In this document: positions 1 to 21,173 of the stretch, in pieces
How positions within the stretch are numbered: the first letter of the stretch is position 1
How the letters are laid out: each line of letters opens with the position of its first letter
Source of the DNA: a virus
DNA: 21,173 nucleotides
Direction: 5' to 3' (one strand)
UHGV virus genome: UHGV-0100642
Notes under the pieces: generated by a model
Database searches by the model: none
Seen by the model: only the letters and a program-made list of their open reading frames with translations
Told to the model about the DNA's origin: nothing
Program-made: the position numbers and the translations under genes

Positions 1-18
1 AATGCACTCGTTAAATAA

Positions 19-46
19 AGCCCTGAGTTAATAGCTCGGGGCTTTT
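19..46 (+). terminator. tR'-like intrinsic terminator at the end of the late-promoter leader (6S RNA terminus)
   Basis: Hairpin gccctgag/ctcggggc with a 7-nt loop followed by TTTTT. The flank gcacaacaggtaagagcatt and the next ~500 bp closely resemble the phage lambda tR'-to-S intergenic region as I recall it. Confidence 0.55.
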
Positions 47-571
47 TGCGTTTGCACAACAGGTAAGAGCATTGAACCCGCAGACCTCGCGGAATTGGTG
101 AAAGGTGCCGCGCAGTGCTCTTATCGTTGTGGTGAATACGCAGGCTGATGCGTTAATCAGGTGAACGAGACACCCGCCGGTCCGTGATATGGCACACCGT
201 GCCGGTCATATCTGCCGCGGTTAGCTTTACTGGTCTAGGGTGAAGCCGTGAAAGCGGAGGAAGTAAAACGAGGCGTCGGTACACGCCTATCGTCATTAAG
301 TCGGAGTTCAGCACCGACCGCCACAACCCAAACTGAGCCGTAGCCACTGGCTGTCCTGAATTCATCAGTGATAGTTATGCTGCGGCTTTCTACACATGAC
401 CTTCGTGAAAGCGGGTGGCAAGAGGTTGCGCTAACAACCTCCTGCCGTTTTGCCCGTGCATATCGGTCACGAACAAATCTGATTACTAAACACAGTAGCC
501 TGGATTTGTTCTATCAGTAATCGACCTTATTCCTAATTAAATAGAGCAAATCCCCTTATTGGGGGTAAGAC

Positions 572-895
572 ATGAAGATGCCAGAAAAACATGACCTGTT
601 AGCCGCCATTCTCGCGGCAAAGGAACAAGGCATCGGGGCAATCCTTGCGTTTGCAATGGCGTACCTTCGCGGCAGATATAATGGCGGTGCGTTTACAAAA
701 ACAGTAATCGACGCAACGATGTGCGCCATTATCGCCTGGTTCATTCGTGACCTTCTCGACTTCGCAGGACTAAGTAGCAATCTCGCTTATATAACGAGCG
801 TGTTCATCGGCTACATCGGTACTGACTCGATTGGTTCGCTTATCAAACGCTTCGCTGCTAAAAAAGCCGGAGTAGAAGATGGTGGAAATCAATAA
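572..895 (+). CDS. S: Class I holin, lambda S type, with dual-start motif Met1-Lys2-Met3 (antiholin/holin)
   Basis: 107-aa translation [32 protein letters not shown]... is essentially the lambda S protein as recalled. ATG at 572 and second ATG at 578. Overlaps the start of R, as in lambda. Confidence 0.96.
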
Positions 896-1355
896 TCAAC
901 GTAAGGCGTTCCTCGATATGCTGGCGTGGTCAGAGGGAACTGATAACGGACGGCAGAAAACCAGAAATCATGGTTATGACGTCATTGTAGGCGGAGAGCT
1001 ATTCACTGATTACTCCGATCACCCTCGCAAACTTGTCACGCTAAACCCAAAACTCAAATCAACAGCAGCCGGACGTTACCAGCTTCTTTCCCGTTGGTGG
1101 GATGCCTATCGTAAGCAGCTTGGCCTGAAAGACTTCTCTCCGAAAAGCCAGGACGCTGTGGCACTGCAACAGATTAAAGAGCGTGGCGCTTTACCGATGA
1201 TTGATCGCGGTGATATCCGTCAGGCTATCGACCGTTGCAGCAATATCTGGGCTTCACTGCCGGGCGCTGGTTATGGTCAGTTCGAGCATAAGGCTGACAA
1301 CCTGATTGCAAAATTCAAAGAAGCAGGCGGAACGGTCAGAGAGATTGAGGTATGA
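879..1355 (+). CDS. R: Endolysin, lambda R-type lytic transglycosylase
   Basis: 158-aa translation [39 protein letters not shown]... matches lambda R as recalled. The stop overlaps the Rz start (ATGA). Confidence 0.96.
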
Positions 1356-1789
1356 GCAGAGTAACTGCGATTATCTCCGCTCTGGTTATCTGCATCATCG
1401 TCTGCCTGTCATGGGCTGTTAATCATTACCGTGATAACGCCATCGCCTACAAAGAGCAGCGCGACAAAGCCACATCCATCATCGCTGACATGCAGAAGCG
1501 TCAACGTGACGTAGCAGAACTCGATGCCAGATATACAAAGGAGCTTGCTGATGCTAACGCGACTATCGAAAGTCTCCGTGCTGATGTTTCTGCTGGGCGT
1601 AAGCGCCTGCAAGTCGCTGCCACCTGTGCAAAGTCAACGACCGGAGCCAGCAGCATGGGCGATGGAGAAAGCCCAGGACTTACAGCAGATGCTGAACTCA
1701 ATTATTACCGTCTCCGAAGTGGAATCGACAGGATAACCGCGCAGGTTAACTACCTGCAGGAATACATCAGGACGCAATGCCTGAAATAA
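1352..1789 (+). CDS. Rz: Rz i-spanin (inner-membrane spanin subunit)
   Basis: N-terminal ~31 aa ([31 protein letters not shown]) match lambda Rz, then the sequence diverges. N-terminal transmembrane segment plus coiled-coil periplasmic domain. Position immediately after the endolysin. Confidence 0.9.
1551..1736 (+). CDS. Rz1: Rz1 o-spanin (outer-membrane lipoprotein), embedded in the +1 frame of Rz
   Basis: Alternative-frame ORF inside Rz. AAGGAG 7 nt upstream of the ATG at 1551. Signal peptide [19 protein letters not shown] followed by Cys (lipobox VSAC) and a proline-rich mature part ([14 protein letters not shown]...). The track ORF starts earlier, at 1524. Confidence 0.8.
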
Positions 1790-1822
1790 ATTTTTTTGCA
1801 AATCACAAAGTCAATTTAATGA

Positions 1823-1846
1823 GCCTCGCGGTGCGGGGCTTTTTTA
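1823..1846 (+). terminator. Intrinsic terminator-like hairpin downstream of Rz
   Basis: Stem gcctcgc/gcggggc (one G-U pair), loop ggt, followed by TTTTTT. Confidence 0.5.
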
Positions 1847-1989
1847 TATCTGAATTTCACAGCGCATCTCACGCGCATATTAACGAGAGCCTTTCAGTAA
1901 GCGAGCCTGAGAAAAGCCGTTATAGGTGGCGACCTCTCTCGGGCGGCTTTTCTGTGAGACAGGCTCACTTTCTAAAAGGTAAAGACGCT

Positions 1990-2508
1990 ATGAATCATCA
2001 ATTGGCTAATCTCGATTTCCGGGACATGGTGGTTGTTTCTGGTGATCGCGTGATCACAACCTCCCGCAAGGTAGCATCTTACTTCGACAAGCAGCATCAC
2101 CACATCATTCAGAAAATCGAAAAGCTAGACTGTTCGGATGAATTTCTAACCAGCAACTTTTCGCGGGTTACCTATGAACACAAGGGTAATCAGTATGTTG
2201 AATATGAAATTTCCAAAGACGGTGCGATGTACATCATCATGTCGTTTACCGGCAAAAAAGCTGCCGCCATCAAAGAGGCGTTTATCAAAGCATTTAATTG
2301 GATGCGTGACAGGCTGATGGAGATGGCTCACTCATACCAAAGAGAGCACAACGAGTTAATGCTGGAGTTCATGAAGGAAAAGGATGTTGCCAGTATGTCA
2401 GGACGCTTGCTGAACCGCTGGGGCAGGATCAAAAAACCGCAACTCATAGCAAGAATCGAAAGGCTTGAGCAGCAGGCGCAAATATCGATCCCCGGACTGC
2501 CAAAGTGA
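1990..2508 (+). CDS. rha: Rha-family phage regulatory protein (pRha domain)
   Basis: N-terminal region MNHQLANLDFRDMVVVSGDRVITTSRKVASYFDKQHHHIIQKI resembles the Phage_pRha domain. P22 carries rha at this same position between lysis genes and terminase. Start chosen at the ATG at 1990 (AAAGG upstream); the 1777 start in the track would read through the terminator hairpin. Confidence 0.75.
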   Translation: MNHQLANLDFRDMVVVSGDRVITTSRKVASYFDKQHHHIIQKIEKLDCSDEFLTSNFSRVTYEHKGNQYVEYEISKDGAMYIIMSFTGKKAAAIKEAFIKAFNWMRDRLMEMAHSYQREHNELMLEFMKEKDVASMSGRLLNRWGRIKKPQLIARIERLEQQAQISIPGLPK

Positions 2509-2802
2509 CCATTCCAAAGCCCATCTACGGGTGGGCTTGATAATGAAACCAGAATTTATTCTGGGCAACCAGTTACGGCAGTACCACGAAACAACCCAAG
2601 CCAGTAAGTGGGGAAATAACACTGGCAGCCACTGAAAGATGAACCTCCAGCCTTATGGCAAAAAAGATTCTTTGTGGTGGCGGACTGATGGAAAGACATC
2701 GGTTATTGCAGAGGCCATTCAATGAGTGGTCTCGACAATGGCTTATACCCTACACGGGATAACTTAACTGATATCCCTTTTAACGGATAAACGGAGCCAA
2801 CA

Positions 2803-3045
2803 ATGGCAGAGATTATTCCCATGACTGAAGAACAGAAATTCCAGTTAGAGATTTACAAGCTGGTCATGAACCAGAACGCAGCCGCAGAAGAAGCATTTCA
2901 GTTCATTGGCACTGACGAGCTGAAGCTTGAGCTATTCAAAATTCACTTCCAGTCAGGCGGCGCTAATTCAGATATCACGACCCGCACTATCGAAGCGGTG
3001 CGTAAATCGAAGGAAGCGTTAGACCTGTTCACTACCGGAGCATGA
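2803..3045 (+). CDS. Hypothetical small protein (80 aa), moron ORF
   Basis: ORF with GGAG 8 nt upstream of the ATG, followed by a terminator hairpin. No family recognised. Confidence 0.45.
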   Translation: MAEIIPMTEEQKFQLEIYKLVMNQNAAAEEAFQFIGTDELKLELFKIHFQSGGANSDITTRTIEAVRKSKEALDLFTTGA

Positions 3046-3082
3046 TGCTCAACCTGAAATAACAAATAAGTGAGATGAATAT

Positions 3083-3107
3083 GGCAGCACTCAACATGCT
3101 GCCTTTT
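3083..3107. terminator. Bidirectional intrinsic terminator between convergent ORFs
   Basis: Perfect 7-bp stem ggcagca/tgctgcc, 7-nt loop, TTTT on the + side and an A-rich stretch on the 5' side (T-rich on the - strand). Lies between the + ORF ending at 3045 and the - ORF ending at 3121. Confidence 0.55.
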
Positions 3108-3120
3108 ATAGTTGATTAGT

Positions 3121-3360
3121 TTAACCGCGAGCTTCACGACCGTTTTCGTCTTCAGGCACACGGAAACGCCAGTACTTATCTGGCTTAACCCAAACAACAC
3201 TTTCACCGCTATCAACCCTGAATTTATTAATCACTTTTGTTGATAGCGCTTGGTTGCCATCCGCATTTTCTTTGAGGTGCTGCTCGTTATGTTGTTTAAC
3301 GAGATAATCCACAACATCCTGCTGATAAAGGCAACCATCTGTTGATAAAACGGACATCAT
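3121..3360 (-). CDS. Hypothetical small protein (79 aa), opposite strand to the late operon
   Basis: ORF on the - strand downstream of, and co-oriented with, the DUF2158-like gene. Weak ribosome-binding site. No family recognised. Confidence 0.4.
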   Translation of the reverse strand: MMSVLSTDGCLYQQDVVDYLVKQHNEQHLKENADGNQALSTKVINKFRVDSGESVVWVKPDKYWRFRVPEDENGREARG

Positions 3361-3404
3361 CCATGATGAAATATCATCAAGAGTTAAGGTTGGTGTGTTT
3401 GGGA

Positions 3405-3587
3405 CTATGGCTTTGGGGTAACGCGCTCAAGAGATTCCGGTTTGAAATATCCTTGCTCAAGCTTCTTGCCAGCAAACCATTGACAAAGAAAAGAGTTACC
3501 GTTGGTAGATGAAAATGACCTGATAGTCATGTCAGGTCCGCCTGATTTCAGTTTAACAATGTCACCTGTTTTAAAGTCATCGTTCAT
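3405..3587 (-). CDS. Small DUF2158/YodC-like protein (~60 aa)
   Basis: Motif GDIVKLKSGGPDMTI...C.WF is characteristic of the YodC/DUF2158 small-protein family. Strong SD (AAGGAG) 7 nt upstream of the ATG at 3587; the track ORF starts further upstream at 3620. Confidence 0.6.
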   Translation of the reverse strand: MNDDFKTGDIVKLKSGGPDMTIRSFSSTNGNSFLCQWFAGKKLEQGYFKPESLERVTPKP

Positions 3588-3613
3588 AACAATCTCCTTA
3601 TGGGAAGTAAAAA

Positions 3614-4141
3614 ATGGCACTCACCGACAAACAAGAAATGTTCTGTCGCGAGTACCTCATCGATTTAAATGCCACGCAAGCGGCTATTCGGGCGGGGTAC
3701 AGCGCAAAGACAGCTAACCGTACCGCATCCGAAAACATGTCAAAACCTGACATCCAATTCAGAATCGCCGAACTGAAAGCGCAACGCAATGATCTTGTTG
3801 GTATTAATGCAGAATATGTGCTTAATCGCCTTATTGAAATCGATCAGATGGATGTGCTCGACATTCTCCTGCAAAACGGTGAGCTAAAACCAATTAAAGA
3901 CTGGCCTAAGGTATGGCGCACAACGCTATCAGGAATGGATGTCGTGGAGATGGTATCTGCAGATAGCACCGCACTTCTGAAGAAAATCAAATGGCCTGAT
4001 AAGGTCAAAAATCTCGAACTTCTTGGTAAGCATGTTTCCGTTCAGGCGTTTAAAGAACAAGCTTCTCACGAGCTAACCGGCAAAGACGGCGGCGCAATCC
4101 AGATTGAAACATCACCGATGAGCACTCTGTTCGGAAAATGA
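3614..4141 (+). CDS. Terminase small subunit (Terminase_2-like)
   Basis: N-terminus MALTDKQEMFCREYLIDLNATQAAIRAGYS is typical of phage small terminase subunits. Stop overlaps the large-subunit start (ATGA). Confidence 0.85.
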   Translation: MALTDKQEMFCREYLIDLNATQAAIRAGYSAKTANRTASENMSKPDIQFRIAELKAQRNDLVGINAEYVLNRLIEIDQMDVLDILLQNGELKPIKDWPKVWRTTLSGMDVVEMVSADSTALLKKIKWPDKVKNLELLGKHVSVQAFKEQASHELTGKDGGAIQIETSPMSTLFGK

Positions 4142-5550
4142 CCTCGATTAATCCTATCTTTGAACCGTTCATTGAGGCGCATCGCTACAAAGTCGCCAAA
4201 GGCGGTCGAGGTAGCGGTAAGTCATGGGCAATTGCGAGACTGCTTGTTGAAGCGGCGCGTCGGCAGCCAGTGCGTATTCTCTGCGCTCGTGAACTGCAAA
4301 ACAGTATCAGCGATTCGGTAATCCGGTTGCTTGAAGACACCATCGAGCGTGAAGGGTATTCGGCTGAGTTTGAAATTCAGCGTTCAATGATTCGTCATCT
4401 CGGAACGAATGCTGAATTCATGTTCTACGGCATCAAAAACAACCCGACGAAGATTAAATCGCTCGAAGGTATTGATATCTGCTGGGTGGAAGAAGCGGAG
4501 GCGGTAACGAAGGAATCATGGGATATCCTGATACCAACCATCCGTAAGCCGTTCTCTGAAATATGGGTGAGCTTTAACCCGAAAAACATCCTCGACGATA
4601 CCTATCAGCGATTCGTCGTAAATCCTCCAGATGATATTTGCCTGCTGACGGTGAACTACACCGACAACCCGCACTTTCCTGAAGTTCTCCGTCTGGAGAT
4701 GGAAGAGTGTAAACGCAGAAATCCGACACTGTATCGTCACATCTGGCTTGGTGAGCCAGTAAGCGCAAGTGATATGGCAATCATCAAACGTGAATGGCTT
4801 GAAGCCGCAACCGATGCGCACAAGAAACTCGGATGGAAAGCGAAAGGCGCTGTTGTCTCTGCGCATGACCCATCAGATACAGGGCCAGATGCTAAAGGTT
4901 ATGCATCGCGTCACGGTTCGGTAGTTAAGCGCATTGCCGAAGGTCTGCTGATGGACATCAACGATGGTGCTGACTGGGCTACTTCGCTGGCGATTGAAGA
5001 CGGCGCTGACCACTACCTGTGGGATGGTGATGGTGTTGGTGCCGGGCTACGCAGACAGACAACGGAAGCGTTCTCCGGTAAGAAAATCACCGCCACGATG
5101 TTCAAGGGTAGCGAATCGCCATTCGATGAAGATGCGCCTTACCAGGCCGGAGCATGGGCTGATGAAGTCGTGCAGGGCGACAACGTCCGCACTATTGGCG
5201 ATGTATTCCGCAATAAGCGAGCGCAATTCTATTACGCGCTGGCTGACAGGCTGTATCTGACATATCGGGCGGTTGTTCACGGTGAGTATGCAGACCCCGA
5301 CGACATGCTGAGTTTCGACAAAGAAGCGATAGGCGAGAAGATGCTGGAGAAGCTGTTTGCAGAACTGACGCAGATTCAGCGCAAATTCAATAACAACGGG
5401 AAGCTGGAGCTTATGACTAAGGTCGAAATGAAGCAGAAGCTCGGTATTCCATCTCCTAACCTGGCTGATGCGCTGATGATGTGTATGCATTGCCCGGCAT
5501 TGGTCCGCGAAGAAACTGAAATATACGTTCCCTCATCCTCCGGTTGGTAA
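4138..5550 (+). CDS. Terminase large subunit (ATPase/nuclease)
   Basis: Walker A motif KVAKGGRGSGKS near the N-terminus, 470 aa, positioned between the small terminase and the portal. Confidence 0.93.
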   Translation: MTSINPIFEPFIEAHRYKVAKGGRGSGKSWAIARLLVEAARRQPVRILCARELQNSISDSVIRLLEDTIEREGYSAEFEIQRSMIRHLGTNAEFMFYGIKNNPTKIKSLEGIDICWVEEAEAVTKESWDILIPTIRKPFSEIWVSFNPKNILDDTYQRFVVNPPDDICLLTVNYTDNPHFPEVLRLEMEECKRRNPTLYRHIWLGEPVSASDMAIIKREWLEAATDAHKKLGWKAKGAVVSAHDPSDTGPDAKGYASRHGSVVKRIAEGLLMDINDGADWATSLAIEDGADHYLWDGDGVGAGLRRQTTEAFSGKKITATMFKGSESPFDEDAPYQAGAWADEVVQGDNVRTIGDVFRNKRAQFYYALADRLYLTYRAVVHGEYADPDDMLSFDKEAIGEKMLEKLFAELTQIQRKFNNNGKLELMTKVEMKQKLGIPSPNLADALMMCMHCPALVREETEIYVPSSSGW

Positions 5551-5552
5551 AC

Positions 5553-7679
5553 ATGGCAGAGACATTAGAGAAAAAACATGAGCGGATCATGCTCAGGTTT
5601 GACCGCGCCTATTCTCCACAGCAGGAAGTGCGCGAAAAGTGCATTGAAGCTACGAGGTTTGCTCGTGTCCCCGGAGGTCAATGGGAAGGAGCAACGGCGG
5701 CTGGAACTAAGCTTGATGAGCAGTTCGAGAAGTATCCTAAGTTTGAAATCAATAAGGTAGCAACTGAACTTAACCGCATCATTGCAGAATACCGCAATAA
5801 CAGAATCACCGTTAAGTTTCGTCCTGGTGACAGAGAGGCAAGCGAAGAGTTAGCCAATAAATTAAATGGTCTGTTCCGTGCTGACTACGAAGAAACTGAT
5901 GGCGGTGAGGCTTGCGATAATGCATTTGACGACGCTGCTACTGGTGGTTTCGGTTGCTTCCGTTTGACGTCGATGCTGGTCAATGAATACGACCCCATGG
6001 ACGATCGTCAGCGTATTGCTATTGAACCAATATACGACCCGTCGCGCTCTGTGTGGTTTGACCCTGACGCTAAGAAGTACGACAAATCTGACGCGTTGTG
6101 GGCGTTCTGTATGTATTCGTTGTCACCTGAAAAATATGAGGCTGAATACGGAAAGAAACCTCCTACTTCTCTGGATGTAACGTCTATGACCAGTTGGGAA
6201 TATGACTGGTTTGATGCAGATGTTATTTACATAGCGAAGTATTACGAAGTTCGTAAAGAGTCTGTTGACGTCATCAGTTATCGACATCCAATCACTGGAG
6301 AGATTGCAACATACGACAGTGATCAGGTTGAAGATATTGAAGATGAACTGGCAATAGCTGGATTTCAGGAAGTGGCAAGGCGCTCAGTGAAGCGCCGTCG
6401 TGTGTATGTATCAGTAGTGGATGGTGATGGTTTCCTTGAGAAACCTCGACGTATTCCTGGTGAGCATATCCCCCTCATCCCGGTTTATGGAAAACGCTGG
6501 TTCATTGATGACATTGAGCGTGTCGAAGGGCACATTGCAAAAGCAATGGATCCACAGCGTTTGTACAACCTTCAGGTTTCAATGCTGGCTGATACTGCAG
6601 CGCAAGACCCCGGTCAGATCCCTATAGTTGGCATGGAGCAAATTCGTGGACTTGAGAAGCACTGGGAGGCTCGCAACAAGAAACGCCCAGCGTTCTTGCC
6701 GTTGCGCGAAGTGAGAGATAAATCTGGCAACATTATCGCTGGAGCTACCCCGGCAGGATATACACAGCCTGCGGTTATGAATCAGGCATTGGCTGCATTA
6801 CTACAGCAAACCAGTGCTGATATTCAGGAGGTTACAGGCGGCAGTCAGGCCATGCAGCAGATGCCAAGTAATATTGCTCAGGAAACGGTTAACAACTTGA
6901 TGAACAGAGCAGATATGGCTTCGTTTATCTATCTGGACAATATGGCGAAAAGTCTTAAACGCGCTGGTGAAGTATGGCTGTCAATGGCGCGTGAAGTGTA
7001 CGGTTCAGAACGTGAAGTGCGCATCGTTAACGAAGATGGAAGTGATGATATCGCAGTCCTGAGCGCACAGGTTGTTGACAGGCAAACAGGGGCTGTTGTT
7101 GCGTTAAATGACCTTTCTGTCGGTCGATACGATGTGACGGTTGATGTTGGACCAAGCTACACAGCACGACGTGATGCAACGGTTTCTGTACTGACAAATG
7201 TCCTTAGCTCTATGCTTCCAACAGACCCAATGCGCCCGGCAATTCAGGGTATTATTCTGGACAATATCGATGGCGAAGGCCTTGATGACTTCAAAGAGTA
7301 CAACCGAAACCAACTGCTGATATCTGGTATTGCAAAACCACGCAATGAGAAAGAGCAGCAGATTGTTCAACAGGCGCAAATGGCAGCACAAAGCCAGCCA
7401 AATCCTGAAATGGTTCTCGCTCAGGCGCAAATGGTAGCAGCGCAGGCAGAAGCGCAAAAAGCAACTAACGAAACTGCTCAAACTCAAATCAAAGCATTTA
7501 CTGCCCAGCAGGATGCGATGGAGAGTCAGGCAAACACTGTCTATAAACTGGCTCAAGCCAGAAACATCGATGACAAAGCAGTGATGGAGGCAATACGCCT
7601 TCTGAAAGATGTCGCCGAGTCACAACAACAGCAATTCCAGTCACCACCACAGTCACCGGCAGACTTAATGCCGAGTTAA
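5553..7679 (+). CDS. Portal protein, P22 gp1-like
   Basis: About 708 aa. Central region RRRVYVSVVDGDGFL...GEHIPLIPVYG resembles P22 portal, and the C-terminus is a Q/A-rich helical barrel region. The track start at 5544 is a TTG; the first ATG is at 5553. Confidence 0.93.
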   Translation: MAETLEKKHERIMLRFDRAYSPQQEVREKCIEATRFARVPGGQWEGATAAGTKLDEQFEKYPKFEINKVATELNRIIAEYRNNRITVKFRPGDREASEELANKLNGLFRADYEETDGGEACDNAFDDAATGGFGCFRLTSMLVNEYDPMDDRQRIAIEPIYDPSRSVWFDPDAKKYDKSDALWAFCMYSLSPEKYEAEYGKKPPTSLDVTSMTSWEYDWFDADVIYIAKYYEVRKESVDVISYRHPITGEIATYDSDQVEDIEDELAIAGFQEVARRSVKRRRVYVSVVDGDGFLEKPRRIPGEHIPLIPVYGKRWFIDDIERVEGHIAKAMDPQRLYNLQVSMLADTAAQDPGQIPIVGMEQIRGLEKHWEARNKKRPAFLPLREVRDKSGNIIAGATPAGYTQPAVMNQALAALLQQTSADIQEVTGGSQAMQQMPSNIAQETVNNLMNRADMASFIYLDNMAKSLKRAGEVWLSMAREVYGSEREVRIVNEDGSDDIAVLSAQVVDRQTGAVVALNDLSVGRYDVTVDVGPSYTARRDATVSVLTNVLSSMLPTDPMRPAIQGIILDNIDGEGLDDFKEYNRNQLLISGIAKPRNEKEQQIVQQAQMAAQSQPNPEMVLAQAQMVAAQAEAQKATNETAQTQIKAFTAQQDAMESQANTVYKLAQARNIDDKAVMEAIRLLKDVAESQQQQFQSPPQSPADLMPS

Positions 7680-7692
7680 CCAGGAGTAATCA

Positions 7693-8577
7693 ATGGAAAA
7701 CGAACTGATCATCGACGGTCAGGTTATTGACCTGTCTGAAACACAGGAAAATGCAGAAGAAACCATCATCCAAACAGAGTCGCAGCCTGAGAATGAAAGC
7801 CAGGATGACAACGGAAAAGAGATGGCAACTGATCCTGAAAAAACCGAAGAGACACCAGAAGATTACGCCTTGCGTATTGGTGATGAAGAAATTCAGCTTA
7901 ACGCTGACGATGATGATCACATTGACGGGCAACCTGCACCGCAATGGGTGAAAGATCTTCGCAAAGGCTTCAAAGAAACACAGAAAGAAAACCGTGAGTT
8001 GCGCCGCCAGCTTGAGGAAGCATTATCCAAGCCTGCGGAACATCAGCAACAACAACCAGACGCTATTCCACCAAAACCGACTCTTGAGTCGTGTGATTAT
8101 GACGAACAGGCGTTTGAACAGGCATTGACTGATTGGCATGAGAAAAAAGGCCGTGTCGAACAGCAGCAGCAACAAAAACTACGTCAGCAACAGGAATACC
8201 AACAGCGTTTCCAGCAAAGGGTAGAAGCGCATAAACAACGGGCAGCCAAACTTCCTGTGAAAGATTATCAGGAAATGGAAGCCATTGTTCTTAGTGAGCT
8301 ACCACCAATTCAGCAGGAAATCATCATTCACTGTGCAGACGAAGGCTCTGAACTACTCGCCTATGGCTTAGGTAAGAGCCAGCAATTACGCCAGCGTGTA
8401 GCCGCTGAGACAGATCCAATTCGCGCAGCATTCCTCTTGGGGCAGATTAGCAAACAGGTAAGCCTTGCTCCAAAACCAAAGAAAGCCATCAAGCCAGAGC
8501 CGGAAGTACGTGGTGGCGGTGCTGATGCGAAACAAGACGAATTCAACAAATTATGCCCCGGCGCAAAAATCGAATAA
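7693..8577 (+). CDS. Scaffolding protein, P22 gp8-like
   Basis: 294-aa acidic, Q/E-rich, predicted helical protein between portal and coat. AGGAG upstream. Confidence 0.8.
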   Translation: MENELIIDGQVIDLSETQENAEETIIQTESQPENESQDDNGKEMATDPEKTEETPEDYALRIGDEEIQLNADDDDHIDGQPAPQWVKDLRKGFKETQKENRELRRQLEEALSKPAEHQQQQPDAIPPKPTLESCDYDEQAFEQALTDWHEKKGRVEQQQQQKLRQQQEYQQRFQQRVEAHKQRAAKLPVKDYQEMEAIVLSELPPIQQEIIIHCADEGSELLAYGLGKSQQLRQRVAAETDPIRAAFLLGQISKQVSLAPKPKKAIKPEPEVRGGGADAKQDEFNKLCPGAKIE

Positions 8578-8588
8578 GGAAAAGATAA

Positions 8589-9860
8589 ATGCCTAACAAT
8601 CTCGACAGTAACGTCAGTCAAATCGTTCTGAAAAAATTCCTTCCGGGTTTTATGTCAGATTTAGTTCTGGCGAAAACCGTAGACCGTCAGTTGCTGGCAG
8701 GTGAAATCAACTCCAGCACTGGCGATAGCGTTAGCTTTAAACGTCCGCATCAATTCTCATCCCTCCGTACTCCCACTGGTGATATCTCAGGGCAAAATAA
8801 AAACAACCTGATCTCAGGTAAAGCTACGGGGCGTGTAGGTAACTACATCACTGTTGCTGTTGAATATCAGCAACTGGAGGAAGCGATCAAGCTTAACCAA
8901 CTGGAAGAAATTCTCGCGCCGGTTCGCCAGCGAATCGTTACCGACCTTGAAACAGAGCTTGCTCACTTCATGATGAATAACGGTGCGTTGTCACTTGGTA
9001 GCCCCAATACTCCAATCACCAAATGGTCTGATGTTGCGCAGACGGCATCTTTCCTGAAAGACCTCGGCGTTAATGAAGGTGAAAACTATGCTGTAATGGA
9101 CCCATGGTCTGCACAGCGACTTGCTGATGCGCAGACTGGTTTGCACGCTTCAGATCAATTGGTTCGTACTGCATGGGAGAATGCGCAGATCCCAACCAAT
9201 TTTGGCGGCATTCGCGCACTGATGTCTAATGGGCTTGCCTCTCGTACGCAGGGGGCATTTGGCGGAACACTGACAGTCAAAACACAGCCAACTGTTACCT
9301 ATAACGCAGTTAAAGACTCATACCAGTTCACTGTAACATTGACCGGGGCGACAACCAGCGTTACAGGTTTCCTGAAAGCTGGTGATCAGGTCAAATTCAC
9401 CAACACCTACTGGCTGCAACAGCAGACCAAACAGGCGTTGTATAACGGAGCCACACCAATTAGCTTCACTGCAACGGTTACTGCTGATGCTAATTCAGAC
9501 AGCAGTGGCGATGTGACGGTTACGCTTTCTGGTGTTCCGATTTATGACACTACAAACCCGCAGTACAACTCTGTAAGTCGTCAGGTAGAGGCAGGCGATG
9601 CCGTATCTGTAGTAGGCACTGCTAGCCAGACAATGAAGCCAAACCTGTTCTATAACAAGTTCTTCTGTGGACTTGGCTCTATCCCACTGCCGAAACTGCA
9701 CAGTATTGATTCTGCTGTTGCAACATATGAAGGTTTCTCCATCCGCGTACATAAATACGCAGATGGCGATGCCAACGTGCAAAAAATGCGCTTCGACTTA
9801 CTGCCTGCATATGTGTGCTTTAACCCTCACATGGGCGGTCAGTTCTTCGGTAATCCGTAA
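8589..9860 (+). CDS. Major capsid (coat) protein, Sf6/P22-lineage
   Basis: 423 aa; N-terminus MPNNLDSNVSQIVLKKFLPGF matches the Sf6-type coat protein as recalled. Follows the scaffold, with a strong RBS. Confidence 0.9.
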   Translation: MPNNLDSNVSQIVLKKFLPGFMSDLVLAKTVDRQLLAGEINSSTGDSVSFKRPHQFSSLRTPTGDISGQNKNNLISGKATGRVGNYITVAVEYQQLEEAIKLNQLEEILAPVRQRIVTDLETELAHFMMNNGALSLGSPNTPITKWSDVAQTASFLKDLGVNEGENYAVMDPWSAQRLADAQTGLHASDQLVRTAWENAQIPTNFGGIRALMSNGLASRTQGAFGGTLTVKTQPTVTYNAVKDSYQFTVTLTGATTSVTGFLKAGDQVKFTNTYWLQQQTKQALYNGATPISFTATVTADANSDSSGDVTVTLSGVPIYDTTNPQYNSVSRQVEAGDAVSVVGTASQTMKPNLFYNKFFCGLGSIPLPKLHSIDSAVATYEGFSIRVHKYADGDANVQKMRFDLLPAYVCFNPHMGGQFFGNP

Positions 9861-9864
9861 TAAC

Positions 9865-9890
9865 AAGGGGCTTACGCCCCTTTTATGTTT
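9865..9890 (+). terminator. Intrinsic terminator/attenuator immediately after the coat gene
   Basis: Stem aaggggc/gcccctt with loop ttac, followed by a T-rich tract (ttttatgtttt). Confidence 0.55.
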
Positions 9891-9902
9891 TAAGGAAACA
9901 AT

Positions 9903-10088
9903 ATGGATCGCATGAGTGTATTCCTTGCCGCAGATAACGAATCCGGGCATGTACAGGCCGTTATCGCAGAAAAAGACTTCCAGTTTTTCGAAAAGTTGGG
10001 CTTTGTTGCCTCAGTTGATGAATTGAAACCGACCAGTAAGCGAGGTCGTAAGGCGGCAGACAATGGCAACATTACTGACAAAGGGTGA
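9903..10088 (+). CDS. Hypothetical small protein (61 aa)
   Basis: ORF with AAGGAAA RBS just after the coat terminator; overlaps the gp4 start by 26 nt. Confidence 0.45.
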   Translation: MDRMSVFLAADNESGHVQAVIAEKDFQFFEKLGFVASVDELKPTSKRGRKAADNGNITDKG

Positions 10089-10545
10089 GATCGTCCTTTT
10101 TGCGCTTCGTAAGTTTGCTATTGCTTCTAATGCATCGCTGACTGATGTTGAGCCGCAATCAATTGAAGATGGTGTAAATGATCTGGAAGATATGATGTCC
10201 GAGTGGATGATTAACCCCGGCGACATTGGTTACGCTTTCGCAACTGGAGATGAGCAGCCATTACCAGATGATGAGTCAGGTCTTCCAAGAAAATACAAAC
10301 ACGCAGTAGGCTATCAGTTATTGCTGAGAATGCTATCTGATTACAGCCTTGAACCAACTCCGCAAGTTCTCAGTAACGCCCAACGCTCATATGATGCCTT
10401 GATGACCGACACTCTGGTTGTTCCTTCAATACGACGACGTGGAGATTTTCCTGTAGGACAGGGTAATAAATATGACGTGTTTACATCTGACCGATATTAT
10501 CCAGGCGATCTCCCTATGATTGATGGCGATATCCCAAACGCATAG
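10063..10545 (+). CDS. Tail accessory / head-to-tail adaptor protein, P22 gp4-like
   Basis: 160 aa; motif ...RKF.IASNASLTDVEPQSIEDGVNDLEDMMSEW resembles P22 gp4 (LTDVEPQS...). Position before gp10. Confidence 0.85.
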   Translation: MATLLTKGEIVLFALRKFAIASNASLTDVEPQSIEDGVNDLEDMMSEWMINPGDIGYAFATGDEQPLPDDESGLPRKYKHAVGYQLLLRMLSDYSLEPTPQVLSNAQRSYDALMTDTLVVPSIRRRGDFPVGQGNKYDVFTSDRYYPGDLPMIDGDIPNA

Positions 10546-10553
10546 GTGAATAA

Positions 10554-10658
10554 ATGCCGATTCAGCAACTTCCGCTTATGAAAGGCGTCGGCAAAGACTT
10601 TCGAAATGCCGACTATATCGACTATCTGCCAGTGAATATGCTGGCAATTTTGATATAA
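10554..10658 (+). pseudogene. Remnant 5' end of the gp10 tail-accessory gene (34 codons), truncated by the HNH insertion
   Basis: ATG at 10554 with AGGTGA RBS in the usual place after gp4. Encodes [31 protein letters not shown], then ILI and a stop. The first 31 aa are about 74 percent identical to the N-terminus of the full gp10 ORF downstream. Confidence 0.75.
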
Positions 10659-11279
10659 TAAGTACATGAAAAATCGAAACTTTAAGGAGTAGATATGCTT
10701 TCTGAGAATGCTAAAGATATACCTGGATTTGAAGGTGTTTATGCCGTAACAGAAGATGGCAGGGTGTATTCTCACTCACGTGTTGTTAAGGCTGCGCATG
10801 GCAGCACGCAACTCAGAAAGGGGCGCTGGTTAAAGCCTAAAATAAATCAGGGAAGGGTGCTTTATAATATCGGAGCAAAATGGACTTTTGCCCATCGAAT
10901 CGTTGCAATGACATTCCTGCCAAATCCTGAAAACAAGCCTCAGGTAAATCATATTGATGGCAATCCACTCAATAATAACGTCAATAATCTTGAGTGGTGC
11001 ACTCAAAGCGAAAACATCAAACATGCATACGCCACAGGATTAAAGAAACCAATCAAGTTTTTCGGAACCAAGCACCCAAAACACAAGTTGAGTGATGACG
11101 ATGTTCTTGCAATCAAGTCATCAAAAGAAAGCTTGTCAGTAATTGCGGCTAAGTACGGGATATCTAAGACCTGGGCAAGTAGGCTAAAGCGTGATGCTAA
11201 CTGGGTTCATATAAAGGTTGATTCCAATGGCAATACAACAACTACCACTAATGAAGGGATTAGGGAAAAGTGCGGTTAA
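10647..11279 (+). mobile_element. Free-standing homing-endonuclease gene cassette inserted into the 5' region of gp10
   Basis: AT-rich segment between the gp10 remnant and the reconstituted gp10 start. Carries the HNH ORF, whose 3' end overlaps the recoded gp10 start in another frame. Confidence 0.65.
10695..11279 (+). CDS. HNH homing endonuclease (NUMOD4 + HNH_3 + C-terminal helix-turn-helix)
   Basis: IPGFEGVYAVTEDGRVYS (NUMOD4-like), HRIVAMTFLPNPENKPQVNHIDGNPLNNNVNNLEWCTQSENIKHA (HNH_3-like) and a C-terminal HTH-like segment. Own AAGGAG RBS. AT-rich codon usage compared with its neighbours. Confidence 0.85.
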   Translation: MLSENAKDIPGFEGVYAVTEDGRVYSHSRVVKAAHGSTQLRKGRWLKPKINQGRVLYNIGAKWTFAHRIVAMTFLPNPENKPQVNHIDGNPLNNNVNNLEWCTQSENIKHAYATGLKKPIKFFGTKHPKHKLSDDDVLAIKSSKESLSVIAAKYGISKTWASRLKRDANWVHIKVDSNGNTTTTTNEGIREKCG

Positions 11280-12645
11280 TGCTGATTATATAGACCAACT
11301 TCCAGTCAATCTTTTAGCTACGCCCAAGGAGGTGTTGAATTCATCGGGATATCTTCGCTCATTCCCGGGCATTGCCAAACGATCTGATGTGAACGGTGTA
11401 TCTCGCGGCGTCGAGTACAACATGGCGCAGAGTGCTGTTTATCGCGTGTGTGGTGGCAAGCTGTACAAAGGCGAAAGCGAAGTCGGTGACGTCGCCGGAA
11501 GTGGTCGTGTATCAATGGCGCATGGTCGTACATCTCAGGCGGTAGGAGTTAATGGTCAACTGGTCGAGTATCGCTATGATGGCACGGTTAAAACCATCTC
11601 AAACTGGCCTACAGACAGTGGATTTACGCAGTATGAGTTAGGTTCGGTTCGCGACATTACGCGCTTGCGCGGGCGTTATGCGTGGTCAAAAGACGGCACT
11701 GATTCATGGTTTATCACTGACCTTGAAGACGAATCGCATCCTGACCGCTACAGTGCACAATATCGCGCAGAATCGCAGCCGGACGGCATCATCGGTATCG
11801 GCACATGGCGAGACTTCATCGTCTGCTTTGGTTCATCGACGATTGAGTATTTTTCCCTGACTGGTGCAACCACCGTTGGTGCCGCTTTGTATGTCGCACA
11901 GCCATCGCTGATGGTGCAGAAAGGTATTGCCGGAACCTACTGTAAAACTCCATTCGCTGATTCGTATGCGTTCATCAGCAATCCGGCAACAGGTGCGCCG
12001 TCTGTTTACATCATCGGATCCGGTCAGGTTTCACCAATCGCCAGCGCGAGCATTGAGAAAATCCTCCGCTCCTACACTGCTGATGAACTGGCTGATGGTG
12101 TGATGGAATCGCTGCGATTTGATGCGCATGAGTTGCTGATTATCCATCTTGCGCGCCATGTTCTCGTGTACGACGCATCTTCAGGCGCCAATGGTCCGCA
12201 ATGGTGTGTACTGAAAACAGGCCTGTATGACGATGTGTACCGCGCTATCGACTTCATTTACGAAGGCAATCAGATAACGTGCGGCGATAAGCTGGAATCG
12301 GTGACCGGGAAATTGCAGTTCGACATCAGCAGCCAGTACGACAAGCAACAGGAACACCTGCTGTTTACTCCGTTGTTCAAAGCGGATAACGCCAGATGCT
12401 TCGATCTGGAGGTGGAATCATCCACTGGCGTAGCTCAGTACGCCGACCGCCTGTTCCTCTCTGCAACCACTGACGGCATAAATTACGGTCGTGAGCAGAT
12501 GATTGAGCAGAATGAACCGTTCGTTTACGACAAACGCGTTTTGTGGAAGCGTGTCGGGCGCATCAGGAAAAATGTCGGCTTCAAATTGCGCGTTATCACG
12601 AAGTCACCTGTCACTCTGTCAGGCTGCCAGATAAGGATCGAGTAA
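11227..12645 (+). CDS. Tail accessory protein, P22 gp10-like (functional copy downstream of the insertion)
   Basis: About 472 aa, collinear with P22 gp10 as recalled (…[18 protein letters not shown]…[17 protein letters not shown]). The track start at 11218 appears to be a non-ATG codon; the first ATG is at 11227 ([11 protein letters not shown]...). Stop overlaps the needle start (TAATG). Confidence 0.88.
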
Positions 12646-13493
12646 TGGCTGATTCGAATCTCAATGTGCCGGTAATCATTCAGGCTACACGGCTCGACAC
12701 ATCAGTCCTTCCACGCAATATCTTCTCGCAGTCGTATCTGCTTTACGTTATCGCACAGGGCACTGATGTTGGTAACGTGGCTAACAAGGCCAACGAGGCC
12801 GGACAGGGCGCTTATGACGCACAAGTCAGGAACGATGAGCAGGATGTGATTCTCGCTGACCATGAGCAGCGAATTTCTGCTGCGGAAGCAACGCTTGTTA
12901 ATCATGAGGAGCGAATCAGCCAGGCAGAATCAACTCTTCAGGAACATGAAACGCGAATCGCTCAGAATGAAAGCGATATTGCGTCGCTTGATACCAGAGT
13001 TCAGTCGCTGGAGTCTCAGGTTTCAGACCATGAAACGCGCATTGATGCTCTGGAGTATGCAACCACACGCAAGAAGTCAGAGGTTGTTTACTCTGGCGTA
13101 TCAGTAACCATCCCGACAGCGCCGACCAACCTTGTTAGCCTGCTGAAAACGCTCACGCCGTCATCCGGGACGTTGGCACCATTCTTCGACACTGTTAACA
13201 ACAAGATGGTTGTGTTCAACGAGAACAAAACCTTGTTCTTCAAGCTGTCGATCGTCGGGACGTGGCCCAGCGGAACCGCCAACAGGTCAATGCAGCTAAC
13301 CTTTTCCGGCTCTGTTCCTGATACGCTGGTCAGCAGTCGTAATGCGGCGACAACAAACGACAACATCCTGTTAGCTACATTCTTCAGCGTGGATAAAGAC
13401 GGATTTCTTGCCACAAATGGCAGTACGTTAACCATTCAGTCGAATGGTGCGGCGTTTACTGCCACAACCATCAAGATAATCGCGGAGCAGTGA
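12645..13493 (+). CDS. Tail needle protein, P22 gp26-like with a divergent C-terminal knob domain
   Basis: [43 protein letters not shown]... matches the gp26 N-terminus, followed by heptad-repeat coiled coil (HEQRIS/HEERIS/HETRIA). 282 aa. C-terminus differs from P22 gp26 and resembles the longer knob-type needles. Confidence 0.88.
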
Positions 13494-13948
13494 TGATTCA
13501 GTTCAAACCAACGCGCAACATCGACCTGATCGAAGCAGTCGGAAATCACCCTGACATTATTGCCGGAAGCAACAATGGTGATGGATACGATTACAAGCCT
13601 GAATGCCGTTACTTTGAGGTTAACGTGCACGGTCAGTTTGGCGGCATTGTTTACTATCAGGAGATTCAGCCGTTGGCATTCGATTGCCACGCCATGTACC
13701 TGCCAGAGATTCGCGGCTTCAGCAAGGAAATCGGGCTGGCGTTCTGGCGATACATTCTGACTAACACCACCGTTCAGTGCGTCACATCGTTCGCCGCACG
13801 CAAATTCCGCCACGGGCAGATTTACTGCGCAATGATTGGCCTTAAGCGTGTCGGAACCATCAAGAAATACTTTAAAGGCGTGGATGACGTGACTTTTTAC
13901 AGCGCCACACGCGAAGAACTAATCGACTTCCTGAATCACGGGAGATAG
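13493..13948 (+). CDS. Phage protein in the P22 gp14 position
   Basis: About 151-aa ORF between needle and ejection proteins. Start overlaps the needle stop (TGATG). Assigned by gene order only. Confidence 0.55.
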   Translation: MIQFKPTRNIDLIEAVGNHPDIIAGSNNGDGYDYKPECRYFEVNVHGQFGGIVYYQEIQPLAFDCHAMYLPEIRGFSKEIGLAFWRYILTNTTVQCVTSFAARKFRHGQIYCAMIGLKRVGTIKKYFKGVDDVTFYSATREELIDFLNHGR

Positions 13949-13950
13949 CC

Positions 13951-14643
13951 ATGTTATATGCATTTAAGCTGGGCAGAAAACTGCGCGGCGAGGAACCTTA
14001 TTGCCCTGAAAAAGGCGGGAAAGGTGGCAGTTCTGATAAAAGCGCAAAGTATGCAGCAGAAGCTCAGAAGTATGCTGCAGATCTGCAAAATCAGCAGTGG
14101 CAGACGATCATGAAAAACCTTGCTCCGTTCACGCCTCTTGCGGAGCAGTATATTAACCAGCTTCAGAACCTTTCCAGTTTAGAAGGACAGGGGCAGGCAC
14201 TTAATCAGTATTACAACTCTCAGCAGTATAAAGACCTTGCAGGGCAGGCGCGTTACCAGAGTCTTGCTGCTGCGGAGGCGACGGGTGGACTTGGTTCGAC
14301 AGCCACAAGCAATCAACTGGCTACGATCGCGCCGACACTCGGTCAGTCTTGGTTATCAAATCAGATGAGCAATTACAACAATCTGGCAAACGTTGGGCTT
14401 GGTGCGCTGCAAGGTCAGGCAAACGCCGGGCAGACGTACGCCAACAACATGAGCAGCATTGCACAGCAAAGCGCAGCTCTTGCCGCTGCTAATGCCAATA
14501 AACCATCAAGTCTTCAGACTGCAATTAGCGGTGGCACGTCTGGTGCGATTACCGGTGCAGGTCTTGCCAGCCTTTTGGGAACATCAACACCTTGGGGCGC
14601 TGGAATTGGTGCTGGTATCGGATTGCTTGGCTCGTTGTTTTAA
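13951..14643 (+). CDS. Ejection (injection) protein, P22 gp7-like
   Basis: 230 aa; N-terminus MLYAFKLGRKLRGEEPYCPEKGGKGGSS resembles P22 gp7. Q/N/G/A-rich low-complexity body. GGGAG RBS. Confidence 0.8.
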   Translation: MLYAFKLGRKLRGEEPYCPEKGGKGGSSDKSAKYAAEAQKYAADLQNQQWQTIMKNLAPFTPLAEQYINQLQNLSSLEGQGQALNQYYNSQQYKDLAGQARYQSLAAAEATGGLGSTATSNQLATIAPTLGQSWLSNQMSNYNNLANVGLGALQGQANAGQTYANNMSSIAQQSAALAAANANKPSSLQTAISGGTSGAITGAGLASLLGTSTPWGAGIGAGIGLLGSLF

Positions 14644-14652
14644 GGGGTAATC

Positions 14653-16041
14653 ATGGCTACTTGGCAAGGAACAAACGGCGGATTGTTGGCTGGTATCGGC
14701 GGCGTCAACTCAAACGCTCCGAGCGTAAATGACATCGGCAATACGCTTCAGCTTATCAGGCAGAACAATGATATTGAGCGTTCAGGCGCTAACAATGTTG
14801 GGCTGACTGCTTTGCAAGGCCTTTCAGGTATTGCGGGTGTTTTTCAGCAGGAAAAGCAGGCTCAGCGGAAGAAAGAATTTCAGCAGGCATACGCTAATGC
14901 TTATGCGTCTGGTGATCGCGGTGCTTTGCGTCAGTTAGCTACTCAATATCCAGACCAGATTGAATCCGTTCGTAAAGGCATGGGATTCATTGATGAAGAC
15001 CAGCGCAATTCCATCGGTACCTTAGCGGCTGGCGCCCGCCTTGCGGCATCGTCTCCAGAAGCGATGCAATCATGGCTGCAAAACAACGCCAAGGAACTGA
15101 CTCGCGTCGGTGTTGACCCTAATAACGTTGCTCAGATGTATCAGCAGAATCCTTCAGGATTTGGTGAGTTTGTTGATCACCTTGGGATGGCTGCTCTTGG
15201 TCCGATTGATTACTTCAATGTTCAGGACAAGATGGCTGGTCGTGAAATTGATCGCGGAAAACTTGCAGAGACAATCCGCAGCAATCAGGCTGGCGAGGCG
15301 CTAACAGCACGAGGCCAGAACATCACGATGCGCGGTCAGGACTTATCTGCTTCTACTGCGCGACGAGGTCAGGATTTGGCAATGCAGCGAGCGTCAACAA
15401 GAGGAATCGCTGGGAATGATGAGCGTACAGTTCAGTTATCAGATGGCAGAACTGTAACGGTAGGCGGGAAGCTTCACGGCGCTGGGGCTAATGCGTTCTA
15501 CGAAGGCGTCGACAACGAGGGGAATATGGTTCGCGTTCCTGCCAGTTCAATCGCAGCGCCTGCAACATCGTCTGCATCAGCACAAAACTATGCCATGAAG
15601 AAGGATATCGACGCGATCACAAATGCAGACGCTTCTGCTCTCGATTTCATGACAGGAATGACAGGCGGTGCAGGTAATCCAGCAATTGGTGCTGATGTTC
15701 GCAGCAGATTAACAGGAAAAGAGCAGCGCCAGTTATATAACTCAGCACAACGGATTCAGGGCAGAATGCAGAATCAGGGTGTGGCGGCAGCAAGGGACAT
15801 GGGTGCCAGTGGTATTAACACCGTTGCAGAAGCGAAGATGTATTTTCAGGGGATGCCGCAGGTTGACTATTCAAGCCCGGAGGCTATGCAGCAGTCGATT
15901 CGTGAGATTCAGGAATACACCAACAATTACAACCAACAATATAACGTTAATGTTGGTAAATCTCAGCGGCAGCAATCTCAACCTGCACAGGTATCACAGC
16001 CAGCAGCCAGCAGTAACTTTTCTTCACTATGGGGTGATTAA
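14653..16041 (+). CDS. Ejection protein, P22 gp20-like
   Basis: 462-aa ORF following gp7. Assignment by conserved gene order (gp7, gp20, gp16) and composition. Confidence 0.7.
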
Positions 16042-18038
16042 TGGCTAAAGCATGGAAAGATGTTATCGCCTCTCCACAGTATCAGGCGTTATCACCAGAA
16101 CAAAAAGCGCAGGCTCAGGAGCAATACTTCAATGAAGTCGTGGCCCCGCAAGCCGGAGAAAATGCAGAGCAGGCTAAGCAAGCTTTCTATGCTGCCTATC
16201 CATTGCCATCTGTGCAGCCAGTGGAGACACAACAACCAGAAGCACAGCAACAACCACAGCAAACTGGATTTATGTCTGATCTTGGTGAAGCCGTGAAAGA
16301 AACTGGTCGCGGACTGGTGCAGGCTGGCGTGAACGTGGCAAACATACCTGCATCAGTTGCCGATGCTGTAACAAGCGCTGCGGCTTGGGCTGGCGGTAAA
16401 CTCGGTATTGGCGATGGTACATATCAACCAGCGCCACGAGTAACAACGCAGGGATTAGAGCAGGACTTTGGCCTTCAGCAAGGTGCGCTGACTCCACAAA
16501 CGACAGAGGGAAGGGTATTTGCTGAAGCATTGCCTTACCTCACTCCTGCTGGCGTTGAGAGAGCGGCGGTACAGGCACCAACACTTGCAGGTCGAATTGC
16601 TCAGGGGGCAACTCGCCTTCTAGCAGAAAACGCAGTTGGATCACTTGCTGCAAATAGTGCGAAAGATGATGCGGAAGCACTCGCCACCGATTTAGGCGTT
16701 GGTGTGCTGGCTGGCGGTGCTATTAACGCTGCCGGACGTGGATTAAGTGCTGCTTATCGTGGCGTTCGTGGTGCTATTGCGCCAGAAGCGCAGCAGGCTA
16801 TCAGATTTGCAGAGCGTGAAGGAGTTCCTCTGCACACCACAGACCTGTTACAACCAACTTCCCGCGTCGGAAAAATGGCGCAGACTACAGCAGAAAATAT
16901 CCCTCTGGCTGGCACAAGCGGAATGAGAGCAACGCAACAGGAAGCGAGAAGCCAGCTGGTGCAGAGATTTGCCGATAAATTCGGTGAGTATGATCCAGCG
17001 GTTGTTATTGACAGCCTTAAAGCGAAAACATCAGGAATTCGTCGTGCCGCCGGTAATCGACTGGAGCAGGTTCAGAATGCTATGGTCGGAGTAAACATTC
17101 AGCCTGCGCGAGCAATTCAGCAGATTGATACAGAAATATCTAACCTACAGAAGCTTGGTAAGGTTGCTGATAACGAGACTATTTCAAAACTTCAGTCATA
17201 TCGTGATGAGCTTGTTCGCAATGCTGGCCCTGATGGTCCTGTAAATCTGGATTTGAAGCAATTAAGCGATCTGCGCAGCCAGTTCAGAATGGACGTGAAG
17301 GGTGAGCGACCAGTGTTACCAAACCGTTCCGATGCTGCCATTCAGCGCGTTTACAAGGCAATGACCGACGATATCAATGGTGCCATTGGTCAGAATCTTG
17401 GCAACGATACTCTCCGTAAATATCAGCAGGCCAATGCCGTCTACGCTGACGAAGCGGCGAAACTAAAGAATACCAGGCTGAAGAATGTTCTCATGAAAGG
17501 CGACCTGACGCCGGAAGTCGTCAACAACATGCTATTCAGCAAGAACAAATCGGAAATTAAGACGCTGTATAACTCAGTTGGTCGTGTTGGCAGGGCGCAA
17601 ATGCGCAATGGCATCATTGGAAAGGCGATGGAGAAATCTGACGGATCCCCTGACCAGTTCCTTCGGCAGCTTAACATTCTGCAAAACCAGACTGGCATCA
17701 CATTTAAGGGGCAGGACGCTGCTTATCTGAAAGGATTAAAAAACTACCTGCAATCCACGCAGCAGGCTGCAAAAGCGGCAGTAACAACACCAACAGGGCA
17801 GCAAACCATCCCGTTCATTATTGGATATGGGACGGCAATGAACCCGGCGACAACTGGCGCAGCAGTAAGCTACGGCCTTCTTGCTCGCGCCTATGAGAGC
17901 GAGCCATTCAGAAATGCAATGCTCCGAATGGCAAACACCCCACGCGGATCGACAGCGTTTGAGAAAGCCATGCAGCAAGCGCAAAAAGCGATTAATGCAC
18001 TGACGCAGGGTGCTAAGTCTGATTCGTTGTCAGAATAG
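16041..18038 (+). CDS. Ejection protein, P22 gp16-like
   Basis: 665-aa ORF, third of the ejection-protein trio. Start overlaps the previous stop (TAATG). Confidence 0.7.
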   Translation: MAKAWKDVIASPQYQALSPEQKAQAQEQYFNEVVAPQAGENAEQAKQAFYAAYPLPSVQPVETQQPEAQQQPQQTGFMSDLGEAVKETGRGLVQAGVNVANIPASVADAVTSAAAWAGGKLGIGDGTYQPAPRVTTQGLEQDFGLQQGALTPQTTEGRVFAEALPYLTPAGVERAAVQAPTLAGRIAQGATRLLAENAVGSLAANSAKDDAEALATDLGVGVLAGGAINAAGRGLSAAYRGVRGAIAPEAQQAIRFAEREGVPLHTTDLLQPTSRVGKMAQTTAENIPLAGTSGMRATQQEARSQLVQRFADKFGEYDPAVVIDSLKAKTSGIRRAAGNRLEQVQNAMVGVNIQPARAIQQIDTEISNLQKLGKVADNETISKLQSYRDELVRNAGPDGPVNLDLKQLSDLRSQFRMDVKGERPVLPNRSDAAIQRVYKAMTDDINGAIGQNLGNDTLRKYQQANAVYADEAAKLKNTRLKNVLMKGDLTPEVVNNMLFSKNKSEIKTLYNSVGRVGRAQMRNGIIGKAMEKSDGSPDQFLRQLNILQNQTGITFKGQDAAYLKGLKNYLQSTQQAAKAAVTTPTGQQTIPFIIGYGTAMNPATTGAAVSYGLLARAYESEPFRNAMLRMANTPRGSTAFEKAMQQAQKAINALTQGAKSDSLSE

Positions 18039-18128
18039 CTTTTCAAACACCAGGAACGTGCAAAAACCAAATATGTAGAACGCGAGGTTTATCGTATCCC
18101 TCTGCATAGGCGATACCTTTGCTGATTG

Positions 18129-18614
18129 TTATCTGATGTTACTGCTACTGTTGCATGTGACTGTATTTCCAAACCCTGAATTGCAGTTTGTGTAAGTGTC
18201 AACTCGTGTTGGATAGGGTTGAGTTATAACAGGCTGTCTCGCTTTTTGCTCGATCGCTTGCATTGTGTTTACAGCCTGATAATTCAATAAAGCCTGCTGG
18301 AATGCTTGGCTTTGTGCTATTTGTTGTGCTTGTTCTTGGCTTTGTAATTGAACATAAAGATTCTGAAGCTCAAGTCTTGCCTGAGCGTCACTTATCTTGC
18401 CTTCATCAACACCTTGCCCGAGCATCTTTGCAGCAAGGACATACAGCTTAGGTGTTGGTGCAGATGCCATGCGTGAGTCGTTCTTCACACTGGCATCAAG
18501 GCAATTAGCCATATCGCTAAGCTTTTGATAGCGTTGTTCGCAACTTGCTTGATAGTCACTTACTTTTGCGCATCCAACCAGCAGAAGCGGGATAATTAAC
18601 AGTGATTTTTTCAT
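18129..18614 (-). CDS. Lipoprotein (161 aa), candidate superinfection-exclusion or lysogenic-conversion factor
   Basis: Signal peptide MKKSLLIIPLLLVG followed by Cys (lipobox LVGC), a Q-rich predicted helical middle and a Cys-containing C-terminus. AAGGAG 8 nt upstream of the ATG at 18614. Lies downstream of mnt on the same strand, in the position P22 uses for sieA. Confidence 0.7.
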   Translation of the reverse strand: MKKSLLIIPLLLVGCAKVSDYQASCEQRYQKLSDMANCLDASVKNDSRMASAPTPKLYVLAAKMLGQGVDEGKISDAQARLELQNLYVQLQSQEQAQQIAQSQAFQQALLNYQAVNTMQAIEQKARQPVITQPYPTRVDTYTNCNSGFGNTVTCNSSSNIR

Positions 18615-18684
18615 ATGGTTAACTCTCCTTAGTTTTTCACAGGATATCATGAAGGCAATGCCATTTTAGCCGGAAACTAGATTT

Positions 18685-18951
18685 CTATGTTTCCTTTTTA
18701 TTATTGCTATACATGGTCTTAAGCGTTTCAAAAACCATTTTCCTAACCATATCGGATTGTTGTTCTGCCATACGCTCTGCATCGTCAATGTAAACTGATG
18801 CAGAGATTTGTTTATCCAATGATTCCTCAATCGCTGCAATTATCTCTGAGTTCAGCGATCTGTTATTCATCTTCGCACGCTGTTTAATTTTCGCGTGGAG
18901 TTCATGCGGAAGTCTCAAGTGAAACTGCGCCTCGTCGTATTTGCTGTACAT
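18685..18951 (-). CDS. mnt: Mnt-like ribbon-helix-helix repressor (Arc/Mnt family)
   Basis: ...NNRSLNSEIIAAIEESL...DDAERMAEQQSDMVRKMVFETLKTMY resembles P22 Mnt as recalled. AAGGA RBS before the ATG at 18951; the track start at 18984 is further upstream. Confidence 0.8.
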   Translation of the reverse strand: MYSKYDEAQFHLRLPHELHAKIKQRAKMNNRSLNSEIIAAIEESLDKQISASVYIDDAERMAEQQSDMVRKMVFETLKTMYSNNKKET

Positions 18952-19072
18952 CCTTGATGCCTCACCAGGTGGGTGGAATGGCATCGTAACTTACTGGATA
19001 AATACTCAATAGTACCATTTCGGCATGCAATCAAATCATGGTTGCACCATATCATTCGTCTGGAGCAATGAA
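18952..19072. promoter_or_regulatory. Divergent intergenic control region between mnt (-) and tailspike (+)
   Basis: 121-bp AT-rich spacer that must hold the mnt promoter and any tailspike-proximal promoter. Contains the short palindrome CACCAGGTG at 18963-18971. No promoter hexamers could be assigned confidently. Confidence 0.4.
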
Positions 19073-21173
19073 ATGTCAGATATCACCGCAAATGTTGTGG
19101 TAACCAATCCGCGCCCAATATTCACTGACTCGCGCACGTTTAAGGCTATTGCAAACGGACGCGTGTATATCGGCCTTCCTGATACCGACCCTACCATTGC
19201 TGCCAACCAAATTCCCGTTTATATCGAAAATGAGGATGGAAGATTGGTTGAAATTTATCAGCCTCTAATCATCAATGCGGCTGGTAAAATTGTATATAAC
19301 GGACAGGTTGTAAAGGTGGTAACTGCGCAAGGTCACAGTATGAAGGTCGTGGATGCTTACGGCGTTCAAGTCGACTACATCAGTAACATTCTTAAGTATG
19401 ATCCGGACCAGTTCAGAAACTTTGCCTTAGAAAACTTTGATTACTCAATTTATAAGCGCATTGTGGGATTTTCTTTCTTCACTGGCGCGACCGTTACGGA
19501 TTCCAAGCACACCCTCATTTGGGATTCAACTAATGGAGGAAACGGACATTATTATCGGTATCTTGGAACCATCCCTAATGGCGGCCTTGTAGTTCCACCG
19601 GCCAGCACTCCTGACTCAAACTGGGAAGACATAGAGCTTAATCAGATAGTCAGCATCCGAAAACTAAACGAGCTTTCCACGCAAAGCATCGCAGGCTATA
19701 TCGGCGTCAATATTGATATGCCGGTGGCAGTGAAGGATTCTGACAATCAGGGCGCGAAAATTAGCTCTGGTGTCTGCGTAACAAATCCGGTGCCCAACGC
19801 AAATATTATCAGAGCCACTAAAATTCAGTCTGTATTCAGAATTGATGGAGATAATGTCACAATTAGAGATGTTGTTGGGCTAGGTTCTGCCGCTTCTGAT
19901 AATGCTGCCACATCGGAATTCATCACCACTCGCATGCGATTCGTGGTCGATGGGCTGAGAACAAAAGGCCTGCGTTTTACTGGAATAAAAGCTAGCAAAT
20001 TTACAACAGGAATAAACGTAACAGGTTGCGATGATGTTGTTATTAAAGACTGTTATTTCGAGGATATGCAATATTCTCCAGTAACACTTGGCTCCGCTGG
20101 AGGATATGGTGTCTTAACAGGAGCAAGTAATGGCGTTCTTGTGGATGGTCTTAAATTCAAGGCTAACGCATATGGTCGTCATGCTGTATATATTAGTAAT
20201 GTTCAGCCATATGTTGACGTAGCGACGAGCGGAAGTTTTAACACAACGGTAAGAAATTGCGATCTGGATTATACACTCGCCGATTTGACTTTGAGTGATA
20301 GTGGGTTTGCTCCTATCAACGTAAGGTCTAGTGAAAATACAATCATTGAAGAAAACAGGCTCAAAGGTTCAGCTTCTTTAGTTAGCTTCAGCAATGATCA
20401 GGGGGCGATTTCTAAATGCATCATAAGAAATAACAGGGCGGTAGGATTAAAATCAGGGCAGGGAAGAGTCTGCGCTGCATTTAATCTAGGTCGTTCTGGC
20501 ATTCCTAATCCAATCACAGATATTGAAGTAAGCGGAAACTATTCAGAGATATCAAAAGGACCAGGTCAGCCTGATGGTAATGACCAAGCTGGCAGATTTA
20601 TCGGACACAATGGGCTGAGGATTATAAGGAACCATTGCATTCAGGAGACAGGGGCCGCTTATCTTTTAGATCGATGTTCAAATTTCTTTATTGACGAGAT
20701 TACTGATATTCTGACAAACACCGCAAATCCAGCAGGCGCTCAAACAATATATCTTAACGCATGCAGTAATGGCACCATAGGCAGCATTAAAACAAACCGT
20801 CCAGCGTTTGCAAACGGTAAGTCTAATATTGTCGGCGGTCTTGCTACTTGTTCAGAAGTGACTTGCAATTTTCAAAGATATATTGAATTCACCCTAACCA
20901 AAGGAGCTGTTTCATTAGTCGATGATGCCTTTGATATGATCTCTTCTGGAGGTATATCATTTGGTGATGGATTCATTACGGTAGCCTTACGTGCTCATGT
21001 TACCGATAGGGCAGTTGCTGGATGCACCGTTTATACGCGAACCAGTAATGGTGTAATCCTTACCAAGAGTGCAATTAACGATAAAACTATCACTATAAAT
21101 TTTCTCGTATCATCAACGGGTGCTTTGCAACCTATGAGCCAATACACAGGTAGAGTTGGTATAACTTTTTACG
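19073..21173 (+). CDS. Tailspike protein, 5'-partial in window (700 codons, no stop reached)
   Basis: N-terminal ~115 aa ([34 protein letters not shown]...[11 protein letters not shown]) match the P22 gp9 head-binding domain. GGAG RBS 8 nt upstream. The rest is a divergent domain with beta-helix-like repeats. Frame is open to the last base of the window. Confidence 0.9.

Follow-up and report, generated by a model that had tools for sequence, protein, structure and literature searches.

Background

Phage lipoproteins such as Cor, Llp and Ltp exclude other phages by acting at the level of the cell envelope. Cor (from phi80, HK022 and N15) and Llp (from T5) are outer-membrane lipoproteins that block FhuA, with mature forms of about 60-80 aa, and the role of Llp in T5 is that of masking the receptor. 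A further point of reference is Bor/Iss of lambda, an outer-membrane lipoprotein of the accessory, or 'moron', class whose gene lies in the late region and is transcribed in the prophage state. Ltp of the Streptococcus phage TP-J34, a prophage-expressed, lipid-anchored and mainly helical protein, stops DNA injection after adsorption (cited in PMC10883804 and PMC3952083). In P22-like phages the best described system is SieA, a polytopic inner-membrane protein of types A-C with the cytoplasmic motif FxRYPxEAxxFNK, which acts on the ejection (E) proteins encoded next door and whose gene is present in only 22 of 66 such phages (Leavitt et al. 2024, PMC10883804).

In the window, that is, the entire stretch of 21,173 nucleotides of the virus genome UHGV-0100642 analysed here, a first-pass annotation made from the letters alone had singled out a gene for a 161-aa lipoprotein with a strong Shine-Dalgarno (SD) sequence, lying 70 bp after mnt on the minus strand, opposite to the flanking late genes, at the locus where P22 keeps sieA. 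These statements were borne out: the ORF, the lipobox pattern and the 7-nt match of TAAGGAG to the anti-SD support the first, the gap to mnt is exactly 70 nt (18684..18615), and the P22 annotation agrees in both place and orientation. The features of the locus are collected in Table 1.

Table 1. Coordinates of the lipoprotein gene, its parts and its surroundings in the window
Feature	Position	Strand	Basis or remark
gp16-type DNA ejection (E) protein gene	16041..18038	+	PHROG 770 'DNA transfer protein', E=2e-239
Prolipoprotein CDS, 161 aa	18129..18614	-	ORF list and sequence, PHROG 6067, dN/dS
Pro-rich linker (residues 126-140) and C-terminal Cys-loop hairpin (141-161)	18132..18239	-	Alignments, AlphaFold
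Gln-rich continuation of long helix, residues 96-125	18240..18329	-	Variable
Conserved N-terminal helical domain, residues 16-95	18330..18569	-	Alignments, AlphaFold, column entropy
Lipobox L-V-G-C	18570-18581	-	Cys15 (18570-18572) is the predicted lipidated first residue; Ala16 is +2
Predicted signal peptide, residues 1-14 (MKKSLLIIPLLLVG)	18573..18614	-	PS51257-type pattern
mnt-lipoprotein spacer, 70 nt	18615..18684	-	Weak hairpin GGAAAC..GTTTCC over the mnt stop
Shine-Dalgarno TAAGGAG	18625..18631	-	10 nt 5' of the ATG
Candidate own promoter, extended -10 TGaTATCCT	18641..18649	-	PWM 5.96, 99.5th percentile of the window
mnt homologue, 88 aa, Arc/Mnt ribbon-helix-helix repressor	18685..18951	-	Pfam, P22 Mnt identity
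Divergent mnt/tailspike control region	18952..19072	.	Homologous to the P22 Pmnt/mnt-operator region
Tailspike gene, P22 gp9-like head-binding N-terminus	19073..21173	+	Translation, RefSeq annotation of matching prophages

Results and discussion

A conserved gene for a predicted outer-membrane lipoprotein

The ORF extends on the minus strand from an ATG at 18614-18612 to a stop codon at 18131-18129. It is a real, strongly conserved gene, because its dN/dS against five orthologs is 0.03-0.05 and because it matches PHROG 6067, a family with no described function, from end to end (E=1.6e-110, residues 1-161 against profile positions 1-161). Its SD combines a strong sequence with a 10-nt spacing on the long side; the element is kept in Gally, VSe13 and 720R6, and distant orthologs carry other SDs at the same position. 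A longer, 173-aa reading from the ATG at 18650 was rejected, as this start is unconserved and has no SD, and the distant orthologs begin at MKK behind SDs of their own. The GC content of the gene and its surroundings is 0.37-0.45 against about 0.5 in the late genes, and an Rfam search of the window returned no RNA family.

The N-terminus of the product (MKKSLLIIPLLLVGC) satisfies the PROSITE PS51257-type lipobox rule, as do all of the full-length homologues (78/78), in which [LVI][ASTVI][GAS]C occurs within the first ~35 residues after a basic n-region and a hydrophobic h-region. Cys15 is invariant in the family alignments, and the cleavable signal peptide is the sole hydrophobic stretch, the remainder of the protein being polar, helical and Gln-rich. 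Across the full-length homologues the residue at +2 is Ala in 72, Val in 4 and Thr in 2, and never Asp, which is avoided at this position in outer-membrane lipoproteins under the Lol avoidance rule; as the +2 residue is Ala in the window's protein, sorting to the outer membrane by Lol is predicted. The ORF product is a predicted outer-membrane-type lipoprotein, with predicted acylation and cleavage by signal peptidase II, and the mature form would comprise 147 aa with a calculated pI of ~7.9.

Four parts may be distinguished in the mature protein: a conserved four-helix N-terminal domain, then a long helix rich in Gln, a linker rich in Pro and, at the C-terminus, a small hairpin. The N-terminal domain is modelled by AlphaFold with a pLDDT of 82-91 (helices at residues 18-28, 32-45, 53-70 and from 76 onward), has the lowest column entropy in the protein, and contains the invariant Cys25 and Cys38, which probably form a disulfide. 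Gln accounts for 32% of residues 86-125, and residues 96-125 are missing from short remote relatives of ~125-135 aa. The C-terminal part bears the Cys-loop motif T-x-C-x3-G-N-x3-C-x-S, with Cys144 and Cys154 invariant in the superfamily sample, and AlphaFold places a β-hairpin at 139-159, though with low confidence. Each of the two Cys-bearing parts, the helix domain and the hairpin, is probably held together by a disulfide, as would suit a protein of the periplasm or the cell surface.

An undescribed four-Cys superfamily

The first-pass annotation had not recognised the family of this protein and had proposed remote homology and structure searches, which we ran, with the same outcome. Nothing above threshold was found for the lipoprotein in Pfam, NCBIfam or PADLOC, or for 23 remote relatives in Pfam and NCBIfam; a profile search of PDB sequences gave no match below E=0.37, and Foldseek searches with two AlphaFold models reached best E-values of only 0.5 in BFVD and 1.1 in the PDB. 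The RefSeq entries of the family (WP_000749287-type) are called 'hypothetical protein' or 'lipoprotein'. The name 'GspK' on one Cronobacter homologue was discarded, for it rests on 18.9 bits against a 130-bit cut-off. A search of the literature on P22-like phage lipoproteins and on the family accessions found no study of this gene.

In all, 94 homologues were found. Identities across the Enterobacterales, where the carriers include P22-like prophages, are 50-99%. Of 5,426 complete E. coli genomes, 186 (~3%) carry the gene at 95-99% identity, among them AIEC LF82, EAEC/STEC O104:H4 and ETEC B7A; other carriers include animal and environmental isolates as well as plant-associated genera, Pectobacterium and Tatumella among them. 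By sequence, the lipoprotein is a member of a superfamily not described so far, which forms 251 clusters at 50% identity and has, beyond the lipobox Cys, four conserved Cys that are invariant in the superfamily sample. Searches by tblastn with remote members recovered only the same five phages. At four of the six loci of remote relatives examined, integrases, restriction systems or giant polyvalent proteins adjoin the gene: three have an adjoining integrase, one of these being also beside a restriction system, and a giant polyvalent protein abuts one further relative, whose upstream context is not visible. Of the other two, one adjoins copper-resistance genes and has TIR/SLATT genes nearby, and the sixth is a weak, chromosomal match. 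Two related remote members adjoin giant polyvalent ParB/methylase/helicase proteins, with a MuF_C domain seen at one locus.

The slot between genes 16 and 9

The lipoprotein gene is placed between the homologues of genes 16 and 9, antisense to the late genes, and is convergent with the gp16-type gene across a gap of 90 nt (18039-18128). The mnt homologue is recognised by the Pfam models Arc (3.5e-14) and Repressor_Mnt (4e-11) and is 45% identical to P22 Mnt; the tailspike gene runs off the end of the window (21173). A holin, an endolysin and an Rz-type spanin are encoded at 572-1789, about 16 kb from the lipoprotein gene. In every P22-like locus examined, encompassing at least five locus arrangements and several gp16 types, the gene is next to and convergent with gene 16, the last of the genes for ejection proteins, and such gene-16-adjacent copies are carried by E. 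coli, Salmonella, Serratia, Yersinia, Morganella, Proteus and Tatumella. The gene is an accessory ('moron'-type) gene of P22-like prophages. Morons are marked by transcription in the lysogen while flanking genes are silent, which is seen here for the LF82 ortholog only, and by a promoter and terminator of their own, for which the window offers a weak extended -10 and no terminator-like site on either side. In P22, sieA occupies the equivalent place and orientation and has its own promoter (P22 annotation), and sieA and the lipoprotein gene occur together in no locus examined. Position alone is weak evidence of function, because the slot may be a mere permissive insertion site.

Promoters and expression in the lysogen

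The first-pass annotation held that the gene, having no obvious promoter of its own, was probably co-transcribed with mnt. Co-transcription is plausible in this arrangement because the 70-nt gap contains neither a U-tract nor a terminator-like site, and the mnt-lipoprotein tandem recurs in the Proteus phage Brookers (17-nt gap) and, with one small ORF between, in O104:H4 and Tatumella. Linkage to mnt is nevertheless not required, since an opposing gene lies between the two in Gally and VSe13, and prophages of Yersinia, Morganella and Serratia carry the lipoprotein gene without any mnt. As for a promoter of its own, the window does contain a candidate, predicted from sequence, in the form of a weak extended -10 with a poor -35 (CTAAAA, 18664-18669), situated inside an imperfect palindrome (CATGATATCCTG, 18640-18651). 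The same extended -10 element is found in VSe13, where mnt is not adjacent, and promoter-like elements lie upstream of the lipoprotein gene in every arrangement, with stronger candidates in the others. The higher-scoring TTGCCT-16-AAAACT was rejected, as its start would fall inside or after the SD. The 70-nt spacer is near-identical in E. coli 2012C-4606 and B7A, but as promoter evidence this is uninformative, since the compared prophages are nearly identical, with low divergence, over all of 18463-18742.

The homology of the mnt/tailspike control region was established from an alignment with P22, Gally and Brookers and from the P22 annotation. The region lacks arc and ant genes and contains TTGAGT (19004-19009) and TACGAT (18983-18988), separated by a 15-nt spacer; a second promoter-like site is located at 19079..19051. 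The 15-nt spacer between these Pmnt-like hexamers and the weakness of the own-promoter candidate in the window count against a role in exclusion, in that they make expression in this particular prophage less certain.

Published RNA-seq (tables S1 and S4 of PMC9928086) covers LF82_138 (GALLYPH_13), the ~95%-identical ortholog in the LF82 prophage Gally. Its log2(fpkm+5) is 6.1 in LB and 8.0-8.1 in the B1/B6 samples, and reaches 10.3 at 1 h and 8.6 at 6 h in macrophages (log2FC 2.55, q=4.7e-27), whereas that of the adjacent gene 16 stays at 3.6-4.1 (PMC9928086). From these data, the transcript is ~5- to 80-fold above those of the silent neighbouring late genes, with its peak in macrophages: it stands at 4.5x the prophage median in LB and ~20-80x above gene 16 in the other conditions. 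The published analysis narrowly missed LF82_138 owing to its 5x cut-off (PMC9928086). At 1 h in macrophages the gene is ~18-fold up along with four neighbours: the five genes at the right end of Gally, mnt and the tailspike gene among them, are all co-induced (PMC9928086). These data show that the LF82/Gally ortholog is transcribed in the lysogen with the late genes silent, in keeping with the expression foreseen by the first-pass annotation. As for the mnt-lipoprotein co-transcripts that it suggested looking for in lysogen RNA-seq, in Gally, where the opposing gene lies between the two, the lipoprotein transcript exceeds that of mnt in every condition, so that its gene does not depend on mnt.

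Comparison with known systems

P22 SieA is like the window's protein in the position of its gene (directly behind gene 16 and ahead of the tailspike gene, downstream of mnt, on the strand opposite to the late operon), in length (164 aa against 161 aa), and in being an envelope protein encoded by a prophage. However, BLASTP gives no alignment between the two at E<=100, no PHROG or Pfam link connects them, the motif FxRYPxEAxxFNK is absent, and the lipoprotein is not polytopic, having one cleavable signal and an outer-membrane sorting residue. Cor and Llp are likewise small phage-encoded lipobox proteins directed to the outer membrane, with the kind of mechanism proposed here. In contrast to them, the protein is about twice as long (mature 147 aa) and helical for the most part, it is carried by O-antigen-binding phages with short tails, and the match to the Cor family phrog_1119 (E=0.035) covers only residues 1-31, the signal peptide. 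Ltp, though similar in expression, anchoring and helical character, belongs to a phage with a Gram-positive host and has as its target the tape-measure protein of long-tailed phages, and no homology to it was detected in any search of this analysis. Bor/Iss provides the model for a role in host fitness, but no sequence relationship was found in Pfam, PHROG or NCBIfam, and genome position and architecture differ.

Possible functions

Our analysis points to envelope-level superinfection exclusion as the most likely job of the protein, albeit tentatively. Counted in its favour are the lipobox in 78/78 homologues, the invariant Cys, the dN/dS, the fixed slot, the use of that slot for sieA in P22, the prophage expression, the gap free of terminators after mnt, the promoter-like elements upstream, the neighbourhoods of the remote relatives and the precedent of Cor, Llp and Ltp; against it stands the lack of sequence or fold similarity to SieA, Cor, Llp, and PADLOC, Pfam, PDB and BFVD entries. 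Purifying selection of this great strength would not be predicted for a gene in an arms race with E proteins that evolve fast; it accords with a conserved partner in the host, and that would suit a role outside defence just as well. The macrophage induction of the LF82 gene and its neighbours hints at regulation by the host environment, against exclusion. It is on such grounds that the gene could instead be a host-fitness or virulence moron that alters the envelope in the manner of lambda Bor/Iss, phage defence not being its job, with effects such as serum or complement resistance, phagocyte survival, envelope-stress tolerance or adhesion. The rise of the LF82 transcript in macrophages, the presence of the gene in the E. 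coli pathotypes named above, and a low GC content typical of xenogeneic genes under host-factor regulation all agree with this. Yet the induction is not specific to the lipoprotein gene, because mnt, the tailspike gene and the rest of the five are co-induced; deletion of mnt (of mnt only, not of the lipoprotein gene) left macrophage survival unchanged; in the text searched, the LF82 gut CRISPRi screen highlighted other Gally genes, not this one; and the environmental, animal and plant-associated carriers speak against this reading. On balance we judge a host-fitness function, the main alternative to exclusion, somewhat unlikely.

Other roles appear still less probable. An immunity-type periplasmic lipoprotein directed against toxins that attack peptidoglycan or membranes (T6SS effectors, colicins/pesticin), or a surface exclusion protein of conjugation like TraT, is brought to mind by sub-threshold NCBIfam matches in single superfamily members (T6SS immunity lipoprotein, 0.0069; TraV, 0.0054; LvhB7, 0.0086), and by the remote members that adjoin giant polyvalent proteins (two) or a restriction system and an integrase (one). 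These matches, however, are far below the curated cut-offs and fall in short Cys- or signal-peptide-rich segments, and no toxin partner gene adjoins the lipoprotein gene in any P22-like locus examined, making such a role improbable. A segment of the adjacent gp16-type protein does match a 'transglycosylase' PHROG, but Pfam detects no lytic-transglycosylase domain in 7 gp16 homologues. A lysozyme/transglycosylase inhibitor aimed at such a domain in gp16 was therefore set aside: only the PHROG label points to one in the window's gp16, and several gp16 types occur alongside the lipoprotein. The tailspike of P22-like phages destroys the receptor, a fact that tells against a helper of the lytic cycle, which would mask the receptor to spare progeny from debris, as does Llp, or assist lysis or virion release. 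The location within the late region, beside the ejection-protein and tailspike genes, and the precedent of Llp favour such a helper, but the gene runs opposite to the late operon and is expressed with the late genes off, and the window has a complete lysis cassette of its own, so that we give this role very little weight. An o-spanin of the Rz1 type was rejected because the lysis cassette lies elsewhere, the gene being moreover antisense to the late operon.

Sequence rules and established knowledge predict that the protein leaves the cytoplasm through Sec, receives its lipid at Cys15 and is taken to the outer membrane by Lol. Its transcription in this window would most likely combine read-through from the mnt promoter with the weak own extended -10 promoter. 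If superinfection exclusion is indeed the function, the protein, seated on the inner face of the outer membrane, might interfere with a post-adsorption step of incoming phages, a step we propose by position, location and analogy: tail-needle or outer-membrane penetration, the use of an outer-membrane protein as a secondary receptor, or the building of the trans-envelope conduit from gp7/gp20/gp16. It would do so by binding some conserved component of the envelope, and would thereby match SieA, Cor or Llp in function while being unrelated to them by homology. A bolder proposal, which we hold to be doubtful, is that it founds a new, non-homologous class of exclusion proteins that act after adsorption against short-tailed P22-like phages, disabling a conserved envelope component needed for penetration by the needle or the E proteins, and that the four-Cys superfamily represents a widespread, overlooked envelope defence of mobile elements.

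Implications

The lipoprotein is a promising, though unproven, candidate for a novel means of protecting or altering the host cell surface, and a conserved, prophage-expressed envelope protein in the slot of sieA is an obvious next candidate. Should exclusion prove true, it would point to an outer-membrane or periplasmic step in the poorly understood delivery of podovirus DNA, with relevance for host range in phage therapy. Should it instead serve host fitness, the ~18-fold induction in macrophages in a Crohn's-associated strain would make it a candidate virulence modifier. On either reading, the gene provides a first handle on a sizeable undescribed superfamily of lipoproteins.

The lipoprotein gene and its setting

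The first-pass annotation had described a 161-aa lipoprotein ORF with a Shine-Dalgarno sequence, 70 nt behind mnt and on the minus strand between plus-strand genes, and this description proved accurate (Table). A mechanical ORF list gave a longer reading of 173 aa from an ATG at 18650, which we rejected because this start lacks a Shine-Dalgarno sequence and the distant orthologs all start at the MKK position behind one of their own. The upstream gene encodes a homologue of Mnt (Pfam Arc, 3.5e-14; Repressor_Mnt, 4e-11), with 45% identity to the P22 protein. The rest of the window has the usual make-up of a P22-like late region, with holin, endolysin, Rz spanin, Rha-like gene, terminases, portal, and gp7- and gp20-like genes.

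Features of the lipoprotein locus and other observations in the window
Feature	Coordinates	Strand	Remarks
Lipoprotein ORF	ATG 18614, stop 18129-18131	-	161 aa
Shine-Dalgarno TAAGGAG	18631-18625	-	10 nt 5' of lipoprotein ATG
Extended -10-like element TGaTATCCT	18649-18641	-	within 70-nt spacer; poor -35; top 0.5% of window scores
Imperfect palindrome CATGATATCCTG	18640-18651		overlaps candidate extended -10; nearly conserved in phage VSe13 (CATGGTATCCTG)
Mnt homologue gene	18951..18685	-	70 nt upstream of lipoprotein gene, same orientation
mnt with its upstream region	18685-19072		orphan mnt, no arc or ant; abuts tailspike start
Tailspike gene	from 19073	+	flanks lipoprotein/mnt on the side away from the gp16-type gene
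gp16-type ejection protein gene	16041-18038	+	PHROG 770, E=2e-239
Rha-like regulator or anti-repressor ORF	1777-2508		243 aa; directly after lysis cassette, before terminase genes
Low-GC stretch	18000-18900		lipoprotein and mnt genes, GC 0.37-0.45; upstream late genes 0.48-0.56
280-nt stretch identical to E. coli 2012C-4606	18463-18742		lipoprotein 5' end, spacer, mnt 3' end

The low GC of the lipoprotein/mnt stretch would fit cargo that was acquired separately, and is possibly linked to H-NS-type silencing. The 280-nt stretch shows zero differences from E. coli 2012C-4606, whereas its flanks differ by 3-4% (compared prophage loci L020 and L021); this may mark a patch of recent recombination or reflect local constraint. 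In the gp16-type protein, a PHROG that bears the label 'transglycosylase' matches residues 163-384 (E=2e-31), and orthologs of the protein are named 'lytic transglycosylase domain-containing' in RefSeq; Pfam gave no transglycosylase domain in this protein.

A predicted outer-membrane lipoprotein

The N-terminus, MKKSLLIIPLLLVGC, has two lysines and a hydrophobic core besides its lipobox, L-V-G-C with Cys15, and all 78 full-length homologues satisfy the PS51257-type lipobox rule. Under the Lol sorting rule, outer-membrane sorting depends on the residue that follows the lipidated Cys; among these homologues it is Ala in 72, Val in four, Thr in two and Asp in none. Export of the product is strongly supported, and because Asp never occurs here it is predicted to be an outer-membrane lipoprotein. 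Four further cysteines, Cys25, Cys38 and the C-terminal Cys144 and Cys154, are invariant in the family and in its remote relatives. An AlphaFold model built with a 54-sequence alignment (pLDDT 82-91 over residues 20-100) predicts helices at 18-28, 32-45 and 53-70 and a long one at 76-125, the second half of which is 32% glutamine, followed by a Pro-rich linker and, with low confidence, a β-hairpin at 139-159. Cys25 and Cys38 lie on adjacent helices and the C-terminal pair on the two strands of the hairpin, from which we infer two disulfides, fitting an oxidising compartment. The N-domain is the best conserved part, the Gln-rich helix and linker the least conserved.

Constraint and distribution

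The gene is under purifying selection: against five orthologs of 94-98% nucleotide identity, synonymous changes far outnumber non-synonymous ones (dN/dS 0.029-0.054). The reading that it is not a gene is excluded. The family, which the first-pass annotation had not recognised, is PHROG 6067, without described function, which the lipoprotein matches from end to end (E=1.6e-110); a literature search found no paper studying the gene. A search of 5.8 billion proteins recovered 94 homologues, the most distant sharing about 48% identity. Besides E. coli, in which one cluster has 871 members, their sources are Citrobacter, Serratia, Cronobacter, Klebsiella aerogenes, Pectobacterium, Yersinia, Morganella, Providencia and Tatumella. 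The gene occurs in 186 of 5,426 complete E. coli genomes, in five of 185,579 species-representative genomes and in five of 50,697 phage records, of which the four inspected are Lederbergvirus. It is therefore sporadic prophage cargo, restricted to Enterobacterales.

One fixed slot in P22-like prophages

In every P22-like locus examined the gene directly follows the gene-16 homologue and is convergent with it, and its status as an accessory gene with a single fixed slot is strongly supported. The accompanying gp16 proteins are of several types (490 to 885 aa), and the upstream side varies. Upstream arrangements include: 1) mnt followed by the lipoprotein gene, with a 70-nt gap in the window, E. 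coli B7A and 2012C-4606, and a 17-nt gap in Proteus phage Brookers (protein identity 55%). 2) The same tandem with an intervening small ORF, in Tatumella and in E. coli O104:H4, where a full arc-ant module lies beyond mnt and the layout is exactly that of P22, except that the lipoprotein gene replaces sieA. 3) An opposing gene between the lipoprotein gene and mnt, in the LF82 prophage Gally and in phages 720R6 and VSe13. 4) No mnt at all, in Yersinia ruckeri, Morganella and Serratia. In Morganella (L008 5893-6000, against Brookers, L012 3440-3500) a Brookers-type mnt survives upstream as its final ~25 nt, including a perfect, promoter-like TATAAT, which indicates that mnt was deleted and the lipoprotein gene kept.

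The P22 record bears out the first-pass statement that P22 places sieA at this locus: sieA (164 aa) has the same position and orientation, with an annotated promoter, and a terminator stands behind the mnt-orf59a unit. The lipoprotein has no similarity to P22 SieA, and the two genes were not found together in about a dozen loci, a sample and not a census.

Transcription and expression in the lysogen

The first-pass annotation had held that the gene is probably co-transcribed with mnt, lacks an evident promoter of its own and is expressed in the lysogen. The first of these gains from the spacer, which holds only a weak hairpin without a U-tract and no terminator-like site, making it plausible that transcription reads through from the mnt promoter, and from the recurrence of the tight tandem in distant phages. 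Upstream of mnt the DNA is homologous to the Pmnt/operator region of P22, but the spacing of its -35 and -10-like hexamers is 15 nt, versus 17 in P22 and Gally. The second is weakened by the extended -10-like element, which the window has in common with VSe13, a phage without mnt next to the gene, and from which a start would give a leader of ~20 nt including the Shine-Dalgarno sequence. A better-scoring promoter, TTGCCT-16-AAAACT, was discounted, since transcription would begin within or after the Shine-Dalgarno sequence. Transcription of the gene in the window is thus probably by read-through from mnt together with a weak promoter of its own. The palindrome may serve as a binding site for a regulator, or be a chance occurrence at such length. 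As arc and ant are absent and the mnt upstream region abuts the tailspike gene, control of the latter by Mnt is possible; Mnt may act on a Pant-derived promoter now reading straight into it.

Expression in the lysogen is borne out for the LF82 ortholog, LF82_138 or GALLYPH_13 (within locus L011, NC_011993 1032854-1037235; 94.7% nucleotide and 97.5% protein identity), by the RNA-seq of Misson et al. 2023 (PMC9928086, S1 and S4; log2(fpkm+5), two replicates). Its values are 6.29/5.96 in LB overnight, 7.87/8.15 and 8.02/8.22 in the bacteria-only conditions B1 and B6, and 10.29/10.30 and 8.70/8.54 in macrophages at 1 h and 6 h, with a macrophage-versus-LB log2FC of 2.55 (q=4.7e-27) (PMC9928086). 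The adjacent gene 16 stays at 3.6-4.15 across the five conditions, in all of which Gally mnt (approximately 3.7, 5.7, 7.0, 9.0 and 8.4, in the same order) lies below the lipoprotein gene (PMC9928086). GALLYPH_13 and its divergent neighbour GALLYPH_14 (139 aa, unknown) are the top-transcribed genes listed in the Gally late region, GALLYPH_9 to _17, reaching ~8-11 in the four non-LB conditions versus ~3-4 for neighbouring late genes. The authors' conclusion that Gally has no morons follows from their cut-off of 5-fold in LB (PMC9928086); the two genes stand at 4.5- and 3.3-fold over the prophage median there. The Gally gene, cut off from mnt by an opposing gene, must have its own promoter, for which TTCATA-16-TAGAAT with an upstream TG is a good candidate.

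A remote superfamily

Searching 1.84 billion cluster representatives with a profile gave 251 clusters at E<=1e-3, 96 of them at E<=1e-10. Most of these proteins have 125-135 aa, with the same lipobox, N-domain and C-terminal T-x-C-x3-G-x4-C motif but without the Gln-rich helix extension; 24 sampled members had no Pfam match and no NCBIfam match above cut-off. Genomic context, obtained for six remote members, points to mobile-element cargo, in what is a small sample and not a census. P0247 (125 aa) has an integrase on one side and, on the other, a convergent 4,480-aa polyvalent ParB/methylase/helicase protein; the related P0118 (125 aa) adjoins a 4,839-aa polyvalent protein also with MuF_C, the contig ending before its upstream side. 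Another is flanked by an MmeI-type restriction enzyme and an integrase, and another lies within a small integrase-bearing element. A two-domain member stands between copper-resistance and ThsB-TIR/SLATT genes, where the 13 kb examined contained no integrase, and P0242, a weak match without the Cys pair, has ordinary chromosomal neighbours such as priA. The giant polyvalent proteins (L017 212-8589, L027 213-8590) carry ddrB-ParB, Eco57I-type methylase and helicase regions, and the convergent 125-aa relatives at their end echo the position of the lipoprotein beside the ejected gp16 of P22-like phages.

Likely function

Phage lipoproteins that exclude at the envelope, namely Cor, Llp and Ltp, are well known, and because of these precedents and the P22 SieA slot we rank envelope-level superinfection exclusion first, by analogy and at somewhat below an even chance. 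The lipoprotein matches Cor only in the signal peptide, is no member of Llp, and differs from SieA in homology, topology and motif; its action could at most resemble that of SieA, Cor or Llp. Identity as a spanin was rejected. SieA acts on E proteins encoded next door and blocks DNA injection, and sieA is present in only 22 of 66 P22-like phages (PMC10883804). So low a dN/dS suggests that a partner of the lipoprotein, if there is one, is a conserved host component and not a fast-evolving phage protein, an outer-membrane protein or a part of the cell-wall machinery being the candidate kinds.

The main rival to exclusion, a surface factor promoting host fitness in the manner of Bor/Iss, draws on the strong macrophage induction of the LF82 ortholog and on low GC, but is weakened because four neighbouring genes are co-induced, and we consider it rather unlikely. 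Immunity to other attacks on the envelope, or a part in surface exclusion against conjugation, appears improbable, and a helper role in the lytic cycle still more so. Prophage envelope morons and exclusion lipoproteins make the gene familiar in kind and no surprise, and it is a well-founded, readily testable candidate; what is new is its distinct architecture and the undescribed superfamily to which it belongs.

Follow-up and report, generated by a model that had tools for sequence, protein, structure and literature searches.

The textbook repressor Mnt is known, to our knowledge, only for holding down the antirepressor of phage P22. What, then, does a Mnt-like protein do in a prophage in which no antirepressor gene lies beside it? 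This question is raised by a stretch of 21,173 nucleotides of a virus genome (UHGV-0100642; here, the window), which covers the late region of a P22-like (Lederbergvirus-type) prophage, with lysis genes, rha, head and ejection genes, and the start of a tailspike gene. Four genes define the locus:

16041-18038, plus strand: last ejection-protein gene of the late operon, at the position of P22 gene 16 (ORF list)
18129-18614, minus strand: lipoprotein gene, 161 aa, with lipobox MKKSLLIIPLLLVGC (LLVGC) and Shine-Dalgarno sequence AAGGAG, matching phrog_6067 over its full length
18685-18951, minus strand: mnt-like gene, 88 aa (Pfam Arc and Repressor_Mnt, PDB 1mnt and 1qey, dN/dS)
19062-21173, plus strand: tailspike gene, with Shine-Dalgarno sequence GGAG at 19062-19065 and ATG at 19073, extending past the window end

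The first of these, annotated in relatives as a DNA transfer or injection protein, forms the left border of the variable “ant moron” region, and the last encodes a Head_binding domain (score 4.6e-52). An earlier reading of this DNA from its letters alone (the sequence-only reading) placed mnt 121 bp from the tailspike start, and this distance is exact (intergenic gap 18952-19072).

The same reading took the protein for a homologue of Mnt, which proved right. Its N-terminal ribbon-helix-helix (RHH) domain matches Pfam Arc (PF03869; 3.5e-14, residues 7-47), its C-terminal domain matches Repressor_Mnt (PF11423; 4.2e-11, residues 57-81), and it further matches solved P22 Mnt (1mnt; 1.4e-17, residues 6-78) and the P22 Mnt tetramerization helix (1qey; 2.8e-06). 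Both the RHH domain and the predicted C-terminal coiled coil that forms the tetramer are present, as expected of a member of the Mnt family, and a comparison of the ORF map with the P22 annotation shows the expected position, namely a leftward gene between the last ejection gene and the tailspike. The gene is contained in a longer minus-strand ORF of 99 codons (18685-18984, ORF list), in which the second ATG, at 18951, is the real start, of an 88-residue protein beginning MYSKYDEAQF. We chose this start because a Shine-Dalgarno sequence (GGTGAGG, complement of 18960-18966) is found only here, 8 nt upstream, with none ahead of the first ATG, and because the segment between the two ATGs is freely variable in relatives and out of frame in Buttiauxella.

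Two other readings of the protein were considered and rejected. As the antitoxin of a type II toxin-antitoxin system it would lack a partner, since no toxin gene is adjacent and the downstream neighbor is either the lipoprotein gene or nothing; its matches to antitoxin families are limited to weak ones to the RHH families HicB and FitA, and PADLOC gives no match. A partition protein is equally unsuitable, since the 88 residues hold RHH and Mnt domains only, with no ATPase domain and no ParA/ParB partner. The labels “partition protein ATPase” and “chromosome segregation ATPase” are nevertheless widespread on Mnt homologues, derive from phrog_795, and also occur in RefSeq (for example, Sf101 KJ832078 14284-14577 and the RefSeq copies of P22, ST64T, epsilon34, and others). 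On RHH proteins of 83-88 aa without an ATPase domain, such a label is a propagated error.

The gene is also selectively maintained. Using the Nei-Gojobori method, we obtained a dN/dS of 0.046 for the first 36 codons (mean dS 0.50), 0.10 for the first 54 codons, and 0.12-0.15 for full-length genes compared within length groups, with dS up to saturation. Only two of about 160 copies are truncated, in a set of loci gathered by protein similarity, which favors intact copies. Altogether, these values (dN/dS 0.05-0.15) show an intact gene under strong purifying selection.

The sequence-only reading had further noted that neither arc nor ant lies between mnt and the tailspike, and a tblastn search with P22 Arc, P22 Ant, and CUS-3 Ant indeed finds neither anywhere in the window. 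The arrangement that characterizes P22 immI, in which arc and ant, together with sar, are divergent from mnt under the control of Omnt and Oarc, has no homologues in either the window or Sf101. Therefore, as that reading had suggested, Mnt must here act otherwise than by silencing an adjacent ant. The idea of a local peculiarity or a recent deletion, however, is not supported, since the orphan layout is the rule for the whole Mnt lineage and is found in hundreds of E. coli genomes.

To describe this rule, we took 80 IMG/VR loci per query for three Mnt queries and scored the genes between mnt and the tailspike. Loci with P22-class Mnt (DDPHFNFRMP) carry ant, mostly with arc, in 79 of 80 cases, whereas the gene is an orphan abutting the tailspike in all 65 loci with ST160/L-class Mnt (DDPQFNLRLP) and in 79 of the 80 loci with window-class Mnt (DEAQFHLRLP), the spacing in the latter being fixed at 121 or 135 bp. 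Orphan and ant-linked layouts thus split along the sequence class of the DNA-reading beta strand. The locus is matched in 345 of 5426 complete E. coli genomes, and the same-class mnt-tailspike layout is present in the sequenced phages Sf101, IME10, VSe13, and JEP4; a second orphan class with the same layout is represented by Gally, ST160, and SE1. A species-level genome scan yielded six loci, too few for statistics and used here as divergent examples: those in Escherichia sp., Buttiauxella, and Citrobacter are orphan as well, and the contig with the Serratia copy ends before the neighboring gene. Among these, the Citrobacter sp. locus (L364, mnt at about 3001-3234) is interrupted by a stop in frame at codon 5, and the TACC core of its operator carries a C-to-T change, so that gene and operator may be decaying together.

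Orphan mnt genes have been reported before. The epsilon34 genome paper, which names the region “ant moron”, lists ST64T, ST104, and Para1 as carrying mnt and an unknown gene only (PMC2629481), and the layout was described for ST64T, ST104, Para1, and phage L with its purpose left unexplained (PMC2629481, PMC8022706). As such, the window locus is a further example of an already described locus type, and its layout is common; new here are the class-level split, the evidence for selection, and a concrete operator candidate to test.

The closest counterparts of the window locus are Sf101, IME10, VSe13, and JEP4, whose proteins are 62-90% identical and which share the same operator and the same 121- or 135-bp spacing to the tailspike; they differ in that most are without the lipoprotein gene. 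Where their mnt copies have been annotated at all, the label is “chromosome segregation ATPase”, “partition protein ATPase”, or “Arc family”, and consequently, the layout has never been discussed for these phages. The orphan mnt genes of L, ST64T, ST104, ST160, SE1, and Gally are likewise followed by an operator and the tailspike with no arc or ant; they belong, however, to the other class (50-55% identity, DDPQFNLRLP) and have a near-perfect operator and other downstream genes. Compared with P22 itself, the fold is the same in both domains, and the gene lies between genes 16 and 9 in the same place and direction, but the protein is only 45% identical and has Q and H as DNA-reading residues in place of P22 H6 and N8. 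In addition, the window is without the Arc operator, Pant, arc, sar, and ant of P22 immI, and its tailspike leader starts right after the operator. The closest relative with a complete genome (L366, E. coli HCP5S3_I4) is a defective prophage in which IS2 copies (2150-3378 and 14179-15407) interrupt the capsid gene and adjoin the tailspike, and IS100 lies in the early region; its mnt and operator are intact.

An alignment of upstream regions with P22, in which annotated Omnt (CTCAATAGGTCCACGGTGGACCT) directly follows the -35 hexamer of Pmnt, points to the following elements:

18983-19009, minus strand: likely mnt promoter, at a position homologous to P22 Pmnt, as deduced from the alignment
19011-19027: candidate Mnt operator AGTACCATTTCGGCATG, centered on 19019, a positional match to P22 Omnt

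Every Mnt class has an operator equivalent with the same center, nine bases after the -35 hexamer, and its sequence differs by class:

P22-class operator: AGGTCCAC-N-GTGGACCT
ST160-class operator: AAGACCAC-N-GTGGTCT
window-class operator: AGTACCATTTCGGTATG

The P22 and window sites have a CC/GG pair at -4/-3 and +3/+4 in common, in addition to the same center relative to the leftward -35 hexamer; their half-sites differ, with GGTCCAC in P22 versus GTACCRT in the window class, and the ST160 class has AGACCAC. The beta-strand residue pairs are H/N (P22), Q/N (ST160), and Q/H (window class), and the half-sites differ from class to class in step with the residues that read the DNA. The beta-strand positions that vary between classes, among residues 2, 6, 8, and 10, are known to set Mnt specificity, as reportedly described by Knight and Sauer in 1989 (cited in PMC3413123).

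Conservation within classes leads in the same direction. Among 32 unique ST160-class sequences, the center base is free (A in 7, C in 4, G in 11, and T in 10) with the flanking seven positions nearly fixed, and this combination of a free center and fixed half-sites is the pattern that would be expected of a selected two-fold site. Subtypes of the window class retain the core TACC-N5-GGTA at a dS near 0.5 in the N-terminal codons; AGTACCATTTCGGTATG is carried by 65 of 79 relatives, with frequencies tabulated for protein-selected loci only, part of the sample having been chosen by the operator pattern itself. The JEP4-type operator is TACCGtttCGGTA, and the Buttiauxella relative, from another genus and 62% identical in protein, has the perfectly symmetric GTACCAtttTGGTAC. 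Moreover, the mnt cassette is linked on its right to at least four different, unrelated sequences, each starting immediately after GGTATG, and in the window the tailspike leader is joined on by a mosaic junction right behind the operator. Since the junctions all begin directly after the operator, the operator travels with mnt. We therefore regard 19011-19027 as a candidate Mnt operator, with two apparent weak points. First, it is only partly symmetric, with 3 of 8 pairs matching in the window, compared with 4-6 of 8 in most relatives and all in Buttiauxella. Second, the window copy reads GGCA in place of GGTA, a rare T-to-C change in the right half-site that it shares with a single other locus (L014).

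The leftward promoter would consist of the -35 hexamer TTGAGT (complement of 19004-19009) and the -10 hexamer TACGAT (complement of 18983-18988), separated by 15 nt, for which annotated P22 Pmnt (TTGAGA-17-TATCAT) served as the alignment reference. Among 44 unique relatives the -10 block shows no variation, and the spacer of JEP4-type relatives is 17 nt. Although the presumed promoter falls below the threshold of a consensus scan, it is the likely equivalent of Pmnt in the window; the ST160-class equivalent, by our reading of the sequences, would be TTGTGG-17-TATGAT. The counterparts of the P22 Pant hexamers are degenerate in the ST160 and window classes alike (in the window, ATGGCA-15-TAAATA). 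A minus-strand promoter-like match over the tailspike start (19079-19051) was set aside, as relatives with the other junction type do not conserve it and as it came from a scan that gives fewer matches than shuffled controls do. In the rightward direction, no promoter ahead of the tailspike reaches the threshold of the consensus (sigma-70-like) scan. The tailspike gene would therefore have to rely on read-through of the late operon across the antisense strand of the lipoprotein gene and mnt and across the operator.

Two predicted RNA structures flank these elements:

18956-18985: inverted repeat GATGCC-TCACC-loop-GGTGG-AAT-GGCATC, covering the mnt Shine-Dalgarno sequence
19027-19045, plus strand: predicted stem-loop of 7 bp (GCAAUCA-AAUCA-UGGUUGC), immediately following the operator, in the leader of the tailspike mRNA

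The inverted repeat has conserved stems and a variable loop in relatives, and its predicted folding energies are -14.9 kcal/mol on the plus strand and -12.7 kcal/mol on the minus strand, with modest z-scores (-1.8 and -2.1). It accounts for a short palindrome, CACCAGGTG, in the mnt 5′ region, which the sequence-only reading had offered as a weak hint of an operator. The palindrome does exist, at 18963-18971, but it is confined to the window and two relatives, with four other sequences elsewhere (CACCAGTTG in the majority, otherwise CACCAATTG, CACCAAATG, or CACCTAATG), and it corresponds to the tip and variable loop of the predicted hairpin over the mnt ribosome-binding site; it was therefore discarded as an operator. 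The leader stem-loop shows U.G, U-A, and C-G variants at one pair. All P22-like leaders examined have a 7-bp stem-loop, separated by about 20-30 nt from the tailspike ribosome-binding site downstream, of two unrelated types, GCAAUCA/UGGUUGC as in the window versus CCGUAGC/GCUGCGG as in P22 (L010, about 4665-4690), with compensatory or wobble changes (U.G, U-A, C-G) inside each type. A different kind of variation follows the first tailspike codons of one relative (L112, 7458-8000), where a gene for a 180-aa HNH/AP2-type homing endonuclease is inserted on the mnt strand; the insertion is also found in L133, L142, L150, L152, L161, and L171, and in E. coli H82 and H104, and the tailspike behind it restarts with a new N-terminus (MFIMPEQLYNVV...).

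Based on these elements, we propose as the most likely role, with slightly less than even confidence, that Mnt in the orphan loci would be a self-regulating, prophage-expressed repressor acting in cis at a single site on the boundary between mnt and the tailspike. The cassette would consist of mnt, its leftward promoter, and one cognate operator (19011-19027), placed immediately upstream of the tailspike leader. Tetrameric Mnt would bind this single pseudo-palindromic operator, which abuts the -35 hexamer of the mnt promoter and would lie on the sole route by which transcription can reach the tailspike gene. In the lysogen, two outputs might result: the level of the leftward prophage transcript, here including the lipoprotein gene, would be set, and rightward transcription into the tailspike gene would be obstructed. 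The analysis establishes homology, the integrity of the gene, purifying selection, the position and conservation of the operator, the absence of ant, and the lack of a second site in the phage DNA scanned; Mnt binding, use of the promoter, and both regulatory outputs are what we infer. Several points count against it. An operator upstream of the -35 hexamer is not in the classical position for repression, the putative promoter, with a spacer of 15 nt, does not pass the consensus scan, and a repressor with only itself as a target has no obvious selective value. In addition, mnt could lie beside the tailspike for historical reasons, as a vestige of the order mnt-arc-ant-9, and not because the position has a function, and we know of no harm done by tailspike expression in a lysogen.

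A bolder version of this proposal, which we consider unlikely, is that both orphan Mnt lineages form a distinct and stable cassette that targets the tailspike gene, blocking its transcription both on the prophage and on incoming phages of the same operator class. The outcome would be an immunity at the level of the tailspike, similar in effect to that of the BTP1 antisense RNA STnc6030, which is reported to confer superinfection immunity through tailspike and injection-gene transcripts (PMC7067206). STnc6030 is likewise a leftward transcript expressed by the prophage at the gene 16/tailspike boundary of a P22-like phage, and since it gives immunity from that boundary, the location can serve such a purpose, which motivates the tailspike-target reading. 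It differs in being non-coding, with neither repressor nor operator, so that the likeness is one of location and possible purpose only.

Alternatively, the cassette may be kept for what lies downstream of it, by supplying a regulated, prophage-active promoter to a neighboring gene, here that of the lipoprotein, which could have a lysogenic-conversion or exclusion function (it has no Pfam, PADLOC, or significant NCBIfam match). The spacer between mnt and the lipoprotein gene is 70 nt, both genes are on the same strand, and a search for a terminator between them found none, and so the sequence-only reading was plausible in suggesting co-transcription here. Furthermore, the lipoprotein module shared among relatives starts about 17 nt upstream of the lipoprotein ATG, just ahead of the ribosome-binding site. 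It thus has no promoter of its own, and the gene therefore probably relies on the mnt promoter in the window. The lipoprotein gene directly follows mnt in 43 of 80 relatives, and P22 has sieA at a comparable position. However, nothing is found downstream of mnt in 35 of the 80, including complete Sf101, although these relatives conserve mnt and the operator as well; in Gally, a gene of opposite orientation intervenes between mnt and the lipoprotein gene. Because it would be true at best for about half of the relatives, we consider this explanation improbable as a whole: the operon suggested by the earlier reading is not the general reason for keeping mnt, and the lipoprotein can be an output of the cassette in the window without explaining why the cassette is retained. 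The same module brings along the last approximately eleven codons of mnt (18685-18717), with TMYSNNKKET in its presence versus ELYKKDSS in copies without it, and a tail similar to TMYSNNKKET occurs in an unrelated Mnt-like gene of CUS-3. Since the tail moves with the module, recombination has taken place inside the conserved region that encodes the coiled coil.

We also searched for further copies of the 17-mer operator. The window itself has no second copy at up to three mismatches, with core matches at the chance rate. Complete Sf101 (38.7 kb), in which arc and ant are likewise missing, contains a single copy, as does a 48-kb prophage relative from E. coli; any remaining core matches in these two are at chance level and inside coding sequence. 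No operator lies near the KilAC antirepressor-like gene in the nin region of the E. coli prophage relative. An exact TACCAATATGGTA in three relatives was discarded, as it lies inside the coding sequence of an ejection protein. A collection-wide scan with GTACCRTTTYGGTATG covered 80 of more than 120 matches; among the matches listed, those in a P22-like context are always flanked by a window-class mnt and, opposite it, by the tailspike. A further six contigs, in which two matches are spaced by 515 bp, were also rejected, since they represent a repeated promoter region of an unrelated phage with no RHH gene nearby. The repeated promoter-like block, TGTGTACCGTTTCGGTATGTATATACAGCCATAGAC, occurs every 515 bp (L096, 7579 and 8094; also L101, L116, L123, L143, and L151) ahead of small leftward genes near the terminase and matches the 16-nt operator pattern exactly.

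These searches bear on the possibility that Mnt confers immunity in trans, silencing the antirepressor promoter of superinfecting relatives and thereby shielding the prophage from induction. P22 Mnt silences the antirepressor of a superinfecting phage in trans (background in PMC7380047 and PMC2629481). This established activity would account for selection on a repressor with no ant in cis. In the present case we judge it quite unlikely, as GTACCRTTTYGGTATG never precedes arc or ant among the matches listed (80 of more than 120), and phages that bear ant carry the P22-class operator instead. Moreover, phage L, of the other orphan class, was reported to be without functional immI (PMC8022706). 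Separate ant modules do occur in this phage group, and they are regulated by other Mnt/Arc-like pairs with a different palindrome. Specifically, L118, L147, and the JEP4 group carry a complete mnt′-arc′-ant′ module with its own regulators, and the window-class mnt and operator still lie between the module and the tailspike; in Serratia (L363), such a module lies beside a window-class mnt, and the contig breaks off short of whatever gene follows the operator. Since the cassette abuts the tailspike even where a separate mnt′-arc′-ant′ module is present, it is independent of ant. These antirepressor-like modules (Bro-N, ORF6N, KilAC, or Rha-type; L147 2269-4346, L118 7309-10000, L363 1072-3431, and JEP4 L004 2770-5234) are convergent with the tailspike-proximal mnt, and each has its own divergent Mnt-like/Arc-like pair with the palindrome AACCAAGTTGGTT.

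Control of more distant genes, whether rha, some other phage gene, or genes of the host, by way of additional operators is, in our view, very unlikely. This idea goes back to an AGGTGG-containing partial palindrome ahead of rha, pointed out in the sequence-only reading, and the phage group does contain Rha-type and KilAC-type antirepressor-like genes. The motif is present close to where that reading had put it (about 1921-1934). However, it forms the tip and loop region of a terminator-like stem-loop (about 1910-1953) that is followed by UUUUCU and lies upstream of the real rha start at 1990, and it was therefore rejected as an operator. With no copy of the operator candidate near rha, and no second operator in the phage DNA scanned (the window at up to three mismatches, Sf101, and the 48-kb E. 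coli prophage), the case for rha as a distant target fell away. The region between the spanin genes and rha holds two terminator-like stem-loops (1824-1846 and 1910-1953), which makes it probable that transcription of rha as part of the late operon is conditional.

Finally, the view that the locus is a decaying remnant, left without function after the deletion of arc and ant, with mnt and its operator on their way to loss, is one of two possibilities raised for phage L (PMC8022706) and would agree with the degenerate Pant equivalents, the rare half-site change in the window operator, the Citrobacter copy with a stop codon in mnt and a mutated operator, and the 2 of 160 truncated mnt copies, but we consider it highly improbable given a dN/dS of 0.05-0.15 at dS up to saturation, two whole lineages that are orphan yet intact over Escherichia, Shigella, Salmonella, Buttiauxella, and Serratia, half-sites that are conserved while the center base drifts, and junctions that always spare the operator.

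A large share of P22-like prophages thus carry an intact Mnt and operator with no antirepressor, and the literature has left open whether these are remnants or have taken on a new role. The class-linked layout, purifying selection, and covariation of operator and recognition residues argue against a remnant, and a defined 17-bp site is now available to test. If the role of orphan Mnt were autoregulation only, the finding would be an ordinary one; if its target is transcription into the tailspike gene, as the cis-acting reading allows, the locus would be new both as a use of this classic repressor and as a form of immunity encoded by a prophage.

Follow-up and report, generated by a model that had tools for sequence, protein, structure and literature searches.

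Tailspike Gene and Genomic Context

The DNA analyzed here, a stretch of 21,173 nucleotides from the virus genome UHGV-0100642 (referred to as the window), harbors an Sf6/HK620-type late region, which shows 96–97% identity to vB_EcoP-683R2, Gally, Sf6, and HK620 until nt ~18100–18630 and encodes an Sf6-type needle knob. The ORF at its 3′ end codes for the tailspike of a temperate Sf6/HK620-like P22-type podophage of E. coli (Table 1). The frame is open across 700 codons up to the end of the window, and the Shine–Dalgarno sequence GGAG is located 8 nt 5′ of the ATG. Immediately upstream, in divergent orientation, lies a gene for a Mnt-like repressor, the counterparts of which in E. coli prophages are annotated as "Arc family DNA-binding protein." In relatives, the spike is preceded by gp4, gp10, gp26, gp14, gp7, gp20, and gp16, and the gene itself, placed distally in the P22-type virion cluster beyond immI and the genes for the ejection proteins, has the position of a P22-like tailspike.

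The genes of relatives end in ...TTTTTACGCATAA, and the window ends in ...TTTTTACG, so that only the first base of the last codon (Ala) is present within it, the stop codon and the terminator being placed just past the window end. A hairpin (AAAAAGGCCGCATAGCGGCCTTTT) is found 3′ of the gene end in related genes. Promoter and terminator scans around the tailspike gene itself returned nothing exceeding shuffled expectation. The 700-aa translation of the window plus one Ala corresponds exactly to the entry P0121 of the protein collection, and the E. coli protein P0001 (701 aa) showed 99% identity along its full length. The initial annotation described a gene of more than 700 codons cut by the window end. 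The gene of 701 codons is indeed cut, with the qualification that, judging from the gene ends of relatives and from P0121, only 2 nt and the stop are located outside. The tailspike is essentially complete within the window and is not part of a much longer protein, a point which that annotation had missed.

Table 1. Positions of the tailspike gene, its domains, and the mapped junctions in the window.
Feature	Position (nt)	Strand	Basis and remarks
Mnt-like ribbon-helix-helix repressor gene, immI remnant	18685–18984	−	Pfam Arc PF03869 and Repressor_Mnt PF11423
Ribosome-binding region with GGAG; 5′ boundary of whole-gene cassette	19059–19072	+	blastn against L001/L002; sequence read
Tailspike gene	19073–21173	+	Codons 1–700 of 701; open frame, gene ends of relatives, exact match to P0121
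Head-binding (virion anchor) domain, residues 1–113	19073–19411	+	Pfam PF09008; P22 gp9/Sf6 gp14 structures; Foldseek
Alpha-helical linker, residues 111–121; end of similarity to P22/Sf6/HK620	19403–19435	+	DSSP helix H111–121 in model; PDB alignments end at residues 121–126
Small beta domain, residues 128–190, SxPDSNWE motif, Tail_spike_N-like	19454–19642	+	Pfam (below cutoff), PHROG, family profile
Conserved connector, residues 191–226 (36 codons); probably the 5′ homology arm in exchange of the beta-helix	19643–19750	+	DNA island conserved across the spike family
Left crossover interval, codons 223–226 (D-N-Q-G)	19739–19749	+	Three-way alignment window/L006/L003
Right-handed parallel beta-helix, residues ~227–575; presumed glycan-binding and catalytic module	19751–20797	+	AlphaFold2 model
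C-terminal beta-sandwich, residues 594–700	20852–21173	+	Strands E594–699 in model; Foldseek whole-RBD matches to HK620 and Det7 tailspikes
Right crossover interval, codons ~678–682 (approximate)	~21104–21118	+	Three-way alignment window/L006/L003

Domain Organization of the Tailspike

The structure of the tailspike was modeled as a monomer with AlphaFold2 on the basis of 42 homologues. The mean pLDDT was 86.1, with values above 90 for most of the beta-helix and low values at residues 1–26 and in the linker (residues 109–125). From the N-terminus onward, the model showed the head-binding domain, a helix, a small beta domain, a connector, a right-handed parallel beta-helix, and a beta-sandwich, within the residue limits given in Table 1. 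A receptor-binding part made of such a beta-helix followed by a C-terminal domain is that of a P22-like tailspike.

Residues 1–113 matched the Pfam family Head_binding (PF09008) with 175.5 bits (cutoff 24; E 4.6e-52). A phmmer search against the PDB retrieved the N-terminal structures of P22 gp9 and Sf6 gp14 at E 1e-39 to 1e-53, the alignments covering only residues 1–126 for gp9 and 1–121 for gp14, and Foldseek gave 72–76% identity to the P22 head-binding structures and 60% to that of Sf6. This is in agreement with the initial annotation, wherein only the first ~115 residues were considered gp9-like and divergence was placed after KYDPDQ(F), as nothing aligned past residues 121–126. At the DNA level, the head-binding segment was at most 69% identical to any phage record. 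Beyond the close E. coli relatives, the best matches of the anchor were Cronobacter proteins (83–84%), and the matches of a plasmid search were confined to the head-binding domain. As the match to ordinary P22-like prophages of E. coli ends at ~19104, the head-binding domain itself is not of the local Sf6 type, and the anchor is foreign to the surrounding Sf6-type genome. This feature of the anchor had likewise gone unnoticed earlier.

The small domain resembles Pfam Tail_spike_N (PF18668, CBA120 TSP1/gp66 type), with scores of 15.4 and 18.3 bits over residues 132–182 that remain below the gathering cutoff of 25. The resemblance is supported by phrog_27156 ("tail spike protein," E 3.5e-9) and by the family profile, which found tailspike 9vvr at E 1.7e-5 over the SxPDSNWE motif. 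In residues 227–700, the Pfam family Beta_helix (PF13229) scored over its cutoff (29.5 bits vs. 25.9). Searches of the PDB with phmmer or with the family profile revealed no sequence relative of the beta-helix. By Foldseek, the receptor-binding part resembled the HK620 and Det7 gp208 tailspikes (TM about 0.55, 10–14% identity), and the fold neighbors of the beta-helix, all at ≤17% identity, comprised hydrolases, lyases, epimerases, and non-enzymatic adhesins. The view, put forward earlier, of a modular tailspike in which a conserved P22-type anchor is joined to a divergent beta-helix is supported.

The protein shares with P22 gp9, an endorhamnosidase, the head-binding domain, the location downstream of gene 16 and an immI remnant, where the late operon ends, and the general layout, in which a beta-helix and a C-terminal domain follow the anchor and linker. 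The gtrABC operon of P22 also has its equivalent downstream of the spike in relatives of the window. However, similarity to gp9 ceases at residue ~126, the Pfam family of the gp9 endorhamnosidase RBD (PF09251), to which the protein does not belong, gave no match, the DNA of the head-binding domain is only 68% identical, and the window spike contains the extra small Tail_spike_N-like domain and the connector between linker and helix. With regard to Sf6 gp14 and HK620, the rest of the virion gene set of the window is 96–97% identical, and, of the P22-like spikes, HK620 comes closest in fold over the whole RBD. In contrast, the head-binding domain is ~60% identical to that of Sf6, the RBD 10–14% identical, and DNA homology ends at nt ~18100–18630 (~19104 for the E. 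coli prophages).

Mosaic Structure of the Gene

An identity profile along the protein revealed four segments with different relatives. Residues 1–~113 are shared family-wide, residues ~115–195 recur only in E. coli and Cronobacter spikes of the P22 type (P0006, 100%; P0007, 76–100%), residues ~196–225 are kept in every relative, and residues ~226–700 track the Cronobacter/Kosakonia proteins P0002–P0005, the N-termini of which differ. Analysis by blastn showed that the whole gene from nt 19059 forms a cassette present with 99.4–99.6% identity (8–11 differences) in the E. coli prophages L001 and L002, where an ant gene lies in the upstream DNA, which is unrelated to the window. For about 500 ordinary P22-like prophages of E. 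coli, the match to the window ended at nt ~19103–19106. DNA homology to the genes of Cronobacter L003 and Kosakonia L005 starts at nt 19553 and reaches 98–100% by nt 19733–19823.

The E. coli prophages L006 and L007, which encode P0006, differ from the window by 3 nt between the ATG and 19749, after which the identity breaks off abruptly. In the three-way alignment, the window equals L006 through 19749 and Cronobacter L003 from 19739, and hence the left crossover falls within an interval of 11 nt. At the 3′ end, the window is L003-like to ~21103 and then 100% identical to L006 over 21119–21173 (55 nt). The right crossover could be placed only approximately, since L003 (92% nt identity) is not the actual donor. 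Relative to L006/L007, a double crossover appears to have replaced only the beta-helix and the C-terminal domain. The roles could also be reversed, with the window type as the parent and L006 as the recombinant. P0006 shares with the window the upstream mnt gene (~97%) together with the segments on both sides of the patch, but its codons ~227–680 show ~50% aa identity, the frame being kept and the specificity patch being another one. The spikes P0002–P0005, conversely, share the beta-helix and C-terminal domain (89–96% aa, 86–92% nt from 19553) and have N-terminal anchors wholly unlike that of the window. The connector and a downstream gtrCBA are found both in these and with the protein ADZ13622 of Cronobacter phage ENT47670, though the latter is only 43% identical.

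Base composition follows the same division. GC is 0.448 in codons 1–116, 0.455 in codons 117–226, and 0.423 in codons 227–600, and the corresponding GC3 values are 0.466, 0.482, and 0.327. The drop in GC3 at codon ~227 (nt ~19750) belongs to the ~1.36-kb patch. The lower GC noted earlier downstream of nt ~19420 does exist; its onset, however, is at ~19750.

Conservation of the Connector

The DNA of the connector is mostly 80–100% identical in L003, L008, L009, L011, and L012, declining toward its 3′ end, in contrast to the beta-helix DNA, which is 35–60% identical in L008–L012. The sole megablast match to a phage record, ENT47670 (78.6%, window 19547–19755), also spans the connector. The proportion of identical codons among identical amino acids was compared between the connector and the rest of the gene. 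An excess was observed in the connector for L008 (0.69 vs. 0.36, p 7e-4), L009 (0.76 vs. 0.36, p 3e-5), and L011 (0.58 vs. 0.35, p 0.02), and the enrichment was not significant for L010 and L012. It is plausible, rather than proven, that the connector acts as a recurrent 5′ homology arm, or hotspot, for exchange of the helix, and constraint at the protein level also contributes to its conservation. Conserved DNA motifs have been suggested as recombination aids in RBD exchange (Pas et al., 2023, PMC10408124).

Distribution of the Specificity Patch

The specificity patch (codons ~227–680, low GC3) is 99% identical at the aa level to an E. coli cluster, 96% to P0002 and P0003 of C. sakazakii, 91% to Kosakonia P0004, and 89% to P0005 from a JGI metagenome. 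Among ~15 billion sequences, five clusters (formed at 90% identity) with 33 member sequences were at least 89% identical to the patch. The E. coli assemblies in which the spike is present include GCA_036247665.1, the SRR25824438 assembly, and the source genomes of KAA1345715.1 and HCQ0428421.1. The same helix was found behind four anchors in podovirus, siphovirus, and myovirus gene neighborhoods. Besides the P22 head-binding domain, these are a phrog_1640/T7-tail-like anchor beside large internal-virion-protein genes, an Ala-rich coiled coil beside baseplate J, wedge, and collar genes (myovirus context), and Tail_spike_N beside tape-measure and NlpC/P60 genes (siphovirus context).

In 5,426 complete E. 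coli genomes, the patch was absent by megablast as well as by distant blastn. A tblastn search of residues 117–700 against 50,697 phage records yielded seven records, none of an E. coli phage, the best being that of ENT47670 (43% identity), where the protein is annotated as hypothetical. No phage RBP of assigned serogroup came up at the RBD subtype threshold of Pas et al. (2023) (≥30% identity, ≥60% RBD coverage), the comparison having covered phage records rather than the prophage-derived RBPs of that paper. With this value of 43% and the outcome of the PDB searches of the beta-helix, the protein is not near-identical to any characterized tailspike. The spike represents a rare, as yet uncharacterized specificity module. 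From its relatives, the beta-helix part seems to have been swapped in from a pool common to Cronobacter phages, this being the presumed direction of transfer.

Receptor, Activity, and Alternative Interpretations

The trimeric spikes of P22, Sf6, and HK620 are attached to the tail hub through the anchor, and binding and cleavage of O-antigen by their beta-helix bring the virion to the membrane. The gene as a whole is very probably best explained as a P22-type podophage tailspike with a nested mosaic structure and a polysaccharide-recognizing beta-helix and sandwich. Its head-binding domain (residues 1–113) would dock a presumably trimeric spike on the tail hub, to be followed by the helical linker, the small Tail_spike_N-like domain, the connector, the beta-helix, and the C-terminal beta-sandwich. 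The last two would recognize, and probably cleave, a surface polysaccharide, for which O-antigen is the most likely candidate. Within the nested mosaic, the patch is delimited by the crossovers in the connector and near the 3′ end, and the complete gene, in addition, moves among E. coli prophages as a cassette.

A convergent gtrC-gtrB-gtrA operon for O-antigen glucosylation directly follows the spike in all nine contexts examined. In P22, gtrABC is described as one of the superinfection-interference systems of the prophage (PMC10883804). According to PMC4599207, the O-antigen of C. sakazakii O4 is closely related to that of E. coli O103, and E. coli O29 has close counterparts in C. sakazakii O3, C. 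muytjensii O1, and C. malonaticus O1. Owing to these three observations, an O-antigen receptor is favored, and the receptor is probably an O-antigen common to E. coli and Cronobacter. The adjacency of gtr is a common layout in temperate phages and by itself is no proof of an O-antigen receptor. Comparison of family members 31–54% identical to the window showed that E282, R287, Y345, R369, H370, Y373, D399, and R418 are invariant and D504 nearly so; these nine are candidate active-site residues.

The possibility that the protein consists of two modules only, with a single specificity-setting junction right after the head-binding domain at nt ~19420, as was held in the initial annotation, draws on the end of similarity to P22 gp9, Sf6 gp14, and HK620 at residues 113–126, on the published Lederbergvirus anchor, which comprises the N-terminal 124 aa in the HK620 tailspike (Pas et al., 2023, PMC10408124), and on relatives such as P0039, which have the head-binding domain alone in common with the window. 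However, residues 117–226 stay P22-type in P0006 (100%) and in Cronobacter P0007 (76–100%), both of which have an entirely different beta-helix, the sharp break lies at 19739–19749, GC3 steps down at codon ~227, differently anchored spikes are homologous from 19553 onward, and neighboring E. coli prophages break off already at ~19104. A single junction at this site is therefore improbable. The junctions with close relatives are located at 19059, ~19104, ~19553, 19739–19749, and ~21104–21118, and nt ~19420 is not supported as the swap site that sets specificity. It is only the deep, ancient limit between domains that shows in comparison with P22, Sf6, and HK620, and the operative junction lies ~330 nt downstream.

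As regards the target, the beta-helix might act on a capsule or exopolysaccharide (K-antigen or colanic-acid-like), possibly as a lyase, and lyases do occur among its fold neighbors. These neighbors (≤17% identity) also include the O-antigen endoglycosidases of Det7, HK620, 9NA, and CBA120, the operon beside the spike in every examined context is one for O-antigen glucosylation, and the conserved acidic residues E282, D399, and D504 would suit a glycosidase equally well, which makes such a target unlikely. A module that only binds its glycan, devoid of enzymatic activity, is less likely still. The beta-helix fold is also seen in the adhesins PfbA and Vag8, and the module has no assignable catalytic motif, but the podovirus tailspikes of the same architecture that have been studied (P22, Sf6, HK620, and Det7) are depolymerases, and the acidic, His, and Arg residues that remain invariant across members 31–54% identical suggest a conserved active site. 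A spike that recognizes and probably cleaves O-antigen is hence preferred.

The helix and the neighboring gtrC were also considered as a single specificity/immunity unit transferred together, but this does not hold generally and was rejected. The gtr operon is common to L001 and L006 (blastn block, 95.8%), the helices of which differ, and L001 and L003 have the same helix but gtrC genes with no detectable homology in their DNA. A single block comprising helix and gtr (4.4 kb, 88.7%) is shared by L003 and L005 only. As the gtrC type does not track the helix type, the two do not form one co-inherited unit.

Implications for Tailspike Exchange

Anchors have been reported to go with the phage genus and RBDs with the serogroup, the latter being exchanged horizontally across genera (PMC10408124), and this known picture of modular tailspike evolution is unchanged by the present gene. 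The left crossover, mapped to 11 nt at ~110 codons past the textbook anchor/RBD boundary, provides an unusually sharp natural example of a swap, and the site offers practical guidance for the engineering of chimeric spikes. Receptor-binding modules set the serotypes that can be infected and serve as typing and depolymerase reagents. A near-identical module in prophages of E. coli and C. sakazakii predicts a surface glycan shared by the two.

A more far-reaching interpretation may be entertained tentatively, with the balance tilting somewhat against it. The connector, together with the conserved 3′ end, the terminator, and the gtr flank, would constitute a pair of dedicated homology arms by which one beta-helix cartridge is swapped between the genera Escherichia, Cronobacter, and Kosakonia and between spikes of four virion architectures, namely those of P22-type podoviruses, of a second podovirus-like type, of siphoviruses, and of myoviruses. 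At 96% identity between E. coli and C. sakazakii, the cartridge would report an O-antigen common to both (e.g., O29/O3 or O103/O4). If so, the spike would be a cross-genus typing or targeting reagent.

The E. coli "hypothetical proteins" of 484–488 aa in the P0006 cluster were also considered as a sign of breakage at the connector. This was rejected, as the copy in strain EC50 is an IS-truncated spike in a decayed prophage.

Genomic Context of the Tailspike Gene

A convergent gtrC-gtrB-gtrA O-antigen glucosylation operon was located directly after the spike gene in all nine related loci examined, and this layout was independent of virion type, being present in podo-, sipho- and myovirus-like loci. 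The window stops short of the corresponding position, and hence a gtrCBA operon downstream of its own spike is only predicted. The Cronobacter (L003) and Kosakonia (L005) loci shared one 4.4-kb block (88.7%) comprising the spike RBD and gtr; outside this pair, the helix type was not tracked by the gtrC type.

Coordinates of the features adjoining the spike gene and of the tail needle gene
Feature	Sequence	Position	Strand	Remarks
Tail needle gene	Window	12543-13493	+	Sf6-type knob domain PF16532, E 2.4e-116
173-aa ORF	Window	18129-18650	-	Between gp16-like ejection protein gene and mnt-like gene
Mnt-like repressor gene	Window	18685-18984	-	Arc and Repressor_Mnt domains
gtrCBA after spike	L001	12132-14793
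gtrCBA after spike	L003	10490-13246
gtrCBA after spike	L005	10163-13069
gtrCBA after spike	L006	10138-12440
gtrCBA after spike	L008	4622-7334
gtrCBA after spike	L009	7134-9795
gtrCBA after spike	L010	7534-10426
gtrCBA after spike	L011	7158-9819
gtrCBA after spike	L012	7517-10274

In E. coli EC50 (L013, NZ_CP056073.1), a decayed prophage at 1746-9777, flanked by sbcB and dacD, contained an integrase, IS30 and ISEc52 fragments, a 5'-truncated spike (484 aa) of the P0006 type (an E. coli P22-type spike with a different β-helix) and an intact gtrCBA operon. The truncated form (484-488 aa) is the most frequent member of the P0006 protein cluster (35-38 contigs), which suggests that the gtr operon is kept and the spike remnant travels with it as its passenger. 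The site of the Cronobacter P22-type spike P0007 (L009, C. sakazakii GCA_032856045.1, 3705-9795) looks like a prophage remnant; apart from the spike and gtrCBA, only a P22_Tail-4 fragment was found there, surrounded by host genes (minC/minD, dsbB).

Upstream Region and Tail Needle

Beside the Mnt-like repressor gene of the window, arc and ant of P22 immI were absent, whereas an antirepressor (P22_AR_N/C) was present upstream of the spike in the E. coli prophages L001 and L002, both of which carry the window's spike. Thus, different immI configurations precede the spike cassette. At the 5' end of the gene, DNA conservation with the ordinary P22-like spikes of E. coli extended over the first ∼30 nt (window 19073-19106; ten encoded residues), while the DNA of the remaining head-binding domain was less than ∼70% identical. 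This stretch could possibly serve as a further short homology arm for replacement of the whole spike gene.

The knob domain match of the tail needle confirms an Sf6-like rather than P22-like needle tip. The 173-aa ORF showed a strong match to phrog_6067 (E 2e-110), a PHROG of unknown function; no Pfam domain was found in it, and hundreds of P22-like prophages of E. coli carry it under the annotation 'hypothetical protein'.
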